Shown in pieces: positions 1 to 64,000 of a stretch of DNA of 64,000 nucleotides. How positions within the stretch are numbered: the first letter of the stretch is position 1; each line of letters begins with the position of its first letter. Source of the DNA: a virus. Its lineage: Duplodnaviria; Caudoviricetes. Under the pieces are notes generated by a model, which was not told the DNA's origin, made no database searches, and was given only the letters and a program-made list of their open reading frames with translations. Where the stretch lies: IMG/VR virus record IMGVR_UViG_3300005611_000007, positions 62,921-126,920 of that record, one strand, 5' to 3'. A program made the position numbers and the translations under genes.

Positions 1-392
1 AGTACTGCCGGATGATTTACATCTAGATTTGTGATATTTTCGATAAAATCTGGAAGGTCTTCGATACTTTTTGTTTCAAATTTAGGTTTAAAATCGAAAG
101 ATTTTTTCTCAAATTTTTTTCCAAATTTTTCTAATTTATATTGTTGATATAGAGAAGAATCAAGTTTTTCTATCAACTTATCTAATCCCATAGAAATTCC
201 ACAGTTATGACACTTCAACATCATACTGTTTTTATGTTGAAGAAGATAACCACGGGCTTTATTAGGATTAGAAGCCGAATCACCACAAATAGGACAACGA
301 AAATTAGCGACAAAGGGATTTGTCTGCTTAACTTTCCATTTATCTAATTTTGGCGAAATAAGACCTGCGTATTTTGTGTCAATCCAAATCAT
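1..392 (-). CDS. 61: DNA primase (T4 gp61-like), 5' part; runs off window edge
   Basis: Manual translation MIWIDTKYAGLISPKL...NFRCPICGDS...KARGY...KCHNCG (primase Zn-ribbon); GGAGG RBS at 398-402. Confidence 0.9.
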   Translation of the reverse strand, partial: MIWIDTKYAGLISPKLDKWKVKQTNPFVANFRCPICGDSASNPNKARGYLLQHKNSMMLKCHNCGISMGLDKLIEKLDSSLYQQYKLEKFGKKFEKKSFDFKPKFETKSIEDLPDFIENITNLDVNHPAV

Positions 393-413
393 TCGTACCT
401 CCAATATGATAGA

Positions 414-442
414 AGTATACATGATAAAATTATTACTGTCAA
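414..442 (-). promoter_or_regulatory. sigma70-like promoter for primase
   Basis: TTGACA-17bp-TATACT. Confidence 0.8.
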
Positions 443-455
443 CTACATTTTTTAG

Positions 456-484
456 TTGACAAAACGGTTGACAGACTGTAGAAT
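456..484 (+). promoter_or_regulatory. divergent sigma70-like promoter with no sense gene downstream (antisense)
   Basis: TTGACA-17bp-TAGAAT. Confidence 0.55.
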
Positions 485-496
485 TATATTGTTAGC

Positions 497-904
497 CTAG
501 AATAATGAATCAATGATATTTACTTTGCTGAGTAAGAAACCAAGAGCAACAGCACCACCCATAACAATATATCTCCATTTCTCTAGTGCATCAACTCTTT
601 TAGACATTTCATCAGCATGTATCTTTTGTTCTACTTGTAACTCTTTAATCTTTTCCAGAATAACTTGATAATGATCTGAAAGTTCTTCGTGTATTTCGTC
701 TTTCATATCGGTTATTCTCTTGTGTACTATTTCTATTGCTTTTTCTTGTGTATCGATACGAGAGTCTTGTACAGCAATAACTTTATTTAAATTATTACTA
801 ACCTCAGTAAGTTTATTGATAGTAATATCAAATCTATCTAAGATATTTTGAAATGTTACTAAATCTTTTTGAAGAATTTTTACTTCTGTTTCTAGGTTTG
901 ACAT
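497..904 (-). CDS. coiled-coil protein with C-terminal TM helix (XhlA/holin-like)
   Basis: Heptad-rich body ending LEKWRYIVMGGAVALGFLL. Confidence 0.6.
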   Translation of the reverse strand: MSNLETEVKILQKDLVTFQNILDRFDITINKLTEVSNNLNKVIAVQDSRIDTQEKAIEIVHKRITDMKDEIHEELSDHYQVILEKIKELQVEQKIHADEMSKRVDALEKWRYIVMGGAVALGFLLSKVNIIDSLF

Positions 905-1026
905 TATTTAATACCGAGATTCATGCTAATAAATGCTCTGGGAAATAAACGCCAACGACTGAAATACTCAGGAGCAGACCATAACCAATCAATTTTAGTC
1001 TTTGGTTTCTCCTGATTCTCTTCCAT
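904..1026 (-). pseudogene. 40-aa ORF, probably truncated membrane-protein (holin-like) gene
   Basis: AGGAGG RBS; MEENQEKPKTKIDWLWSAPEYFSRWRLFPRAFISMNLGIK stops just where a TM helix would begin. Confidence 0.4.
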
Positions 1027-1171
1027 GGTGTCCTCCTAAACAGTTGCATACTCCGCAACCGCATTTTTCTGATTTATCTTTCATGCCTATACCGACATTT
1101 TCAATGCATACAGAATCATAACAGTGACACCTATGACCGCAGTCTTCACAATATCTAATCTCACCAATCAC
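995..1171 (-). CDS. 58-aa Cys/His-rich metallothionein-like peptide (missed by ORF track)
   Basis: GTGA overlap with upstream stop; MIGEIRYCEDCGHRCHCYDSVC...CGCGVCNCLGGHHG; 9 Cys, 4 His. Confidence 0.6.
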   Translation of the reverse strand: MIGEIRYCEDCGHRCHCYDSVCIENVGIGMKDKSEKCGCGVCNCLGGHHGRESGETKD

Positions 1172-1527
1172 TTCTTTGCTTCTTCTTTCTTGGGTTGATA
1201 ATAGTCTTTATATGCTTTAATTACTGCATTTTGTTGTACTATATATCTTCTCATATCTGCGACACTTAGTGACAAGGCTTTATATCCATTGTCAGTAAGT
1301 GCAAAGAAAACCATATCCTGTCCACTTTTTTCTAAGTTACTAAAAACTTCATCCACATTCTCTTTTGTAATAATAACAAACTCTACATTCTTACTCTGTA
1401 CAGGTCTTGTTTCTTGTAAAACAAGTGATGGTCTCTCAACAATCTTGGGTTTAATCATCAGACGTTCTTTTATTTGAGAACATCCTGCTAAGAGTGTTAT
1501 GAGTATGAGTGCTAGTATTGATTTCAT
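1168..1527 (-). CDS. lipoprotein, probable o-spanin (Rz1/pseT.2-like)
   Basis: Start re-called at MKSILALILITLLAGC (lipobox LAGC). Confidence 0.6.
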   Translation of the reverse strand: MKSILALILITLLAGCSQIKERLMIKPKIVERPSLVLQETRPVQSKNVEFVIITKENVDEVFSNLEKSGQDMVFFALTDNGYKALSLSVADMRRYIVQQNAVIKAYKDYYQPKKEEAKK

Positions 1528-1528
1528 T

Positions 1529-2275
1529 TTAAGATTTAGGAAACAGATTAAATGGTGAGAAGTTAGAAGTGTATCTAGCGTCTCCAATGGTTAGACGGAA
1601 CATCGCAATTTTGCCTTGGAAAACTCGAAAACTTGAAAGTCCCCATAAACCAATACGAAACGCGACCCAAGGAGATGCGCCGATATCAGTACTATTAGTT
1701 CCTGTTGCTTCTTGAACACCGTCAGCAAACAAACGGTAGGTAGTTCCAGAACGACTAAAGGCCCAATGATGATAGGCCCCGCTATTCCAAGTAACCCCGC
1801 TGGCACTAGAAGCTACACTGCCATCATTACAACCCATCTCTGCCGCCGGTGGATATGCATATGGTCCTAATGTAGTATCATAGAACCAAGGAAAGTTAAG
1901 TGTCGAACCGTGATTGGCATCGACGGACGCACCTGTCATACAATTCAAGCCTGATGTTGTCCCCGTACATAAGGCAATTGTCTCAATACAGAAGTCACCT
2001 GTTCCGGGTTTTAGTCCAGCATCGTCTGAAAAAGTTAAGTAATATACTTGAGCTTCAGTTCCGAAATCCATTGCATATCCCGTTGGACTGGCAGCGTCCG
2101 AGACAATTGATACTGGTCCAGTATTAGTTACCGTCCGTGCTTTCGATGACTTATCGAGAATAGTTGCGTCACCATCTTCTGGCATTAATAAAAGTTCTAC
2201 ATTATTGAAGAGTGAATCTGTCTCACCACCCGCTGGAGGAGCAGTTCCAATTCCTAAATAAGATCTTGCTGTCAT
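1529..2275 (-). CDS. LamG/concanavalin-A-like lectin domain protein
   Basis: GDFCIET...HHWAFSRSGTTYRLFADG...FRIG...FRLTIGDARYTSNF pattern. Confidence 0.75.
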   Translation of the reverse strand: MTARSYLGIGTAPPAGGETDSLFNNVELLLMPEDGDATILDKSSKARTVTNTGPVSIVSDAASPTGYAMDFGTEAQVYYLTFSDDAGLKPGTGDFCIETIALCTGTTSGLNCMTGASVDANHGSTLNFPWFYDTTLGPYAYPPAAEMGCNDGSVASSASGVTWNSGAYHHWAFSRSGTTYRLFADGVQEATGTNSTDIGASPWVAFRIGLWGLSSFRVFQGKIAMFRLTIGDARYTSNFSPFNLFPKS

Positions 2276-2769
2276 TTAACTGTCTTCCTTATATCTACTT
2301 TTTCTTCAGTCTTTGTTGGCAAACTACCAGGAACTAAATCTGGACATTGACCATTTACTTCATCTGGTAATGGTTTTGCTCCAGTGACCAATTCATTACA
2401 TCTCAGAGCATCCTTTGTAGCTCTATTTATCTTTATGCTCCATTTGACTGGATCTTCTATTGCTTTTCTACCAATGTCACGCGCTTTGCCGCTAGAGTCT
2501 GTATCAAACTTATTATTTAGATTAACTACATTCTGTTCAGCGGCAATTATCTTGGTATTCAACTCTTGTTGAATTTCAGCCATCTTTTGAATGTCTGCTT
2601 GCATTCTCTCCATTGTTACCTTTTGTTCTTCTGCTACTTCTAATGCGCGCTGAGTTTTTTGCTCTTGTGCTTCAAGTTTAGCTTCAAGCATTTGCGTATA
2701 GAAGTAACCACCGGCGCCTAATCCACCGATGATTAACAGAAGAATTAAAGGAACTAAGATACGAGACAT
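2272..2769 (-). CDS. N-terminal TM + coiled coil, probable i-spanin (Rz/pseT.3-like)
   Basis: Signal anchor, long coiled coil, C-terminal Cys pair; lipoprotein gene nearby. Confidence 0.55.
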   Translation of the reverse strand: MSRILVPLILLLIIGGLGAGGYFYTQMLEAKLEAQEQKTQRALEVAEEQKVTMERMQADIQKMAEIQQELNTKIIAAEQNVVNLNNKFDTDSSGKARDIGRKAIEDPVKWSIKINRATKDALRCNELVTGAKPLPDEVNGQCPDLVPGSLPTKTEEKVDIRKTVK

Positions 2770-2921
2770 TACGCACCAGCGCCTTTAACTTTGTTCTTAA
2801 CCCATGCGATTGAACTAGAAACCCAAGCTGGTTGTGGTAATACGTTCCAACCTACTAATAGACCTACGACTAGCCAAAACCAGCTAATGTGATCCAATAC
2901 TGCTCCGATCCATTCTAGCAT
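2769..2921 (-). CDS. 50-aa membrane peptide (missed by ORF track)
   Basis: AGGAG RBS; MLEWIGAVLDHISWFWLVVGLLVGWNVLPQPAWVSSSIAWVKNKVKGAGA; TAATG overlap. Confidence 0.6.
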   Translation of the reverse strand: MLEWIGAVLDHISWFWLVVGLLVGWNVLPQPAWVSSSIAWVKNKVKGAGA

Positions 2922-2938
2922 TTCTTTCTCCTTTTTGT

Positions 2939-4507
2939 TTAGTCTTCAATCCAAGTTAATGCTGCTGTTGCCCTACTGATAGCAGAAGGAGCCTTAATAG
3001 ATATAACCATATAATTATTCGGTGGTATAATAACTCTTAATTTCTCAACGTCTATATTTCCATGACCATCGTTTGCGATTAAGAATTTATATACTGGTGT
3101 TTGTCCTGTTGTAGTAACTGTAGTGGCTGTCGAACTATATGAAGTTGAGAAGTCACTACCATTATTAGTCCAAACTAAAGTACCAGCAGTCGGCGCATTA
3201 AACCATAAAGTAACAGTAACTGGTTGACCACCAGCAGTAGTTGCAGCCGCACTGATTGTTCTTAACAATACCTCTCGCGTATTTATCTTAGAGTTATTTA
3301 TTACATTATTTCTTACCGCTAGAAGAACATGTTCTGAAGATGTACTAGTCATTCCAGAAGTTCTCGTATTACTTGCTGAAACTGGCATACTAGATGGTGA
3401 TATCAATCCTTCAATAGCACCCATCATAGAAGCACCAGTAACTACGATATTACTTCCACTACCACCAAGACTAGCTGCTACATAACCTATTTTTAGTGAT
3501 GGATTATCTACACTAACATCACTATTTAAATTAGCAAACTTCTTTTTATGGAAAATAATCATATTTCCATCTTCAGAGTTCTCGATAGCAAACCTTATCT
3601 CACCAGCTCCTAACCAGCGAAAGTTTATCTGATACACGTTTAGTTTTGTAGGATCTATAGTCATACCACTATAACCCGTACCATCTAACTTATCTTCGCT
3701 GAAAGAAGACTGTGCGGTCCAGGTAGATGTATGTGCTACACCAGTTTGTTGTGTGGTATTAGTAACACTTATCGTGGCAGTGCTTGACATAGAGTAAGTA
3801 CCACCCTTAGCACCTACTGACTTAGCAAGAAAACGAATACTAGTTGAATCAAACTCTACTATCCATGCATCATCAAATGCACCTATCGCTTCCAATCCAA
3901 CAACAAGAGATGCTATTCTAGTTCCAAGATCTCCACCAGATACTGTAACAGCAGCATAGGCAACCGAGTTCAATGTAACAGTAACATCACCTGCATCTAA
4001 TGTTGTTACAGCAAAGTTTTCTATATGAGCTTTACCACCATTCTCTATTAAAATACCAAAGTCTTCGCCATTATAACCTATCTGTATTGCTTGTTCTTGA
4101 GCAAAGAAACCAGCACGTTGTGTATAACCAGATACACCAGTAGTGAAAGCAGCAGTAAATCTTGCCAACGCTCCCTGACCTGGACGATATCTTACAACCT
4201 GTCTTGATCGAATAACTCCATATCCATATTGACTAGTTCCAGTAGAACATTGAAATAGAGTTTCTGTAGTGGTTGCCGAACCACCAATAGCGTTATAAGT
4301 TTCAAACTTTCTTGATGGTAGACCGTATAAAGCATCTGCTTGAATGACTGGAGTTACGGGAATTGAAATTGGTTCATCGAAAGCACTCACTGATGTAGCA
4401 CCGTCGTCTATAATATTACCATATCTGTCAGATCTCATCGCTACTTCAAAAGTAGTAGTATCTTGGCCTGATCTATAGACTTGTGTATCTCTGCGCCACT
4501 GAGCCAT
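2939..4507 (-). CDS. probable virion structural protein
   Basis: 522 aa, S/T/G-rich beta-type composition; late-gene context. Confidence 0.55.
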   Translation of the reverse strand: MAQWRRDTQVYRSGQDTTTFEVAMRSDRYGNIIDDGATSVSAFDEPISIPVTPVIQADALYGLPSRKFETYNAIGGSATTTETLFQCSTGTSQYGYGVIRSRQVVRYRPGQGALARFTAAFTTGVSGYTQRAGFFAQEQAIQIGYNGEDFGILIENGGKAHIENFAVTTLDAGDVTVTLNSVAYAAVTVSGGDLGTRIASLVVGLEAIGAFDDAWIVEFDSTSIRFLAKSVGAKGGTYSMSSTATISVTNTTQQTGVAHTSTWTAQSSFSEDKLDGTGYSGMTIDPTKLNVYQINFRWLGAGEIRFAIENSEDGNMIIFHKKKFANLNSDVSVDNPSLKIGYVAASLGGSGSNIVVTGASMMGAIEGLISPSSMPVSASNTRTSGMTSTSSEHVLLAVRNNVINNSKINTREVLLRTISAAATTAGGQPVTVTLWFNAPTAGTLVWTNNGSDFSTSYSSTATTVTTTGQTPVYKFLIANDGHGNIDVEKLRVIIPPNNYMVISIKAPSAISRATAALTWIED

Positions 4508-5028
4508 CAGGCCTTCCTTATCATCGAATAGACTTTACGACCTACAGTATTTGCTTGTGCTTTATTTTTCTTTCTATATCTATCAATAACTTTTTTTCTC
4601 ATTGGTGGATCTTCACCAGGACCAGCACCAGCAATATTGCCACCACCCACAGCATTAACAGGAGCATCTTCATTCATTAAACTCAACAAAAGTTTCTTAT
4701 TTTCGTTCTTAAACTCATAAAAATCACTTTCACTAATGTAAGTCACTCTCTTATCTTTAGGTTTATTCCCTTCTTTGATAAGAAATAGTGCTGCGGCAAA
4801 TGTCGTAAACTTACTTTCTACTCCAACTTTAGATAGAAGTCTTTTGAGATTGAATATCAAACGATCATAATAAGTCATTGCGTTCTTCTCTTCTGAAGAA
4901 GACGCTTTCTTTAATTTCTTTCCTTTCTCATCAATCAGTCCTAACCGAAAAGCCTTAGTTTCGTTGAAAGGTGTTGACAATCTTTTTATGAACTGATATA
5001 CTAAAAATAAATCTACTGTCTGTGACAT
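4507..5028 (-). CDS. conserved T4-like hypothetical protein
   Basis: YQFIKRLSTPF...GLIDEKG motif typical of marine T4-like phages. Confidence 0.6.
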   Translation of the reverse strand: MSQTVDLFLVYQFIKRLSTPFNETKAFRLGLIDEKGKKLKKASSSEEKNAMTYYDRLIFNLKRLLSKVGVESKFTTFAAALFLIKEGNKPKDKRVTYISESDFYEFKNENKKLLLSLMNEDAPVNAVGGGNIAGAGPGEDPPMRKKVIDRYRKKNKAQANTVGRKVYSMIRKA

Positions 5029-5408
5029 TAAATATTCCTTAATTTTTCTATCACATGTTCATCTAACTTAATATTAGATGTATAATATATATTATTATTT
5101 TCATCCAATATTTTTTTAGGCATTCTTCTTATTAAAATAAGAAATGGTGCAACATAAGATAGATACTTTTTCATTTTAAAGTAAATCATTCTAGTACACG
5201 CTTCATTTTCAAACACATTGTATAAAATGACAATATGATTAAGAATCAATCTTTCTTTTAATTCACCACCTTCAGCATGTCTTTTTATAAGTCTTTTCAC
5301 ATATTTTAATCTATTGAAATCTTCATAAAATTCTTCCATATCTACACAATTAGGATTATTATAATACTTAGCAGCATATAATTCTAAATTCAGATCAGTT
5401 AAATTCAT
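5028..5408 (-). CDS. conserved T4-like hypothetical protein
   Basis: LYAAKYYNNPNC...EFYED...LKERLILNHI; start re-called at MNLTD. Confidence 0.65.
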   Translation of the reverse strand: MNLTDLNLELYAAKYYNNPNCVDMEEFYEDFNRLKYVKRLIKRHAEGGELKERLILNHIVILYNVFENEACTRMIYFKMKKYLSYVAPFLILIRRMPKKILDENNNIYYTSNIKLDEHVIEKLRNI

Positions 5409-6040
5409 GTCATATAGATTACTGTATTTGCGATAACCGTTGAGACAAACAACATTGTTCCTATATAAAATTCCACCCATGAATGTCCTAGTTTACCTCC
5501 AAATGGTGCATGTTCAGCGGGATTTAAATCCTTTAGATAAAACTTTTTATGTTCGACAACCCATAACAATGGTGCTAATAATGCTAAGACAACACAAGGT
5601 AAAGCCATCATTGGATTGACAAAATACCATAGTGCGGCGGGAATTAAAAATTGAGCCATTCTCATATATAGACCAGCTAAGTCTCTACTAAATGAAGATT
5701 TTTCTGTAAAGAAAATATCTCTAATCTGCCAACCTAATTCATCGTCTGGTCTGTCATTACGGCCAAGATCCATTTGTCTGCCCCATCCAGTAGTTTGGGC
5801 AGCAAAGAATGCTAAAAATCCAATAACTGCTAAACTAGAACCAACAAGACCTAAATCTTGTTTGTTACAAATTATCGCCGTCATTGATAATAAAAGAAAT
5901 AAAGGTGTGCCCAATAGAGTAAGGGGTCTGGATTTACCCAGAAACCCCCAACTCTGTTGATTGGGTATTGAACCGCCTCTATATGACCAAGTAACAAATA
6001 ACGGTAAAGCTAATAATAATGATAACAAATAATATGACAT
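5405..6040 (-). CDS. multi-pass membrane protein
   Basis: Several hydrophobic segments; AGGAG RBS. Confidence 0.6.
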   Translation of the reverse strand: MSYYLLSLLLALPLFVTWSYRGGSIPNQQSWGFLGKSRPLTLLGTPLFLLLSMTAIICNKQDLGLVGSSLAVIGFLAFFAAQTTGWGRQMDLGRNDRPDDELGWQIRDIFFTEKSSFSRDLAGLYMRMAQFLIPAALWYFVNPMMALPCVVLALLAPLLWVVEHKKFYLKDLNPAEHAPFGGKLGHSWVEFYIGTMLFVSTVIANTVIYMT

Positions 6041-6050
6041 TTATTTCTCC

Positions 6051-6494
6051 TTATGAGAACACTGATAAAGCTACCCTTTTAATCACCGTATTTGATGTAC
6101 ACAAATAGAGATAGTTTGAATCCCAGAAGATAGAACCATCATGGGGTCTATCAGTGGTAGGAGATCCAAACTCGGTTGTTGAGTTATTTGTTCCTGGTGT
6201 TTTACTTGTCTTGATTGTGATACGATTAGTAGCACCAACAATCTGAGACATTGTAGTTGTACCAGTCACTACAACGTTTGATGTGAAATTAACATTACTA
6301 CCAGTAAATGACCCATTAGCGGATACCGTCAAACTTCCTGTGATAGAAGTATTTGACGGTAACGCGCCTAGGAGAGTCTTTACGGTAATCGACTTGCTTA
6401 CAGGCGTTCCATTAGGATCGTCCACAATAAGAAGAAGGTCTTCATCATTGGGACTTGTCAAAGCTGTAAGCTGTGATACCTTCTTATCTGCCAT
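6051..6494 (-). CDS. virion structural/fibre-like protein
   Basis: MADKKVSQLTAL N-terminus and WDSNYLYLC...KRVAL C-terminus typical of fibre modules. Confidence 0.6.
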   Translation of the reverse strand: MADKKVSQLTALTSPNDEDLLLIVDDPNGTPVSKSITVKTLLGALPSNTSITGSLTVSANGSFTGSNVNFTSNVVVTGTTTMSQIVGATNRITIKTSKTPGTNNSTTEFGSPTTDRPHDGSIFWDSNYLYLCTSNTVIKRVALSVFS

Positions 6495-6505
6495 TAGTTA
6501 TATCC

Positions 6506-7210
6506 TTATACGCCTTTTGGGCTAACCTGGAAGTTAGTAACACGAGTGCCGGCACCATTAGTAAGGTTATTAGCGACAGCGCCAGTAATTGTAACGTTAG
6601 CAGCATAAGCAACACCTTCTTCTGGGTTGTACAGTGGCATACCAGTTACAGATATCGCTTGTGCATTAACATGATATGTAGCCCTAGCAGAACCAGATCC
6701 ACCTTGTAGAGCAGGCATTGTAAATACCAGTGTATTATTAGCACCAATTAGATTAGATGCTGTTTGTGCGGTAAATCTAGCAACACCATTATTACCACCG
6801 GCGGTGTTAGAAAGATTAATTGATAATGCGTTACCACTATTCTTAAACTTAATTGGTCCGTTGAATACAACATAAAGGTTTGCAGACACGTTAGCAGAAA
6901 TAACGCCATTAGCGTTTAACTTTACATACACTTGTGCGATATCTGTTTTACCTAGATGTGTATTGGATGTGTAGTAAAATCCTGAACCTGGAGCAGCCGC
7001 GACTAAAACTTCATCGATAGTGCGGGTACTACCATGCATATCAGTTTTATTTTGACGACGAACCCAACCTACTCTAGTTGCAATAACATTTCTCTTAGAA
7101 GCCAAATTATCGGCTTCTGGGAATGGTTGATAACCAGCAACAATACCAGCTACAGTATTAGCGCCTGATGCAACGGCTGTACTTTCTCTTCTAAAATCCC
7201 AACTTGACAT
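6506..7210 (-). CDS. probable virion structural protein
   Basis: N/A/G/T-rich 234 aa. Confidence 0.5.
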   Translation of the reverse strand: MSSWDFRRESTAVASGANTVAGIVAGYQPFPEADNLASKRNVIATRVGWVRRQNKTDMHGSTRTIDEVLVAAAPGSGFYYTSNTHLGKTDIAQVYVKLNANGVISANVSANLYVVFNGPIKFKNSGNALSINLSNTAGGNNGVARFTAQTASNLIGANNTLVFTMPALQGGSGSARATYHVNAQAISVTGMPLYNPEEGVAYAANVTITGAVANNLTNGAGTRVTNFQVSPKGV

Positions 7211-7267
7211 TTATTTTCCTTTCTCTTTTCGGATTTTAATCAATTATCCTACTCGGCATAATATAAA

Positions 7268-7594
7268 TTATCTAGAAGCAATAAATCTCTGACATACTTC
7301 TAAACTTGATGATTTCTTTACTTCTCTACCATTATATTGAACAGTCCAGAATGAACCATTCTTTTCTAGAACATACTCTGAGTTAGTTGATACAGTTTCT
7401 GGTTGAACAACTGAAATTTCTTCTACAACTTCTTCTTCAGTTTCAGTTTCAGCAAAATATGCATTCGCTTCTGCTTCTAAAACCTTTTGTACTAGTTTCC
7501 ACTTTGATTCGCGTCTATCTAATTCAATACCAAGAGTTCTCCCATGATCTTCTAACTCTTTTTTTGACATTTTTTTCAATTCACTTTCTGACAT
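7268..7594 (-). CDS. small protein with N-terminal helix-extension-helix (Rho-N/SAP-like) motif
   Basis: MSKKELEDHGRTLGIELDRRESK. Confidence 0.5.
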   Translation of the reverse strand: MSESELKKMSKKELEDHGRTLGIELDRRESKWKLVQKVLEAEANAYFAETETEEEVVEEISVVQPETVSTNSEYVLEKNGSFWTVQYNGREVKKSSSLEVCQRFIASR

Positions 7595-7604
7595 TACTTT
7601 CTCC

Positions 7605-8690
7605 TCAATCTAAGTCTAATGGATTTTTTGGCTTTTCAATTTTACCTTGTAGAGCCATTTTAAAATGTTTCAAGCTTTTATGGGCGCTTTTCATTAATCT
7701 ACCTTTATCGATAGAAGATTTTTGTTTATTATATACTGTCATAAATTGTTGTGCATCTCTACTAGAAACTTGTGATGACGTACCGTCTAAGAAGTTTACT
7801 TTATTACCATTTAGAGAAATTGCTTTCCTCATTTGCATAACAAAGTTAGAATCAGAGGATACATCATCTTCTTTCTTTGGCCGTCCACGAGCTTCATCAA
7901 TTTCTACTTCTTCTTTCATCGCTTGTTTTGTAGCAGTTGCATACATAACATCTTTCCAACGATCGCCATAACGTTTTTTCAGATCACCACTGCTTTTCTT
8001 CATACCTTTAACAATTTCTTCACGCTTCTTCATCTGAACATCAGACATTTCATGAAGCGGTGACAATGAATCTCTGACTTGCGCTTTCAATTTAGGACCA
8101 AAAGTTGTCCCCTTTTCCCATTCCGCGTATGCTTGAGAAGGACTAATTTTTCTAACTTTCATCAAAGAATGAATTTTAGAAACTGCCTTTTTTACTGCTG
8201 AATCATGAGCGAGTTTAAGTGTTTTTGGTTCTTCATCAAGGTCAACTTCTTCTTTTGCCATCATTGTACGAGCATCGTCCATTGATGGTTTAGTGTCGAT
8301 CTTGTCAGGTTTATCACTTAACTCATCATCTTTCTTTTTCTTTTTCTTTTTGTCGTTCTTACCGTCGCCATCCATATCGTTCTTTTGAGCATCGGTCATT
8401 TCATCTTCGTCATCTTCCATATCATCATCGTCATTATCATCGTTCTCTTTGACCTTGGTGGCTTCTTTCATTGCCTTCATTACGGCTTTACGACGATTGT
8501 GTAGATACTCATCTGAACTATCTACATCACCATCGTTATCAATGTCTTTGTCTTTACGATCAGCATGAGAACCCTTTAATGCCTTCGCATCTACAGGATC
8601 TAACGCTTCTTTCTTGCTTTTACCCGTCATAATTTCTGTGACGGCTTTAACAAGATCATCCGGGCTATTAAAGAGATTCTTAGGGAACAT
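7605..8690 (-). CDS. highly charged prohead-core/internal-head-like protein
   Basis: D/K-rich; DIDNDGDVDSSDEYL motif; KEEVDLDE and KEEVEIDE linkers; start re-called at MFPK. Confidence 0.55.
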   Translation of the reverse strand: MFPKNLFNSPDDLVKAVTEIMTGKSKKEALDPVDAKALKGSHADRKDKDIDNDGDVDSSDEYLHNRRKAVMKAMKEATKVKENDDNDDDDMEDDEDEMTDAQKNDMDGDGKNDKKKKKKKDDELSDKPDKIDTKPSMDDARTMMAKEEVDLDEEPKTLKLAHDSAVKKAVSKIHSLMKVRKISPSQAYAEWEKGTTFGPKLKAQVRDSLSPLHEMSDVQMKKREEIVKGMKKSSGDLKKRYGDRWKDVMYATATKQAMKEEVEIDEARGRPKKEDDVSSDSNFVMQMRKAISLNGNKVNFLDGTSSQVSSRDAQQFMTVYNKQKSSIDKGRLMKSAHKSLKHFKMALQGKIEKPKNPLDLD

Positions 8691-8691
8691 T

Positions 8692-8985
8692 TTATTTCTT
8701 CTTTTTACTATGCATGTGGGATTCGGATTTGGTGATTTCAATGTCTTTAGTAGAAACCTTCTCTGTTAGACCATTGCGAAAAGCAACTGTATACCACTCA
8801 ATTTGACCATTATCATCTGGATCCGCATGTTGTTCAGAGATAGTAATACCCTCGCCATATTCTTCATGTACTACATGAGTAGCACAATCATGCATGGTAT
8901 CTTTAACATCTTCGCCGTCTTTTTTCTCTTCTATGGTTTCTTCACCAAGAAAACGACGACCTGTGGGAGTTAGAATATAAGACAT
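8692..8985 (-). CDS. hypothetical protein
   Basis: ORF with GAGG RBS and TATAAATA at 9011-9018. Confidence 0.6.
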   Translation of the reverse strand: MSYILTPTGRRFLGEETIEEKKDGEDVKDTMHDCATHVVHEEYGEGITISEQHADPDDNGQIEWYTVAFRNGLTEKVSTKDIEITKSESHMHSKKKK

Positions 8986-8996
8986 TTTTATTTCCT

Positions 8997-9275
8997 CTAT
9001 GTTTTTCTATTATTTATATTATCCTCACTCTGATTGACTAGATAGTCTCTAGCAGAGTTTAGATGGTCTCCTGCTACTGCAATTTTGTTTGTTAACCAAG
9101 TTGGTAGTGAACTCTCTTTGTCCATAGCCTGTAGTACTTCTTGTAGTTGTTGAGCATCTTCAGCGAGAGACTGTAGTTTAGTAATCATACTAGCAACATC
9201 AGTATGTCCGTCTTCTTGTAGATAACTGTACCCATCCCTAAACAGACTTCTTATAGTGTTTTCCAGACTTTTCAT
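8997..9275 (-). CDS. hypothetical protein, possible internal head protein
   Basis: MKSLENTIR...YLQE N-terminus; LPTWLTNKIAVA. Confidence 0.55.
   Translation of the reverse strand: MKSLENTIRSLFRDGYSYLQEDGHTDVASMITKLQSLAEDAQQLQEVLQAMDKESSLPTWLTNKIAVAGDHLNSARDYLVNQSEDNINNRKT
9011..9018 (-). promoter_or_regulatory. T4-type late promoter
   Basis: TATAAATA. Confidence 0.65.
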
Positions 9276-9582
9276 ATTTTTCTAACCTTAATACTAGTTT
9301 TGTTGAACCTTTTATCAATCTGTGAAATACCATTTCTGGTATATAAAATTCATCACCTACATGCATTTCAGTTGGTAACTCATCTTCATATTGTAATGAC
9401 CAACCTTCACCTTCTAATACATCTATGTGTCTATTCTCTTTGTCACGGTGCCAAACTAAATCATCTTCATTTGGGTTATCAAATGTTCTAATATCACCAT
9501 TATCAGTATATATTACCAAAAGAAGGATCCTCCGCCACTTAACCCAAGGCTCTTTGCATAATAAGGAAGACGACAAGCCCAA
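9238..9582 (-). CDS. small cupin-like protein (true start probably near 9510)
   Basis: WHRD...EGEGW...HRLIKG. Confidence 0.55.
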   Translation of the reverse strand: MGLSSSLLCKEPWVKWRRILLLVIYTDNGDIRTFDNPNEDDLVWHRDKENRHIDVLEGEGWSLQYEDELPTEMHVGDEFYIPEMVFHRLIKGSTKLVLRLEKYEKSGKHYKKSV

Positions 9583-10046
9583 TACGCCGCTGTTGTTTTA
9601 TCATTTTGCATATGACATCTATGTCTTGCTGCAAATGACTTTCGTGCTCCAGGATCATTGAGTTTTACCTTTAGCCCTGTTGTATCTCCCCAAGTCACTT
9701 TCTTAATATTCTTAGTTGATGGATCTCTCACATAAACATAATACTTCTTAGGTCCACCTCTTTTTGGTTTGTTTAATTCTGGTGTCTCTTCTTCATCTAT
9801 CATAGGAAAGTCTAGAGGAACATCAACACCATCTACTTCAGCAAAATTTCCAATATCACTATTAAGAAAATCTTCGTCAAGAGGTGTAAGTTCTAGACCC
9901 TCTTCTTCATATCTTCTACGAACTTCATTAATTACTTCAAAGTATTTTTCTGAACCATATCTAAAAATAGATTCGGCAAAAGGAATATCTTTTGCAATAT
10001 GATACTTAATAGATTCTGAAATTAAATGATTCTTAAACTTCACCAT
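9513..10046 (-). CDS. conserved T4-like hypothetical with capsid-targeting-like N-terminus
   Basis: MVKFKNHLISE; ARKSFAARHRC...AYWAC. Confidence 0.6.
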   Translation of the reverse strand: MVKFKNHLISESIKYHIAKDIPFAESIFRYGSEKYFEVINEVRRRYEEEGLELTPLDEDFLNSDIGNFAEVDGVDVPLDFPMIDEEETPELNKPKRGGPKKYYVYVRDPSTKNIKKVTWGDTTGLKVKLNDPGARKSFAARHRCHMQNDKTTAAYWACRLPYYAKSLGLSGGGSFFW

Positions 10047-13000
10047 CTTCCTCCTCCTCATCTACTAAAACTGAAGGATGCAAAGCAAATCCTGCTTGAG
10101 TCTTAATACCTAGATCTTTAGCGAAATAGGTAACACCAATACCAGAAGTCGTTGCCATCTCAAAAGATTCATTTAAGTCTTTTTTAAATAAGTTTTCAAA
10201 CTCTTCATTTCTACTTGTCATTCTATTCTTTGTACGGGCATCTCTAAGTCTTGCTGCATCCATTTCGCGATCATGTTTAGTTTTCAGTGCCTCTTTCTCG
10301 CTAGTGTGCCGTTGTTTAACCGTATCCATTGCATCACCTTCTTTTATTCTCTTACCTTCATCATCATACTTACCAGATTTCTTTTTAGCAATAGCAATAG
10401 CAGCTTGTTGCGCCCATGACTTTGCTTCGTTCTGTATAGAGAACTTCTCATCAATGGATAGTTCTTCTTTACGAACATTCTTCCACAAATCTGCATCAGC
10501 AGTTGTTCTTGTCTTGCCGCCGGTGATAAATGAATTCACACGAGCATATGCCCATTGTTGTGGTGTAGTACCTGGACGATGACCTGTACGCCACGCCGCC
10601 ATACCTCTATCATATACTTTCTTTAGAATACTATAAGAGATACCAGACTTCTCTGCTTTCTTTTTCAACCCTTCTAAAGATTTCTCTTCAAGATACATAT
10701 ATTGCACAAACTCTTCATTGATGCCTCTAACAGACTTAGCTTGACTAATCCAGTTTTGTGCAAATTTATTACGTGGTTCTTGTTTCATCCATGCAGATAT
10801 TTTTTTGTAAACAGAGGTAGAAGCGGCTTCAAAATTAGAACCTTCTGAATTATCTACAATAAAGAATTTGGATTTAAAACTATTCTGAAACTTACCTAAA
10901 TTGTTCTGTACAGACTTCCACATTTTTGTCACTTTTTCATCAGGAAGACTTCTATCTCGTTCACGATTTCTTTTAAGTGCTGTATCTTCATCTGTGTTGA
11001 CAAAAATCATAGCAGTTTCATAACCTATAGCTTCTAGTTGTTCTTTTTGTTTTTGAATTTTTTGATAATCTTTACCAGTACCATCAATTACTAAACCAAG
11101 TCTACCATTTAGATATAAAGATTGTTGTTTTTTAGTAAGAGCCTTAGCGCGATCTCGTATAGTTTGTCCTTTTGTTGAGTAGATATCTTCTGGAGTTGTA
11201 TTCAATCCAGCATTTTTTAAACCTAATTCAAAAATTGGATCCGAGTTTACTAATTTGAAACCTAACCCTACTAAACCAGTTCTACCTACAATAAACGATT
11301 TACCAGAACCAGGACCACCTGCTAAAAATACTGCTTTGAATATACCAGGATCGTTTAAACCTTCATCAAGTTCATATGATTCGTATTTAATCACGGGGCT
11401 TGTTGTAGTGAAATTTTTCTTTCTCATAATAGTTTTATGAACTACATCTAGTGTGCCATCTTTATCTACTTTAATAGCAATAGGTAAATTCAAATCTTTT
11501 TGAATATCTTTTAATACTACTTCAGCATTAGGATATTTTTTTATATTGACTGCTTTCTTTTTAGCAATCTTTTTAAATAACCCCTGTAGTTCAGACACTT
11601 TTATTTCAGGTTTATTTCTATCATCGTTCATTCTATCAGCGAAGTGACGTGAAAATGAAATGTCTACACCAAACTTATCTAACAATCTATCACCAAATTT
11701 TTCTAAGTCAGAAAGCTGATTGGCTGTGACCGTTTCACCAAACATCTGCTTATACTTCTTAGTATGCTTAGATGGTTTGGTTTCAGCACCAAAATCGCCG
11801 GGAGCTGGCTTATATGCCGCTGGATTATCATCATCCATTTTAGCACTTTTTTTGAAATGCGTATCTCTAGCATCCTTTGTAGACTTTTTCAAACCAGAAT
11901 AATATTTCTTAGGTTGAGTTCCTTCTTTGTCTTTAACATCAGGATCTTGGGCGACTTCTTCCCATTTAACTTCTTTCTTCTTAAAGTCAGATAGTTTCTT
12001 TAATTGTTTCTTTCCAACATGAGCAATTTTCCATCCACTTTTAGCTAGACTATTTGCATAATCTCTAACTTCAGGTGCTTTTAACATTTTAACTTGGTCA
12101 GTTTTTGGTCCTGCTTTTATCTTTACTGTCATGTAATTTGGTTTATTGGTTACAGGACGAATTTCTACAGTATCTGCACCTTTCTTTAACATAATAGAAC
12201 TTATTTCATCTAATTGTTCTAGAATGTCTAAATCGATTTGTTCTTCTAATGGCGCACCAGGATTTTGCGCTCTTAGACGGAACGCTTTTACAATATCTGC
12301 CCTTTCTACTCTCTCAATATCATGAATGTTTTCTTCTGGATTTCTAATAACTTTACGAAGCTTGCTACGAATAGTAGAGGCACTAGGTGCATCCATATAG
12401 ACCGTAGGCATACCTTCTACGTCTACTTTGAAATAAAGTTCATTGATATAGTTATCAAACTGTTCATTTTTGTTAAGATTACGAAATCTTTCTTGTTCTT
12501 TTTTTACAATTTTTGGAAGCAGTCTTTTTGCTATTGTAGAAACTAATGGTAGTTTCTTTGCTACTAATCTATCAATACCAATCTTTTCTGAAGGTGATAG
12601 TGTTCTATATTGTTTGCCTTTCTCACCAGCAACTCTTTTCTTTAATAATAAGATTGCTGCTTTTCTTGATCTTTTAACTAACTGCGCTCTTCTTGCCATT
12701 CTACGTAGAGCAATTTTTCTTTTTCTTGCAATAATAGGTGCAAGTCGTCTCATCTGTAAACGTTTTTTCATTCTTTGTTGTAATGTTAAAGGTTTTCTTT
12801 CCTCTGACATTAAATCGTCATTACATGTAATAGGACCTTCTACGGACCAATCAATATCATCTTGCCAATCGTCATCCATTATTTCATCAAATAATTCATC
12901 CAGTTCTTCATCGGAAATATCTTCCCATTCTTCTTCAACAGACTCCATTACAGACCTAATAGTGTCATAAACTTTCTTCTTATCAGTTTCTTTTAGTTTG

Positions 13001-13482
13001 GATGGCATCCCTTGTTTGAATGTGTCATAATCGCCTGCTTGTGCAATACCTCGAAGTTTAGAAGCAGACATACCAGCAACACCTTCAGCGTCTGGATCTC
13101 GTTCTCCAGCAGACACAACTTCAATCTTATCAAAGTTGTAATCTTTACCGTTATATTTTGCTAAAAATGATTTGAACTCAGGAACACGATCACTACCAGC
13201 AACCAGAATAACTTCTGTGTGTCCCATCTTCTCTAGTTCTTGCATCACCTGGATGATAGTCTTGGCAGAAGACTTAGTGACGGCTTTGCCAAACGACTTC
13301 TTGGCAATATCAATTTTCGTATTGTATGGAAGAGGATCTTTCTTAGCGTTCTGTGTGTGGCTAAGAAATATATGTGGCATCGCCCCACGACGTTTAGCCT
13401 CGCTGTAAACTTTATCAGCAAGTTTTTCATGTCCGATTGTTGGGGGATTCATGCGCCCAAAAGCGAAAACTGTCTTACTCAT
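10033..13482 (-). CDS. 1149-aa multidomain polyprotein: HIGH-type nucleotidyltransferase, basic helical region, nuclease-like domain, P-loop kinase (Zeta/PNK-like), small domains
   Basis: FGRMNPPTIGH and GMSASKLR; FSRHFADRMND; LAGGPGSGKS...VIDGT...RNRER. Confidence 0.8.
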   Translation of the reverse strand: MSKTVFAFGRMNPPTIGHEKLADKVYSEAKRRGAMPHIFLSHTQNAKKDPLPYNTKIDIAKKSFGKAVTKSSAKTIIQVMQELEKMGHTEVILVAGSDRVPEFKSFLAKYNGKDYNFDKIEVVSAGERDPDAEGVAGMSASKLRGIAQAGDYDTFKQGMPSKLKETDKKKVYDTIRSVMESVEEEWEDISDEELDELFDEIMDDDWQDDIDWSVEGPITCNDDLMSEERKPLTLQQRMKKRLQMRRLAPIIARKRKIALRRMARRAQLVKRSRKAAILLLKKRVAGEKGKQYRTLSPSEKIGIDRLVAKKLPLVSTIAKRLLPKIVKKEQERFRNLNKNEQFDNYINELYFKVDVEGMPTVYMDAPSASTIRSKLRKVIRNPEENIHDIERVERADIVKAFRLRAQNPGAPLEEQIDLDILEQLDEISSIMLKKGADTVEIRPVTNKPNYMTVKIKAGPKTDQVKMLKAPEVRDYANSLAKSGWKIAHVGKKQLKKLSDFKKKEVKWEEVAQDPDVKDKEGTQPKKYYSGLKKSTKDARDTHFKKSAKMDDDNPAAYKPAPGDFGAETKPSKHTKKYKQMFGETVTANQLSDLEKFGDRLLDKFGVDISFSRHFADRMNDDRNKPEIKVSELQGLFKKIAKKKAVNIKKYPNAEVVLKDIQKDLNLPIAIKVDKDGTLDVVHKTIMRKKNFTTTSPVIKYESYELDEGLNDPGIFKAVFLAGGPGSGKSFIVGRTGLVGLGFKLVNSDPIFELGLKNAGLNTTPEDIYSTKGQTIRDRAKALTKKQQSLYLNGRLGLVIDGTGKDYQKIQKQKEQLEAIGYETAMIFVNTDEDTALKRNRERDRSLPDEKVTKMWKSVQNNLGKFQNSFKSKFFIVDNSEGSNFEAASTSVYKKISAWMKQEPRNKFAQNWISQAKSVRGINEEFVQYMYLEEKSLEGLKKKAEKSGISYSILKKVYDRGMAAWRTGHRPGTTPQQWAYARVNSFITGGKTRTTADADLWKNVRKEELSIDEKFSIQNEAKSWAQQAAIAIAKKKSGKYDDEGKRIKEGDAMDTVKQRHTSEKEALKTKHDREMDAARLRDARTKNRMTSRNEEFENLFKKDLNESFEMATTSGIGVTYFAKDLGIKTQAGFALHPSVLVDEEEEDGEV

Positions 13483-13518
13483 TTTATCTCCAGGGTTTTC
13501 CTTAGACTTACCTGAACA

Positions 13519-13526
13519 TATTTATA
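13519..13526 (-). promoter_or_regulatory. T4-type late promoter for the polyprotein
   Basis: TATAAATA. Confidence 0.75.
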
Positions 13527-13530
13527 AAAA

Positions 13531-13842
13531 TCAGACGTTGAAACTTTCTCCACATCCACACTGGGCTTTACTATTCGGATTGACCACCTTTAGATAAGAA
13601 CCACCGAGTTCTGTTACATAATCTACAGTAGAACCAATAACGTAAAACTCAGCCAGATTGTCAAGTACAATAATGTCATCTATCAACACGCCTTCTTCTA
13701 CAGTATCAGCGAAGTCCCATTTGTATTGAAACCCACTACAACCGCCGCTGTCTACCGATAAATGAATGTACTTTTTATTGTGTGTCTTTTTCATGTTCGT
13801 CAGATACGTCTTCGCTGACTCTGTTATCTGAACTGGGTACAT
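13531..13842 (-). CDS. iscA: IscA/HesB A-type Fe-S cluster carrier
   Basis: GGCSGFQY ... CGCGESF. Confidence 0.9.
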   Translation of the reverse strand: MYPVQITESAKTYLTNMKKTHNKKYIHLSVDSGGCSGFQYKWDFADTVEEGVLIDDIIVLDNLAEFYVIGSTVDYVTELGGSYLKVVNPNSKAQCGCGESFNV

Positions 13843-13914
13843 ACTTATACTCCTCCGGTACTGAACCCCAACCTACAATACGAAACTATTCTCTTTCTGT
13901 GTATCCTCTATTGT

Positions 13915-15156
13915 TTACTTCTGCCATCCTTTTATCACATCCGCTGAAAAGTTTGCTCTACTAAACTCCATACGATCTACAAGTTTCACGGCACCACCTT
14001 CTAATCGATCAATTGCAACATAACCTTCTTGATTGGTCACTTTAAATCCTGTGGATGTTCGTAAAAATGTTGCCAGTGAACTTGTTTGATTCAGTTTATT
14101 GACAACCATTTCCTTTGCCTTTGTCAGAAGAATCACAACATCATAGATAGTATACAGATTTTTTTGATGGTTGTCAAAATAAATCATCAACTTTTTCATC
14201 TTTTCCAATTGATCTTGTTGACCTTTTGGTGACTTTTTCTTTGATGCTTCTTTCTCATAGTATTCTCTAAAATATTTTACTAATTCGTTTACATGAGCCC
14301 GAGAACTAACAATAGATTTGCCAGCACGTACCTTGGAGTTATTGAATGCTTTGAGACGAATTAGAAACTCGTCCTCTCCAGCAATATCGTTTAGTGCAGC
14401 CGCTGGTAATTTTTGGAATAATTTACCAGCCTGAGATAGAATACTGGTCAGTTGTTTTGTCTCTGTCTCTGTGAAAGTGGCGGTACCAGATACGTCTTTA
14501 TATGTAGCATCGTCCATCCACACTGAAGGCACAGATTTCATCTTATTGACAATACCTTTACCAAAAGAAGATTTCATACTCTGGATTGTCTTGCCAGTAT
14601 ATGTAGTATGCCAGACAATACCAATCTTTGCTCTACGAATTGTCTTTGCTAGAGGAGTGCCCATAGGAACTGCATAGACGATAGTGTTTGGTTGGAATGT
14701 AAGATAGTCTTGACCTTCAATCTTTTCTTTTGATAGGTCTTCACTGGTAAACATCAAATCGCCTTGATAGACACCAGACTTGATACCTAACTTGGAGAAT
14801 TCTGTAAAGGCGACAACGAACTTACTGGTAAGTTCAGCAGACATGCCTTCTTTCTTGATATCGTCAACAGACTTAAACATCTGCGGATTGATATTGAATA
14901 GACCTTTTTTCGCTACAAAGAACTTACCATCTTCTGGATCCACACCTGCAAAAATGGCAGGAGCTCCATCCCACTTAGTTGTAATGTTAATAGATTTAGA
15001 AGAGGAACCACTAAGCATATCACGAACGCTACGGAGAAAAAGAATAGCTCGACGTGTTCCAGTAACCCCTTCATTAAAGACGAGATCTTCGATATGCTCC
15101 AAGTGAACATTTTTGCCCTCTTTGGATTCTGTTAGATATTGTTTAAAATTAATCAT
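13915..15156 (-). CDS. ATP-dependent ligase-fold (covalent nucleotidyltransferase) protein, possible RNA ligase
   Basis: TTKWDG (motif I), YQGDLM (III), QEGYV (IV), VKLVDR (V); N-terminus MINFKQYLTE. Confidence 0.6.
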   Translation of the reverse strand: MINFKQYLTESKEGKNVHLEHIEDLVFNEGVTGTRRAILFLRSVRDMLSGSSSKSINITTKWDGAPAIFAGVDPEDGKFFVAKKGLFNINPQMFKSVDDIKKEGMSAELTSKFVVAFTEFSKLGIKSGVYQGDLMFTSEDLSKEKIEGQDYLTFQPNTIVYAVPMGTPLAKTIRRAKIGIVWHTTYTGKTIQSMKSSFGKGIVNKMKSVPSVWMDDATYKDVSGTATFTETETKQLTSILSQAGKLFQKLPAAALNDIAGEDEFLIRLKAFNNSKVRAGKSIVSSRAHVNELVKYFREYYEKEASKKKSPKGQQDQLEKMKKLMIYFDNHQKNLYTIYDVVILLTKAKEMVVNKLNQTSSLATFLRTSTGFKVTNQEGYVAIDRLEGGAVKLVDRMEFSRANFSADVIKGWQK

Positions 15157-15906
15157 TTAAAAAACAATCATATCTCTAGATTTAGTAGGTTTATCAGTAA
15201 CTACAAGTCTACCAGCAGAATCTCCTTTTGAAGGAGATTTACCATAAATTTTAGGTATCCCATTTTTGTCAGAGGCTTCTGGATCAAACATTTGATCCAC
15301 GCGTCTTGCCCTCAATCTAAAGAATAAATCTTTACTTTCAGAGTATTTGTTAGCCTCTATTGCTTTTCCGTTTATTGTTAATTTGCCATTTTTAAAGGAA
15401 CCTTTAACATCCATAGGACCTATATACATATAGTCTATAGGACCTCCCATAGCTTCATTACCTATAACAAGTAATTTCTTATCTTTGTCGTTTAACTTAG
15501 CAAAAGTATCAGGAACCTTATCACCAACTTTTAAACCTTTTTTCTTATGATTATCATAAGCCGCTCTAAAAAATCTAGCTCCAATACCAGGAATAATTTC
15601 TTCAATTCCTCGAAGACCACCTCCCGCTAAAGATGGTGCTGAAGGACCTTTCATAGAAAAATTTAACACTCCTGAAGAAGTATATACCTTTACATCCGTA
15701 TAAGGTTCTGAACCAGATCTTTGTCTACCAGAAAACTTTTCCGCTTTTATGACATTTTTAACAGTATCTTCTTTTGTTATTAAATCAAAAGGTTTTTCAT
15801 TATTTTGTTTGAAAGACGTATTTATTAATTCTACAAATGCGTTTTCTTGTCTCTCAGCAGATTGTCCTGCTTCTTGTAGGTCTAGAAACTGCTTAAATCT
15901 AATCAT
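15157..15906 (-). CDS. PD-(D/E)xK-like nuclease candidate with capsid-targeting-like N-terminus
   Basis: MIRFKQFLDLQE|AGQSAERQE...PYTDVKV...FSMKG; start re-called. Confidence 0.45.
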   Translation of the reverse strand: MIRFKQFLDLQEAGQSAERQENAFVELINTSFKQNNEKPFDLITKEDTVKNVIKAEKFSGRQRSGSEPYTDVKVYTSSGVLNFSMKGPSAPSLAGGGLRGIEEIIPGIGARFFRAAYDNHKKKGLKVGDKVPDTFAKLNDKDKKLLVIGNEAMGGPIDYMYIGPMDVKGSFKNGKLTINGKAIEANKYSESKDLFFRLRARRVDQMFDPEASDKNGIPKIYGKSPSKGDSAGRLVVTDKPTKSRDMIVF

Positions 15907-16339
15907 TGATAACCCCGTAGTGTCCTGTTTCGTCCATTGAATAGACAATTCGCTTTATACCATATTTATAAAGACAAGACATACAACCAATGCAAGGCTT
16001 ACTATTACCCCAAATCCATCCTTCACTATTACCAGATGGACGCTTTGCTCTTGCAACATAAAGAGTCATTCCAGCCAATTCTTTCTTTGTAGGATCTAAA
16101 TCACTACCAACCGCCTTCAAACCATTATATACAGCATTCGTTTCAGCGTGCCAATAGATCGCTTCATCGTTCTTAGCATGATTTGCTTGAAACGTGTGGG
16201 ACTTGTACATATTCATACCATAAGAGATAATTTTGTTCTTATAAACAAGAGAGGCAGCCAAACGACTGCCTCCCGTTGCATCTAGATCCCTAGCCATAAT
16301 GAACAAGTTGTTCAGAAACTTTAGGTCACGATCGCTCAT
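15899..16339 (-). CDS. Zn-dependent cytidine/dCMP deaminase-family protein
   Basis: HAE...PCIGC. Confidence 0.8.
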   Translation of the reverse strand: MSDRDLKFLNNLFIMARDLDATGGSRLAASLVYKNKIISYGMNMYKSHTFQANHAKNDEAIYWHAETNAVYNGLKAVGSDLDPTKKELAGMTLYVARAKRPSGNSEGWIWGNSKPCIGCMSCLYKYGIKRIVYSMDETGHYGVIND

Positions 16340-16683
16340 TCTCACTCTCATCAGTCTCTAGTTGATTCGAATTATCAGACATAGAAAGTTGTCCCTGTGC
16401 CTCGTTAAACAACTTTTGAATTAATTGATTAACTTCATTGTATGGTCGGTTTCCAAGATACTGTAAAACTGCATTAATTGTTTCCACTTCAATTTCTAAC
16501 TTTTTCATTAGATCTTCTCCTTCCAATATAATTCTACTGCCTTCTTATAAGGCACAGTTCTATTTGTTTTCACCGACTCAACGTCATCAAACACCAATAC
16601 CTTTCCATCCTTAGCGAGCCACTGATGCATATCTTCTAGAACCATTCGTTCTAGATTACCCATCATATGAAAATCTGCTGCAA

Positions 16684-16929
16684 TCATGCTCTATACTCCT
16701 TGTTTTTGATGAACAGTCTACGAAACCATTCATGTTTCTCTGAGTTCTTTTCAAAGATATTCTGTGATCCATCATTCCACTTGACCATGATAGAGTCTTC
16801 AGACTCTCTTACAGTGACGAGTTGGGGGAGAGTCCGATAGAACTCTCCCTCTGAAAACCCGTTACTCATGCCATCTCGACAGCAAGGGCGAGAGCCTCTT
16901 GCTTCTTCTTGACACCACCACCGAACCAA
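16684..16929 (-). CDS. hypothetical protein (start uncertain, probably 16869)
   Basis: ORF track; ATGA overlap with upstream gene. Confidence 0.4.
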   Translation of the reverse strand: MVRWWCQEEARGSRPCCRDGMSNGFSEGEFYRTLPQLVTVRESEDSIMVKWNDGSQNIFEKNSEKHEWFRRLFIKNKEYRA

Positions 16930-17795
16930 GCGGAGTTCATCCGATTGTCCGAGTTACGACCCATCTGATGGTCAACATGGTAGGTAACACCGTTGTACAA
17001 CTGCCAGAACGTTCCTTCACCCATCTCAGCACCAGGCTGAGTGTCAAGGATGTCTAGGACTGCGGTAGCAGACTTCGACCGTTCCTTACGCTTGGCTTCA
17101 CCAAGAACAGGAAACAGACGCTCAAGATATTCTACCTTTGACTCTTCAGTGAACCGTTTCGAAGCGATAAACTCAGCTTGCTTCTTATACTCGGTCAACT
17201 TGAACGAGGCGATACCCATCGTTTCCTTAACCTCTTCAGCGTTGAACTGAGTCCGATGGGAAACCTTGACACCATTTTTACTACCCTCACTAAGAGAAAG
17301 TGTCAGAGTGTTGTTACAAACCACTCGAATCGGAGTGAACCGAACATCAATGCTCTTACCATACATATGAGGGTTAGAGAACAGCAGATAAGAATCAACA
17401 CGATCCTTACCAAACAGTTCAAACGACTCATCCTTTACCTTAGCAAGAGCCCACACCATCTGACCACCACGAAGTGAACCAGCAGTATGCATCTCCATGT
17501 TACCTTCACTAACGAAGTCGGCGAAGAAACCAAACGCTTCAGCGTTCTGAGTCTCACACCAATCGTCACCAACGACATCGAGAATCTTGTTGTCACTGGA
17601 ACGAACCAGAGCAGACTTACCAACAGCGACCTTTTCGCCATTGACTTCAGCAAACGCCGGAATCTTCTCTACGGTCCAGTCAAGACCAGCTTCGTAAAGC
17701 ATTTGTTCTGGAGTCAGGTCGGGAAGAACCTTCTTACCCAGACCATGCCACGGAACTTCACCAGCGTAAGCCATCGTTTCAACCATATGAGCCAT
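16866..17795 (-). CDS. DUF932/DUF945-like early protein
   Basis: MAYAGEVPWHGLG...TPIRVVCNNTL. Confidence 0.8.
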   Translation of the reverse strand: MAHMVETMAYAGEVPWHGLGKKVLPDLTPEQMLYEAGLDWTVEKIPAFAEVNGEKVAVGKSALVRSSDNKILDVVGDDWCETQNAEAFGFFADFVSEGNMEMHTAGSLRGGQMVWALAKVKDESFELFGKDRVDSYLLFSNPHMYGKSIDVRFTPIRVVCNNTLTLSLSEGSKNGVKVSHRTQFNAEEVKETMGIASFKLTEYKKQAEFIASKRFTEESKVEYLERLFPVLGEAKRKERSKSATAVLDILDTQPGAEMGEGTFWQLYNGVTYHVDHQMGRNSDNRMNSAWFGGGVKKKQEALALAVEMA

Positions 17796-17834
17796 GATGT
17801 ATCTCCTTGTTAGCTCGTTTCATTCAGTATAGTT

Positions 17835-17863
17835 ATCATAACAAAGGTTGGTATTTTTGTCAA
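17835..17863 (-). promoter_or_regulatory. early promoter
   Basis: TTGACA-17-TATGAT. Confidence 0.8.
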
Positions 17864-18051
17864 CACTTATTTTCAATGATTTGCAACTTTTCGATCCATT
17901 GCATCTCTTCAATCTTGCTTTCAAGACTACCCCACAAAGAGGGCATATCAAGATCCTTCAAATGCTTCTGATAACAATCAACTGCATCCTTCGGATTGTC
18001 AAAGATACGATTGTCAGTTCCATTGTACTTCAACTTCACTACGTACTTCAT
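17860..18051 (-). CDS. hypothetical protein
   Basis: ORF in tightly overlapping chain. Confidence 0.5.
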   Translation of the reverse strand: MKYVVKLKYNGTDNRIFDNPKDAVDCYQKHLKDLDMPSLWGSLESKIEEMQWIEKLQIIENKC

Positions 18052-18179
18052 TGGGTATTTCCCTTCACTAGAGTTCCAGCAGATTGAAGCAAATCACCAG
18101 CGTGATTTGCTATTTCAGGATTAGTCGCTACAACGTATCCAACGATACAACCTACTACAAACGACACAATTGAGTTCAT
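18048..18179 (-). CDS. 43-aa membrane peptide (missed by ORF track)
   Basis: MNSIVSFVVGCIVGYVVATNPE...; ATGA overlaps at both ends. Confidence 0.5.
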   Translation of the reverse strand: MNSIVSFVVGCIVGYVVATNPEIANHAGDLLQSAGTLVKGNTQ

Positions 18180-18286
18180 GATAACTCACCTTTATGTTTG
18201 AGTTTACGGCTGTAGTGTTTTTTGGAAGACACTACACGTTTACGGTACTTTGGAGTCCGTAAATCTTTCGCGATGTAGTTATGCAT
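18176..18286 (-). CDS. 36-aa basic peptide resembling ArfA core
   Basis: MHNYIAKDLRTPKYRKRVVSSKKHYSRKLKHKGELS; GAGG RBS. Confidence 0.5.
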   Translation of the reverse strand: MHNYIAKDLRTPKYRKRVVSSKKHYSRKLKHKGELS

Positions 18287-18293
18287 CTCATCC

Positions 18294-18602
18294 TCACAAA
18301 TCCAGATCGAGATAATCGAAATCCTTGTCGATAATCTCTTCACACTTTCCAAGACTACCATCAGTCTTGACCTTCCGATACGAAGCAGTAAGAAACCGCA
18401 TATCAGTATCGTTACCCAACCAAACATCAATCAGAGTCTTGGAATGTTCCACCGAGTCGGTATCCAACTCAACCAGATTACCAGTCTCAGCCAACTCAAA
18501 CCAGACAACATACTTAGCGCCAGATTCGCCAATCCGAGTCTTCCGCATTTCAGAAAACTTGACACTGGTCAATTCACCGATACTATGACCTACTAGAGAC
18601 AT
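18294..18602 (-). CDS. early hypothetical protein
   Basis: Start re-called after AAGGAG RBS of the repeated leader. Confidence 0.6.
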   Translation of the reverse strand: MSLVGHSIGELTSVKFSEMRKTRIGESGAKYVVWFELAETGNLVELDTDSVEHSKTLIDVWLGNDTDMRFLTASYRKVKTDGSLGKCEEIIDKDFDYLDLDL

Positions 18603-18643
18603 TTCATTCACTCCTTCTTTCATCATGTTTATATCATATCAAT

Positions 18644-19072
18644 TTAAGCAACAAGTTCATAACCTTTGTCCCACTGTCCAACGTTGATATCAATGTAATA
18701 AGCAATGTCAAACCAGTCAGTCATTGAGTCACTGTTGTTATACCAACCTTTACCTTTCATCGCAGCAACTAGTTCATCGTAGAAGTCAGCAATCTTGTCT
18801 TCACCGACTTGACGTGCCCATTCTGCGGCATAGTGTTCGTTCACTTGAAGATAGTTACCAACATCACCACCATAGTTGAACCCACGTTTTTCGTTTTCCA
18901 AATCAACGTGTTTCTGAGCAGCACCCAAAAAGTCTAGAACACCACTTTTGATGTTCACAACAAGACTGTTGTGATGACGAACCGCAATAGTTCCCTTCAC
19001 ACCGTATTTCTTTAAGACCACCTTGATAACAGGGGCCAGTTCTTTTTTCTTTTCTTGACTTACAAACGCCAT
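18644..19072 (-). CDS. early hypothetical protein
   Basis: AAGGAG RBS; promoter TTGACA-17-TATAAT at 19104-19132. Confidence 0.7.
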   Translation of the reverse strand: MAFVSQEKKKELAPVIKVVLKKYGVKGTIAVRHHNSLVVNIKSGVLDFLGAAQKHVDLENEKRGFNYGGDVGNYLQVNEHYAAEWARQVGEDKIADFYDELVAAMKGKGWYNNSDSMTDWFDIAYYIDINVGQWDKGYELVA

Positions 19073-19140
19073 GTTTTCTCTCCTTTTCTCAACTTACATA
19101 TACATTATATGTTATCAGAACATTTTTGTCAAGAGAAAAA

Positions 19141-19485
19141 TTACGACGCCCCCGTCCAAGAAATCCTATCAAACTTTCCTTCGAAGATATTTCCACGAGC
19201 AAAATTCTTAGCCGGTGCACTATAACTAGCCGCCTTGAGAATGTCTCCAAATTTGAATTTTGGATCATCGTAAGAGTTTACGATGAAACTGTGGACACTT
19301 CCCTTCTCGACAACCTTTACATACTTCTTACCCATCTTGAAGTCTAGGCCGCGGATGAAATCTTCAAGCATCTTAGCCTGTATTTCGGTCCTACCGTTTC
19401 GACCAACATTCTGCCAGATTTCGTAATCATCTACGATGTGGTCGAGATACCCACGGAGAGCAGTCTTGATCTCGTTCTTAGTCAT
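19141..19485 (-). CDS. early hypothetical protein
   Basis: GDILKAASYSAPAKNFARGNI motif common in phages; start re-called. Confidence 0.7.
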   Translation of the reverse strand: MTKNEIKTALRGYLDHIVDDYEIWQNVGRNGRTEIQAKMLEDFIRGLDFKMGKKYVKVVEKGSVHSFIVNSYDDPKFKFGDILKAASYSAPAKNFARGNIFEGKFDRISWTGAS

Positions 19486-19491
19486 GTCATT

Positions 19492-19544
19492 CACTCCTTC
19501 GTTCATCATGTTTATATCATAACAAAGTTTGATATTTTTGTCAA
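19492..19544 (-). promoter_or_regulatory. repeated early promoter-leader-RBS cassette
   Basis: TTGACAAAAATATCAAACTTTGTTATGATATAAACATGATGAACGAAGGAGTG; related copies near 18610, 20125 and 34187. Confidence 0.8.
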
Positions 19545-19569
19545 GGGAAAAATGTACGGTTTTCAAAAA

Positions 19570-19607
19570 AAATGCCCAGCTAGAGCGATGAAACTAGCTG
19601 GGCATTT
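19570..19607 (-). terminator. intrinsic terminator
   Basis: aaatgcccagctag / ctagctgggcattt stem with U-tract on minus strand. Confidence 0.75.
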
Positions 19608-19803
19608 CCGAGACTATCGATAGTGTTTACGATGCCCCTCGTTTCTTATCCTCATATACCATACGGTCATAGATTTCCTTGACCTTAATACGAGGAGACA
19701 TAGAACGAATCGATGCCCGTTCTACGATATCGAAGTCATCTCCACCACGAAGAAGTGACTCCCTTAGTGCTTTGAGAATATCTTCGTACATTCTCGATCT
19801 CCT

Positions 19804-20115
19804 TTAGATATATATATCACTCTTTTCCAATCGTTTCGCAACGGTCAGAAACTCACCATCATGTCCACCATCGTATCCATTCTGGATCTGCCAGACATGA
19901 GTCATTTCATGAGCAAGGAGACAAATGAACTGATGCTCATCGTCGTATTCCTTACACATGCCAATGACAATCTCACCATCCACTTCATCTACGCCACAGA
20001 AATCGTCGTCTGATTCATCAATCCAGAACTCGTCTACGTGCAATTCACCATCAAAATGCATGGCATTCAACATGGCAAAATGTGCTTGGACGGTGGTCTG
20101 ATCGATACGAAACAT
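19804..20115 (-). CDS. SprT-like zinc metalloprotease
   Basis: LAHEMTHVWQ...GGHDGEF. Confidence 0.7.
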   Translation of the reverse strand: MFRIDQTTVQAHFAMLNAMHFDGELHVDEFWIDESDDDFCGVDEVDGEIVIGMCKEYDDEHQFICLLAHEMTHVWQIQNGYDGGHDGEFLTVAKRLEKSDIYI

Positions 20116-20160
20116 CTGACTGACTCCCTCGTTCATCATGTTTATATAATACCAAAGATT

Positions 20161-20388
20161 TTATTTTTTGTCAACAAAAAAATTCACGGTTTTGAAAAAT
20201 TCTGGTGTCATAGTTTCGAATCCACCACCTCGTTTCAAATTTCGAAACACCCTCTTTAATTTGTTCTCATCAGTTCCATAAGCAATAATTTTGTCTTCAC
20301 CCAAGATCCCATCGAATTCACGAATTCCATATTGTGGTTCTTTATCGTCTTCTACAGGATAACCCTCAAAAATATACATCTCTCTCAC
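20161..20388 (-). CDS. hypothetical protein
   Basis: GTGA overlap with gene 41; LKRGGGF...TPEFF. Confidence 0.55.
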   Translation of the reverse strand: MREMYIFEGYPVEDDKEPQYGIREFDGILGEDKIIAYGTDENKLKRVFRNLKRGGGFETMTPEFFKTVNFFVDKK

Positions 20389-21761
20389 CTCAATGTTGCG
20401 AATTTTTTCTTAAAATCGTTTTCGTATCTATCACCAAAGTCAGTATTATCCATTATAGGTCGATCATCAACCATTTCCTCCTGTGCTGATTGTTCTACAT
20501 CATATAATCTCATCTTACCTCTGTCAACCCCCACGACGAATCTTTTTTTATCGGTTGGGTCGTTAAAACGATTCTTCAACTGTTTGACCATAATCTGATT
20601 GAGATTTTCTAACTCTTCACTAGTGACCAAAGCAAACATCAAATCTACAGTAGCAGGTAGACCAAAAGACTCAGATGTATCTTCAAGCCCAGGATCAGAG
20701 TTTGTGTAACCAGACCGTGTAGTTTGAGTCGCTGTGACGATTGGAATATTTTTCTCAACAGCTAATCCTCTCATCTCTTCAGCGATTGCTTTAATGTAAG
20801 TGTAACTGTTGACATTAGCACCATACCTCAATCGCATAGAAGCACAGATATTGAGATAATCAACATACACGATATCTGGAACAAAGTTTCTTTTCAAACG
20901 AAGTTCATTCAGTAGATGTCTAAAATGCCCGACACCAGCAGTGGCAGTAGGATATTCTTTGATAATCAATCTACCTTCTGTCTTATCTCTAACTCTATCA
21001 ACCTTCTTCATATATGCTGCTTTAGGTAGTTCTTCTAGTTCTTTCAATGGAACATCTAGGAGGTTAGCATCGATGCGTTCAGCAATCCGTTCTTCTGCCA
21101 TCTCCATTGTGATATAGAGAACCTTACGATTATCCATTAAATTAGCAGCCGCAAAGTGACACATAGCAAGAGATTTTCCGACACCAGTGCCAGCCAGAAT
21201 ACAAGTTAAAGTTTTCTGTGGAAGCCCACCTTTAGTGATGCTATTAAGATAGTCTAGATCAAACGCAATACGATTTTCTATTTTATGATAGAAGTCATAA
21301 CGATCAGAGAAGTCTTCTAACCAATCATGACCAATGTGATTATCAAAACTAATAGAGAGTGCTTCAGAAAGAATCTCTGGAATCGCACCCTTTGTCTCCT
21401 TCTCTTTACCATCCATAATGTGAATGGATTTCATGATAGCATTATGAATAGCACGTTCCTGACAGAACTCTTCTGTCCTGTCAGTCAACCACTGTTCATC
21501 AATCTCACGATCTGTGAGTTGAGAAAGATATTTGATGCATGGCTCAAAGTCATTTTCATCTACATCGTCATTGTCAAGAGTGATACCAAGAATCTCTACA
21601 GTCGGTAGAGTGTTATATTCTTCAACGTGTTTCTTGATATATCGATACAGAGTTTTTTCTGTGAAATCGTTGAAATACTCATCTTTAAGAAATGGAAGAA
21701 CTTTCCTCGAATAATTCTCGTTGTGAATGAGATGACTCAGTATCTGTGTTTCCAGCCTCAT
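20385..21761 (-). CDS. 41: replicative helicase gp41
   Basis: LAGTGVGKS, TMEMAEERIAERIDAN, DYLNIC, SESFGLPAT. Confidence 0.95.
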   Translation of the reverse strand: MRLETQILSHLIHNENYSRKVLPFLKDEYFNDFTEKTLYRYIKKHVEEYNTLPTVEILGITLDNDDVDENDFEPCIKYLSQLTDREIDEQWLTDRTEEFCQERAIHNAIMKSIHIMDGKEKETKGAIPEILSEALSISFDNHIGHDWLEDFSDRYDFYHKIENRIAFDLDYLNSITKGGLPQKTLTCILAGTGVGKSLAMCHFAAANLMDNRKVLYITMEMAEERIAERIDANLLDVPLKELEELPKAAYMKKVDRVRDKTEGRLIIKEYPTATAGVGHFRHLLNELRLKRNFVPDIVYVDYLNICASMRLRYGANVNSYTYIKAIAEEMRGLAVEKNIPIVTATQTTRSGYTNSDPGLEDTSESFGLPATVDLMFALVTSEELENLNQIMVKQLKNRFNDPTDKKRFVVGVDRGKMRLYDVEQSAQEEMVDDRPIMDNTDFGDRYENDFKKKFATLR

Positions 21762-22128
21762 TTTCTTCCTTTTCATTCAAAGCAGTGATGATAATATGTA
21801 CTAGAATTCCACCAATATGATCATTGAAATGAATATTATTTTCAGTCAATTCGTGTGGATTTTTTACGAAATCAAAATCAAATTTCAAAGTTGCTTCGTC
21901 TTTTTCATCGATTTCTTTTACAGATATTGTATTGTATCTAATGATTGTACCATTATAACGTTCGTCAGTCAACCTAATAGGTACAGTTGATTTACCATCA
22001 TCTAGTTTATCTACTATTTCATAAGTATCGTCATACTGTGAAAATTTTTCAAGATCAATCTTCGGCACTATCCGTCTCACTCTGATCTGTTTCTCCATAA
22101 CCGCCAACGAGCTCTCTTTCTTCTCCAT
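21685..22128 (-). CDS. gp40-like head vertex assembly protein (start uncertain)
   Basis: Synteny between uvsX and 41. Confidence 0.5.
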   Translation of the reverse strand: MEKKESSLAVMEKQIRVRRIVPKIDLEKFSQYDDTYEIVDKLDDGKSTVPIRLTDERYNGTIIRYNTISVKEIDEKDEATLKFDFDFVKNPHELTENNIHFNDHIGGILVHIIITALNEKEENEAGNTDTESSHSQRELFEESSSIS

Positions 22129-23131
22129 ATTTGAATTCCTTTGCAGCAGCCTGTTCTAGTCTTTCCATGACATCTTCTGTAAAAAACTTTTCCGGTTCTG
22201 CGTTGATTGCTTTAGCAAAATGTTTAGATCCATCAGGAAACTCATAACGAGTTGATACCTTCTTGATAACATCGTACTTCTCGGCAAGGTCAAGAAGACC
22301 ATAATAACGATCCAAACCAGTCGTATAGTTTAGACGTACTTCAATCGTCTTATTTGGCTTGGTAAAACGTGACTTTTGTGTGCTAACTTTGATTAGATTA
22401 CCCTCATCCTTTTCAGTATCTTTATCTCTTTTCTTTGAAAGAAAAAGAATTGTAGAAGCGGTATACTTTAGACCAGAACCGCCAGACATTACTTTCGTTG
22501 GTATATAAGAACCAACTGCATCATATGTATGGTTTGTAATAACCATCGGAACCTGCGCTTTAGATAAACGTAGACCTAGAGTACGAAACGCAGCCTTAAT
22601 TACTTGCGCCTTGGTCATATCCCGAGTTTCTTTACCCTCGGTACTATCTTCCATTTCTTTTGTTGTAGATAATTGACCGAGAGAATCAAGAACCATCATC
22701 ATTGGTGGTCTATTATTTTTGTGTTCTGTGTATCTTTCTAAAACTTGTAACGCATTATGTCGAAACTGCTGAATTGTTTGTGGTTCAGATACAACAATAC
22801 GATGAATGTCAATACCACGAGTAGACATCATTTCCTGTGTTACTGCTGCTTCAGTATCATAATAGATAACGCCACCATGATCGTTTTGTTGTAAAAAGTT
22901 ATTGACCATTCCTAATGCAAAGAAAGTCTTTCCCGTTGCTTCTTCACCAGCGAGAGCAGTGATTTTGTTATTTGACACACCGCCGTAAAGACTGCCACTG
23001 ATAAGAGCATTAAGAATGAAACACCCAGTATCAACCCACCCAGAAAACTCAGAAGAATTACCACCATCGGATAAAAGATGTGTGTTTTCATCGTTGAGTT
23101 CCTTTACCATATCTTTAAAAAAATTAGACAT
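22055..23131 (-). CDS. uvsX: RecA-like recombinase UvsX
   Basis: AGEEATGKT, YDTE, LDSLG, SGGSGLKY. Confidence 0.95.
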   Translation of the reverse strand: MSNFFKDMVKELNDENTHLLSDGGNSSEFSGWVDTGCFILNALISGSLYGGVSNNKITALAGEEATGKTFFALGMVNNFLQQNDHGGVIYYDTEAAVTQEMMSTRGIDIHRIVVSEPQTIQQFRHNALQVLERYTEHKNNRPPMMMVLDSLGQLSTTKEMEDSTEGKETRDMTKAQVIKAAFRTLGLRLSKAQVPMVITNHTYDAVGSYIPTKVMSGGSGLKYTASTILFLSKKRDKDTEKDEGNLIKVSTQKSRFTKPNKTIEVRLNYTTGLDRYYGLLDLAEKYDVIKKVSTRYEFPDGSKHFAKAINAEPEKFFTEDVMERLEQAAAKEFKYGEERELVGGYGETDQSETDSAED

Positions 23132-23166
23132 TATTTCTCCTTTTCAATCAAAGTTTTATTAGCATT

Positions 23167-23195
23167 ATCATATAACATTTCTGCCAACTTGTCAA
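23167..23195 (-). promoter_or_regulatory. sigma70-like promoter for uvsX
   Basis: TTGACA-17-TATGAT. Confidence 0.75.
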
Positions 23196-23219
23196 CAACT
23201 TTTTTCATTTTACTGTTAT

Positions 23220-23250
23220 CTTTCTGCTCATAAATACGAGAGCAGAAGGA
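23220..23250 (+). promoter_or_regulatory. late-type promoter (CATAAATA) in the loop of an RBS-sequestering hairpin
   Basis: CTTTCTGCTC-ATAAATACGA-GAGCAGAAGG; SD AAGGA in the 3' arm. Confidence 0.6.
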
Positions 23251-23258
23251 TTAGCAGT

Positions 23259-24044
23259 ATGGTTCATTACCAGAGCATTTTTATATCAGACATCCATCTA
23301 GGCACAAGAGGATGTAAAGCAGACGAACTATGTGCCTTCCTTAAAACAAATACCTGTGAAAATCTATTTCTTGTGGGCGACATACTAGACGGTTGGCGTT
23401 TAAAGAAACGTTGGTACTTTCCGCAAAGCCACGCAAACGTAATACGCAGAATCCTTACAGCAGCCAAGCGCGGCACTAAAGTCTATTATATACTTGGCAA
23501 CCACGACGAAGCACTTCGTCCATACGTTTCTTACAATATAGACATTGGTCGCATTAAAGTCTTAAATCGTTATACATACAATGCTGTTAATGGTAAGCGT
23601 TATCTTGTTATCCACGGTGACTTCTTTGACAAGATAATGACAGACAACAAATGGCTAATGTTTGTTGGCGATAACATCTATGATTTCCTCATCTGGACGA
23701 ACACTAAACTAAACATAATTCGTGGCTGGTTAGGGATGGACTACTGGAGTCTATCCAAGTTCCTAAAAGCAAAGACAAAACAGGCACTAAACTTCATACA
23801 TAAGTTTGAAGAACACGTAGCAAAATACTGTGAAGAAAAAGGTTATGACGGTATTGTCTGCGGACACATACACACAGCGGCAATGAAGAATGTAAACGGC
23901 ATTGAATATATGAATGATGGAGATTGGGTAGAAAGTCTAACTGCACTTGTAGAACACGAAGACGGTCGCTGGGAGATTATCTATTGGGAGGGCAAAGATG
24001 GAATAGATCTTATTGATAACAGCGATGCACGTGAACAATCCTGA
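23259..24044 (+). CDS. plcP: PlcP-like phospholipase C (LpxH-like metallophosphoesterase)
   Basis: FISDIHLGTRGC, LVGDILDGWRL, GNHDE, HGD, CGHIH, NDGDWVES; followed by GT4 gene. Confidence 0.75.
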   Translation: MVHYQSIFISDIHLGTRGCKADELCAFLKTNTCENLFLVGDILDGWRLKKRWYFPQSHANVIRRILTAAKRGTKVYYILGNHDEALRPYVSYNIDIGRIKVLNRYTYNAVNGKRYLVIHGDFFDKIMTDNKWLMFVGDNIYDFLIWTNTKLNIIRGWLGMDYWSLSKFLKAKTKQALNFIHKFEEHVAKYCEEKGYDGIVCGHIHTAAMKNVNGIEYMNDGDWVESLTALVEHEDGRWEIIYWEGKDGIDLIDNSDAREQS

Positions 24045-24097
24045 CGATGTTCCTGTACGTATTGGATAAAGTTCAAACAGTTTAAGTTGGAGACAAA

Positions 24098-25099
24098 ATG
24101 TCAAAAAAAATCCTCATTATAACAGATAACATACCGGAGCAGATAAATGGAGTTGTCACTACCTACAAAAACATTGAACCGTATGCGTTACGCGATGGTT
24201 ATACTATTGATTATATCCATCCCGGCCGGTACCGCTACATTGATCTCCCTTTCTATAACGAAGTCAAAGTTGCCATTCCGAGAGATATGGGACAAGAGAT
24301 TCAGAAGATACGTCCAGATTATATCCACATCGCCACGGAAGGTCCTATCGGTGTGTTTGCTAGAAGGCATCTTGCAGTATCTGGTCTTAGGTACAATACT
24401 GCTTACCATACTAAATTTCCTGAAGCTCTAAAGAAAATGCTACACATACCAGAGTTTATTACTTGGCCATTAATACGCTGGTTCCACGCAAAGTCAAACA
24501 AGGTATTAACAACTACGCCAAGCATGGTAAAACAACTACGAAGCAAAGGATTTGGCGATAATGTTGTACCTTGGACACGAGGCGTTGATAGAGATCAGTT
24601 CTTCCCCCTACAATATCGTTCAGAGCGTAAGGTGCCTGTGCTGTTATGTGTAAGCCGTGTAAGCGAAGAAAAGAACCTAGAAGAGTTTTATGAGATGGAC
24701 TTTGGAGAGTGTGTAAAGGTACAGGTAGGTGATGGTACTATGCTTGAAACACACAAGAAAAAATATCCTGATGTTCAGTTCGTAGGAGCCAAGCGAGGAG
24801 CAGGACTTGTCCGCCATTATCAAGAAGCAGATGTATTTGTATTCCCAAGTCGCTGGGATACATTTGGTATTGTAATGATTGAAGCAATGGCGTGTGGTAC
24901 ACCTGTTGCGGCATATCCTACACAAGGACCTGTTGATGTTATTGAACAAGGTGTTACTGGATACATGGATGAAGATTTAGTAACAGCAACAAAACAAGCA
25001 CTTACACTGGATCGCAACGCAGTTTATAATAACAGCACAAACTGGAGTTGGGAAGAAGCCTGGCATATTTTTAGAGATAACTTGGTTAAGATAGTATAA
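24098..25099 (+). CDS. agt: GT4 glycosyltransferase, Agt-like diacylglycerol glucosyl/glucuronosyltransferase
   Basis: QINGVV, IHIATEGPIG, YHTKFPE, SRVSEEKN, FPSRWDTFGIVMIEAMACGTPVAA. Confidence 0.7.
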   Translation: MSKKILIITDNIPEQINGVVTTYKNIEPYALRDGYTIDYIHPGRYRYIDLPFYNEVKVAIPRDMGQEIQKIRPDYIHIATEGPIGVFARRHLAVSGLRYNTAYHTKFPEALKKMLHIPEFITWPLIRWFHAKSNKVLTTTPSMVKQLRSKGFGDNVVPWTRGVDRDQFFPLQYRSERKVPVLLCVSRVSEEKNLEEFYEMDFGECVKVQVGDGTMLETHKKKYPDVQFVGAKRGAGLVRHYQEADVFVFPSRWDTFGIVMIEAMACGTPVAAYPTQGPVDVIEQGVTGYMDEDLVTATKQALTLDRNAVYNNSTNWSWEEAWHIFRDNLVKIV

Positions 25100-25161
25100 T
25101 GGTTAAAGAAAAGAAAGTATTAAACACAGCGTTGTTAGATGGCACGGTGATAGTTGTAAAT

Positions 25162-25617
25162 CTATTTCTCGTTAAAAAACTCTCCTGACAAGATCTTCTC
25201 AACTTTTTCCATTTGTTTTTCAATGATAGGACCACGACCAGGCCAATGGATATACTCCTGGTTTTGTGTCCTATACAAACTTGAAAGCAGCGGCATAACA
25301 ATCTTTGCCATCTCATTCACTTTCTGATTGGCAACACTGTCTGCTAGTTGCTTTCGTTCTTCTACGATGGTATCATTATCATATATCAAACTAAGTAATG
25401 TGTCAACTTTTTTTTCCATATTTCTTAAACTATCTAACTTTCTTTCAAGTCGTTGTTCAAGCGATGCCAAATCATCTTTAGCAGCAAGAGCGGGTTTATC
25501 TGCTCTGACCAAGTCTTCTTCTTCAATGACCTTCTTACGATATGTGTCCTCATCAACGGCTGTAAGACCAGAAGTCCATCCGGTCATATCCATATCGTCC
25601 CAAATATTCTTACTCAT
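25162..25617 (-). CDS. conserved T4-like hypothetical downstream of gene 43
   Basis: VMPLL...EYIHWPGR; start re-called. Confidence 0.6.
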   Translation of the reverse strand: MSKNIWDDMDMTGWTSGLTAVDEDTYRKKVIEEEDLVRADKPALAAKDDLASLEQRLERKLDSLRNMEKKVDTLLSLIYDNDTIVEERKQLADSVANQKVNEMAKIVMPLLSSLYRTQNQEYIHWPGRGPIIEKQMEKVEKILSGEFFNEK

Positions 25618-28099
25618 GAAAGAAGTCCTCCAAGTTGTTTTGTTTCTCAGCATTCCAACCCATAGCATCAAGAATAATTTTGACTGGATCTAGAAAAGTT
25701 TTCTCAAGCTGAGTATCATAGTCAATATATTGTGCCAACTCAAACTCTTTTGGCAGGACGGTTACAAATCCCATAACATTTTCCATAATGGGATTTGGCA
25801 TTTTCATATATAGAAACTTCATCTTGTTACCAGATTGGATCTGCTCATACTTACTAGTTAACTTATGTTTCTTCAATTGGTCATTGTATAATAGTGCAGC
25901 ACGAACATGTATTGGCGTACCGGATTTATATAGACTTGAGCTATCTTCAAACTTTCGAACATCTGATACACCACGAGGGAAGGCGATTTCTTCTGGTGTT
26001 AGATCCATCCACTTTTCTCGTAACTCTTCAATCCATTTCTGAACTTCATCTTCACTTTGAGTTACCACCTTCTTCAGTGTATCCATAATCAATTCTTTGA
26101 CTATCTGCGGAGTAGAAGAACGAACGGCTTCAATACCAGTCACTTTCAACTTTGGTTCAGCAAATCTCACACCTTCACTGTCCCAAACATGTGCAATGTA
26201 TCGTTTCTTCGCTGTCCAGATGGCTTTATCGGCGATGATTTCACGTTTCATCACCATCTTCTGTTGTGGTGCTTTCATATAGTCAGCAAGTTGTTGATAC
26301 CCTTTATCTAGATGTTTCTCAATTTCTCCTGATGCTTTGTTTAGAAAGTCTACGATCTTTGTCTTGTTTGTCTCATTTGGTAGTATCTTCTGTACCAATG
26401 GACTCATGTTGAGATACACAGAATCGGTATCAATCGCAATAACATAGTCTTCGTTAGTCTTCAGTATATTGTTTAGATATTCATTAAGAATCTTCTCAGC
26501 CCATCTAATAGTAAACTGACCTGATACAGTTATTGCCTCTGCAACACGTTGATCAAAATATCTGAAATATTTATTTGCTAACGCTCCATAGAAAGAGTTC
26601 ATTGCAATCTTGATAGCCATCTGGTTGTTGTCGAGAATGGATATCTCTCGTTCAATACTTTTAGATTTTTCCTTCTCATATCTCTGTTTTGCGTCTATCA
26701 TATTTTGTTTGATAACAACTCTTTCATTGTAATATGATTGAATAACCTGTGGGATGATACCTTCTATGTCATTACGAAACAACTGACCTGTAGCAGTAAG
26801 ACACATTCCATTTGGTATATCTAAATCAGGCATCTCTAGTAGTTTATCAACGTTTACTCCAGATACAATATCATTTACTACAGTCTCTGGACTCATATTG
26901 TATTGCATAATGAGATGTGGATAAAGTGAATTCAAATCAAAAGAAACTACCCAATTATGAAGACCTACCTGCGGATTTTTAACGTAACCACCTTCAATTG
27001 TATCATACCGTGAATCGGTCTTAGGTGGAACTACAATTTTTCTAGATTTGAACTCGTTATACAGTATAGCATCCCATATACCAACAGTACCAAGAGTTTC
27101 TCCTAAAGAACATTTAGCGCGATAAGCCATGGTAAGTACTAAGTCAATCAGTCCTAACTTATCTTCAATCTTATCAACCAACTCAACGTCTTTTACATTA
27201 TACTCTACGAACTTTTGATAGTCATGCTTATATAGCATATGCAAAGAACCATACTCACTATAGTCTAATTTCTTCTCACCTAAAACTACATTAGCGATAT
27301 GATCTAGTTTATAAGATTCTTGTTGTCCTAATGTATTAATTGTAAATTTTTTGAATAAATCAATATAGTCTAATTGCGTAACACCAACTATGTTGAAACC
27401 AACATGTTGAACTCCGGCGATATATACGTTGTTTTCACGAACAAGTTTCCATGGTGACAGAGACTTCACCATATCCTCACCAAAGATTCTTGCAATACGA
27501 TTGACAAGATAAGGCACATCAAAAAACTCTGAATACCATCCAGTAAGAATATCTGGAACATGATCAGCCCAATAATCAATGAAATCTAATAGCAGTTCTC
27601 TCTCGTTTTTGCATTTACGATAGAGAACAGACATTCCGCTTTTGTCTGGATTGAAGTCATATAATCCCCATGTGTGGTAGATAGTACCATTATTATTTTT
27701 GATAGTAATGGTAATGATCTCATGTTTAGCATCACGTGGTTCTGGAAATCCGTCTTCTGATGCTACCTCAATATCGATTGTACAGATATTGATACGAGTA
27801 CGATCATACTTGATTGTCTTAGGAAATGCGTCTGAAATGAATTGATGGACATAGTTGGTTGTTCCATACACCGTGAAGTTATCTACATCGGCATACTTGT
27901 CCATAAACTCTTTACAATCTCTCATAGATCCAGGTTGTACAGAATCTACAGTACGTCCATCGAGAGTATTCCATGTACCCTTTGGTGATGGAATGTAAAG
28001 TGTTGGTTCAAACTTGACCTTCTTAGTAATCTGTGTCTTGTTATTGTAACCACGAAACAGAATCTGATTACCGTATCGATCTACATTAGTGTAAAAAAT
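25610..28099 (-). CDS. 43: family B DNA polymerase gp43 (likely ATT start)
   Basis: DIEV exo I, SFDLNSLYP, KIAMNSFYG, AIDTDS, KKRY; C-terminal LEDFF. Confidence 0.97.
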   Translation of the reverse strand: MFYTNVDRYGNQILFRGYNNKTQITKKVKFEPTLYIPSPKGTWNTLDGRTVDSVQPGSMRDCKEFMDKYADVDNFTVYGTTNYVHQFISDAFPKTIKYDRTRINICTIDIEVASEDGFPEPRDAKHEIITITIKNNNGTIYHTWGLYDFNPDKSGMSVLYRKCKNERELLLDFIDYWADHVPDILTGWYSEFFDVPYLVNRIARIFGEDMVKSLSPWKLVRENNVYIAGVQHVGFNIVGVTQLDYIDLFKKFTINTLGQQESYKLDHIANVVLGEKKLDYSEYGSLHMLYKHDYQKFVEYNVKDVELVDKIEDKLGLIDLVLTMAYRAKCSLGETLGTVGIWDAILYNEFKSRKIVVPPKTDSRYDTIEGGYVKNPQVGLHNWVVSFDLNSLYPHLIMQYNMSPETVVNDIVSGVNVDKLLEMPDLDIPNGMCLTATGQLFRNDIEGIIPQVIQSYYNERVVIKQNMIDAKQRYEKEKSKSIEREISILDNNQMAIKIAMNSFYGALANKYFRYFDQRVAEAITVSGQFTIRWAEKILNEYLNNILKTNEDYVIAIDTDSVYLNMSPLVQKILPNETNKTKIVDFLNKASGEIEKHLDKGYQQLADYMKAPQQKMVMKREIIADKAIWTAKKRYIAHVWDSEGVRFAEPKLKVTGIEAVRSSTPQIVKELIMDTLKKVVTQSEDEVQKWIEELREKWMDLTPEEIAFPRGVSDVRKFEDSSSLYKSGTPIHVRAALLYNDQLKKHKLTSKYEQIQSGNKMKFLYMKMPNPIMENVMGFVTVLPKEFELAQYIDYDTQLEKTFLDPVKIILDAMGWNAEKQNNLEDFFHE

Positions 28100-28112
28100 G
28101 ATAAACCTCCTT

Positions 28113-28171
28113 AAAAAAATGGGAGAGCATTGATACTCTCCCATTATAGTCTATGGAGTTATAGATGTCAA
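28113..28171 (-). terminator. terminator hairpin overlapping a consensus promoter (TTGACA-17-TATAAT) for gene 43
   Basis: AATGGGAGAG/CTCTCCCATT stem plus U-tract; -35 at 28166-28171, -10 at 28143-28148. Confidence 0.7.
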
Positions 28172-28260
28172 CTGAAAACTTTATTGACCCAACTTGCTCC
28201 GACGAAATAACCGAGTGCCATTACAAGCACTCCTACTGAGAAGATTAGTTGACCTTCCAT
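28168..28260 (-). CDS. 30-aa membrane peptide
   Basis: MEGQLIFSVGVLVMALGYFVGASWVNKVFS; TAATG overlap. Confidence 0.45.
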   Translation of the reverse strand: MEGQLIFSVGVLVMALGYFVGASWVNKVFS

Positions 28261-28424
28261 TAGATATATCCCTTCCTAGTATAGATTGAGTAGTGTTGAG
28301 TATATCCGTTAGCGATAAGTTTCTGTCGTCTTTCGAGTTCAGCGTGATCCTTAGCGCCGCTTAGAAAATCTTCTTCCCAACTGTATGAGAAAAACTTTTT
28401 TACCTTTGAAAATAACTTACTCAT
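28260..28424 (-). CDS. 54-aa DUF3563-like protein
   Basis: EDFLSGAKDHAELERRQK; overlaps hsp20 stop. Confidence 0.5.
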   Translation of the reverse strand: MSKLFSKVKKFFSYSWEEDFLSGAKDHAELERRQKLIANGYTQHYSIYTRKGYI

Positions 28425-28881
28425 TTAGTAACTGTGTTGCCTCCTTTGTCTCTTCTTTAGCCGTGTTAATGCTAACTTTCCTCGGCTTCTTATGGTCTGG
28501 AATGATGTTTTCGAGGAAGACCTTGAGCATTCCGTTGACAAGAGACGCATCCTTAACTTCGATTGTGTCAGCGAGGTTGAACGTCCGTGAGAAGGCACGA
28601 TTAGCAATCCCCTTATGTAAGAAGTTATCGTTATCGTCAGATGTCTTACCTGCAATCTTCAAGACATCGCCATCAATCTCAATTTCGATATCAGACTTAG
28701 AGAAACCAGCAACAGCAATCTCAACGATATATTTGTTCTCTTCGACCTTACGAATATTATAAGGCGGATACGATGGAACGTTCTTTGATAATGTATCGTT
28801 GAATTCATGAAGACGATCATGGATTCGATCGAAACCAACAAAGAATGGTGAATTTAATAGGGAAAGAATGTCTTTAGTCAT
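28417..28881 (-). CDS. hsp20: small heat-shock protein Hsp20 (IbpA-like)
   Basis: YPPYNI, IAVAGF, HKGIANRAFSRTF, NGML; start re-called after AGGAGG. Confidence 0.92.
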   Translation of the reverse strand: MTKDILSLLNSPFFVGFDRIHDRLHEFNDTLSKNVPSYPPYNIRKVEENKYIVEIAVAGFSKSDIEIEIDGDVLKIAGKTSDDNDNFLHKGIANRAFSRTFNLADTIEVKDASLVNGMLKVFLENIIPDHKKPRKVSINTAKEETKEATQLLNE

Positions 28882-28888
28882 CTTTTGA

Positions 28889-28950
28889 CCTCCTAGTTTA
28901 GCAAGGTTATGTTGTGTGATACCCATTCGGCGTATCACAATTTTATTTAG
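28889..28950 (-). promoter_or_regulatory. late-type promoter plus ROSE-like RNA thermometer 5'UTR
   Basis: CTAAATA; hairpin TGTGATAC/GTATCACA; CCUUGCU-AAACU-AGGAGG. Confidence 0.7.
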
Positions 28951-29015
28951 TTTGGACTCTCCCAAAAGTCACACCACTTTACCGTAACTCAGGTATGCAG
29001 GTGTCGCATATCTAT

Positions 29016-29477
29016 TCAATTTGAATTGCAGTTCACGTAGTTATTAACAACCTTACAATTGTAATTACTACTATTATTCTGTTGTCCAGTTTGACCATTA
29101 ATAATGATAGGAGTCATCGTACCATCATAATTCCTCTGATACTGCCGACCATTCAATTCGTAGATCTTGTTAGAATTTTGATCAATACGTTGACCATTAC
29201 TATTAATCATATATGCATTGTTGTTAATGGCAGATCGATTGTCATATGGCATTCCTAGAGAATTACCAAACAAACCACCAAGCAACCCACCACCAAGTAC
29301 ACCACCGGCAGTAGCGAGCTTCTTGCCATTACCCTTGCCGATAAACTTGTTCGCAGCAAATCCACCACCAGCAGCTCCTAGAAGCCCACCAACGGTAGTA
29401 CCAACTTGTGAAGTCTGACAAGCACTCACACTCAAACCTAGAACCGCAACAGCGGCAATCATTGACTTACGCATCAT
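29016..29477 (-). CDS. glycine-zipper 2TM lipoprotein (17-kDa surface antigen-like)
   Basis: Lipobox VSAC; GGLLGAAGGG...GKGNGK...GGVLGGGLLGG. Confidence 0.8.
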   Translation of the reverse strand: MMRKSMIAAVAVLGLSVSACQTSQVGTTVGGLLGAAGGGFAANKFIGKGNGKKLATAGGVLGGGLLGGLFGNSLGMPYDNRSAINNNAYMINSNGQRIDQNSNKIYELNGRQYQRNYDGTMTPIIINGQTGQQNNSSNYNCKVVNNYVNCNSN

Positions 29478-29519
29478 ATTTCTCCTTGTTTGCATCGTCA
29501 CAAAGTCAACTTACTTTAC

Positions 29520-29561
29520 TAATATAATATCAGTCGTATTAAATGTCAACCCTTTTTTTCA
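29520..29561. repeat. 42-bp direct repeat, copy 1 (contains minus-strand promoter)
   Basis: taatataatatcagtcgtattaaatgtcaaccctttttttca. Confidence 0.9.
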
Positions 29562-30251
29562 AAAATCGATATTTTCCTTTACGAACAATTGTTCCATGTC
29601 ATCATGATTAATACGAAATGCGGTGCCACGATTACGAATACCCTTACCAATCAAATTCTGTGTTCGCATACGAGTATCGATGGAAATAAGATTATCTTCG
29701 ATGGCAGTACGAAACCGATTCTTATCCGTCCCTACTAGATGGAATGCTTCATTATAATGAAAGTATTCCACACCTTTTCGCCACTCTACATCTGCAATTA
29801 CTGACACACATGCAGGAAACTTCTTTGCAAACTGGTCAACTAGAGTATTCCAGCTCCACTTAACGATGACAGTATCATCATGCACAACACTACAGTAGTC
29901 ATCAGTGGTCTTGATAGATAGATCACGATTGTTAACAGTCTTAGTGATAGTGCAGTTTCCACTCATCTCTCCATCATGAGAGTTGCAAGGAAGACCATAG
30001 TTTGCAATATAATTTTCCTTAGATACAACCCATTCGCCTTCGAGACTGTATAGAGTTTGCTTTCCACCTGCACCACGTCGCCGCGCTTTCAACTCCTCTT
30101 CGTCAAGATCGGGAGCAGAAATACAATTCTCTTCTAGTCCCAACTCTTGCTCTAGCGTATGACCCACACCAGTGTTGCCTGCGCGCCGAGTCTTAATAAA
30201 TCCCCGGTCACGAATTTTTGCTAAACTTCGTTTGAATGTTGAAAAATCCAT
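29559..30251 (-). CDS. MvaI/BcnI-family restriction endonuclease-like protein
   Basis: GNTGVGHTLEQELGLEENCISAPD...ELKA...RNRGTAFRI. Confidence 0.75.
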   Translation of the reverse strand: MDFSTFKRSLAKIRDRGFIKTRRAGNTGVGHTLEQELGLEENCISAPDLDEEELKARRRGAGGKQTLYSLEGEWVVSKENYIANYGLPCNSHDGEMSGNCTITKTVNNRDLSIKTTDDYCSVVHDDTVIVKWSWNTLVDQFAKKFPACVSVIADVEWRKGVEYFHYNEAFHLVGTDKNRFRTAIEDNLISIDTRMRTQNLIGKGIRNRGTAFRINHDDMEQLFVKENIDF

Positions 30252-30307
30252 CGATAACCTCGTTTCACATTAGAGAAAAAAAACCATCTCTTTCTCTTTC
30301 ATATTTT

Positions 30308-30349
30308 TAATATAGTATCAGTTGTATTAAATGTCAACCCTTTTTTTCA
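30308..30349. repeat. 42-bp direct repeat, copy 2
   Basis: taatatagtatcagttgtattaaatgtcaaccctttttttca (2 mismatches to copy 1). Confidence 0.9.
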
Positions 30350-30621
30350 CTAATTTTGAGATTTTTTAACTTTTCTTCAAAAAGGTCCAATTGTAGACGT
30401 AGAAAGGAAATTTGCTTATGGGCCGAAAAAATCCCTTCTTCGTCATAACTTCCGTCGTGAAGATATTTGTGGGCATCCAAATCTTGTTCTAATAGTTTCA
30501 ATAACGATACAGCGGGAAATTCAATATCATTGCCATCAAGTCCAAACCAAACAGTGGTTTGAATATCACCAGTATCGTTTAACCACAAATCTGAATTAAC
30601 TGTTAAAGATTTTGTATTCAT
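30334..30621 (-). CDS. hypothetical protein
   Basis: AAGGAG RBS. Confidence 0.6.
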   Translation of the reverse strand: MNTKSLTVNSDLWLNDTGDIQTTVWFGLDGNDIEFPAVSLLKLLEQDLDAHKYLHDGSYDEEGIFSAHKQISFLRLQLDLFEEKLKNLKISEKKG

Positions 30622-30644
30622 AACAAAACACTCCTTTCAAGTTA

Positions 30645-31046
30645 TCACTTCTTTCTACCAATACTATACTTTGCCACTAACTCCCATTCTTTTTTCTCTT
30701 TATAGGGGAGAATTTTAATCTGATTTAAAGGAGCTAGTGGATTTGTAGTCTTTGTAGAATCTACGAGTGTCACTAGGTCCCATTGTTCTAATAGATTGGC
30801 AATCGCATTACGTCTACCGATGTCTGACTCATTTTCGTTGAAGTCAGAAGGCTTACCGTCAAGTGCGAATAGTTCTTTGAAATGTACGATGAAGTATCTG
30901 CCTTGCTTGTGCAGAATATGACAGGACTGATATAACTTCTTATCTTTACGAGATGCTACACCAATACGTGTGAGTGTCTCTTTTACTTTTAGAAAGTCAT
31001 CTTCATTTTTTAGATGTACTTCTATCATATTACTTAATTCGGTCAT
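30645..31046 (-). CDS. regA: translational repressor RegA
   Basis: FLKVKETLTRIGVAS...LYQSCHILHKQGRYFIVHFKELF. Confidence 0.95.
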   Translation of the reverse strand: MTELSNMIEVHLKNEDDFLKVKETLTRIGVASRKDKKLYQSCHILHKQGRYFIVHFKELFALDGKPSDFNENESDIGRRNAIANLLEQWDLVTLVDSTKTTNPLAPLNQIKILPYKEKKEWELVAKYSIGRKK

Positions 31047-31434
31047 TACTCATTCCACCTCTCATCAATTTTGTTTTTATTGTTACTAGTTGTTCATTAT
31101 CTAGAATTTTGAGTGCTTCCTTCGCCTTATTGACCGAGTATCCATAATAATCGATCACCGCTTGTAAGTCCTCGTCACCAGTATTCTTATGCCATTTCGA
31201 AAAGCGTTTACGTTTTCTCACAATATTTATTAGAAACGAATATTGTAGTAAATGATCTAGATGAGAGTTCATATTCATCATATTAGCATACTGTACCGTA
31301 TCTGGAAAGTATGATAGTGACTTATTAGTTAGATAAGGATTATAAGTTTTCTCCGCTAGTTCTGGGTTATCAGAATTGGTAATGATATCTTTCTTACCTA
31401 GATTGATATCGTTTACAAAATCAAATGGTTTCAT
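31030..31434 (-). CDS. 62: clamp loader small subunit gp62
   Basis: YNPYLTNKSLSYFPD...RKRKRFSKW; synteny. Confidence 0.9.
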   Translation of the reverse strand: MKPFDFVNDINLGKKDIITNSDNPELAEKTYNPYLTNKSLSYFPDTVQYANMMNMNSHLDHLLQYSFLINIVRKRKRFSKWHKNTGDEDLQAVIDYYGYSVNKAKEALKILDNEQLVTIKTKLMRGGMSNDRIK

Positions 31435-32372
31435 GACCATTCGCAATCTGTCATGATTTCTAGTAGACAAGCAACGTTATTGATTTCATGGTCAACAACA
31501 AAGGCTGCTTGATATTGATACTTAGCGAGTATCAACACCATCTGAGCAACACTCATTGGTTTCATCTTCTTGTTTGCATAATCATATAGTTTACGAAACA
31601 GTGTAGAAGATTCGATGTCAGCATTATCAACAACCCATTTACGAATACCTGTGAAGTCTTGATTTTTCATCATAGAAACAAGAGAATCAAAAGATTCGTC
31701 ACTTAGTGTAGTGAGAATGCCGACATCAATCTTACCTGTAACAGAGTATCGCTGAAGTTCGTTTAGAACACGTCGCCAATCTGGCATATGTTTCATAATA
31801 AGTTCAGCGATAACTTTCTGATCAAACTCAACCCCCTTCATCTTGAGGATATTCTCAACACGCTTCATAAACTGAGAAGCAAGACCTGCTTTCTCTTTAT
31901 TTGTCATAGTGAAGTCTACTACACTACACCGAGAATGAAGAGGTTCGATGATACGATTCTTGAAGTTACAGGTTAGAATGAACCCACAATTATTAGAGAA
32001 CTCTTCCATAAAGTTACGAAGAGCAGGTTGAGTAGATTGTGGATTAAGATAGTCAGCCTCGTCTAGAATAACATATTTACGACCACCTGTAAACGATACG
32101 GTAGAGGCAAACTGGCTGATTTCAGTTCTAAGAGTATCGATGTTACCCTTCATTGAACCATTGATGATGATGTAATCAAGATCTAGTTCGTTCAGGAGTG
32201 CCCTAGCGACGGTTGTTTTACCGACGCCAGGACCACCTGTGAGAAGAAGATTTGGAACTTGATTTTTATCTACGAACGCTTGAAATACACTCTTCAAACG
32301 CTCTGGTAGAATACACTCTTTGATGCTGGGTGGACGATACTGTTCCACCCATAGATAATCACCCATTGACAT
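31431..32372 (-). CDS. 44: clamp loader large subunit gp44
   Basis: WVEQYRP, GPGVGKTT, DEAD, SRC. Confidence 0.95.
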   Translation of the reverse strand: MSMGDYLWVEQYRPPSIKECILPERLKSVFQAFVDKNQVPNLLLTGGPGVGKTTVARALLNELDLDYIIINGSMKGNIDTLRTEISQFASTVSFTGGRKYVILDEADYLNPQSTQPALRNFMEEFSNNCGFILTCNFKNRIIEPLHSRCSVVDFTMTNKEKAGLASQFMKRVENILKMKGVEFDQKVIAELIMKHMPDWRRVLNELQRYSVTGKIDVGILTTLSDESFDSLVSMMKNQDFTGIRKWVVDNADIESSTLFRKLYDYANKKMKPMSVAQMVLILAKYQYQAAFVVDHEINNVACLLEIMTDCEWS

Positions 32373-32387
32373 AATATAGACCTTTCA

Positions 32388-33044
32388 TTAAGAGCGGGAT
32401 TCAGTAGCAATAAAGTAAGTTACCCTCCCATCTCTTGTGCTAAACTTAGAGATTCCCTTACTAGAAATCTCTACATTGTAGTCTAACATCATCATCTTCA
32501 TGTTGTCAACCTTAAAGACGTGTCGGAACTCACTTTCTGTCTTTCCAACCTTCTTAGTATAACGATTCATTGAAGAGTTCTTTGAGTCTCCAGCACCAAC
32601 AACAATATTACCATCAACGCCTTCTACAATCACTTCTGGTAGACCAAGAACACGGGCTGCTTGAAGAACATCCTTTAGATTGTCTTCGGTGAAAATAAAA
32701 CTGGCATCTACGTCAGGTAGAGTCAATTCCTTTTCTGGCGGTGTTACAATCATCGATGGATCGGCATAACGATAATCAATCGAAGTACCATTACCATCAT
32801 TGATATTTGCAGAGTTATCGTTTAGTTCCAACTCTGGTTCTTCCATTAATGATACGGCAGAAAGGAACTGCCCAAGATCATAGATACCAAATTGTCGTTC
32901 AAAGGTATCTTCGACCATTACTTCAGCAAGAACAGTCTTTTGTGGTGAGACTGTCTTGAGAACATTACCTTCCTTAAATAGAAGAGATTGGTTGATACTC
33001 GAAAAATTCTGTAGTACTTCAAGAGTCTGTTCAGATAGTTTCAT
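32388..33044 (-). CDS. 45: sliding clamp gp45
   Basis: MKLSEQTLEVLQNFSSINQS...FGIYDLGQFL. Confidence 0.93.
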   Translation of the reverse strand: MKLSEQTLEVLQNFSSINQSLLFKEGNVLKTVSPQKTVLAEVMVEDTFERQFGIYDLGQFLSAVSLMEEPELELNDNSANINDGNGTSIDYRYADPSMIVTPPEKELTLPDVDASFIFTEDNLKDVLQAARVLGLPEVIVEGVDGNIVVGAGDSKNSSMNRYTKKVGKTESEFRHVFKVDNMKMMMLDYNVEISSKGISKFSTRDGRVTYFIATESRS

Positions 33045-33052
33045 AATTTACC

Positions 33053-33904
33053 TCACTTTTTTGCATATTTAGAGAGTAATTCAGCATCAGCAGTTGCCGC
33101 AGCTCCTACTTGTGCTAAATCGACGAGGGAACCACCAAACATGTAGGATCCCATATGTGTTAGACGCATCCAAGGACACATCCACACTTTAATGCCAATG
33201 TTTCTAGCCCATTGACAAAACATGTAATCTTCTGATAAGTATCTATTTGAATCTGGACAAATTACTGTATCAAAGAATGCCATGATTTTACGTGAACCAT
33301 CAAAATGTTTAGTTCTAACGTGATCTGGTGTATATAGTAGTTCTGGATAGGCTTCAGTATATTTTTCAAATACGTGCCGTTGAATAATCATAAATCCAGT
33401 ACCACCTTCTAGAACTTCTACTGGTTCATCAACACGGAGTTGATCAGTTCCTGGGGCTGGATTGAAAACAAAGTCTCCGACGAACTTTTCTAGTTTATTT
33501 GGATTTTCGTCAGCAAATCCTTTATCTACTGCACGTTTAATCTTTTCCCAAGCAATAGTCTTTTTTGGATATGGTGCACAAACAATATCTTTATCTGACT
33601 CTGGATCAGCGATAGCAGCCATTGCTAGAACGTCGTTTGGATCAAATCCAATGTCACTATCGATAAACATAAGATGCGTCATATCAGAACGCATAAACTC
33701 GTCTACTAGATAGTTCCTTGCGCGGGTGATAAGAGATTCATTGAAAAGATAATGAAATCCTAACTGTACTCCATAATTAGTAGCCATAATACCTAAATCA
33801 GTACAAGATTTTGAATACTGACCAGTACACATGGCTCCATACATTGGAGTACAAACCATAATCTTTCTTTTTCGCAACTCTTCAACTGTTACTTGAATTT
33901 CCAC
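33053..33904 (-). CDS. GT-A fold glycosyltransferase-like protein
   Basis: TPMYG, NESLITRARN, FIDSD, GTGF, YLSEDY. Confidence 0.75.
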   Translation of the reverse strand: MEIQVTVEELRKRKIMVCTPMYGAMCTGQYSKSCTDLGIMATNYGVQLGFHYLFNESLITRARNYLVDEFMRSDMTHLMFIDSDIGFDPNDVLAMAAIADPESDKDIVCAPYPKKTIAWEKIKRAVDKGFADENPNKLEKFVGDFVFNPAPGTDQLRVDEPVEVLEGGTGFMIIQRHVFEKYTEAYPELLYTPDHVRTKHFDGSRKIMAFFDTVICPDSNRYLSEDYMFCQWARNIGIKVWMCPWMRLTHMGSYMFGGSLVDLAQVGAAATADAELLSKYAKK

Positions 33905-34181
33905 TCAAATTCTCCTTATCATGTAAATGTAATGCCATCATAGCATAATGCAAGACTTTCATCAAGTCTTTTCTATTGTAACCATCTTTACGTCCATATC
34001 GTTGAGCATACTTCAAAACGTTACCGATACAGAAACCCATTCCATGACCAGAGTCAAAAATAAACTCTGTTGCTTGAAACTTTGTTTGCGAGTAGTGTGC
34101 ATCATATGTACTATCTATATAGTCTTTCAATTCGGAAATTAGACGGTCTTCGTCAAATTTATAGTCAATCATCTCAGACAT
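33882..34181 (-). CDS. DUF3310-like protein
   Basis: GFCIGNVLKYAQRYGRK...DLMKVLHY; start re-called. Confidence 0.75.
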   Translation of the reverse strand: MSEMIDYKFDEDRLISELKDYIDSTYDAHYSQTKFQATEFIFDSGHGMGFCIGNVLKYAQRYGRKDGYNRKDLMKVLHYAMMALHLHDKENLSGNSSNS

Positions 34182-34328
34182 AAGTTCACTCCTTCGTACA
34201 TCATGTTTATATAATACCAAACTTTGGTATTTTTGTCAAGAGATTTATGTTTCACTTTTGCCAATCTGAATTACTGAAACTTTCAAATTCTCTAATAAGC
34301 CTTTCATCTGTAATTGTTTCTAACAGTG

Positions 34329-35189
34329 TCAAGTGAAAAAATCATTCAAATCATTACTTTTAGATTTATATGACTTACTCCAATTAATGCGAGTTTTTCC
34401 ATAATTTCTAAATCCTCCTTCGAGTCTTATATGACCAGAAGAACCTGGTTTATATAATATCTCATATATTCCAGGAAACATTTTTTCTATCTTTTTATGA
34501 TCATTTAATGTTTGTTCTTCAGTTTGTTTATCCCATATAGTTGATTTAATGGATTTATTTTTTACACTATGATTAAAAGTTATAAACTCTTGACTAACTC
34601 TATTACCAAAACCTCTAACTAATAAAGATAATAAAAAAACTATATCTTCTGCTACTTTAGTTTCTGTTAAGTTTAAATCTGATAAAATATCAGAAAAATC
34701 TTTGCCGTTTATCCAATAAGCACTTGTCATAGAAGTATTTTTACTATAGATTTCACCTGATGGTGGATTTTCACTTAATGCACAACCACAAACTGTAACA
34801 TCATCTTCATCTAACCAATTTGAAAATAATTCAAACATTCTATTTACATCATTGTCATCACAATCTTTTTTAGATTTTTCCATATTTGATACATCGGACC
34901 AATATTTAGAATTTCTACGACCAAATGTAATATCATCATCTAGCATAGCATATTTCATATCTTGACCAGCTTCATATATTACTTTTCTAGTCTCGGAAAT
35001 TGCTCTAGGATGTTCTGTTGTAATATGATCCGGTAATATTAAATATTCGGCATCATAATTATATTTTTCTCGTTCCCATTTCTGTACTACAAAAACTACT
35101 TTTTTCTTCAATTCATCCGGTAAGTTATTATATGTAATTTGATTATCTACACGATTTACTGTAAGAATAAATATTTTTTCAATATTCAT
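34329..35189 (-). CDS. glycosyltransferase-like protein (TAGT/GREB1-related), clamp-binding-like C-terminus
   Basis: MLDDD, AED; ends DLNDFFT. Confidence 0.6.
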   Translation of the reverse strand: MNIEKIFILTVNRVDNQITYNNLPDELKKKVVFVVQKWEREKYNYDAEYLILPDHITTEHPRAISETRKVIYEAGQDMKYAMLDDDITFGRRNSKYWSDVSNMEKSKKDCDDNDVNRMFELFSNWLDEDDVTVCGCALSENPPSGEIYSKNTSMTSAYWINGKDFSDILSDLNLTETKVAEDIVFLLSLLVRGFGNRVSQEFITFNHSVKNKSIKSTIWDKQTEEQTLNDHKKIEKMFPGIYEILYKPGSSGHIRLEGGFRNYGKTRINWSKSYKSKSNDLNDFFT

Positions 35190-36582
35190 AATCTCTAATC
35201 AACTCCAAACCATAGTTGTTAACTTCTTTCTTCACTTTTATACTTTTTGATAGAACGGGCTTGTTCTTTTTAAATTCACTATAATCAACATAGTGATGCC
35301 ATCTATCAAATTTCCAAACATTTCTTGAGACATCAGCATGACCCATTGTAATAAGCATATCTGATTTATTACTAGTACCATGAAGAATTACGTCATCTTG
35401 ATCTTCAACAGCATAAAACTCATCGGTATTGCCACCTTTAGTTGTCTGTGTTGCTGCTTTGCCTTGTAGAAAAAAATTGAATTGACACGTACACAAACCA
35501 TCTTTCAATATACGCAAAGACAAATCAGTATCTTCATTGTATCTGCCACGCCATTTATATTTCTCCATACTTGTATCAATTAACAATGCTGAATAGATTC
35601 TAGTATTCATTACATATGGTGGATACTCACTGTTAGGAGCAATAAAGAATCTATATTGTAAACCAGATACGGGTATGTTTTCATATCTATCAATAAAATC
35701 TTCACATGCTCTAAACAGTACACCAGACTCTACACGAATTCTTTCGTTTTTGTATAATCTATAAAAATCATGTATATTGTCATCAAAAACCCAATATCTT
35801 GCAAAACCATTATTCTTAGCATGATCCCAAGCGAAGTTACGAGCAGCACCAGGACCCACACGAGGATTACTGTATCCTTCATCATCACAAGTATCATACT
35901 CTTCTTTGTATTTGTTGTCAAGAACAATTACAGTACAATATCGTGAATCTGCGGTTTCTAGATATTTTTCATATTCATGTTCTTCGACTACCATATAAAA
36001 TTTTACACGCATTCTTTCAAGAGAATTAGCAGTTGCACGAATATTTTTTTCATATCTACCTTTAGATACAATATAGAGTGGATATCTTGGTTCTAGTTCT
36101 TTAACACCATCAGAGATTATCCATCGTAGTTTTTGATTCTCTGTTCGCTCTAATTTAGGATACCAGATACTTTTAGTTTTATTTGAAAGATTCTGATTCA
36201 ATATTTTAGACAGTTCTTTTAGATAAGATTCGTCTTCTAGATGAAGTGTTATTTGCATATAAGGATGATTGTTTTCTTGTATAAAATCTGGCATATTTTG
36301 CCAAGATTTTTGCCAAGATTTTTGTTTACGAGATTTCTTTTCTTTCTTCTCAAAAAAAACCTTCTGACTCTCTGTATACAAATTGTTGACAGGATAATGA
36401 ATAAGTTTTGTTTCTTCGGTTATATCAATATTTAATAAACGACTGAAGTTTTGCACATCTTCATTATTTCTAAATGAAACATATATTTCTTTCTTCAGTT
36501 TTTTCTGATCTTGATCATACTTTTGTGCTTTGACAAGTTTTGCTTCGTCTTCTTTGTTATGTTCAAATAATGTACTTATCAT
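35179..36582 (-). CDS. TET-associated/GREB1-like DNA glycosyltransferase with duplicated N-terminal domain
   Basis: YPLYIVSKGR, GPGAARNF.WDH, WVFDDNI, TRIYS, WRGRYNEDTDLSL, KGGNT. Confidence 0.75.
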   Translation of the reverse strand: MISTLFEHNKEDEAKLVKAQKYDQDQKKLKKEIYVSFRNNEDVQNFSRLLNIDITEETKLIHYPVNNLYTESQKVFFEKKEKKSRKQKSWQKSWQNMPDFIQENNHPYMQITLHLEDESYLKELSKILNQNLSNKTKSIWYPKLERTENQKLRWIISDGVKELEPRYPLYIVSKGRYEKNIRATANSLERMRVKFYMVVEEHEYEKYLETADSRYCTVIVLDNKYKEEYDTCDDEGYSNPRVGPGAARNFAWDHAKNNGFARYWVFDDNIHDFYRLYKNERIRVESGVLFRACEDFIDRYENIPVSGLQYRFFIAPNSEYPPYVMNTRIYSALLIDTSMEKYKWRGRYNEDTDLSLRILKDGLCTCQFNFFLQGKAATQTTKGGNTDEFYAVEDQDDVILHGTSNKSDMLITMGHADVSRNVWKFDRWHHYVDYSEFKKNKPVLSKSIKVKKEVNNYGLELIRDYEY

Positions 36583-36593
36583 AACATTAACCT

Positions 36594-36971
36594 TTAGCTC
36601 TTATAATCCTTTGTAAAACCACCATCATGGCGTTTACTCAATTTATCAATGTTTAATTGTACTACATCTTCTAGTGATATGTCAAGCCCTTCGCACGCTT
36701 GAATTACATACCACATAACATCACCAAGTTCAAGAATCATCTTGTCTCTTAGTTCGTCTGTAAGTTCTTTTCCATGAAAAGAAATCTTTTTTACATGATC
36801 AGCAAATTCTCCTGCTTCACCAGTAAGACCCAGTGCAGCAGTTAGTAAATGAGTAATCTTGACTTTATCCAACATGGAAAGTTCTTCCATGCGTCTTAGA
36901 AAAGATACGTGATTCTTACTATAATCACTGGTCACAGATAATACGAAATCATGATAATCATCACGCTGCAC
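36594..36971 (-). CDS. mazG: MazG-like nucleotide pyrophosphohydrolase
   Basis: GLTGEAGEF...ELGDVMWY. Confidence 0.88.
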   Translation of the reverse strand: MQRDDYHDFVLSVTSDYSKNHVSFLRRMEELSMLDKVKITHLLTAALGLTGEAGEFADHVKKISFHGKELTDELRDKMILELGDVMWYVIQACEGLDISLEDVVQLNIDKLSKRHDGGFTKDYKS

Positions 36972-37464
36972 GTTGTTTTCTCCTTCTCTGTAGTAGTCTT
37001 AAATCTTTCATTGCTTTATCAAGATGATACCGATTTGCTCGCTTACGGAAATCGTATCCTTCCATATGGTCATATTCGTGCTGGAATACTCTAGCCGTGA
37101 ATCCTTCAAACGTAGCAGTATCTGTTTCACCATCAATTGTAGTCATACGAGCACGAATGGATGTGGGTCTCTTAATCTTAATATAAAGACCAGGAAAACT
37201 TAAACATCCTTCATCAAGTGTCATCGTATCATCTGAACGAAAAACAATTGTTGGATTGAATACTGGAATGATAGATTCCCGATTTGTAGGATCTCCCATT
37301 ACAAATACTCGATAAGGAAGACCAATCTGATTTGCTGATAGACCTACACCACGTTCTTTAATCATCGTATCTGTTAAGAGATTATACAACTCATGTGGAT
37401 CCATCTGCGGATTTTCAAAATCAAATAGTTCAGTGGTCTTATATAGCAATTCATTAGTAAACAT
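36961..37464 (-). CDS. def: peptide deformylase
   Basis: GVGLSANQ, EGCLS, QHEYDH. Confidence 0.93.
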   Translation of the reverse strand: MFTNELLYKTTELFDFENPQMDPHELYNLLTDTMIKERGVGLSANQIGLPYRVFVMGDPTNRESIIPVFNPTIVFRSDDTMTLDEGCLSFPGLYIKIKRPTSIRARMTTIDGETDTATFEGFTARVFQHEYDHMEGYDFRKRANRYHLDKAMKDLRLLQRRRKQRAA

Positions 37465-37473
37465 TATATACTC

Positions 37474-37953
37474 CTAAGATAGTCTTGTCAACAACCTTGC
37501 AATATGATTTACAAATGGAAGCATAGAAAGTGCCATTACTAGATTGACACCAGTATGTGCCATAGCAATTCTAAGTGTATCACCCTTTGGCATTCCATCA
37601 GATACCAGAAGTCCTGCAATCCAGATTGTACCCGTAGTACCAATATTGGCTCCAAGTACGGCAGCAATCGCTGCTGGTAGAGGGACTGCTCCTGATGCTA
37701 CAAGAGCAATGATTGCTGTTGTACTAAGAGACGACGATTGCCAGAGAAGTGTCATAACAATACCGCCTAAGAACATCCATAACGGATTGTGAATAAAGTA
37801 GTTAAAATGTTCCATATTACCCATACTCTTCATACCACCACTGAACATCTTCAGCCCGATATAGAATATTACAATACCAACTAAAACAGTAATTACAGGG
37901 TTACCTAAGTCCATTTTCTTTACTCTCTTCCATAGTTTTTTAGATTCAGTCAT
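37474..37953 (-). CDS. single-repeat Na+/Pi cotransporter-like protein
   Basis: WQSSS and GANIGTT signature motifs. Confidence 0.8.
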   Translation of the reverse strand: MTESKKLWKRVKKMDLGNPVITVLVGIVIFYIGLKMFSGGMKSMGNMEHFNYFIHNPLWMFLGGIVMTLLWQSSSLSTTAIIALVASGAVPLPAAIAAVLGANIGTTGTIWIAGLLVSDGMPKGDTLRIAMAHTGVNLVMALSMLPFVNHIARLLTRLS

Positions 37954-38099
37954 TTATTTTATCCTCTAGTTTCTTCAACTCTTTTTTATAAAAATCAATC
38001 ATTTGAGGAAACAATTCATTATCTGGATATTTTGTAGATTCAAATTCTAGAATAACAATCTCATAACGAATAAATCCCCACCGAGACCATTCCATACCA

Positions 38100-38357
38100 T
38101 CAAGCATTTTTCTTCCAACATTCACAAAAGTCACACCTATCAAAGAGTTCGTCTCTATATACACAGAAATTGCTGGCTTCAAACTCTCTGGACACACAAC
38201 TCTTCATATTATTTCTTTTTATCCAGGTATCCGCTTCCTCCTTTGTTCTATATCCAAGTCTAGTCAAACCTCTTATTGGGGTAATGTTATTATACCACGG
38301 TCCATCCCAATTACCGATTTCTCCGTTATACTTTATAAGAATACCCCACGCTTTCAT
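38100..38357 (-). CDS. hypothetical protein
   Basis: ATGA overlap with gene 46; C-terminal Cys cluster. Confidence 0.45.
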   Translation of the reverse strand: MKAWGILIKYNGEIGNWDGPWYNNITPIRGLTRLGYRTKEEADTWIKRNNMKSCVSREFEASNFCVYRDELFDRCDFCECWKKNA

Positions 38358-40069
38358 GCCGCAATCCTTGAAAAGTTTTGTTGTTTCTCAAAACGAATGA
38401 TATTTCTAAACTTATCGATCATCATATCACCCTTATGACTAATTATAAACGTGTTGGTGTCTTGTGTCAATCCTTCAAGAATTTTTAGAAACTCTTCTGT
38501 ACCATTATTGTCAAGAGAACTATCAAACACTTCATCCATGATAAGAAGATTTGTACTGACACTATTTCGAAGTTTCGCAATGGTTCTCCACGTGAATAGA
38601 AGCGATAGGTCGATACGCATTTTCTCACCTTCACTAAAACTCTCATAAGAGAACTCATCGCGAAACCTTGATTTGATTTTCTCGTTAAAGTTTTCATCTA
38701 ATTCAAACTGTACGAAAAAACCAAGATGTTGTAGATAGTGATTGATAAACTTATTCATCAAAGGCACATATTGTTTGATAATACGTGACTTGATACCACT
38801 ATCTTTTAACATCTCTGATCCCACACGAAAAAGAGATTGTTCTTCATTCAAATCTACCTTGCGTTTCTGATACTGATTCTTTTCTCCTTTCAATTTATCA
38901 ACGGATGAACTATCATGTTTAACATCATTCATCTTATCTGTCAACGTAGAAATTTCATTATTTAATTCTGTGATGAACTGATTGTTAATACGAATCTGTT
39001 GATTGCATTCATTTACCTTTTCATTTAGTTCAGAAATCTGAAGAGTAACCTCTACAATCTCATCTAGCCGTTCCTGTAACTCGGCACTCTTTTCTTTTAA
39101 TCCATTAATACCATTCTCGGTCTTTTCTAGGGATTCACGTTTCTCTATAAGAACTTCATCTTTGAAGTGTTGAGAGATATCTTGTTTACATGTTGGACAA
39201 TTATCATAGTGTTCAAAGAATTGAATATCCTTATTGATTTTCTTTACTTTATCCCGGAGCTTTTGAGCGACATTGCGGATTTCTTCTTGTTGGATTTCAG
39301 TCTTGTTCTTGTCTCTGATTCCTCGTTCCAGAGATCCAATTTCGCTTGTAAGATGTTCAAGTGTCCCAGTTTGTATAGCAATTGCTTCCTCACATACGTG
39401 AAGTTTTTCTTTTTTCTGACCGATTGTGTTTTGGACATCGGCGACGACTGATTTAAGATGATTGTTTTCAATTTCTATCTTCTCCTCTAGTAAGTCGATT
39501 TGATATTGAGTTTCCCGGATATCATTCTTAGATGTCTGAATCTTTTCCTTTAATAGATTATTCATAGTAGAAAAGATTTGTAGGTCTAGAAGATCCTCAA
39601 TCACCTCTCTTCGTTGAGCCGCAGTCAATTGCATAAACGGCACAAACGTAGAAGAACCAAGAACAACAACTTGACTAAAAGATTTATGATTCATCTTGAG
39701 AATATTCTTTTCAAGAAAATCCTGATAGTCTCTTATAGATGCTGTTTGATTGATAAGATTACCATTTTGATGAATTTCGAAAATATTTGGTTTGATACCA
39801 CGACGTATCATATACTCTTTTTTACCTACCGCCAATTCAATCTCAACAATCAATCCTTTTTGATTGACAGAGTTTAGAAGTTGTGGCTTGTTAATCTTGC
39901 GAAAAGGTTTACCATAAAGAACAAAAGATAGCGCGTCCAGAACAGTACTCTTACCCGCTCCATTTTCACCAATAATCAATGTAGTCTTATTACGAAGGAA
40001 ATCAATCTCAGTAAAAGCATTACCTGTACTGAGAATATTCTTATAACGTATTTTTTTGAACGTAATCAA
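38354..40069 (-). CDS. 46: recombination endonuclease subunit gp46 (Rad50-like)
   Basis: GENGAGKS, CPTC hook, FSEGEK, MDEVFD, ISH. Confidence 0.95.
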   Translation of the reverse strand: MITFKKIRYKNILSTGNAFTEIDFLRNKTTLIIGENGAGKSTVLDALSFVLYGKPFRKINKPQLLNSVNQKGLIVEIELAVGKKEYMIRRGIKPNIFEIHQNGNLINQTASIRDYQDFLEKNILKMNHKSFSQVVVLGSSTFVPFMQLTAAQRREVIEDLLDLQIFSTMNNLLKEKIQTSKNDIRETQYQIDLLEEKIEIENNHLKSVVADVQNTIGQKKEKLHVCEEAIAIQTGTLEHLTSEIGSLERGIRDKNKTEIQQEEIRNVAQKLRDKVKKINKDIQFFEHYDNCPTCKQDISQHFKDEVLIEKRESLEKTENGINGLKEKSAELQERLDEIVEVTLQISELNEKVNECNQQIRINNQFITELNNEISTLTDKMNDVKHDSSSVDKLKGEKNQYQKRKVDLNEEQSLFRVGSEMLKDSGIKSRIIKQYVPLMNKFINHYLQHLGFFVQFELDENFNEKIKSRFRDEFSYESFSEGEKMRIDLSLLFTWRTIAKLRNSVSTNLLIMDEVFDSSLDNNGTEEFLKILEGLTQDTNTFIISHKGDMMIDKFRNIIRFEKQQNFSRIAA

Positions 40070-40072
40070 GTA

Positions 40073-41137
40073 TTACTCCAGTGTCAATGCTTCGTTATAT
40101 AGATTATGGAATAGTTTCTTCAAACGTTTCTTATTTGACTTTGTTTCGATTTGATCGACATAGGTTTCCAACATCTCTATCGTTGACTTTGCCTCATCAA
40201 TCAAATCATCTTCATTATCTATATCAATATTCAACATATCTTCGATAATCTGAATATTGTGAACGCCACTCTTCTCTAATTTATCGATAAACACGTCGAA
40301 CATATAAGGATTAGTCTTATTCTTGACAATGACCTTCATATATGTTTCATTATAACCGGCATAATCAATCTCTTCAACTATTTTTTCAATATTCATATCT
40401 ACGTCATCATATTCGAAACGATAAAACATTGAGTATGGATTTTGAATGAATTCTAGTTCTCTTGTCTCTGTATCAAAGATATGAAATCCTTTTCGATCAT
40501 TATAATCACTCCATGTAATCTCATATGGACAGCCAAGATAATGAATGTTTCCATAAGAAGATTTGTGATGAAAATGACCGGATAAGACCATATCAAACTT
40601 TTGAAACTCTTCTGGATCAAATCCTGTATCACATACAGCGCCACGATGCATCTCGAAACCATTCAATTCAAGATGACCCATCATCACTTGACACTTACTA
40701 TTCTTTGTCGCATCCCAACACTCATTCCAATTATCAGTACAAATCCAAGGCATCAAAAGAATACCACAACCTCCTAGTTGTAACTCTGTTGGTTTGTCGA
40801 TGAGATTGATTAGATTATTATCACCATATAGTTGATCTAGTGCATTGATATCAAGACTGTTTCGATAGAAGATATCATGGTTGCCAATCAGACACCAGAA
40901 CTTAATATTACGTTTCATCAATGGATAGATGAAGTCTTGTTTTAGATTGTTTGCTGAGACGAAGTTGATATATTTTCTACGATCTACGATATCTCCTAGA
41001 TGAATAACATGATCAATTTTGTGTTCGTCTAGATAAGGAAAAAAGATATCATTCCAAAACTTAGAGAAATATCTAGCGAATATTTGAGAATCGTTTCTCG
41101 CGCCCCAATGCGTATCAGTTACGAGTGCTACTTTCAC
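40073..41137 (-). CDS. 47: recombination endonuclease subunit gp47 (Mre11-like)
   Basis: DTHWG, GD, GNHD, GHFH. Confidence 0.93.
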   Translation of the reverse strand: MKVALVTDTHWGARNDSQIFARYFSKFWNDIFFPYLDEHKIDHVIHLGDIVDRRKYINFVSANNLKQDFIYPLMKRNIKFWCLIGNHDIFYRNSLDINALDQLYGDNNLINLIDKPTELQLGGCGILLMPWICTDNWNECWDATKNSKCQVMMGHLELNGFEMHRGAVCDTGFDPEEFQKFDMVLSGHFHHKSSYGNIHYLGCPYEITWSDYNDRKGFHIFDTETRELEFIQNPYSMFYRFEYDDVDMNIEKIVEEIDYAGYNETYMKVIVKNKTNPYMFDVFIDKLEKSGVHNIQIIEDMLNIDIDNEDDLIDEAKSTIEMLETYVDQIETKSNKKRLKKLFHNLYNEALTLE

Positions 41138-41625
41138 TTATTAAACCTCTTTTCTTCAAAGTCACGAATAAAAATACTGGCGTTTTCTGTTGCACCTTCA
41201 CTGGATTTAATATATTCAAAATCCTCACTACTCAAAGCATTCTGAAGATTAAACATTTCAGTTGATTTGTATTTTGTATATAATACTTTCTTTTCTTTTT
41301 CTATTCTACGTAAAAATGCATAATAGATTATTTGAGTAAAGTATGCAAATGGATTATTAGATTTTTCTGGATTGAAGTTGTCAATATACATAATACTGTT
41401 TTCAATACCATCGGCAATCATATCTTCTTTGAAAGGGTAATTTATAAAATTGTGTTTATTAGAAAGTTTATACGCTATTTTCATAATACAACTACCAATA
41501 TAATCATTTGGTCGTGGTTTTTCAAGATCTGATGATTCAGCTTTCTCACATGCGTTTTTATACTTTACCATTTCAGAAAAGAACTTCTTATTATCTACGT
41601 AATGTTCACCCTTTGCTTTAGGCAT
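41134..41625 (-). CDS. 55: late sigma factor gp55
   Basis: HYVDNK, DMIADGIEN, NPFAYFTQIIYYAFLRRI. Confidence 0.93.
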   Translation of the reverse strand: MPKAKGEHYVDNKKFFSEMVKYKNACEKAESSDLEKPRPNDYIGSCIMKIAYKLSNKHNFINYPFKEDMIADGIENSIMYIDNFNPEKSNNPFAYFTQIIYYAFLRRIEKEKKVLYTKYKSTEMFNLQNALSSEDFEYIKSSEGATENASIFIRDFEEKRFNK

Positions 41626-41657
41626 TGAAAAACTCCTTACTCCTAAACATAATATTG

Positions 41658-41738
41658 ATTATACTTTGAAAATAAAATGGTGTCAACTAAAATATTTTTA
41701 ATTTTTCTGTTGACATAGTAGTTGACAGGGTATATACT
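41658..41738. promoter_or_regulatory. back-to-back sigma70 promoters: minus (TTGACA-17-TATAAT) for gene 55, plus (TTGACA-17-TATACT) antisense
   Basis: Minus: -35 41681-41686, -10 41658-41663; plus: -35 41710-41715, -10 41733-41738. Confidence 0.7.
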
Positions 41739-41753
41739 TCTTATTGTCACCCA

Positions 41754-42107
41754 TCAATGAACAGTATTAGAATCTACTTTGATATCAGTATTCGCTAACT
41801 GTAAATCAATCTTCTCTGGTAAAGTCTTCTCTATATATTCATCATAACAGTCTTTGATATGCTGTTCTACATAAGTAATAGATAGAATATGAAGTGCTGG
41901 AAAGAAGAAGTTTCTAGATCTAGATAGACCATTTAAATATAAGTTAAAGAATACATGATCTTCTGTCCATTCTGTTGTGACAGGATCACGAAGAACGATA
42001 CCAGAACTACTAGAAGCAATAGAATTGCCAATAATCACTTGGCCAGTAGATAACTGTATAATACGATATGAATCTTTTTTATCAAAATCATCTTCTGAAA
42101 TCATCAT
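41754..42107 (-). CDS. hypothetical protein (Sm-like fold possible)
   Basis: IIQLSTGQVIIG; usual position between uvsW and 55. Confidence 0.55.
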   Translation of the reverse strand: MMISEDDFDKKDSYRIIQLSTGQVIIGNSIASSSSGIVLRDPVTTEWTEDHVFFNLYLNGLSRSRNFFFPALHILSITYVEQHIKDCYDEYIEKTLPEKIDLQLANTDIKVDSNTVH

Positions 42108-42117
42108 TCTTTATTCC

Positions 42118-43626
42118 TCATATACCAATCTTATACAGTTTATATTCAAATTTCTCTTGATTATATATCTTAACTCTTTCATATAGATGTTTTAGAGTAT
42201 AGTTGACTTTCTTACCGTGTTGTAGATCATCACCTATATCAAATAGTGTACATTGATCTTTATTATCTGATACTCTTAAACCTCTACCAATAGACTGTAA
42301 ATTTCTTATCTTGCTTTTAGATGGGCTAGCAAATATGATATTATGTAGTGCTTTGATATTGATGCCAGTTGAAAATGTACCATAAGATGCTATGATAATG
42401 GCATTCGTTTCTCGTTCAGTAATCTCTCTAATAGACTCACGGGTTTCACCATCAGTCCCACCAAATACAAAGAAAACTTTACGACCTTTCTTAACCTTAC
42501 TATTTATCATGTCGTAAAGTTGCTTTCCATGTTTCTCTACATATTGAAATAGTATCAAAGTATTGCCGTCTAGTGATAATGCTAGATTATTGATAAATTC
42601 ATTTCTCTTTTGATTTCTAACAATAAAGTCCATCTCATCAGCATACTTCATTTTAGATACTTGTTTTGTAATTTCTTTATCATATTTTAATACAAGTATT
42701 TTAATATGAAGTTTTGCTAATTGATCATTCTCCATTAGATCTTTTGTTTTTACAAGAGACTTGGTTGGACCAAATAGCCCTTCTAATACTAATTGATGGG
42801 TTTGAGAACCATCTAATGTTCCAGTAAATCCAAATCTGTATCTACAATGAGGAAGTTTTTCTAGAATTGATGTGAGAGATTTTGCTTTAAATAGATGGGC
42901 TTCGTCGCCAATGACTACACCAAAATGTTGAAACCAAGTCTTAGGCATCTTATAGATTGATTGCCAAGTAGTGATTACCACATCATCTGTAATATTATCT
43001 TTCCAATCTTTTTTACTCGTACCTGTAATCATACGAATATTTAATTTATTACCATAGTCATCAAAGTCTTTAGCCATTTGATGGACCAAAGATATTGTTG
43101 GTACAATGATAAGTTTTTTATGGGGATAAAATCTAGATAACATGTATATCATCAGAGACTTACCAGAACCAGTTGGTGATAGTAGTAAACACCGATTATT
43201 TCTTACGGCGTGTACAAAACCATCAATCTGATAGTCTCTGGGAGTTATCTTTAGTTTTAGTCTTTCTACAAATTGACCACACTCAAATGCGGAGAATTCA
43301 TTAGATACATCAGAGTCTTGTGTATCAATAGAATAATTTCTATTCTTGGCGAAAGACTTTACTTCTTCTAGAAGTCCTTTGTAGATTTGTTGGGTATTCA
43401 GATTATAGAGATATATTTTGCCATTCCACATACGAGATTTGTATGTTGGCATGAAGCGATATCCAGGAACATAGAAAGAGAAGTGTTCGTGTATCTCTTG
43501 AGCAATACCTCTTTCGCAATCAAGTCTTACAAAGACTTCATTATGTTCTTTTACAATAATATCACTGACCGAAGTTTGTGAGGCGGCGCCACTCGATACT
43601 ATTTCTAATAATCCAGTTTCTTCCAT
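42118..43626 (-). CDS. uvsW: DNA helicase UvsW (start uncertain)
   Basis: SPTGSGKS, DEAH, QSIGRGLR. Confidence 0.93.
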   Translation of the reverse strand: MEETGLLEIVSSGAASQTSVSDIIVKEHNEVFVRLDCERGIAQEIHEHFSFYVPGYRFMPTYKSRMWNGKIYLYNLNTQQIYKGLLEEVKSFAKNRNYSIDTQDSDVSNEFSAFECGQFVERLKLKITPRDYQIDGFVHAVRNNRCLLLSPTGSGKSLMIYMLSRFYPHKKLIIVPTISLVHQMAKDFDDYGNKLNIRMITGTSKKDWKDNITDDVVITTWQSIYKMPKTWFQHFGVVIGDEAHLFKAKSLTSILEKLPHCRYRFGFTGTLDGSQTHQLVLEGLFGPTKSLVKTKDLMENDQLAKLHIKILVLKYDKEITKQVSKMKYADEMDFIVRNQKRNEFINNLALSLDGNTLILFQYVEKHGKQLYDMINSKVKKGRKVFFVFGGTDGETRESIREITERETNAIIIASYGTFSTGINIKALHNIIFASPSKSKIRNLQSIGRGLRVSDNKDQCTLFDIGDDLQHGKKVNYTLKHLYERVKIYNQEKFEYKLYKIGI

Positions 43627-44002
43627 TGATACCCTTCATTATTTCTTCCAAAACATCAACAATTTCTTGTTGCATAGATATTTTTAAATTCATTTCAATC
43701 ATTTCAGAATCTGAATCCACATAATCATTTATATCAGCCTTCAAAATGGTTTTTAACTGGGGTTGTCTACCAATCTCAGTTAAGTCTTCAGGATTATTTA
43801 AATCACCTCTGAAGTATTCAGATAATGTTTTGGCAAGTTGTTTTTTCTTTAAAAATAGACTTTTGAGTTTAAGTCTTTCTTTATATAATATTGATAGATA
43901 CTTAGCATGTAATACAGGAATATTTAAACTTTCTGTATCTAGTTCAACACTATCAATTGGAGCGTCTTTTCTCCAAGCTTCGGCAATATCTTCAATTTTC
44001 AA
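43562..44002 (-). CDS. uvsY: recombination mediator UvsY
   Basis: IPVLHAKY...IRNSIEWRR; synteny. Confidence 0.88.
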   Translation of the reverse strand: MKIEDIAEAWRKDAPIDSVELDTESLNIPVLHAKYLSILYKERLKLKSLFLKKKQLAKTLSEYFRGDLNNPEDLTEIGRQPQLKTILKADINDYVDSDSEMIEMNLKISMQQEIVDVLEEIMKGINGRNWIIRNSIEWRRLTNFGQ

Positions 44003-44039
44003 GATTTAAATCCTTATTCACGATTAAAAATATATTATA

Positions 44040-44543
44040 TCACACAGACTCTATTGTGTAAAGAGTATATCTAAAAGTAACAGTGGCTTCTAGATAATCA
44101 ATATCAGTAGCAGTAGTTGAGAATGTAAGTTCAGATAGAGATTCGGGAAACATATTCTGAAACTTTACACGAAGATTAGGATTATATTTACTTGATAGAA
44201 TTGATAAAGTAGCATCAGATACGTTTCTCTGATTTCTGCTAAGTTGTTGAAAGTTTTTATATTGGTCAAAATTTTCTGGTGATCCTAATCCAACTAACCA
44301 ATTATATATCTCTAGATAATTTATCATATCTTCGTCTACACGAAAAGTCAAGTTAAAAGGAGAGTATGTAATTTTTTCTCCAGCAAGAGGAATATCAGTA
44401 AAAGGATTGGTTTGATTAGAAGTACCAATAGATACTGAAGGTATACTAGCTGATTGTGAAAAATATGACACTGTTGGTATTCTATCTAATACCAATCTGA
44501 AACCTGTCTGTCCTAAAAAGTTTTTGTTATCAGGAGTTGCCAT
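44040..44543 (-). CDS. 3: tail completion/sheath stabiliser gp3
   Basis: NFLGQTGF, FRVDEDMINYLEIYNW; late promoter 44573-44580. Confidence 0.85.
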   Translation of the reverse strand: MATPDNKNFLGQTGFRLVLDRIPTVSYFSQSASIPSVSIGTSNQTNPFTDIPLAGEKITYSPFNLTFRVDEDMINYLEIYNWLVGLGSPENFDQYKNFQQLSRNQRNVSDATLSILSSKYNPNLRVKFQNMFPESLSELTFSTTATDIDYLEATVTFRYTLYTIESV

Positions 44544-44580
44544 ACAATGTATCCTTTATAATATCAACTATTTATTTATA

Positions 44581-44610
44581 AAAAAAGAGGGGAGCTGAAG
44601 CCCCCCTCTA
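44581..44610 (-). terminator. terminator after gene 23
   Basis: agaggggagc/gcccccctct stem plus U-tract on minus strand. Confidence 0.7.
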
Positions 44611-44640
44611 GTTCTCGTTGGGTTAAACCCAATCTTATTA

Positions 44641-46011
44641 TTACATAAGATTTGAAACGGTAACAGTACGATAGTAGATATTCTTTTTCGCAAAAGAGAT
44701 AGCACCATCGGCAGCGGTTGTTGCAAAAGGATTAGCGACGATGCCGTAGCGAGTCTTAAATCCAATTTTTGGCTGGAAGGTATTCTCGCCAACTGCACGA
44801 ACCATCTGTAGTGGAACATATGGGCAGTAGAAGAGACCAGCATCAAATGCGCTTGAACCCTTGTAACCAATGGTGTAGTACTGATCACCAGAGGCGCTTG
44901 AGAAGTATGGGTCAACATAAACGCGGACCCGACCATTTAGCACACCAGCGAAAGTGTTACCTGTATCGTCTACGTTTAGGTTGGAACTGAGTGCTGGAGT
45001 GTAATCAAGAACACCAGCCATCTGTAGGGCAGAAGCTACGTCTGAACCACAGATTAGAACGTTACCCTTACCACGCCGGGTTGACTTGGCGATTTGGTTA
45101 GCGTCGCGCTCGATCTGGAAGATTAGACCCTTGAAGCGTTCTACTGACCAACGACCGTTTGCATCAACGTCTAGGTTGAAAGTACCAGCGGTTGTTACGT
45201 TATCCTGAGCACCTGCGGTAGCGGTATAGTTGATTGTACGAACTACTTCGCGGTTGATTTCAGCGAGGATTTCAGCAGATAGGATGTTGGCTAGTTCTGT
45301 TTCTGCGTCTAGACCGTGAATAGCCTTTAGATCTTGGGCTAGTTCCATGGTGTACTCAGCTTTAAGGGCGCGAGATACAGCAGTTACAGAGACCTTCTCA
45401 ACTGAGAAAGCCATTTGTTGGAATGCGTTCGTAGAACCATCGCCGAGAGCTTCTGCTTCAGCGGTGGTCATGCCAGTGCCGACGGTATACCCAGTACCTG
45501 ATGCACGATCGGTTGGATCGCTACCAGATTGAGCATTATTACCAGCGTCGTTAATAACACCGAGAGATGCAGTATTACCAGAAGCAGAGGCAGAAAATGT
45601 GGTTACTGCTTCGTTATAGAGGGCTTCGTCGCCACCTTGAGTTGAGAAACGTGAACGCATCGCGAAGATTAGACCTGTTGGACCAGTCATTGGCTGGACA
45701 CCGCAGACATCGTATGCGATCATATTTGGCATTGAGCGACGAACTAGTGAAATGAGGACAGGATCGAAAATATCGACTGAACCGTCACTAGCGGTAGAAG
45801 AAGAAGCGCCCATAGCATTAGCTGGTGCTGCTTCGCCTAGTAGTGTTGGCATATGATAACCGCCAGAACCAAAGGCAGCTTCACGTGAAGCTTTCTCCTG
45901 GTTTTCGAGAAGTGTGGCTGTAACAGCGCGCTTGTGAGAATCCTTGATGTCAGCGAGATCAGGATGCTCAAGAACTGGTTGCCACTTCTTGACTAGATCT
46001 TCAGTTAGCAT
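44641..46011 (-). CDS. 23: major capsid protein gp23
   Basis: GVQPMTGPTGLIFAMR, SRALKAEYT.ELAQDLKAIHGLDAE; late promoter 46047-46054. Confidence 0.98.
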   Translation of the reverse strand: MLTEDLVKKWQPVLEHPDLADIKDSHKRAVTATLLENQEKASREAAFGSGGYHMPTLLGEAAPANAMGASSSTASDGSVDIFDPVLISLVRRSMPNMIAYDVCGVQPMTGPTGLIFAMRSRFSTQGGDEALYNEAVTTFSASASGNTASLGVINDAGNNAQSGSDPTDRASGTGYTVGTGMTTAEAEALGDGSTNAFQQMAFSVEKVSVTAVSRALKAEYTMELAQDLKAIHGLDAETELANILSAEILAEINREVVRTINYTATAGAQDNVTTAGTFNLDVDANGRWSVERFKGLIFQIERDANQIAKSTRRGKGNVLICGSDVASALQMAGVLDYTPALSSNLNVDDTGNTFAGVLNGRVRVYVDPYFSSASGDQYYTIGYKGSSAFDAGLFYCPYVPLQMVRAVGENTFQPKIGFKTRYGIVANPFATTAADGAISFAKKNIYYRTVTVSNLM

Positions 46012-46062
46012 TGGTATTAACTCCTTTGTAGTACCATGGTTTTTATTATTTATAATTATTCA

Positions 46063-47130
46063 TTATTTCTTTACAGTTCTAGAAATAGCAGCGGCGTAGT
46101 GTGCCATGCTTCCAGTCACCTTCTTACGAACCTCTTCTTCGAGTGGTTCTTCTTCGTCAATAATAGATTCAATCTTATCTTCATCAGCGAAGTAACTTTC
46201 CTTAATCATGGAAACTTTACCACGATAGTCTTCTTCTGAAACAAACTCAACAGCAGAAGCTAAGTCATTAAACTTCTCTTTATTTGCAACAGTTAGATCT
46301 TCGGAAATTTCTGAAACGATAGAATCTTTAACAAGAACTTCAATTTTATCATTGAGTTCAACATTTTTTTCGATTTCCTTGTTAAGGCTTTCTTCTAGTT
46401 CATCTACCGTATCGGATAGATCGCCTAGAATATCTACCTTATCTTCTGGAATATCAATATAAGATTCTTCGAAAAGTTTCTTTAGACCGCCAATAAATTC
46501 TTCAGCGATCTCAGTACGAATACCGTTTTCCATAGCTAGACGATTCTCATCGGCCCACTGTTCGACTACGTAGTCAAGATAGGAATCCATCTTTTCTACC
46601 ATGTCTTCGTGATTCTTTTGAGATTCGAATAGATTATCGGCTTCAATCTTTTCTGATAGTTCGGAGAGCTTTTCATTAATTTTAGTGATTACAGCAGCCT
46701 CAAAGATTGTGGTTGCTTTATTTTTAAACTCTTCTGAAAGATCTTCGTTGCCGAATAGAGCTTTAACATCATCTTCTAGATCGATGTCATCTCTTGTTAC
46801 AGTGATTGGTTCTGAAGTTTTAATATCTTCTAAGATATCTTCTTCGTTTGTTTCAGTCTCTTCACCCATCATCTTTGAATATGCAGCATAAAGATCTTCT
46901 TTCTTCATACCATGCATTTTTGTCATCATGGCATTAATCATGCCAACCTTTGTCTTGGGTGAATTTCCTTGAGCAACAGGCTTTTTCTCTCCGCCGTCCT
47001 TATCAGCAGGACGTGAGGAGTCCTTCGTTGGTGCAGGATCTGCAACCATTGAGGGATCGCCCATTGAAGCTTTAAATTCCTGAAGATCTTCAGAGTCGTC
47101 TTCAAGAACTTCTAGATTCTCATCGGACAT
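46063..47130 (-). CDS. 22: prohead scaffold gp22
   Basis: LSEEFKNKATTIFEAA, YLDYVVEQW; late promoter 47157-47164. Confidence 0.9.
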   Translation of the reverse strand: MSDENLEVLEDDSEDLQEFKASMGDPSMVADPAPTKDSSRPADKDGGEKKPVAQGNSPKTKVGMINAMMTKMHGMKKEDLYAAYSKMMGEETETNEEDILEDIKTSEPITVTRDDIDLEDDVKALFGNEDLSEEFKNKATTIFEAAVITKINEKLSELSEKIEADNLFESQKNHEDMVEKMDSYLDYVVEQWADENRLAMENGIRTEIAEEFIGGLKKLFEESYIDIPEDKVDILGDLSDTVDELEESLNKEIEKNVELNDKIEVLVKDSIVSEISEDLTVANKEKFNDLASAVEFVSEEDYRGKVSMIKESYFADEDKIESIIDEEEPLEEEVRKKVTGSMAHYAAAISRTVKK

Positions 47131-47180
47131 TTACACGCTCCTTTTTGTTTTTAAATTATTTATAAATTATCATATTTACA

Positions 47181-47825
47181 TTAAAGTTTCTTCAGGAAAT
47201 CCTCGAAGATACGCAATTTTGTTTGTTCAAGTTCAGTTTTATTGGCTTTCTTGATATCATATTGAGAACGCTCCACAAATCTTTGTGTCCACTTCCCACC
47301 TTCCATAATCCATTCAACCCCTTCCATAATACCTTGAACAAATGCATCTGGCGCGGAAGGATCTGCAACGATGTCGGCTGCGGTAGCAAGATAAAAATCT
47401 TTTTGTACCTCATTGACACCATTTTTCTTTTTAAGAGTACCCATACCTCTTGATGAAACACCAATAGTGGCACCCTCTTTGATTAAGTTTTTTACGATAT
47501 TACCGTAAGGTGAATCCATAATCTTCGCTTTACCCATGAAGTTATCTCCATCTTGGTAAAGTTCTTTAATCATATGTGATACTCTTTCAAGATTAATGGT
47601 TGGTCCACTGGGATGACCTAGTTCACCAAATGCACGATTCTTCATTACATATTCTTTGTTATATCTATTTATTTCTCTTTCAAGAATATCTGTAGGATAG
47701 ATACGACCATTACGGTTCTGTTTGTTGGCCTGCAAAAAGATGCCTTCAATATAAAAATCTTTCTCACCATTCTCATTGGCTTCGGTCACATAACCGATGT
47801 CAAGTACTTCCGTGATGAGTTTCAT
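47181..47825 (-). CDS. 21: prohead protease gp21
   Basis: MKLITE, NRNGRIYP, GELGHP, GVSSRG, DIVADPS. Confidence 0.95.
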   Translation of the reverse strand: MKLITEVLDIGYVTEANENGEKDFYIEGIFLQANKQNRNGRIYPTDILEREINRYNKEYVMKNRAFGELGHPSGPTINLERVSHMIKELYQDGDNFMGKAKIMDSPYGNIVKNLIKEGATIGVSSRGMGTLKKKNGVNEVQKDFYLATAADIVADPSAPDAFVQGIMEGVEWIMEGGKWTQRFVERSQYDIKKANKTELEQTKLRIFEDFLKKL

Positions 47826-47826
47826 A

Positions 47827-48189
47827 TTATTCTCCTGACTTCTTATGCATTTTTAAGATAATAACGCCGTTGCCACCAGAAAGTGTAATATCTACGTTCG
47901 ATGTTCTTTGTGCGTCATTAAGTTCTAATTGCATTCCACTTGCTTGATAATCATGATATCCACTACCAGCAAATACAGCGACAGTATTAGAACCTCTTTT
48001 TACGTTCCAATTATTTGTACCATCTACGCTCCACATCACTTCTGATATTACCATTTCACCAACAGTCTCACCAACAGCATTGGCTCCTTGTTTACCATTT
48101 GCTGTATTAAGTTTCAAACCATCAGTAGCAGTAGTTCTAAAAACTACATATCCAGCAGGTTTTTTATGATTATTTGTTACTGGCATCAC
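47827..48189 (-). CDS. hypothetical head-region protein
   Basis: Position between core genes and 21. Confidence 0.55.
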   Translation of the reverse strand: MMPVTNNHKKPAGYVVFRTTATDGLKLNTANGKQGANAVGETVGEMVISEVMWSVDGTNNWNVKRGSNTVAVFAGSGYHDYQASGMQLELNDAQRTSNVDITLSGGNGVIILKMHKKSGE

Positions 48190-48911
48190 ACTGTCCTCTT
48201 TGCAAATGTAAGCATATTTTTATAGGATTTTTCATCTTTCATCATTTCACTTTCCATACGCTTACGATTTTCCGGATTTAATTCCTTGAGAACAGCATTG
48301 AATGCAGCAGCATCTTCTTTTGTTACCTTTACTGACTTGCCGTTATCTAATTTAATTGTTCCTGCTTTTACTGCTTCATCAATAAACTCAACTTCTTCTT
48401 TCATCAATTTGTCATAATTCTTTTTTAGATATTGATTTGCCGAATCCATATCTTTAAATGTTTTTGCAATTTTTCCAGAGCTAGTCATCACATGTTTACC
48501 GTCTCGATCAGATGAAACATACGGCTTTATTTTTGCTTCATCAAGGTCAACTTCTTCTTTTACAGAACCTGACTTGAAGTCACCCTGTCTCTTATCACCT
48601 TTACGAAGAGATGTTTTTGTAATTTTCTCTCTAAACTTAGCAAATTTTACGTCACCAGAAGTACCTTGTTTTACTACTGGTTCACCAGGATGTTCAGCAC
48701 CTTTATGTTTGTTGTGTGATGTCTTAGCTACATGTTGATCTTCTGGAGCAGCTGGATGATTGCTTACTTCAACAGAGTGTAAATCAACAAACTCAATCTC
48801 ACCATCAGATCTAGGCTGATATTCTAGTGCTTCTTCGTCGTCATCTGGATCGACAACATAATCGTCAGCGCCAGCTTCTTGGATCTTTCTGAGTTGTTTA
48901 AGCGTTTTCAT
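48186..48911 (-). CDS. prohead core-like protein with capsid-targeting-like N-terminus
   Basis: MKTLKQLRKIQE; KEEVDLDE and KEEVEFIDE linkers; start re-called. Confidence 0.55.
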   Translation of the reverse strand: MKTLKQLRKIQEAGADDYVVDPDDDEEALEYQPRSDGEIEFVDLHSVEVSNHPAAPEDQHVAKTSHNKHKGAEHPGEPVVKQGTSGDVKFAKFREKITKTSLRKGDKRQGDFKSGSVKEEVDLDEAKIKPYVSSDRDGKHVMTSSGKIAKTFKDMDSANQYLKKNYDKLMKEEVEFIDEAVKAGTIKLDNGKSVKVTKEDAAAFNAVLKELNPENRKRMESEMMKDEKSYKNMLTFAKRTV

Positions 48912-49086
48912 AAGAATCTTCCTCGGAACTGTATAGAGTAGATGCAATACGCATTTTCTCTGAATCTATTTTTTCGTTTGCTTTGAATGCAAGAACATCA
49001 TTAATAATATCTCTAAACTTAGAAGTCTCGTTATTTTCCAAATGCCGTAAAGCATCACTTAAACTGTCTTGTGCATCCATAGTCAT
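48898..49086 (-). CDS. small prohead core protein (gp67-like position)
   Basis: Late promoter 49099-49106; AAGGAG RBS; synteny. Confidence 0.55.
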   Translation of the reverse strand: MTMDAQDSLSDALRHLENNETSKFRDIINDVLAFKANEKIDSEKMRIASTLYSSEEDSYENA

Positions 49087-49118
49087 TCTCCTTTCATTTA
49101 TTTATAATATTTATTATA

Positions 49119-50690
49119 TTAAGTAAAATAAGGTACTTTATAACTAGTTCCACCAATATTAAACGTTAAATAACCGTTTGGATTGGCTACTATACTATCA
49201 TCTGGAGTTAGTGTTCCTAATGATGTTGTTACATCGCCTGGTGTTGCTGTAATTGTAACATTGGCTGAAGAAAATTTACTAGCAATACTATTTGTTACAG
49301 TAGTAGCAAAGTTAGGATCATCTCCTAAAGCTGCTGCTAACTCATTTAGTGTATCTAGAGTGCTTGGTGCAGAGTCTACTAAATTTGTAATTTCGGTTCT
49401 AACAAATGCTGTAGTAGCGATTTGAGTTGTATTGGTCGCCGCCGCTGCTGTAGGAGCTGCTGGAGTTCCTGTAAATGTTGGTGATGCTATATTTGCTTTA
49501 GTCGCAATATAAGAGTTGGTATTGGCAAGAGTTGTTTGGAATACAGTATTTGTTACATATGTGCCACCTACCGTTGATTCTGTTTGTACTGCTGTTACAC
49601 TACCACCCTCTACAGTAGTGTACCAACCACTAGAGTTAGCGAAAAGAGTAGAGTTATTACCAACATATATTGTGCCGCCAGAAATATAAAGATCTCTAAA
49701 TCTCTTTGAAGAAGTACCCAAGTCATAAGTTACATCTTGGTCTGGTATAATATGTTGAGTTGTAATTGTAGTAGTAAAGTTATTACTAGAACCACTAGCA
49801 GTATTTGCTTCCCACTTACCTTTAGTGGCATTATATACTAATGCTTGACCGTCTGATGGACTTTTAACAGTATTATAGTCCACATCATCTAGACGATGTA
49901 ACCAGACTTCACCAGATCCAGAAGATCCACCACTTCTACTAGATAATGCTAATCTTGTTACTTGGGCACTTATAGAATCTCTAAAGTTTTTTAAGCCTTC
50001 TTCTAGTTCTTGTTTAAGAGGTTTTAGATCAACAAGTCTACCATCTGCCCCCGGCGGTCCGATTGGCCCTGGGATCCCTTGTTCGCCTCTATCACCTTTA
50101 TCGCCTCTGGGTCCCACAGGTCCGATATCGCCTTTTTCACCTGGGACTCCTTTTTCTCCTTTTTCTCCTTTTTCGCCCTGTGGTCCTTGAATCCCTTGAA
50201 TACCGACTGGTCCTCTAGCGCCCACATCGCCTTTATCGCCTTTATCACCTTTATCTCCTTTCGGTCCTTGTGGACCCGGAATACCTTGTTCACCTTGAGG
50301 TCCTACGGGACCGACTGGACCTTGTTCACCAAGATCCCCTTTTGGTCCTCTACCGCCTCTTGGTCCAACAACTTCACCAACTTCTAGTTGCTCGCCATCA
50401 GAGAAATTTAAGATTAAACGATTTTCGAATATTCCTGCTTTGAGTATAGCATTGCCAGCGTCACCTTTATCGCCTTTGTCTCCTTTCTCACCTTTAGGAC
50501 CAACGGCTTCTACAATGACAGACTCAGCAGCATCACCACGATCACCCTTTGGACCTTGCGGTCCAGGTGGTCCTTCGATAGTTTTGATCTCTTCTATCTC
50601 TTCACGTAGTTCTTTTACGTTTTTAGAGATTTCTTGTTTAGCAAGTTTTAGAGATGCTGCTAATAACTTGGCGTTTTCTATGTCTTTCAT
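49119..50690 (-). CDS. collagen-repeat fibre-like protein
   Basis: Long Gly-X-Y runs; C-terminal SPTFTGTPAAP...LDTLNELAAALGDDPNFATT fibre motif. Confidence 0.8.
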   Translation of the reverse strand: MKDIENAKLLAASLKLAKQEISKNVKELREEIEEIKTIEGPPGPQGPKGDRGDAAESVIVEAVGPKGEKGDKGDKGDAGNAILKAGIFENRLILNFSDGEQLEVGEVVGPRGGRGPKGDLGEQGPVGPVGPQGEQGIPGPQGPKGDKGDKGDKGDVGARGPVGIQGIQGPQGEKGEKGEKGVPGEKGDIGPVGPRGDKGDRGEQGIPGPIGPPGADGRLVDLKPLKQELEEGLKNFRDSISAQVTRLALSSRSGGSSGSGEVWLHRLDDVDYNTVKSPSDGQALVYNATKGKWEANTASGSSNNFTTTITTQHIIPDQDVTYDLGTSSKRFRDLYISGGTIYVGNNSTLFANSSGWYTTVEGGSVTAVQTESTVGGTYVTNTVFQTTLANTNSYIATKANIASPTFTGTPAAPTAAAATNTTQIATTAFVRTEITNLVDSAPSTLDTLNELAAALGDDPNFATTVTNSIASKFSSANVTITATPGDVTTSLGTLTPDDSIVANPNGYLTFNIGGTSYKVPYFT

Positions 50691-52339
50691 CAGACTTCCT
50701 CATCATCATTCATCTCTATATTTTCTAATAAGGATGTCATTTTACTAACGAGTTTTTTATCTTCTTCTGACATTTCTATTGGTTGAAATTCTTCTATTAC
50801 TGTATTCGCGTTTATAGATTCCATTGGAGTATCATCTTGATTGTTATCTTCATCATCATTCATAGGACTATCAGGATCATCAGATTCTTCTTTGATCTCT
50901 TTATCCATCTCTTCAATATCCTCTTCAGACATTTGAAGAATTTTCTTACGAACCCAAGCCATTGAGTAGTATTTACCAACAAAACCATCAATCTCATTGG
51001 CAAGAGATAGTCTTTCTCTTAATACTTCTGCTTCTTTTAATTCAGCAAAATAGTTATCATGAGCAAACTCGTAGTAGATATCTTCACGAATTTTTTTCCA
51101 ATCTTTTCTTGATATTACACCTTTTAGAACTAACTGTATTTCTAAAAGATTATCAAATAGATGTGAAAATCTATTTCTAAGTCTTTTTATAAACTTGGAA
51201 AATTTTAACTCATCGCGAGTAATTTCTGTAGATCTACCAAGATTAAACTGATTCTCTGCTTCCATACGTGTGACAGGAACATTCAGAGACTTGTAGAGTT
51301 TACGACGGAAATAATCTACATCGTCCATCTCTCCAAGATTTTGACCGCCTGGAAGTGTAGTAATCTCGGTGCCTCTACCACCTTCTCTACGAGGAAGCCA
51401 GAAATCTTCTAACATTGTCATAAACTTACGATCATCTCTAACTTCACCAGTCGAAGCATCATAGACAAGACGATTCTTATGTTTTGTCATCATGTCTTGT
51501 AGATATTGTTCAGCCTTCATCTTTGGAAGATTGCCTACATCGATATAAAATATTCTACGTTCTGGTGCGCGAGATAAACGATAGATTACAGTTGCGTCTT
51601 CTAACATTCTAAGTTGATTCAATGGTTTGATTGCTTTGTTAAGATGTCCTAGTACAATCTTATTTGATGGATCGTTTATACCACTTGTAACATGACAGAT
51701 AGAATCTTTAGCGATCTTTACCGCGTTTTGAGCGCCTGAAGAAGTAATCCCTTTTGGATGATAGATGTAGTACTCGTTGAACCCTTTATCAACTGTTACC
51801 CTTGTACGAGGATCAGTTTCAGTTATTTTTTCACGTATCTTTTTAATTTTTCTAGGGTCTATTTTACGAAGTTCTTGTATACCATTCCTAGGTTTTGATT
51901 CGTTGACGAGTATGTGATAATATAAACGTCCATCAACATACCATTGTTTGAATATGTCATATCCTTGATTATTGAAGTCGAGAAGTCTTAATACGTTATA
52001 AAATTCTTCTCTAACTTTGTTTTTAAAAGAATCAGAGTATTCCAAATCATCAAGAACAATGTCTATTGGGTTTTCATTGTCCAATACGATTGATTCGTTT
52101 ACAATATCTTCGATGGCGTTATCACATTCTGGTTGCATAGCCATTTCGCGATAACGTGTTACTAGTTCTCCTTCAGACTTAGCAGAACCTTCTAGATCTA
52201 CATAAGTACCATAAACACCACCAGCAGCGACTTCTACCGCGCCGTCTTCAAAATTAGGTGCAACAAAGGATTTTACATTTTTTTCTTGTTGTTCTTGATT
52301 AGATTTCTCTATCTTAAAACCAAATAGCTCTACTGCCAT
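50690..52339 (-). CDS. 20: portal protein gp20
   Basis: RAPERRIFYIDVGNLPKMKAEQY, EDFWLPRREGGRGTEI; late promoter 52373-52380. Confidence 0.97.
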   Translation of the reverse strand: MAVELFGFKIEKSNQEQQEKNVKSFVAPNFEDGAVEVAAGGVYGTYVDLEGSAKSEGELVTRYREMAMQPECDNAIEDIVNESIVLDNENPIDIVLDDLEYSDSFKNKVREEFYNVLRLLDFNNQGYDIFKQWYVDGRLYYHILVNESKPRNGIQELRKIDPRKIKKIREKITETDPRTRVTVDKGFNEYYIYHPKGITSSGAQNAVKIAKDSICHVTSGINDPSNKIVLGHLNKAIKPLNQLRMLEDATVIYRLSRAPERRIFYIDVGNLPKMKAEQYLQDMMTKHKNRLVYDASTGEVRDDRKFMTMLEDFWLPRREGGRGTEITTLPGGQNLGEMDDVDYFRRKLYKSLNVPVTRMEAENQFNLGRSTEITRDELKFSKFIKRLRNRFSHLFDNLLEIQLVLKGVISRKDWKKIREDIYYEFAHDNYFAELKEAEVLRERLSLANEIDGFVGKYYSMAWVRKKILQMSEEDIEEMDKEIKEESDDPDSPMNDDEDNNQDDTPMESINANTVIEEFQPIEMSEEDKKLVSKMTSLLENIEMNDDEEV

Positions 52340-52395
52340 ATTTTCATTTCCTAAAATGTATTTTGTTTTATCTATTTATAAATGAAGATAAACAT

Positions 52396-52430
52396 AAAAA
52401 AACGGTGGTCTCATAGAAACCACCGTTTTA
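52396..52430 (-). terminator. terminator after gene 19
   Basis: aaaacggtggt/accaccgtttt stem. Confidence 0.7.
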
Positions 52431-52448
52431 ATACTCTACAAACTAATA

Positions 52449-53009
52449 TTAACCAAAGAGCGGGGCAGTTACCTGACCTACAACACCTTGACCAGCTTGC
52501 CAGAAATCGTAAGAGAACGTGACATCAAAAGTTTCAACGGCGTCGTTTGTACCCCAATCAAGTGCAATTGCACCAACTGTTAATGGGAACAGACCGACAA
52601 AGTTGTAAGTTCTGATTGGTTCTCCAGTTTTAGCAAATTGTGTAACAGTAGCATTTGACTTGTACTGTGCGGCTTGCGCTAGAGCGGTAGAACGAATGTT
52701 TGTTTGTAGTCCGTTGATTGCATTTGACCAACGTTCCATTCCATCGCGGATTAGGAAGTCTTCGTCATTCATGACTGTAACTGTCCAATCAGCGAAAGTT
52801 CTGTTACCAGCATATTTGATCTGCCGACCGAAGTAGTTGACTGTAGCTACGCCAAGAGTTGCTTCAGGAATCTGAGCTGCCTGAACCATGAATGAGGTCT
52901 TAATAAATGAACCACGGTCAACTGGATTGTCAATGGTTACTTGAAACAGATTGGGGCGAGCACCACCACCAGTTAGCTGTCCTTGAAACCCTGAAATATT
53001 AAATGCCAT
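52449..53009 (-). CDS. 19: tail tube gp19
   Basis: GGARPNLF, AGNRTFADWTVTV.NDEDF; late promoter 53034-53041. Confidence 0.93.
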   Translation of the reverse strand: MAFNISGFQGQLTGGGARPNLFQVTIDNPVDRGSFIKTSFMVQAAQIPEATLGVATVNYFGRQIKYAGNRTFADWTVTVMNDEDFLIRDGMERWSNAINGLQTNIRSTALAQAAQYKSNATVTQFAKTGEPIRTYNFVGLFPLTVGAIALDWGTNDAVETFDVTFSYDFWQAGQGVVGQVTAPLFG

Positions 53010-53041
53010 TTTATGACTCCTTATCTTTACTTTTATTTATA

Positions 53042-54970
53042 TTAAACTTGACCAACAACTTCACTAAATTCAACACCAGTGCGGACAGCTACGAAGTTTA
53101 GTTGAATAAAGTTGATTGACCGAGCAGGTTTGATAAAGATATCGCCAATAAATTCATTACGATCAATAATTTCAGGAGTATTGTTTGTTTCGTCACAAAC
53201 AACTCTGAAATCTGTGATACCACGGCGACCTTGTACGTCACGGAGGAATGGTTCTACAAGATTAACAAAGTTAGCTCTTGTAAACTCATCGTTGAATTCA
53301 AAGAGTGTAAACTTAGAAGCAGTAGAAATAGCTTTCTCTAGTACAATAAAGAGACGGCGAACATTGATACGATCAAATGCGCTTGGTTTAGCAAGAAGTG
53401 TCTTATCACCAAATAGTACAGTTCCTTGTCCTGGGAATGTAGTAATTGGATTGATGCCCTTCTTATAGAGTTCATCCCTTTCAGCTTTATTAGGTGTGAA
53501 CGCCATTTTAACGACATTCTTGATTTGACCACGGTTGAAACCAGCAGGTGAATACCAAGGATCACGAAGATTGTCTGTGCGAGCCATCGTTCCTGCTACA
53601 TCACCATTAGCTGGAATGTAACGATATACGTCATTGTACTTGTCGTATTGATACTTCCAACCAGAGTCCATGATACCATATGAACTTGATGGTAGAGTAT
53701 CACGATAAGCAATGATGTCTTCTGTTTCTGAACCAGCGTAGAGACGATTGTCTACAACGTCTGTTTTCTCTGGAGAAATAACAGCAACACAGTCTTTACG
53801 AACTTCACATATTTGTTCGATAAGATAACGCGCTCTTACAGAATTAGCAGCAGCACCAAGAAGTATTGTTACGTCTACTTCTTCAGCGTTTTTGAACTTG
53901 TCATATCCTAAGAGATAGTTAGCATTGGTTGGTGTATTACCATCGCGTCCGTTTACAAACGAACTGGTCTGCACATCGGTACCACCAACAAAGGTAACAC
54001 CAGAAGCTTTCTTACCAGCATTTGTATTAGAAGCATTATGTTTAGTCCACCATACATACTGTGACCGATTATTAATAACATCCTTATAGTAATTACTACG
54101 TCCATCTTCTGTCTTAGCATCAGATGCCATAGAAACGGCTGGAAATACTTCAATAACTTGATTCTTTACACCAGTCCATTCACCATCTTCATCTACTACA
54201 GCGATATGCATTTCATCAGCGGTTGCACTAGCAGTGTTAGCATATGTTGAAGTTCCTGGTGCAATATCAAAGAAGTTGTAGAACTCCCAATAACGAGTTG
54301 CAGCATAACCAGTAACTGTGTTGCCAGTATACTTTCTTTCAAGTGTTAGTACTGTTGAGTTGGCAATAGCAGAAACACGAACTTTTTCTTTATCTGGACC
54401 AATTTCTAGTAGGTCACCAACAACTAATTGTGTATTAAAGAAAGTAGATGTACCGGTAACAGTAGTTGTTTGTGTGGTTACAGCAATTGTACCAGAAATA
54501 GCATTTGACCATGCCTGTGCGCTTGGGCATACAGAGATTTTGAGAGAGTTACCCAATTCCCCTGGATATTTTGCAACCCATTCACCAACATTTGAGATAC
54601 CTGTAGAATAGTTATCTTCGTAGTCATCTTCGTTTTTGATGACAGTGTTTAACGTATTTGCAGCGTTTGTTGTTGCATTACGTGCTGAGGTGGTCACAGA
54701 ACTGTTACCAGTTGCTACAACACGAACGACCTGTAATGCATTTGCATATGAGAGGAAGTTAGTTGCTGTGAAGAAGTCTTCCGCAGTATTTGCGTTAGGT
54801 TTCTGGAATGTGCTTACAAGAGCGTTTTCTTGGGAAACTAAAACTCTCTTATCTACTGGACCCCACCGAAAATGTCCAGCAATAGCACCAATAGATGTTG
54901 ATACAGCGGGTACAACAGTAGTAAGATCAATCTCACTAACGTTGACGCCTGGAGAAACTTGGAATGCCAT
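53042..54970 (-). CDS. 18: tail sheath gp18
   Basis: SPGVNVSEIDLT, SAFDRINVRRLF, KPARSINFI; late promoter 55016-55023. Confidence 0.96.
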   Translation of the reverse strand: MAFQVSPGVNVSEIDLTTVVPAVSTSIGAIAGHFRWGPVDKRVLVSQENALVSTFQKPNANTAEDFFTATNFLSYANALQVVRVVATGNSSVTTSARNATTNAANTLNTVIKNEDDYEDNYSTGISNVGEWVAKYPGELGNSLKISVCPSAQAWSNAISGTIAVTTQTTTVTGTSTFFNTQLVVGDLLEIGPDKEKVRVSAIANSTVLTLERKYTGNTVTGYAATRYWEFYNFFDIAPGTSTYANTASATADEMHIAVVDEDGEWTGVKNQVIEVFPAVSMASDAKTEDGRSNYYKDVINNRSQYVWWTKHNASNTNAGKKASGVTFVGGTDVQTSSFVNGRDGNTPTNANYLLGYDKFKNAEEVDVTILLGAAANSVRARYLIEQICEVRKDCVAVISPEKTDVVDNRLYAGSETEDIIAYRDTLPSSSYGIMDSGWKYQYDKYNDVYRYIPANGDVAGTMARTDNLRDPWYSPAGFNRGQIKNVVKMAFTPNKAERDELYKKGINPITTFPGQGTVLFGDKTLLAKPSAFDRINVRRLFIVLEKAISTASKFTLFEFNDEFTRANFVNLVEPFLRDVQGRRGITDFRVVCDETNNTPEIIDRNEFIGDIFIKPARSINFIQLNFVAVRTGVEFSEVVGQV

Positions 54971-55063
54971 TTCTTACTCCTTAGATTAAAACGAACAAAG
55001 ATATCATTTTCTTTTTATTTATATTTTTAACGTTTTTAATAAACTTAGTTAATAAATAGAAAT

Positions 55064-55264
55064 ATGAGAAAAACGGAAGAAACCAGACATAAAATGAGGC
55101 TTGCTAAACTTGGTAAACCCAAGTCTAAAGAAACTCGTATTAAGATGAGTAAGGCACATATGGGCAAATCTCATAGTGAAGAAACTAAAAGAAAAATTAG
55201 TGAGAGTATGAAAAAGAAGTTTCAATCTGTTCTATTCGTTGATCCATGGTCTACCAACGATTAA
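55064..55264 (+). CDS. stand-alone NUMOD3-repeat mini protein
   Basis: Three repeats: TEETRHKMR, SKETRIKMSKAHMGK, HSEETKRKISES. Confidence 0.65.
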   Translation: MRKTEETRHKMRLAKLGKPKSKETRIKMSKAHMGKSHSEETKRKISESMKKKFQSVLFVDPWSTND

Positions 55265-56879
55265 TAAACTGGTCTTTAAGATCTTCTATACTGTAGGGAT
55301 CGTTTACGATCATTTCTGCATCATTTGCCGCATCATATCTAAAACCAAACGGTAACATATCTTCTTCCATCATAGATTCTTTATCTTCTAGTATTCTTTT
55401 TCTAATATCAGTGTTTGTAAGTTCTTTGAAATAATCTTGTCTTACAAGCCATCCAAATAATACTAGACACATTACTAAATCGTCGTGATATCCTTCGTCG
55501 GCTTCAAAAGATTCCTTCTTACTAATGAAATTAGATAACTCTTCAATTATGTCAAAATCTTGTATAATAATTTTTTGATTCTCTACCATATCTTTTAAGG
55601 TAGAACAACCAATTCTTTTGACTTGTTTAGTGGTTCTTACACCATATTGTGGTTTATTGCCAAATCCACTACCAATAATTTGACCAGATCTACCTCTCAT
55701 ATTTGTCATGAAAATATTTTCATATTCCAAGTCTCTATAAAGAATAGAAGCAACTTGTTCGCCGATATCATTTATTTCAACTAAAACAAAAGCATTGTTA
55801 AAGTTCTTAGCTACATTATATACTAACTCTGGATATAAAATAGGTGAAATAGTAGAGTCTTTGAATTTAGCGACAACTCTATATGGTATCTGTGTGATAT
55901 CGATAACAGTGAAAGCTGAGTTATCTCCACCAACGCCACGAGATGTATCGACAGATATTACATACTCGTGTTTTTCTTTTATATCTTCATACTGATCAAA
56001 TCCATTTTTTGAAAATTTAGGGTTGACAAAGGTCAAATTTCGGAGTATATTTACATTGATGAGTGTATTACTACTACCTAAGAATTCGCAAGCAAACTCT
56101 TGATTAAAATCTTCTTCACTTGTATTTGCTATTTGTTCTTCTTTCCACTTCTCATCTCTTCCTGGTGTTTCCCACCAATCAACAGCAATTGGCATAAACT
56201 TACTACGTTCTTCTTCAGCTTCAACCCACATCTTATAGAAATGATTCATACCCGATGGTGTAGAGACAATAATCATTTTTGTCTCTTGACCAGATGAGAT
56301 TGTAGGATATACAGACTTAAAGAATTCACTAGCAATACCATGAGGAACGAAAGCAAACTCATCAAGAAAGACAAGAGAAAATGATTGACCACGAGCAGCA
56401 GAACCCGTAGTAGATGTAGCGAGAATCTTTGATCCATTTTCTAGTTCAATAGAACCTTTATTCCATACAGCAATACCTTGTTGCATCCATAAAGGTAGAT
56501 TCTCATATGCTTTCTTTAATCTATCAAGAAGTTCTCTAGCCAATTCTGCCTTATTGGCAAGTAATGCTACGTTTTTATTTTCATTGAAAAGAACATAATG
56601 AAGAATAAATCCAATGACCGCAGTTGATTTACCAGACTGTCTCGGCATCTTTGTGATAACAAAACGATTATTATTAAACGTATTAATCATTCGTTCTTGA
56701 TATGCATATAGATCTAAAGGAATAAGACCTTTATCTACATGAACAATCTTGACATAATTTTTTACAAAGTATATTGGATCTTGGGCACACTTAATATACT
56801 CTTGAATTTGATCTTGAGTAAATTCGAGATTTACTCCAATTTTCTTTAGATTTGGATTACTAAGATAGGCATCTGACAT
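55251..56879 (-). CDS. 17: terminase large subunit gp17
   Basis: PRQSGKS, LDEFAF, VSTPSG, HDDLVM. Confidence 0.96.
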   Translation of the reverse strand: MSDAYLSNPNLKKIGVNLEFTQDQIQEYIKCAQDPIYFVKNYVKIVHVDKGLIPLDLYAYQERMINTFNNNRFVITKMPRQSGKSTAVIGFILHYVLFNENKNVALLANKAELARELLDRLKKAYENLPLWMQQGIAVWNKGSIELENGSKILATSTTGSAARGQSFSLVFLDEFAFVPHGIASEFFKSVYPTISSGQETKMIIVSTPSGMNHFYKMWVEAEEERSKFMPIAVDWWETPGRDEKWKEEQIANTSEEDFNQEFACEFLGSSNTLINVNILRNLTFVNPKFSKNGFDQYEDIKEKHEYVISVDTSRGVGGDNSAFTVIDITQIPYRVVAKFKDSTISPILYPELVYNVAKNFNNAFVLVEINDIGEQVASILYRDLEYENIFMTNMRGRSGQIIGSGFGNKPQYGVRTTKQVKRIGCSTLKDMVENQKIIIQDFDIIEELSNFISKKESFEADEGYHDDLVMCLVLFGWLVRQDYFKELTNTDIRKRILEDKESMMEEDMLPFGFRYDAANDAEMIVNDPYSIEDLKDQFINRW

Positions 56880-56903
56880 TATATATTAGTATTTCTTTAT
56901 ATA

Positions 56904-57311
56904 TTAAGTAGTATATACAACCCATCCAGTTGTATTATCAGATTGATAAGCATCTTCATCCCAAAAATAATGTTTTTCTGGTCCTGCATCATCGGGCATT
57001 GGAATTGGTGGTTGCCAATCATAATTCTCATCTAGTGTCCACGAAGCATACGGTTGAGTACCATAAAATACATCACCTTCTTCACTATATAAACATCCAA
57101 TACCAGCATACATCTTTCTAAAACTATTATTATAAGATGTTTGAATCCACTTTACACCAGGAGCTATTTCATTTGGTACTGTAGCGTTCAAATGATTAAT
57201 AGCTCTTTGATTATCTCTTACTTCTACATCGTTTTCTAATAATAAGTTGTTGTCACAAGTAGAAACAAAAGTGACAACATTGTTCTCATCTACTTTCGCA
57301 AAATGTGCCAT
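56904..57311 (-). CDS. conserved phage hypothetical protein
   Basis: MAHFAK...WIQTSYN...YAGIG...PYASW. Confidence 0.65.
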   Translation of the reverse strand: MAHFAKVDENNVVTFVSTCDNNLLLENDVEVRDNQRAINHLNATVPNEIAPGVKWIQTSYNNSFRKMYAGIGCLYSEEGDVFYGTQPYASWTLDENYDWQPPIPMPDDAGPEKHYFWDEDAYQSDNTTGWVVYTT

Positions 57312-57336
57312 TTTTATTCTCCTATTATTTTCATAT

Positions 57337-57678
57337 CTATCTTTTTAAAATTCTATCAAACATTAAAGCTAGTAACATAGCAACACATGCTGTCAAAATG
57401 GATTCTGTATACATACCAACATAATTAGATTGATGACTTAAAATATCAGCAACAAGAGTAGCAAATCCAGTTAAAGTTAATGCAAAATATTTATTATGAT
57501 TTATATTAATTAAGGATAATATTACTATAATTACTAAAGCAATTACTGCTGTTTTACTTGCTGTTATATAGTGATTTATTGTAAGTACAGTTAAGTTTCC
57601 TTGCGCCATACAAAGTAAACATGCTAAAAACGGTTCTAGAAACTTTTGTATGAAATAATCGTAATTAGTTTTTATCAT
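57337..57678 (-). CDS. membrane protein
   Basis: Multiple hydrophobic helices. Confidence 0.55.
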   Translation of the reverse strand: MIKTNYDYFIQKFLEPFLACLLCMAQGNLTVLTINHYITASKTAVIALVIIVILSLININHNKYFALTLTGFATLVADILSHQSNYVGMYTESILTACVAMLLALMFDRILKR

Positions 57679-58138
57679 CTTTGTTTTTTAACTTCTCTAT
57701 TTCTTCTGCGTTTTTTGCAATATGATTATGATTAGAATCAATCTTTTCATCTTGTGCAGAATCAATCATTCTTTGTAATCTTCTACCTTTTTCTTCTTCA
57801 CTATCTTTGTGTAATTCAGGATCGACTACTTTTTCTAACTTTAAAAATGGTATTCTTTCATTTGGTACATATCTCCATGTATATCCTTTATCACTGAATA
57901 CACCAAATACAGTTTGTTTGATACCAACTTTTACAATAATAGCATCTGAACCATCAAGAATAACTTTATCACCTTCATTGAAGGCTCGGTTCATTTGAAA
58001 CGCCATACCTTTGGCAAAGTTAGTTACAAAGTCTTTTAACATAAACGCAATAATTGCTGAAATGAGAACAGCAATCCACGGAAGAATCAGAGCCGTTAAA
58101 TCCCCACTAAGAGCTTCAATTGTCTGAACTTCTTGCAT
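57665..58138 (-). CDS. minimal MscS-like mechanosensitive channel protein
   Basis: TM, then FNEGDKVILDG...KVG..QTVF...RYVPN. Confidence 0.6.
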   Translation of the reverse strand: MQEVQTIEALSGDLTALILPWIAVLISAIIAFMLKDFVTNFAKGMAFQMNRAFNEGDKVILDGSDAIIVKVGIKQTVFGVFSDKGYTWRYVPNERIPFLKLEKVVDPELHKDSEEEKGRRLQRMIDSAQDEKIDSNHNHIAKNAEEIEKLKNKDDKN

Positions 58139-58517
58139 TTTTTTCTCCTTGAATAAGTTTTTGAAGATCAGCAGTTGAACCTACAAATAATGCATTGGTT
58201 ACATTCTGCGGTTTATCTTCTTTTGTCTGTAATATATCTTTCTTTTTCTTAGCCAACTCAAGGAGATCTTTGTTTGTATCAGTTAATGTTTTAAGTAAAT
58301 TTGTCGCCACTTCAAATGCTCTTGGAGATTCACTCTGTCGAGCAATTTCCATAACTCTATCTAAATCACCCATTCCAGAGTCAATTAGATCTCTTAAATT
58401 ACGTCTAGCATAGTCGTAATCATCTTCTATTTGTTTATTAATATTAGGTTCTATAACCTCCACTTCATTAGGAGGATCTATGTTTAGTACATGACTGAAT
58501 TTAGAATCGAAACTCAT
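58116..58517 (-). CDS. 16: terminase small subunit gp16
   Basis: DDYDYARRNL, ESPRAFEV, LFVGSTADLQK. Confidence 0.92.
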   Translation of the reverse strand: MSFDSKFSHVLNIDPPNEVEVIEPNINKQIEDDYDYARRNLRDLIDSGMGDLDRVMEIARQSESPRAFEVATNLLKTLTDTNKDLLELAKKKKDILQTKEDKPQNVTNALFVGSTADLQKLIQGEKNARSSDN

Positions 58518-58520
58518 AAA

Positions 58521-59222
58521 TTACCTAACCTTTACTATAAATTCTTTTGAGTCTAGGTTATTTGTTATCCATACTATATTATCTATACTAAACGATTTTT
58601 CAAAGACTTTACCTTTTTCACTTCGTTCTTTATTAAACTGTAAACGGTCTTTTTGCATTCTTTTGAATTTGTCTTTTAAATCGTCAGTATCCCCGTCGGT
58701 TATGTGTTGGCGGTGCATATCGTATATGTCATAAAATTCTGGATTTCTTTTATTCAATACATACTTCTTGCCTTTAAATGTAACGAAACCCAGTTTTTTA
58801 AAGGTACTCATAGCCTTTTTTATTTCCGAATCTTTTATAGGCTCTATAAAAAACGAAGGATGCCCCTCACCTTTATTAAACCTTCTAAATCCAGCAAAGA
58901 CTTCTGCTATTTTTTTATCACTAGTCCATGACTCGTATTGTTTATTTCTGTCATAAGAAGTATTATCAAGAATTATTCCACGATAAAGCTTTATCTTAGA
59001 GCCATATTTCTTTTTCATTATTTCTCTTATAGGAGAAAAAGTATCGTATATCTCTTTTGCTATCCCATCATTCGCATTAAGACTTTTTACCAGTCTTCCA
59101 TTTTCCCATCCCGCACGTTCCCACTCGTCAATAGCATTTTGTGCCTGGACAGAAAGAGTATTGAAAGCTTTTTTGGCTAAACCAATTTCAACATTCTCGT
59201 TTATAAATTCTAAAAATTTCAT
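58521..59222 (-). CDS. ADP-ribosyltransferase-like protein with capsid-targeting-like N-terminus
   Basis: MKFLEFINE; LYRG, ESWTSDKKIA, KEFIV (R-S-E pattern). Confidence 0.5.
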   Translation of the reverse strand: MKFLEFINENVEIGLAKKAFNTLSVQAQNAIDEWERAGWENGRLVKSLNANDGIAKEIYDTFSPIREIMKKKYGSKIKLYRGIILDNTSYDRNKQYESWTSDKKIAEVFAGFRRFNKGEGHPSFFIEPIKDSEIKKAMSTFKKLGFVTFKGKKYVLNKRNPEFYDIYDMHRQHITDGDTDDLKDKFKRMQKDRLQFNKERSEKGKVFEKSFSIDNIVWITNNLDSKEFIVKVR

Positions 59223-60061
59223 TCGTCTCTACCATTCTGAGGATTATACCTCTTTCCATCAGTGAAGAAGAAAGTATTTGAAGCGAACCCATAATTATCA
59301 TTTACATCAATTAAACTTCTATCAATAGACACTGCACTATTTGTAGTAGGCGCGCCATTAGCTAATAATCCAGGAACAGTAACAAGACGACTTGACCTTG
59401 GAGTATTTAAGGCTGTATTAGCATGTAGATCAATCTGTATTCTTGTAATTGGTCCGCTGTTTGTAGTTGGTCCGTATAGATAACCTTTTAAAGTAAAATT
59501 GAAGTTCCAGATAATAGTTCTTCTAGTAGAATAATCACCATCATATACATCCTCAAAATCTATACTATTCAATATAATTGGTATATCCATAGTTATATTC
59601 ATAGATGGTATTAGATTTACTGATACGTTCCATTCTGGTTTAAAATATGGAACAATTTGTTCTACTATTTGTGTACCATCATCTGCATTCTTCACAAACG
59701 CTGATAACACAAATGTAATATCATAAGGAACAGGTGTATATTGTGTTCTCAACTGAGTATTATCAGATGTGATAATATAACTATTCTTTTGAGTGGAGTT
59801 TATTTTTCTCGTAGAATCATATGTAAGGCCGGTCAACTCAAATCCAAGACGTGGAAGCGATATAGCAACTTCTCTATCTAAATCTGGATTTGTATCTAGT
59901 CTGACAAGAAATTTTTGTTTGGGTCCATACGCTAAAGGAACAGCAAGTGTTTGTACTCTATTACCGTTCGAATCCGTTCTTACAAGTTGGATATCATTGA
60001 ATAATGATCCGAATACTTGAACATAACGTCTAATTGTACCGTGATAAAAATACTCAAACAT
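59219..60061 (-). CDS. 15: tail sheath stabiliser gp15
   Basis: FGSLFNDI, VPLAYGPKQKFL, QIVEQIVPYF. Confidence 0.92.
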   Translation of the reverse strand: MFEYFYHGTIRRYVQVFGSLFNDIQLVRTDSNGNRVQTLAVPLAYGPKQKFLVRLDTNPDLDREVAISLPRLGFELTGLTYDSTRKINSTQKNSYIITSDNTQLRTQYTPVPYDITFVLSAFVKNADDGTQIVEQIVPYFKPEWNVSVNLIPSMNITMDIPIILNSIDFEDVYDGDYSTRRTIIWNFNFTLKGYLYGPTTNSGPITRIQIDLHANTALNTPRSSRLVTVPGLLANGAPTTNSAVSIDRSLIDVNDNYGFASNTFFFTDGKRYNPQNGRDE

Positions 60062-60921
60062 CAGAACCTACCCTCTGACCATGGATCTTTTTCACTAAAA
60101 TCAATAATATCGTCTTCTAGTATATTAGATTTATATACAGTATCATTATCTGCTTGTGCATCAATTGTAGAAATTTGGAATTCTTGTACGATACCATCAC
60201 CATCTTCAGCTAGTAGAACTTCGCCATCTTCAAGAAGTGTTTGATAGAAAGTTTGATCAAGTGAATATTGATCTTCAACAATATCAATCTCACTATATCC
60301 AGTATCAAGTTTTTCAGAACTATAAGAAAATAATTCACAACGTAAATCATATGTCTGTAATCTACCGGTTTGATAAAAAATCTGTTCGTGTTCAACAAAC
60401 TTAATCTCAAATATCTTATCAACCATTGGAAAATAGATTAGATCTCCTTCTAATGGACGATTAGAACTGATTGAGTATCCATTAGCAGTGCCTGCTTCTA
60501 GTACGATAGATTCTGTCTCATTGTTCCCTGTGAGAAACTGTCTTGATGGAACAGCCGTATTTGCCTGTTCTGTAAGTAGATTATAACCTACTTCTGTCAT
60601 CAACTTTTCTGTACGAATCTGATCAAATCTTTTACGAGCAAGAGTGAAAGTCATCTCATCTCGTATCTGTAAACCGAATCTTGAGAGTAGATCACCTTCT
60701 CCTTCAAATCCTTCCACGTTTTTGATATACATCTCAACATCAGCAGCGGTTGTAAACTTCATCAGTGGATCTTCACCGAATAAGTTATCTCTCGCTACGA
60801 TTGTTTTTGGAATGTACTTTACATCATGACCATAGATCTTGATAGCCTCAATCGTGAGATCTTCAACTAGGTCTTGCTCTCTGGCGTATGAGAAGTTATT
60901 GAAATACTTATTCGTCGCCAT
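60061..60921 (-). CDS. 14: neck protein gp14
   Basis: EAIKIYG.DVKYIP, RPLEGDLIYFP, FEIKFVEHE. Confidence 0.92.
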   Translation of the reverse strand: MATNKYFNNFSYAREQDLVEDLTIEAIKIYGHDVKYIPKTIVARDNLFGEDPLMKFTTAADVEMYIKNVEGFEGEGDLLSRFGLQIRDEMTFTLARKRFDQIRTEKLMTEVGYNLLTEQANTAVPSRQFLTGNNETESIVLEAGTANGYSISSNRPLEGDLIYFPMVDKIFEIKFVEHEQIFYQTGRLQTYDLRCELFSYSSEKLDTGYSEIDIVEDQYSLDQTFYQTLLEDGEVLLAEDGDGIVQEFQISTIDAQADNDTVYKSNILEDDIIDFSEKDPWSEGRF

Positions 60922-60924
60922 AAT

Positions 60925-61668
60925 TTATCCAATCATATCATGGACGGGCAATGAATAACTCGTAATCATTTCATCTTCTAACTTATTAATTTCTTCTCTT
61001 GCTTCACCTAGAATACGAACACCGTCAAATTGAATTCCTCCTGGAAGTTGAATACCTTGAAACTTAGATAGATTTTCGCCCCACTGTCTTTTAAATAAAG
61101 CAGTCGAATATCTAAGTAACCATCTATCACCCCAAACATCTGTATATGTATTTGGATCTACTGTACGATAACAATCAATGATGATGTATTCATCTACGAG
61201 AACATCTGTTTCCCAATCCATATCAATATAAAGTCGATCTGTGTGACGGTTGAAACGAATAGGTTTCTTACCAACAAAGATTTCTTCAAGCATTTCTACA
61301 TGTCTCATAGCGTTCACATAAGGAACATATGAAGCACTAGAAAAATCAAAAAGATCGTTTAGATGAATTTGATATCGAATATTGAATAGATTTGAACTAT
61401 TAATAGAATCCCCAATATCAAACACTCTCACGATCCCTTGAATATTTTCTGGGATAGAGATGTATTTGTTGGTTTTATCTGAAGAAGTAATTTGATGTTT
61501 TAAATAAACATGTTCTGTGCCATCGTAATGATAATCACGATAGTATTGTAATGCTTCGTCAATTCTATCCTCTAGTTGTTCGTCATCAACGTTGATATCT
61601 ATAACTGGAGAACCTAGATTTCTAAGGCAATATTGTTTATGTTGTTCTCTGGTCGCAGGAATAGCCAT
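60925..61668 (-). CDS. 13: neck protein gp13
   Basis: LGSPVIDINVDDEQ, KRQWGENLSKF; late promoter 61697-61704. Confidence 0.92.
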   Translation of the reverse strand: MAIPATREQHKQYCLRNLGSPVIDINVDDEQLEDRIDEALQYYRDYHYDGTEHVYLKHQITSSDKTNKYISIPENIQGIVRVFDIGDSINSSNLFNIRYQIHLNDLFDFSSASYVPYVNAMRHVEMLEEIFVGKKPIRFNRHTDRLYIDMDWETDVLVDEYIIIDCYRTVDPNTYTDVWGDRWLLRYSTALFKRQWGENLSKFQGIQLPGGIQFDGVRILGEAREEINKLEDEMITSYSLPVHDMIG

Positions 61669-61716
61669 AGTACCCTCTTTGTATAAGTCTTATGACTATT
61701 TATAATGTTTATATTG

Positions 61717-62418
61717 TTATTGCCATTTAGGTCCACGTAACCAAATAACAAGACTTCTACGAATACCATTTGTTACTGGTTTTACTCTATGATATGTAAA
61801 AGAAGGAAAGAATAATGCTGAACCTTTTTCTTTAAAGTGTGGTAGTTTAATAGGTTCCATTACATTATAACCATCAAGATTTAGTTGTTCTTCACGATTT
61901 TCTTCTTTTTTTTCTTTTAATGATAACAACTCAAATTCTCCACCATCATATTCACTAGGGTCTGTCAATTGAATACTACAACTGATTTTACGAACGGTAT
62001 TTTTTAGAATATGATCTTCTGGATAATCGGGTTGTAATGTTCTATCATTTACAATGGTATCTGTATGCCAGTGATAATGATTTTGGTCACCATAATATAT
62101 TGTATATTGAAATGGCTCTATAGCAGTAATGTTGTAGTTCCATCCACTTTGTTGATTGACATCATCGATTGTTGGACGAATCATAGAATATAGTTCTTCA
62201 TTATCATGCCAAGATACTTTGTTCTTACGAATAGTATGATTGGCGTTTTCTGGATTTTCAATACCATATGTTAACGCTTCTTCTTCTTCACTTTTTTCAC
62301 AAATCTCACGAATACGCATAATCTGTTCAGGCCAGAATAAAGTTTCATAGTACCAATACCAATTATTTTCAAATGTAGTTGTTAGAATTTGACCTTCATG
62401 ACCAATATTTATTGACAC
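61717..62418 (-). CDS. 2OG-Fe(II) oxygenase (PKHD-type)
   Basis: WHTD, RKISCSIQL...YDGG, FPSF..HRVKPV..G.R.SLV. Confidence 0.88.
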   Translation of the reverse strand: MSINIGHEGQILTTTFENNWYWYYETLFWPEQIMRIREICEKSEEEEALTYGIENPENANHTIRKNKVSWHDNEELYSMIRPTIDDVNQQSGWNYNITAIEPFQYTIYYGDQNHYHWHTDTIVNDRTLQPDYPEDHILKNTVRKISCSIQLTDPSEYDGGEFELLSLKEKKEENREEQLNLDGYNVMEPIKLPHFKEKGSALFFPSFTYHRVKPVTNGIRRSLVIWLRGPKWQ

Positions 62419-62419
62419 A

Positions 62420-63127
62420 TTATTCTCCAGACTCTTCAGTTCGTTTTACGATAGAGAAACGAATCTTTCTATCATTATCCGTCGTTTCCATTAATTCTTT
62501 ATAATATTCACTTTTACCAATAGGTTCAATGAATAACTGTTCTCTGCGATCATATGCAAACTGTTGAAAAGGACCAAAACGATCTACATAATGTAGAAAT
62601 AATTGACATTGCCAATCTGTTGTTTTAGGTGGATTAAACTTTTCTCGCCAATGCGGTACGTCACATCCACGATAAATCATTGCTTCTTTAGGTTGGACAG
62701 AAACAGGCATTCTTACTGTTAAGTCATCTGGATCTGCATACCAGATAGGCCAGTCAAACTTCCCAGATTGTCCTAGATTGATTGTAACAGAGATTTCACA
62801 AGAAGGTCTATCAGAATGATAGTGTAATTCTTCACCAGGACCATATACACGCATGTAGGTATATGTGGGGAAGAGTTTTAAACCTGTAAGTTCTTCCATT
62901 TTAGGAAGACAGTCAACCATTACATACTCACACATAGGTTGTCCATACCAAGCCTTAGAGTTGATGGGACATTGTGAGTCGTTTAGTTTATTTTCAGTAT
63001 CTTCTTTTGCTAACTTAACATATTCATCTGAGATAATTTTAGCGACATCGGCGTCTACAAAGTCATCTACTGCTAGGTATTTCTTCTTTTGAAAATAATA
63101 CACGCCAGCACTATTACGAAGTTTCAT
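62420..63127 (-). CDS. 2OG-Fe(II) oxygenase-like protein
   Basis: HSDRPSCEIS...HWRE...QLFLHYV. Confidence 0.8.
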   Translation of the reverse strand: MKLRNSAGVYYFQKKKYLAVDDFVDADVAKIISDEYVKLAKEDTENKLNDSQCPINSKAWYGQPMCEYVMVDCLPKMEELTGLKLFPTYTYMRVYGPGEELHYHSDRPSCEISVTINLGQSGKFDWPIWYADPDDLTVRMPVSVQPKEAMIYRGCDVPHWREKFNPPKTTDWQCQLFLHYVDRFGPFQQFAYDRREQLFIEPIGKSEYYKELMETTDNDRKIRFSIVKRTEESGE

Positions 63128-63139
63128 TCATTACCTCCA

Positions 63140-63640
63140 TTATAGATAGTTAAAATTAATAGTTAGTCGTAATTTTTGATCAGTACATGTTGAACTATTA
63201 TGATATTTATTCGGTTCAAAAAAGACAATTCTATTTTCTATACTTTCAACTTTTTCATTTTCTATTCTTGTAAATCCATTACAAGTATTTAAGAATAGAA
63301 GTGCTCCTTTATGGGGAAAATCATAATCAATATGTGGATTGTGTTCTCTTAGTATTCCTATATTAGGATATGCATTCAATTTTATTCTAATGAATGCTTT
63401 TAAGTCTAATTTTGGTACTATTTTTTCTAATATGAAATCGTATAATTGAACAGAAAATATTTTATGTTTTTTATATATGTTATGTTGAAAATAGTAATTT
63501 AATATTTCATCACCATCATATTCAGAAGAAATAAATGGTGCAAAGTATAAAGGTAGATATCCTGTTAAGATATCATTTATGTAAGTATTTTTTAGTAATG
63601 ACCAATCATCATCAGATAAAAAATTATCAATCACTTTCAT
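63140..63640 (-). CDS. 2OG-Fe(II) oxygenase-like protein
   Basis: PHID...H.SSTCTD..R..INFNY. Confidence 0.8.
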   Translation of the reverse strand: MKVIDNFLSDDDWSLLKNTYINDILTGYLPLYFAPFISSEYDGDEILNYYFQHNIYKKHKIFSVQLYDFILEKIVPKLDLKAFIRIKLNAYPNIGILREHNPHIDYDFPHKGALLFLNTCNGFTRIENEKVESIENRIVFFEPNKYHNSSTCTDQKLRLTINFNYL

Positions 63641-63650
63641 TTGTTTTTCT

Positions 63651-64000
63651 TTATGTTACAGTTAAAGTTCCGGGACTAGTGAATGTAAATAAAGTTTTAC
63701 CACCAGCAGGAGTTGGAGCTGTAGAAGGTGTTCCACCAGAAAGTCTAGGTGCGGCGAGTGGATCTACTGCTATGATAACTATTCCAGAACCACCACTGCC
63801 ATTGGTCTGGCCTGGCCACGTTCTACCGCCACCGCCACCTCCTGTGTTTGTTGTACCAGGGTCGGCATTTTGGCCTCCGCCACCGCCGCCGCCACCCCCC
63901 GCCGGGGGGGAGCCAGTGCCCAGGGGGTTTTTCGCACCCCGCTCGTCGACCCCTACCTGCTCGGAGCCGCCGCCGGCGGCGGACTCGGCGCCACCCTTGT
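63651..64000 (-). CDS. glycine-rich tail fibre/adhesin, 3' part; 5' end outside window
   Basis: Manual translation ...NTGGGGGGRTWPGQTNGSGGSGIVIIA...FTFTSPGTLTVT*. Confidence 0.75.
   Translation of the reverse strand, partial: KGGAESAAGGGSEQVGVDERGAKNPLGTGSPPAGGGGGGGGGQNADPGTTNTGGGGGGRTWPGQTNGSGGSGIVIIAVDPLAAPRLSGGTPSTAPTPAGGKTLFTFTSPGTLTVT

Follow-up and report, generated by a model that had tools for sequence, protein, structure and literature searches.

Organization of the P0001 locus

The window (the whole stretch of 64,000 nucleotides that was analysed) contains at 10033-13482 a single minus-strand ORF for a protein of 1149 amino acids, referred to as P0001, in agreement with a preliminary description of this DNA. 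The gene lies amid replication genes, downstream of a gp41-type helicase gene, as in HTVC008M and Melnitz, and no in-frame start was found upstream of its ATG. The following features were assigned, all on the minus strand; residue numbers are those of P0001, and a slash in a motif marks a cut or candidate cut.

47181-47825, minus: gp21-type prohead protease, presumed processing enzyme (phrog_207, 1.5e-80)
15157-15906, minus: upstream neighbour, likely true start MIRFKQFLDLQE/A, behind a late promoter at 15963-15970
13915-15156, minus: DUF6267 protein, upstream neighbour; N-terminus MINFKQYLTE/S, an exact fit to the CTS pattern
13519-13526, minus: TATAAATA, T4-type late promoter motif, 36 nt upstream of the P0001 ATG
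10033-13482, minus: mosaic protein gene P0001, stop codon included (ORF call, homologue search)
12943-13482, minus: module 1, HIGH-type nucleotidyltransferase (NMNAT/NaMNAT-like), residues 1-180 (phrog_3041, 2.4e-89; NaMNAT fold)
12787-12942, minus: acidic spacer, residues 181-232, pI ~4 (AlphaFold model, pI calculation)
12475-12786, minus: module 2, K/R-rich helical block, residues 233-336 (AlphaFold model)
12439-12459, minus: junction cassette FDNYINE/LYF, residues 342-348 (CTS-skeleton match)
11734-12438, minus: three small modules, residues 349-583 (homologue alignment, AlphaFold model), namely an LYFKVD module (349-414), a beta/alpha insert present in the closest relatives only (437-485), and a YYSGL...KPAPGD module (506-583)
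11386-11733, minus: FSRHFADR domain, putative RelE/RegB-like fold in the model, residues 584-699 (pLDDT 94.6)
11362-11385, minus: junction YESYELDE/GLNDP, residues 700-707, a cassette lengthened by one inserted residue and abutting the kinase
10726-11361, minus: P-loop hydroxyl kinase of the Pnk/Zeta/AAA_33 group, residues 708-919 (Pfam AAA_33/Zeta_toxin)
10684-10722, minus: junction cassette INE923/EFVQYMYLEE933/K, residues 921-933, with two candidate cuts
10465-10683, minus: DUF5824 module, residues 934-1006 (Pfam, AlphaFold model)
10168-10458, minus: C-terminal helical modules (site scan, AlphaFold model)
10036-10167, minus: acidic C-terminal tail ending DEEEEDGEV, residues 1106-1149, pI 4.1 (ORF, pI calculation)
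9513-10046, minus: downstream neighbour, likely start MVKFKNHLISE/S (sequence and start inspection)

A GGAG ribosome-binding site lies downstream of TATAAATA, ahead of P0001. The motif occurs in 11 copies in the window, all of them on the coding strand and intergenic, and eight precede structural genes, including those for the major capsid protein, scaffold, and portal. This distribution suggests that P0001 is transcribed late, like the capsid genes. This marine T4-like phage has a T4-type head module with genes for a gp21-family protease, major capsid protein, scaffold, and portal; the phrog_207 match bears out the earlier assignment of gp21 to 47181-47825. The capsid protein contains LLGE/AAP near residue 60, after AFGS, which in T4 gp23 also stands ahead of the propeptide cut FLTE/A, the residue-level alignment of the two being loose. 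In other phages, the C-terminal module of the downstream neighbour is fused to the ends of P0001 homologues.

Modular architecture of P0001

Searches against Pfam and PHROGs together with the AlphaFold model revealed a multidomain chain of approximately eight modules with conflict-related domains. The blocks named in the preliminary description (nucleotidyltransferase, K/R-rich helix, FSRHFADR domain, kinase) were recovered at the coordinates given there. Its estimate of roughly ten separate effectors was not borne out, since the model contains ~8 folded blocks, only three of them with enzyme folds. Calculated pI values put the predicted products on the basic side (9-12) and the spacers on the acidic side (~4), a division also seen in T4 internal proteins and their propeptides.

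The protein opens with MSKTVFAFGRMNPP, directly the transferase fold, and an N-terminal leader is absent. Structure comparison matched module 1 to NaMNAT 8aih; its motifs TIGH and GMSASKLR are intact and invariant, and the match to Pfam CTP_transf_like was weak (only 0.014). The acidic spacer holds a degenerate cassette, LDE196/LFDEIMDDD, and LMSEE228; the fragment 229-348 around the K/R-rich block has a pI of 11.9. The small modules in 349-583 are separated by PLEE414, ILE422, LDE426, and MFGE583.

The FSRHFADR domain, previously described as nuclease-like, is a real module with invariant residues H613, R617, R622, K683, R687, and K688 in the homologue alignment. It gave no Pfam match. Comparison of the model yielded Z scores of 6.2 with RelE (77 aa), 5.9 with T4 RegB (over 111 residues), and 4.6-5.5 with HigB, YafQ, and ParE, at Foldseek E values of at least 0.1, and suggests a RelE/RegB-like RNase fold. 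The kinase has the Walker A motif GGPGSGKS and D748 20 residues past the Walker lysine; its best matches were Pnk, Zeta, adenylate kinase, and PSTK, with TMt values of 0.75 for T4 Pnk (1ly1) and 0.69-0.71 for Clostridium thermocellum Pnkp. The Pfam match to DUF5824 covers residues 916-998 (2.9e-20), and SIDE1012/KF, RIKE1048/G, and NEEFENLFKKDLNE1105/SF are candidate sites in the C-terminal helical modules.

The homologue search retrieved >4500 mosaic proteins of 631-2011 aa. The comparison of domain order that the preliminary description had proposed showed the modules to be shuffled in this family by insertion, deletion, and reordering, and joined by cassettes. As an example, DUF5824 is N-terminal to the RelE-like module in P0048/P0056 and C-terminal to the kinase in P0001.

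(I/L)xE sites within P0001

The preliminary description had equated the domain junctions with 12 sites of the (I/L)xE type. All 12 fall into linkers that separate folded blocks in the AlphaFold model and have a pLDDT <50, but three (LMSEE, MFGE, and IQNE) do not conform to (I/L)xE. An overall enrichment of the motif was not found: P0001 contains 13 copies versus 11.3 ± 3.1 in shuffles, a density of 11.3 per 1000 compared with a mean of 12.6 in the window and 45 in the scaffold protein. Ten of the 13 copies lie within linkers that make up 30% of the residues (binomial p = 7e-4). As E is enriched in the linkers (13% versus 5%), a composition-aware expectation was used (5.7 ± 2.1), giving p = 0.04; the excess at boundaries over background E-richness is present but marginal. 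Within P0001 alone the site signal is weak, and it is strong only across the family.

Junction cassettes in P0001 and in its family

The capsid-targeting sequence (CTS) of T4, familiar from textbooks and exploited in biotechnology, is known essentially from T-even phages with one cargo per gene, and in T4 it has been demonstrated at the N-terminus only. Its sequence is MKTYQEFIAE, with one cut next to it (PMC8442874); targeting depends on residues 4 and 7 and processing on residues 8 and 10 (PMC9026906). In T4 Alt, cuts occur at ITE-6 and LTE-619 (PMC5694885), positions that were checked against its sequence.

The CTS skeleton [FYW]xx[FYW][IL]xE has FDNYINE as its sole exact match in P0001, at one of ~9 joints; the remaining joints deviate from it through insertions (YESYELDE, EFVQYMYLEE) or through a P3 residue that is not canonical (MFGE, LMSEE). 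Two cuts at INE923/EFVQYMYLEE933 would free an acidic decapeptide. On the coding strand of the 64-kb window the strict skeleton occurs only five times, twice exactly N-terminally, in the DUF6267 protein and in a 233-aa ORF at 58521-59222.

Across 120 homologues, the skeleton was found 177 times versus 6.7 times in shuffles (26-fold), with 17 different downstream contexts; the kinase has five different upstream contexts. The logo from 24 non-redundant instances, [LV][ND]E-[AE]-F-E-x-[YF]-L-x-E, shares its skeleton with the T4 CTS, and the aromatic targeting positions 4 and 7 are its best conserved part. Stand-alone kinases were collected with a query that left out the junction. Their leader is exactly 10 residues long in 67 of 113, all 67 of which fit M..Ar..Ar[ILV].E (e.g. 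MKTFKYYLNE/GINDP), and stand-alone RelE-like modules open with the same 10-residue leader (e.g. MKTFREYIAE/N). One might suppose that an E/K-rich protein with acidic linkers has (I/L)xE between its domains by chance and without function, as the shuffle-like total, the marginal corrected linker excess, and the three exceptions to the rule would allow. Such a coincidence is highly improbable for a cassette 26-fold over shuffles that is found in 17 contexts and also serves unrelated stand-alone proteins as their N-terminal leader.

Anchoring on domain starts permitted a motif-independent reading of P1, P2, and P3 upstream of each module. Ahead of the kinase, P1 was E in 139 of 146 contexts and never D, P3 was L, I, or V in 144 of 146, and P2 was variable. 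The fused contexts (P1 = E in 48/54, P3 = L/I(/V) in 53/54) and the stand-alone ones (91/92 for both positions) were similar. Corresponding values were 23/25 for P1 = E and 24/25 for P3 = L/I at the DUF5824 start, and 13/13 for both at the start of the LYFKVD module; the junction of the fused RelE-like module was less conserved (P1 = E in 29 of 43 contexts). At three module starts, the predicted mature part is bordered by an (L/I)xE site that is conserved in >90% of contexts.

The cassettes might also serve as repeated core-binding or targeting peptides, or as flexible spacers, in a 130-kDa chain that is packaged uncut and ejected whole in a polyvalent-like manner. The strong conservation of the two aromatics, the partial degeneracy of the P0001 joints at the cutting positions, and the packaging of large fusions behind the CTS by T4 (PMC9026906) are in line with this alternative. 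We nevertheless regard it as unlikely in view of the P1 Glu and P3 L/I with free P2 before the kinase, the location of the sites in linkers that are exposed and disordered in the model, and a prohead with a Glu-specific protease. Asp at the CTS Glu position in T4 keeps targeting and blocks processing (PMC9026906); therefore, the Glu-only P1 points to a protease.

Virion detection of a cyanophage orthologue

The cytidylyltransferase T4-GC190 was detected in virions of S-SM1, by mass spectrometry (PMC3037559), and in those of S-CREM2 (PMC10665884). These detections concern a single-domain orthologue, for which the authors leave co-purification possible (PMC3037559, PMC10665884). Its N-termini read MKKFSAFLNE/A in SSM1_190 and MKKFSAFLKE/A in PSSM4_155.

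These data bear on whether P0001 is instead a cytoplasmic multi-enzyme fusion for NadR-like NAD salvage or RNA repair, with joints that are leader relics and a promoter that sets only the timing. The intact catalytic motifs of transferase and kinase, the position amid replication genes, and the leaderless N-terminus would fit such a fusion, as would the JGI annotation of homologues as 'predicted kinase/nicotinic acid mononucleotide adenylyltransferase'. However, relics should decay, yet P1 and P3 at the junction are kept at >90% in 54 distinct fused contexts, the orthologous single-domain transferase carries a leader and occurs in virions, and the T4 ip and alt genes are likewise scattered outside the head cluster. 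We judge a cytoplasmic role to be improbable.

Discussion

P0001 is probably a head-cargo polyprotein in which modules of the T4 internal protein type are fused in frame. The late polyprotein of the preliminary description draws support from the promoter motif, the family-wide cassettes, the leader on stand-alone homologues, and the virion-borne orthologue, but not from simple (I/L)xE enrichment. The missing N-terminal leader, the departure of most P0001 joints from the strict skeleton, the marginal linker excess, and the less conserved RelE-like junction weigh against this reading. No paper describing jointed head-cargo polyproteins of this kind was found in the literature.

We infer targeting, cleavage, retention, and ejection, as well as every biochemical activity of P0001, from the features described above. 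P0001 would be transcribed late, alongside the capsid genes, and taken up into the prohead core via the CTS-like peptides that persist at the module joints. The gp21-type prohead protease would then cut after the Glu of (L/I)xE in the joints. The short acidic spacers would be lost, and the basic folded modules would stay with the DNA: the NMNAT-like nucleotidyltransferase, the K/R helical protein, the RelE/RegB-like RNase-fold domain, the Pnk/Zeta-type kinase, DUF5824, and small helical pieces. These modules would enter the next host together with the genome.

More tentatively, and with somewhat less than even probability, the cassette [LV][ND]E/AFExYLxE/ is a portable 'address plus double cut' unit with which marine T4-like phages freely concatenate, swap, and split cargo genes, giving a changeable first-minute arsenal. 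Fusing and splitting would be free because fused and separate forms would give the same mature proteins. The internal CTS copies may make targeting multivalent, so that a leaderless chain could be loaded. One late gene may thereby load an arsenal that acts ahead of all phage gene expression and that may comprise the RNase-fold effector, the Pnk/Zeta-type kinase, and the NMNAT-like enzyme, beside a ligase-motif protein.

If true, the T4 rule would extend into modular polyproteins, and an address-and-cut rule would span the abundant marine T4-like phages (cyanophages, pelagiphages, methylophages). It would account for the recurrence of 'metabolic' enzymes, the core cytidylyltransferase among them, in cyanophage virion proteomes, point to enzymes acting in the host ahead of phage transcription, and provide a sequence rule predicting injected proteins in thousands of uncultured phage genomes.

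Comparison with known systems

P0001 resembles NadR in its NMNAT domain, whose TIGH and GMSASKLR correspond to the HxGH- and ISSTxxR-like motifs. Its kinase lies 500 residues downstream of this domain with five other modules between, no N-terminal HTH of the NadR kind was found in P0001, and nucleotidyltransferase and kinase domains are separate genes in other phages. Polyvalent proteins are likewise long chains of unrelated conflict-type domains with predicted DNA co-delivery, which for P0001 we infer. None of their signature domains (MuF, own peptidase, ART, methylase/helicase, and others) was found in P0001 with Pfam, PHROGs, and NCBIfam; lacking its own peptidase, P0001 would need the protease of capsid maturation, together with a cassette of the CTS type. 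The survey of polyvalent proteins by Iyer et al. 2017 mentions neither cyanophages nor zeta-type kinases nor NMNAT (PMC5512222).

The T4 core proteins gp22, gp67, and gp68 are also single polypeptides with several (L/I)xE sites, cut by gp21 in T4, and the acidic tail of gp67 is comparable to the acidic stretches of P0001. These scaffolding proteins are broken down into peptides that exit from the head, whereas the pieces between the P0001 sites are folded domains expected to stay. In phiKZ, 201phi2-1, and SPN3US, head, ejection, and inner-body proteins are cut by a T4-related prohead protease at (S/A/G)xE, with a small residue at P3 in contrast to Leu/Ile in the P0001 family. Long propeptides of these giant phages contain extra motif matches at which cutting was deduced, and the cited text mentions no portable leader of 10 residues and no shuffling of modules at the sites (PMC5694885).

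T4-GC190 is homologous to residues 1-180 of P0001 (~49% identity) and shares its gene neighbourhood, after gp41 and adjoining the DUF6267/T4-GC71 gene. It is a lone enzyme of ~385 aa with an N-terminal leader, whereas P0001 has no leader and seven further modules.

The internal proteins and Alt of T4 share with P0001 the T4-type phage, the gp21-type protease, the late-promoter context, a leader or cassette with aromatics at 4 and 7, I/L at 8, and Glu at 10, basic mature parts with acidic removed peptides (predicted for P0001), and a variable cargo that includes enzymes (Alt). The cargo folds of P0001 (NMNAT-like, Pnk/Zeta-like kinase, RelE/RegB-like) differ from those of T4. T4 has one cargo and one N-terminal leader per gene, whereas chains of the P0001 family contain up to ~8 modules and internal copies of the leader preceded by an additional [LV][ND]E element; in P0001, with its leaderless N-terminus, the leader feature is internal, at 342-348.

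Domain architecture of P0001

The mosaic protein P0001, whose numbering is used throughout, is encoded on a contig of 126,920 bp from a marine T4-like myovirus. The closest isolates, two members of the Kyanoviridae, are the Pelagibacter phage HTVC008M and the Methylophilales phage Melnitz. Almost every gene is on the minus strand; besides a gp21-type prohead protease, the window carries head and tail genes (scaffold, major capsid protein, portal, sheath, terminase) and replication genes (DNA polymerase, UvsX, gp41-type helicase). The P0001 ORF sits downstream of the helicase, a location shared by its homologues in HTVC008M, Melnitz, P-SSM4, S-CREM1 and S-SM1.

Features of the window (candidate cuts marked ↓)
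9513-10061, minus strand: downstream ORF overlapping the end of P0001; likely start MVKFKNHLISE↓S at 10046
10033-13482, minus strand: P0001 ORF, 1149 residues
13531-13842, minus strand: Fe-S assembly protein of the IscA/HesB type (PF01521, 1.8e-11), located within the putative cargo cluster
13915-15156, minus strand: DUF6267 protein (Pfam, 1.5e-103) adjoining P0001; N-terminus MINFKQYLTE↓S
15157-15948: flanking ORF; probable real start the ATG at 15906, giving MIRFKQFLDLQE↓A
47181-47825: gp21-type prohead protease
49119-50690, minus strand: 523-aa protein with collagen-like and tail-fibre-like repeats and many PHROG tail-fibre matches
58521-59222, minus strand: 233-aa ORF between tail sheath stabiliser and terminase; near-perfect T4-type leader MKFLEFINE↓N

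The blocks of the preliminary description were confirmed: a nucleotidyltransferase, a K/R-rich helical block, an FSRHFADR module, a P-loop kinase and a further domain, here assigned to DUF5824. An AlphaFold2 model based on an alignment of 80 homologues (mean pLDDT 63.5) placed folded blocks at residues 1-180, 233-336, 437-485, 523-565, 588-681, 711-918, 934-1006 and 1052-1086, with low-confidence segments between them. The HIGH-type nucleotidyltransferase (1-180) matched phrog_3041 (2.4e-89), weakly Pfam CTP_transf_like, and the fold of NaMNAT; DUF5824 (934-1006) was assigned at 2.9e-20. The kinase matched AAA_33 (2.7e-8) and Zeta_toxin (3.4e-7) and, by fold, T4 Pnk (TMt 0.75), C. thermocellum Pnkp (about 0.7), zeta toxin and adenylate kinases. 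It carries an invariant Asp 20 residues past the Walker lysine, as do members of the hydroxyl-kinase group. A NadR-type fusion was not adopted, since a long stretch of chain separates transferase and kinase, which relatives encode in separate genes.

The FSRHFADR module (584-699) matched phrog_23027 and phrog_14518 and, modelled alone, reached a pLDDT of 94.6. An exhaustive structural scan returned a coherent list of RelE, HigB, YafQ and ParE toxins together with T4 RegB at middling Z scores of 5-6; Pfam gave no match, Foldseek nothing below E 0.1, and a PDB sequence search with the whole of P0001 nothing for this module apart from one chance KaiA row. A nuclease-like fold is plausible from these models, and the module is termed RelE-like below. 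The neighbouring DUF6267 protein contains TKWDGAP, resembling motif I (KxDG) of covalent nucleotidyltransferases and ligases, and in PHROG 455 DUF6267 is fused to the cytidylyltransferase; neither a PDB sequence match nor a named Atlas cluster was found for it, and the KWDG motif is the basis on which it may be read as ligase-like. As a matter of speculation, the cargo could serve NAD handling, RNA-end healing beside this KWDG-motif neighbour, and mRNA cleavage.

Distribution of (I/L)xE sites

The preliminary description had also placed (I/L)xE prohead-protease sites at the domain junctions, releasing about ten effectors. Enrichment over the whole protein did not hold (13 sites observed versus 11.3 ± 3.1 in shuffles), the density of 11.3 per 1000 falls short of the mean for the window (12.6; scaffold protein: 45), and three of the 12 listed sites (LMSEE, MFGE and IQNE) deviate from the rule. 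What stood, if barely, was the location in linkers: the low-confidence segments of the model hold all 12 listed sites and 10 of the 13 true (I/L)xE sites, versus 5.7 ± 2.1 (p = 0.04) in a composition-aware expectation, used because the linkers are E-rich.

A junction cassette across the family

P0001 has over 4500 homologues, 631-2011 residues in length, and an alignment of 14 of them revealed a mosaic with gain, loss and reordering of modules. HD/HD_4 (RelA/SpoT-type hydrolase) or Cu/Zn superoxide dismutase domains occur in the same chain among the homologues P0018, P0031, P0034, P0066 and P0104, which broadens the putative cargo repertoire. The pattern [FYW]xx[FYW][IL]xE was found 177 times in 120 homologues versus 6.7 times in shuffles. 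It precedes 17 different downstream contexts, and the upstream modules differ as well (five kinds before the kinase, four before DUF5824). The consensus of 24 non-redundant instances of this junction peptide, or cassette, is [LV][ND]E-[AE]-F-E-x-[YF]-L-x-E, followed by the next module; its skeleton is that of the T4 capsid-targeting sequence (CTS) MKTYQEFIAE. Chance, to which the unremarkable total count in P0001 might point, is a very improbable origin of the site pattern given this recurrence. The P0001 gene shares no DNA repeat longer than 15 nt with other parts of the 127-kb genome, and no microhomology is seen at its joints; therefore, cassette-mediated recombination is not visible at this gene.

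Within P0001, the strict skeleton is matched at the 342-348 joint only; elsewhere one or two extra residues are inserted or P3 departs from the canonical choice. A weight matrix derived from the leaders of stand-alone kinases did not pick out the internal joints (best score 0.5). At positions 2, 3 and 5, N-terminal leaders are basic and internal cassettes acidic, and only F-x-x-[FY]-[LI]-x-E is common to both.

Stand-alone relatives and anchoring on domain starts

Kinase homologues were sought with residues 708-919 alone, excluding the junction; among them were 113 of stand-alone size with a G.NDP.IFKA start. The leader was exactly ten residues long in 67 of the 113, and all 67 fit M..Ar..Ar[ILV].E (e.g. 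MKTFKYYLNE↓G and MLSFSQFINE↓G); in most of the remainder the leader was a variant of 12-16 residues or just MINE↓G. The same leader preceded the unrelated FSRHFADR module where it stands alone (e.g. MKTFREYIAE↓N and MITFKEFITE↓K).

Sequences were also anchored on domain starts, without use of the motif. At the residue just before the kinase (P1), Asp never occurred and Glu was present in 48/54 fused and 91/92 stand-alone contexts; P3 was L/I(/V) in 53/54 and 91/92, respectively, and P2 varied freely. Before DUF5824, P1 was Glu in 23/25 and P3 L/I in 24/25 cases, and before the LYFKVD module (349-414) both held in 13/13; the fused RelE-like junction was weaker (P1 Glu in 29/43). In T4, residues 4 and 7 of the CTS determine targeting and residues 8 and 10 processing, and an Asp variant retains targeting while processing is blocked (PMC9026906). 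Because of this behaviour of Asp, the junction pattern fits a Glu-specific protease requiring P3 Leu/Ile better than a mere acidic helix. Packaging of P0001 uncut, for which a targeting skeleton would suffice but which would leave the P1 and P3 preferences without a role, is accordingly rated unlikely. A complex prediction of gp21 with residues 325-365 scored 0.00 and was counted neither for nor against.

Leaders and late-promoter motifs in the window

On the coding strand of the window the strict skeleton occurs five times, twice exactly at N-termini, those of the DUF6267 protein and the 233-aa ORF; the flanking genes starting at 15906 and 10046 carry close variants. The 233-aa ORF, which has no Pfam or PHROG family, is by its leader another candidate packaged protein; a by-eye impression of ADP-ribosyltransferase motifs in it was unsupported. 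The homologues P0048, P0056 and P0084 carry, fused to their C-terminus, the C-terminal Cys/His-containing module of the 9513-10061 ORF (..RKSFAARHRCH..YWAC..).

The motif TATAAATA is present in 11 copies in the window. Each is intergenic and on the minus strand, which is the coding strand, and the listed distances to the start codon downstream are 12-45 nt. Structural genes follow eight of the copies, and the other three belong to the P0001 cluster, one of them 36 nt upstream of P0001. The start at 15906 would be about 56 nt downstream of its copy. With 20 minus-strand and 3 plus-strand copies genome-wide, TATAAATA would provide a clean late-promoter marker for annotation of this phage.

Three further observations were made. 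The Fe-S assembly protein begins with MYPVQITE↓S, and its ITE, also seen in the cut site of Alt, may be a coincidence. The 523-aa repeat protein lies between the portal and gp67-position genes, an unusual spot in a T4-type head module. An identical 26-nt stretch encoding KEEVDLDE occurs at 8231-8256 and 48536-48561, 40 kb apart, in a 378-aa K/D-rich ORF and in a 253-aa ORF in the gp67 position (between portal and gp21). EEVxLDE↓A-type linkers recur in both ORFs and in the homologue P0024, the C-terminal module of which (KPYVSSD..GKHVM) is also found in the 253-aa ORF.

Comparison with T4 and cyanophage systems

In T4, gp21 detaches the CTS with one cut (PMC8442874), and the cut sites of Alt are ITE-6 and LTE-619 (PMC5694885); the T4 record bears out the Alt site sequences and FLTE↓A of gp23. 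The cyanophage core cytidylyltransferase T4-GC190, a homologue of residues 1-180, has been identified experimentally among the virion proteins of S-SM1 (PMC3037559) and a second time in S-CREM2 (PMC10665884). Its N-termini read MKKFSAFLNE↓A in S-SM1 and MKKFSAFLKE↓A in P-SSM4. Earlier publications cover the CTS of T4, the specificity of gp21 and the finding of the cytidylyltransferase in virions. The literature searched on cyanophages and the CTS gave no link beyond passing mention, a survey of polyvalent proteins does not cover the P0001 family, and no paper was found that links CTS, gp21 rule and cytidylyltransferase or describes an internal cassette or modular polyproteins.

Function of the T4 CTS has been demonstrated at the N-terminus only, whereas P0001 starts without a leader. 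This would suit a cytoplasmic fusion with relic joints, a reading that the virion detection of T4-GC190 speaks against and that we consider improbable. On balance, P0001 is probably a polyprotein of head cargo akin to the T4 internal proteins, predicted to be packaged and cleaved, with candidate cuts at E196, E228, E348, E414/E426, E583, E707, E923/E933, E1012, E1048 and E1105. Apart from the transferase (pI 6.1) and the LYFKVD piece 349-414 (6.8), the predicted folded pieces have a basic pI of 9.2-11.9, and the predicted spacers 197-228, 415-426 and 924-933 and the tail 1106-1149 have a pI of about 4.1. The predicted products would thereby show the same charge split as T4, with its basic internal proteins and expelled acidic propeptides.

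Follow-up and report, generated by a model that had tools for sequence, protein, structure and literature searches.

In bacteria, plcP and agt constitute the "type 2" operon of Sebastian et al. 2016, which was validated in SAR11 HTCC7211 for plcP PB7211_983 and agt PB7211_960 (= GTcp) and whose pathway responds to phosphorus starvation (PMC4796936). The pair PA3219-PA3218 of P. aeruginosa is also a validated PlcP-Agt system (PMC8528852). The catalytic dyad of GTcp is His104-Asp256, with Asp at a position where other GT4 enzymes carry Glu, and its diacylglycerol pocket is formed by His104, Thr162, Arg163, and Trp320 (bioRxiv 10.1101/2021.03.25.437072). The order plcP-agt was found at about 40 cellular loci sampled, with carriers including Kordiimonas, Croceicoccus, Roseomonas, Parvibaculales, and low-GC SAR11-like genomes of 1.2 to 1.6 Mb. 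In the literature, a paper describing plcP as a phage gene was not found.

The current study concerns such a gene pair in an uncultured marine T4-like phage. The window, i.e., the whole stretch of DNA that was analyzed, belongs to a T4-like virus contig of 127 kb, of which it is the final 64 kb. The only supported plus-strand genes of the window are plcP (positions 23259 to 24044, 261 aa; PF00149, 59 bits) and agt (24098 to 25099, 333 aa; PF00534, 72 bits; PF13439, 47 bits; also matching PF13692). The first-pass annotation had described this metallophosphoesterase and GT4 enzyme as the only multi-gene plus-strand unit of the window, lying between uvsX and gene 43, and both the genes and their location were recovered. 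The uniqueness of the unit holds because every other plus-strand open reading frame (ORF) of at least 100 aa in the window is overlapped by a longer minus-strand ORF; none of the overlapping plus-strand ORFs tested had family support, whereas their minus-strand partners did. The GC skew agrees, since its negative sign is lost in only two 2-kb bins of the window, that of the cassette and one other. The flanks, both on the minus strand, are a uvsX-like recombinase (22055 to 23131; RecA PF00154, 68 bits) and the family-B DNA polymerase gp43 (25610 to 28144; DNA_pol_B, 118 bits). A minus-strand entry of the ORF list (25162 to 25671) converges on agt from the gp43 side, and a profile match identified a DnaB-type helicase (20385 to 21776, minus strand). 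The closest isolate-phage matches of gp43 are Synechococcus T4-like phages (about 51% identity), and neither the ribosomal protein S21 gene nor psbA, both looked for in the phage, was found; an assignment to the pelagiphages is therefore unsupported. The 64-kb window contains no tRNA genes, and megablast against isolate phages returned zero matches. The same phage separately encodes a TET-associated glycosyltransferase for DNA, and glycosylation is therefore used elsewhere in its genome.

The identification of the first protein as PlcP is supported by its phylogenetic position and its motifs, and hydrolysis of glycerophospholipids is predicted. In trees whose placement is based on taxonomic relatives of the validated MED193, SMc00171, and PB7211_983, the window protein is nested in alphaproteobacterial PlcP, within a subfamily that comprises all viral copies (support 100/100). 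Its nearest cellular relatives found belong to the Hyphomonadaceae, and metagenomic proteins are up to 93% identical to those of the cassette. The metal ligands D11, H13, D41, N81, H119, H203, and H205 are invariant in 53 viral and cellular relatives, and so is H82 of the GNH motif (G80-N81-H82; 53/53 aligned). In the structural model (pLDDT 88), helices (residues 120 to 194) are inserted into the beta-sandwich of the catalytic domain, and the insertion carries the family-invariant residues Y141, R155, W163, S164, S166, K170, and K174. The protein shares 44 to 66% identity with cellular PlcPs encoded beside agt, and the second protein 36 to 46% with the genes located 3' of cellular plcP; these values are comparable to the span among validated members, which is 46 to 47% for PlcP and 35 to 41% for Agt (PMC8528852).

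The second protein, which had been read as an Agt-type GT4 enzyme, indeed falls in the Agt/GTcp group rather than among unrelated GT4 enzymes, as supported by its motifs, its essential residues, and its similarity to the plcP-adjacent cellular genes, and it is predicted to be a diacylglycerol glycosyltransferase. Its model (pLDDT 93.6) shows a GT-B fold, with the GT4 enzymes BshA, MshA, and PimB' among the best solved matches. The residues G18, G82, G85, H104, R187, K192, D254, T255, F256, G257, E262, and W318 are kept, and each residue that abolishes GTcp activity on mutation is conserved in register (bioRxiv 10.1101/2021.03.25.437072). Across the alignment, the dyad residue H104 is present in 48/48 sequences and D254 is Asp in 46/48, the two exceptions being viral and carrying Glu. 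In the window protein, the motifs are SRVSEEKN and FPSRWDTFG, compared to GRVAxEKN and FPSxTDTFG in GTcp and, exactly so, in the cellular Agt relatives. The mutagenesis-tested motif residues (R, K, D, T, F, G, and then E) are all retained; the replacement of the first Gly by Ser and of the Thr before Asp by Trp is common to the whole nearest viral subclade. The diacylglycerol pocket corresponds to H104, T160, R161, and W318 in the window protein, and in the family as a whole His and Trp never vary, the Arg is in some members replaced by Lys, and different residues occupy the Thr position.

The region upstream of plcP combines several putative regulatory elements. The direct repeat TTTTCAT-TTTA-CTGTTAT (23202 to 23219, plus strand), located 57 nt 5' of the start codon, resembles a Pho box, with three mismatches to the consensus CTGTCAT-N4-CTGTCAT, and so few were found in only 0.7% of random 153-nt viral-locus windows. 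As a positive control, at most four mismatches occurred in 35% of cellular plcP upstream regions versus a background of 3.8%; the enrichment in viral plcP upstream regions was weak (10.6% versus 5.2%). The site is suggestive of a PhoB control element, and host PhoB may tune the expression of the cassette. The second element is a predicted stem-loop of 19 pairs (23211 to 23259, plus strand; -28.3 kcal/mol, z = -7.0, with 0/200 shuffles as stable), whose 3' arm pairs the Shine-Dalgarno sequence AAGGA (23246 to 23250) and extends to the A of the plcP ATG. An equivalent hairpin with compensating changes (-27 kcal/mol, z = -6.3) is present in a locus with a 74% identical PlcP (L037). Located in the hairpin loop, 30 nt 5' of the ATG, the motif search identified the T4-type late-promoter-like sequence CATAAATA (23229 to 23236, plus strand), a 7/8 match to the late motif with C for T. 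The motif TATAAATA occurs 11 times on the minus strand, with 10 of the sites 32 to 64 nt 5' of minus-strand gene starts, versus zero occurrences on the plus strand; of NATAAATA, the plus strand holds only three copies, including the site upstream of plcP. Among 64 distinct viral plcP upstream regions, 12 carry a TAAATA core at positions -48 to -18, versus a background of 1.7%. Cassette expression is probably late, as the motif within the hairpin suggests, and translation of longer transcripts would be blocked. The scan identified no plus-strand promoter upstream of the hairpin as a source of such a long transcript; a sigma-70-like promoter (TTGACA-17-TATGAT, 11/12 positions; 23195 to 23167, minus strand) is divergent from plcP and located on the uvsX side. 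The gap between plcP and agt measures 53 nt, yielded zero promoter or terminator calls, and precedes agt with the ribosome-binding site GGAG (24089 to 24092, plus strand); we infer that both genes are cotranscribed. The single call for an intrinsic terminator associated with agt (25047 to 25064) falls within the agt coding sequence and within chance expectation, and it was rejected.

Among the internal phosphorus stores of small oligotrophic bacteria, membrane phospholipid is one of the few of considerable size, and T4-like phage DNA demands much phosphorus. Overall, the cassette is likely a two-gene auxiliary metabolic copy of PlcP-Agt lipid renovation in a T4-like marine myovirus that supplies the phage with phosphorus. 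This lipid-remodeling reading, proposed from the first inspection, is supported by family placement, GT4 motifs, and non-chimeric contigs, and homology gives good support to the predicted chemistry. PlcP, a predicted dinuclear-metal phosphoesterase of the cytoplasm whose helical insertion would bind lipid, would remove the phospho-head group from host glycerophospholipids and release diacylglycerol, to which Agt, a retaining GT4 enzyme, would transfer glucose or glucuronate from a UDP-sugar. The bilayer would stay intact as glycolipid, and phosphorus would exit the membrane pool. Since the phage carries both lipid-replacing enzymes, it can probably strip phosphorus from the host membrane during infection. 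Host phosphatases would recycle the freed phospho-head groups for phage nucleotide synthesis, together with the products of the phage PstS, PhoH, and Na/Pi-transporter-like genes. The former two are encoded elsewhere on the same contig; the latter, pointed out by the first-pass annotation as fitting the theme, holds at the domain level as a 159-aa, single-repeat ORF (37474 to 37953, minus strand; Na_Pi_cotrans PF02690, 58.9 bits versus a cut-off of 29.1). In Pelagibacter phage Mosig, plcP adjoins pstS. A UDP-glucose dehydrogenase gene was not found on the contig of the window.

We infer phosphorus supply as the selective benefit, and two observations run counter to it: the product of PlcP is phospho-head groups rather than free phosphate, and early expression would suit the provision of phosphorus for DNA synthesis better than the late-promoter-like motif does. 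The same chemistry might instead serve a change of the host surface or of the physical membrane, with superinfection exclusion, stabilization of the envelope until lysis, or altered receptors and porins as possible benefits. The late-promoter-like motif, which points to expression once replication is under way, is in line with such a purpose, as are the porin-like or TonB-dependent receptor genes that come next in some related cassettes and the reports that the membrane proteome and the attachment of phages change with lipid renovation (PMC9804370, PMC9938194). We nevertheless regard it as an unlikely primary purpose, given the pstS, phoH, and Na/Pi-transporter-like genes on the contig, the pstS gene in Mosig, the Pho-box-like site upstream of plcP, and the phosphorus-starvation response served by the cellular pathway (PMC4796936). 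Both purposes could apply together.

An LPS/O-antigen modification module, composed of an LpxH-type hydrolase and an LPS-acting GT4 enzyme, is very improbable, even though it would agree with current annotations. Relatives of the first protein are labeled "LpxH" at JGI, the Mosig copy is annotated as a "putative UDP-2,3-diacylglucosamine hydrolase," viral "lpxH" is filed with the LPS auxiliary metabolic genes (AMGs) in virome catalogues (PMC10653327, PMC9611531), and pelagimyophage glycosyltransferases have been proposed as O-chain modifiers (PMC7029224). Among NCBIfam models and solved folds, LpxH is also the best match, but the scores stay below the cut-offs (NF003743, 53.3 versus 134 bits; TIGR01854, 36 versus 190 bits), the solved LpxH structures share only 17 to 18% identity with the window protein at a TM score of about 0.55, and a phmmer search against solved chains retrieved zero LpxH at E < 0.01. 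Both proteins have a calcineurin-like catalytic domain, a helical insertion domain, and seven shared metal ligands. They differ in the GNH column, where E. coli LpxH has Arg (GNR) and the window protein His; the Arg in place of the motif His is found in LpxH alone and in every species of known sequence (PMC5016852). According to the alignment, most of the family-invariant insertion residues are changed or missing in E. coli LpxH, which forms a very long branch outside the PlcP family in the trees. The GT4 partner, moreover, bears the GTcp motifs of a diacylglycerol transferase. An identity as LpxH is thereby rejected, and the original reading of the phosphoesterase as PlcP withstood the phylogenetic comparison. 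The databases mislabel phage PlcP as LpxH, and the present assignment corrects a recurrent error in the annotation of viral "lpxH" under LPS biosynthesis.

We consider it hardly credible that PlcP alone is relevant, e.g., for membrane degradation in lysis or for diacylglycerol production, with the GT4 enzyme acting on phage DNA, protein, or teichoic-like polymers. Some viral contigs, including that of Mosig, do carry plcP without an adjoining GT4 or GT2 gene, and the TET-associated glycosyltransferase offers a precedent for DNA modification in the same phage. A lipid-type glycosyltransferase gene is nevertheless located almost always directly 3' of viral plcP, often overlapping it: 46 of 80 related viral contigs have plcP-agt, and in at least 14 others a gene for a GT2/GT21-like transferase comes after plcP, in some cases together with ugd (UDP-glucose dehydrogenase). 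Since viral contigs pair plcP with either agt or GT2, plcP is coupled to two non-homologous transferases, as in bacteria. The GTcp diacylglycerol-binding residues, i.e., the equivalents of His104, Arg163, and Trp320, are kept in the window Agt, and several viral contigs carry ugd as well as the cassette, consistent with the synthesis of glucuronosyl-diacylglycerol.

An assembly chimera, which the first-pass annotation had considered, or decaying cellular passenger DNA has a practically negligible probability despite the orientation opposite to all neighbors and the GC content of 0.40 to 0.41 versus 0.364 for the whole window, because dozens of independent viral contigs carry the same pair in the midst of T4-like core genes, at several different positions, and because the frames are intact, the catalytic residues invariant, and the upstream motifs of phage type. 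For the viral copies, median dN/dS values of 0.039 (plcP) and 0.085 (agt) indicate strong purifying selection.

The phage genes represent a distinct, mainly viral subfamily. A recent capture from SAR11 was ruled out, as the proteins of the low-GC, 1.2- to 1.6-Mb SAR11-like genomes are only 44 to 53% (PlcP) and 37 to 40% (Agt) identical. The clade is not purely viral either, since members from a Coraliomargaritaceae (L003) and a Henriciella (L028) genome reside in genuine chromosomal contexts. Copies with 60 to 66% identity are present in 18 of 61 Hyphomonadaceae genomes; the alphaproteobacterial tally comprised 144 matches, one of which came from genome G245.

The glycolipid-to-phospholipid ratio and plcP counts are markers of marine phosphorus stress. 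A wider proposal, to which we give slightly less than even credence, is that phage lipid renovation is a widespread and unrecognized phosphorus-stress metabolism of aquatic T4-like phages. It would be modular (plcP plus agt or GT2, with or without ugd, porin, and pstS), expressed late via a promoter in a hairpin, mislabeled as "lpxH / LPS biosynthesis" in viromes, and responsible for some of the "SAR11-like" or unassigned plcP signal and of the glycolipid signal of phosphorus stress in the ocean, and phages would have passed plcP to Hyphomonadaceae and a verrucomicrobium. If true, this would be a new kind of phage phosphorus gene, a complete phospholipid-to-glycolipid pathway directed at an internal pool instead of uptake, and hosts without lipid remodeling would gain the capacity from the phage. 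A high glycolipid-to-phospholipid ratio or plcP gene count could then result from infection as well as from phosphate scarcity. The cassette is directly testable, as it comprises two short genes for which plcP mutants and lipid assays already exist.

The T4 genes e, soc, and I-TevI are known for a control that restricts their translation to late transcripts. The plcP upstream region resembles this type of control: a late-promoter-like motif lies inside a hairpin, the ribosome-binding site is part of the 3' arm, and only a transcript begun at the late promoter would keep this site free. It differs in that the cassette, whose control is predicted from the sequence, has CATAAATA for TATAAATA and an early plus-strand promoter was not identified. 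With the bacterial type 2 operon, the cassette shares both protein families, the gene order, the tight spacing, a candidate Pho-box-like repeat upstream, the mutagenesis-tested catalytic and substrate-binding residues of GTcp, and the predicted chemistry, i.e., the conversion of phospholipid via diacylglycerol to glucosyl- or glucuronosyl-diacylglycerol. Unlike the bacterial operon, it sits inverted between uvsX and gp43 of a lytic T4-like phage, has a late-promoter-like motif in a hairpin that would hide the ribosome-binding site, and encodes an Agt with the motifs SRVSxEKN and FPSxWDTFG; copies from SAR11-like and other Alphaproteobacteria share 44 to 54% (PlcP) and 36 to 44% (Agt) identity with the phage subfamily. 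The phosphate genes pstS, phoA, and phoH of cyanomyophages, reportedly the subject of Sullivan 2010, Zeng and Chisholm 2012, and Kelly 2013, are likewise host-derived phosphate-starvation genes, plausibly under the control of host PhoB. These known AMGs of marine T4-like phages serve the uptake and scavenging of external phosphorus, whereas the plcP-agt cassette would mobilize internal membrane phospholipid and rebuild the membrane.

The window is the terminal 64 kb of an IMG/VR virus record of 126,920 bp (estimated completeness, ~70%), and supported genes run on its minus strand almost throughout. The two plus-strand interruptions are plcP (positions 23259 to 24044; 261 amino acids [aa]; calcineurin-like phosphoesterase, Pfam PF00149, 59 bits) and agt (24098 to 25099; 333 aa; GT4, PF00534, 72 bits, and PF13439, 47 bits). 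Their minus-strand neighbors show family matches to a DnaB-type helicase (20385 to 21776), a RecA/UvsX-type recombinase (22055 to 23131), and a family-B DNA polymerase (25610 to 28144), which is ~51% identical to polymerases of Synechococcus T4-like phages. Since both ORFs, their domains, and their neighbors were recovered, and the remaining plus-strand ORFs of at least 100 aa in the window each overlap a longer minus-strand ORF and, where tested, lack family support, the first-pass annotation of a two-gene plus-strand unit amid minus-strand replication genes was accurate. The phage-borne cassette is confirmed and its interpretation as PlcP-Agt is supported, with the enzymology inferred from strong orthology. 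Other minus-strand genes encode a phage HSP20 small heat-shock protein (28417 to 28965), near an MvaI/BcnI-family restriction endonuclease (29559 to 30251; 122 bits) beside which no methylase was noticed, and a 467-aa protein (35179 to 36582) whose TET-associated glycosyltransferase domain (PF20691, 136 bits) suggests that DNA bases of this phage are hypermodified and glycosylated.

The rival label for the first enzyme is LpxH, which was indeed the top NCBIfam model, yet with 53 bits versus a cutoff of 134. The predicted structure (pLDDT 88) is built like LpxH, as a catalytic sandwich with a helical insertion; identity to solved LpxH is 17 to 18% with a TM score of ~0.55, and a phmmer search of solved structures returned no match at an E value of <0.01. 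Across 53 aligned relatives from viruses and cells, the metal ligands and His82 of the GNH motif do not vary. Replacement of the motif His by Arg is found solely in LpxH, across all species of known sequence (P. aeruginosa LpxH structure; PMC5016852). The LpxH of E. coli has Arg at the column of His82 and departs from the PlcP family at most family-invariant residues of the insertion domain. The proposed phylogenetic check placed the window protein within alphaproteobacterial PlcP, whether the root was E. coli LpxH or a set of high-GC alphaproteobacterial sequences. On the basis of score, GNH instead of GNR, identity, and tree placement, LpxH was rejected, and the metallophosphoesterase is, as judged from sequence and model, of the PlcP type.

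For the second enzyme, the reference is GTcp of SAR11 strain HTCC7211; its group is defined by a His104-Asp256 dyad, in which Asp replaces the Glu of other GT4 enzymes, by the motifs GRVAxEKN and FPSxTDTFG, and by residues whose mutation abolishes activity (bioRxiv 10.1101/2021.03.25.437072). In a 48-sequence alignment, all GTcp-defining residues are present in the window protein, with G18, G82, G85, H104, T160, R161, R187, K192, D254, T255, F256, G257, E262, and W318 in register. The published motifs are exact in the cellular sequences of this alignment, whereas the window subclade has SRVSxEKN and FPSxWDTFG. Together with a predicted GT-B fold (pLDDT 93.6), the retained essential residues uphold the reading of this GT4 enzyme as a predicted diacylglycerol glycosyltransferase of the Agt/GTcp type.

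An IMG/VR scan detected plcP relatives in at least 110 viral contigs, many of which have further T4-like genes in common with the window. Among the best 80 of these contigs, 46 contain a complete agt immediately 3' of plcP, 26 have at least 1.1 kb of sequence 3' of plcP without a GT4 gene, and 8 end too close for a call. At least 14 of these 26 have a GT2/GT21-like transferase of ~236 aa after plcP (among them L037:8746-9468, L047:8746-9450, L052:8907-9614, L065:8781-9494, and L079:6277-6984), an alternative cassette form that echoes the bacterial plcP-pgt types. UDP-glucose dehydrogenase genes (L052:9661-10410, L057 and L061:9740-10483, and L063:7355-7993) adjoin cassettes of both types: some contigs have them 3' of the GT2 gene, and others next to a GT4-type cassette. 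Such enzymes would provide UDP-glucuronate, which fits the synthesis of glucuronosyl-diacylglycerol; no gene of this kind was found on the contig that contains the window. Several contigs have Porin_5-like or full-length TonB-dependent receptor genes immediately 3' of the cassette (L065:9638-10594, L079:7128-8081, L092:8803-11304, and L090:9875-12325), and outer-membrane uptake proteins appear to be phage encoded. The cassette is upstream of gp43 and co-directional in three contigs (L066, L082, and L084) and occupies a region homologous to window positions 41 to 44 kb in four (L035, L036, L058, and L062). In Pelagibacter phage Mosig, a plcP without partner adjoins pstS and is labeled "putative UDP-2,3-diacylglucosamine hydrolase." Median dN/dS values of 0.039 (PlcP) and 0.085 (Agt) indicate that the viral copies are under strong purifying selection, which rules out the assembly chimera considered in the first-pass annotation as well as a decaying passenger.

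Genes for PhoH and PstS are present on the same contig outside the window. The Na/Pi transporter-like gene noted earlier (37474 to 37953, minus strand; 159 aa) does match PF02690 (58.9 bits), with a single repeat, and adjoins peptide deformylase and MazG; it had no match among 50,697 isolate phage records and PHROGs. Cellular Na+/Pi cotransporters of this family are much longer, two-repeat proteins. The phage may benefit from phosphorus supply or from a change in membrane properties. Full-text searches of non-subscription literature turned up no paper that connects plcP to a gene of a phage or to an AMG, and plcP goes unmentioned in the pelagimyophage survey. In virome studies of Eastern Mediterranean surface water and Lake Baikal, the genes filed under LPS biosynthesis include viral "lpxH," which probably corresponds to the plcP genes described here.

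In the PlcP tree, all viral sequences, including that of the window, form a single clade (100/100 support) with a long stem, separate from SAR11-like and other alphaproteobacterial copies. This clade is not purely viral. It includes genes in true chromosomal contexts of a Henriciella MAG (L028:5983-6813, next to acyl-CoA synthetase and GST) and a verrucomicrobial Coraliomargaritaceae MAG (L003:5887-6771, next to aspartyl-tRNA synthetase, Lpt genes, and HPr kinase), and copies 60 to 66% identical to the window PlcP occur in 18 of 61 Henriciella-family genomes. Moderately supported nodes (92/80 and 93/83) place this cellular group among viral lineages, and the verrucomicrobial gene branches deep within a viral subclade, a topology that suggests phage-to-cell transfer of plcP. 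The viral Agt sequences share one side of a branch supported by 95% SH-aLRT, in a tree with limited cellular sampling and no non-Agt outgroup.

There are 11 copies of the motif TATAAATA, all of them on the minus strand, and 10 of these are 32 to 64 nt upstream of minus-strand, mostly structural genes, as expected of T4-type late promoters. Apart from the cassette, a single 2-kb bin shows positive GC skew (44001 to 46000; raised GC, 0.427), although its genes are on the minus strand; it coincides with an ORF (44641 to 46011; 456 aa) preceded by a TATAAATA late promoter. Upstream of the cassette, CATAAATA is located 30 nt 5' of the plcP ATG in the loop of a hairpin (23211 to 23259; 19 pairs; -28.3 kcal/mol; z = -7.0) that pairs the Shine-Dalgarno sequence, and L037, whose PlcP is 74% identical, shares this device, with base changes that compensate one another. 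Of 64 distinct regions upstream of viral plcP, 12 have a TAAATA core at -48 to -18 (background, 1.7%); in 7 of the 12, the core is within a hairpin loop. A Pho-box-like repeat (23202 to 23219) has three mismatches, a level reached in 0.7% of background windows, and the same test recovers Pho boxes 5' of cellular plcP. The late-promoter-like motifs, hairpin, and Pho-box-like repeat suggest that the cassette is expressed late and possibly modulated by PhoB.

By gene order and homology, the window pair is the known bacterial plcP-agt operon. Adjacent homologues in this order are present in Kordiimonas, Croceicoccus, Roseomonas, and Parvibaculales and in seven low-GC SAR11-like genomes of 1.2 to 1.6 Mb, corresponding to the "type 2" arrangement; in SAR11 strain HTCC7211, plcP was validated by complementation and agt by heterologous expression (PMC4796936). 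Phage and cellular copies are 44 to 66% (PlcP) and 36 to 46% (Agt) identical, which matches the span between validated members (46 to 47% and 35 to 41%, respectively; PMC8528852).
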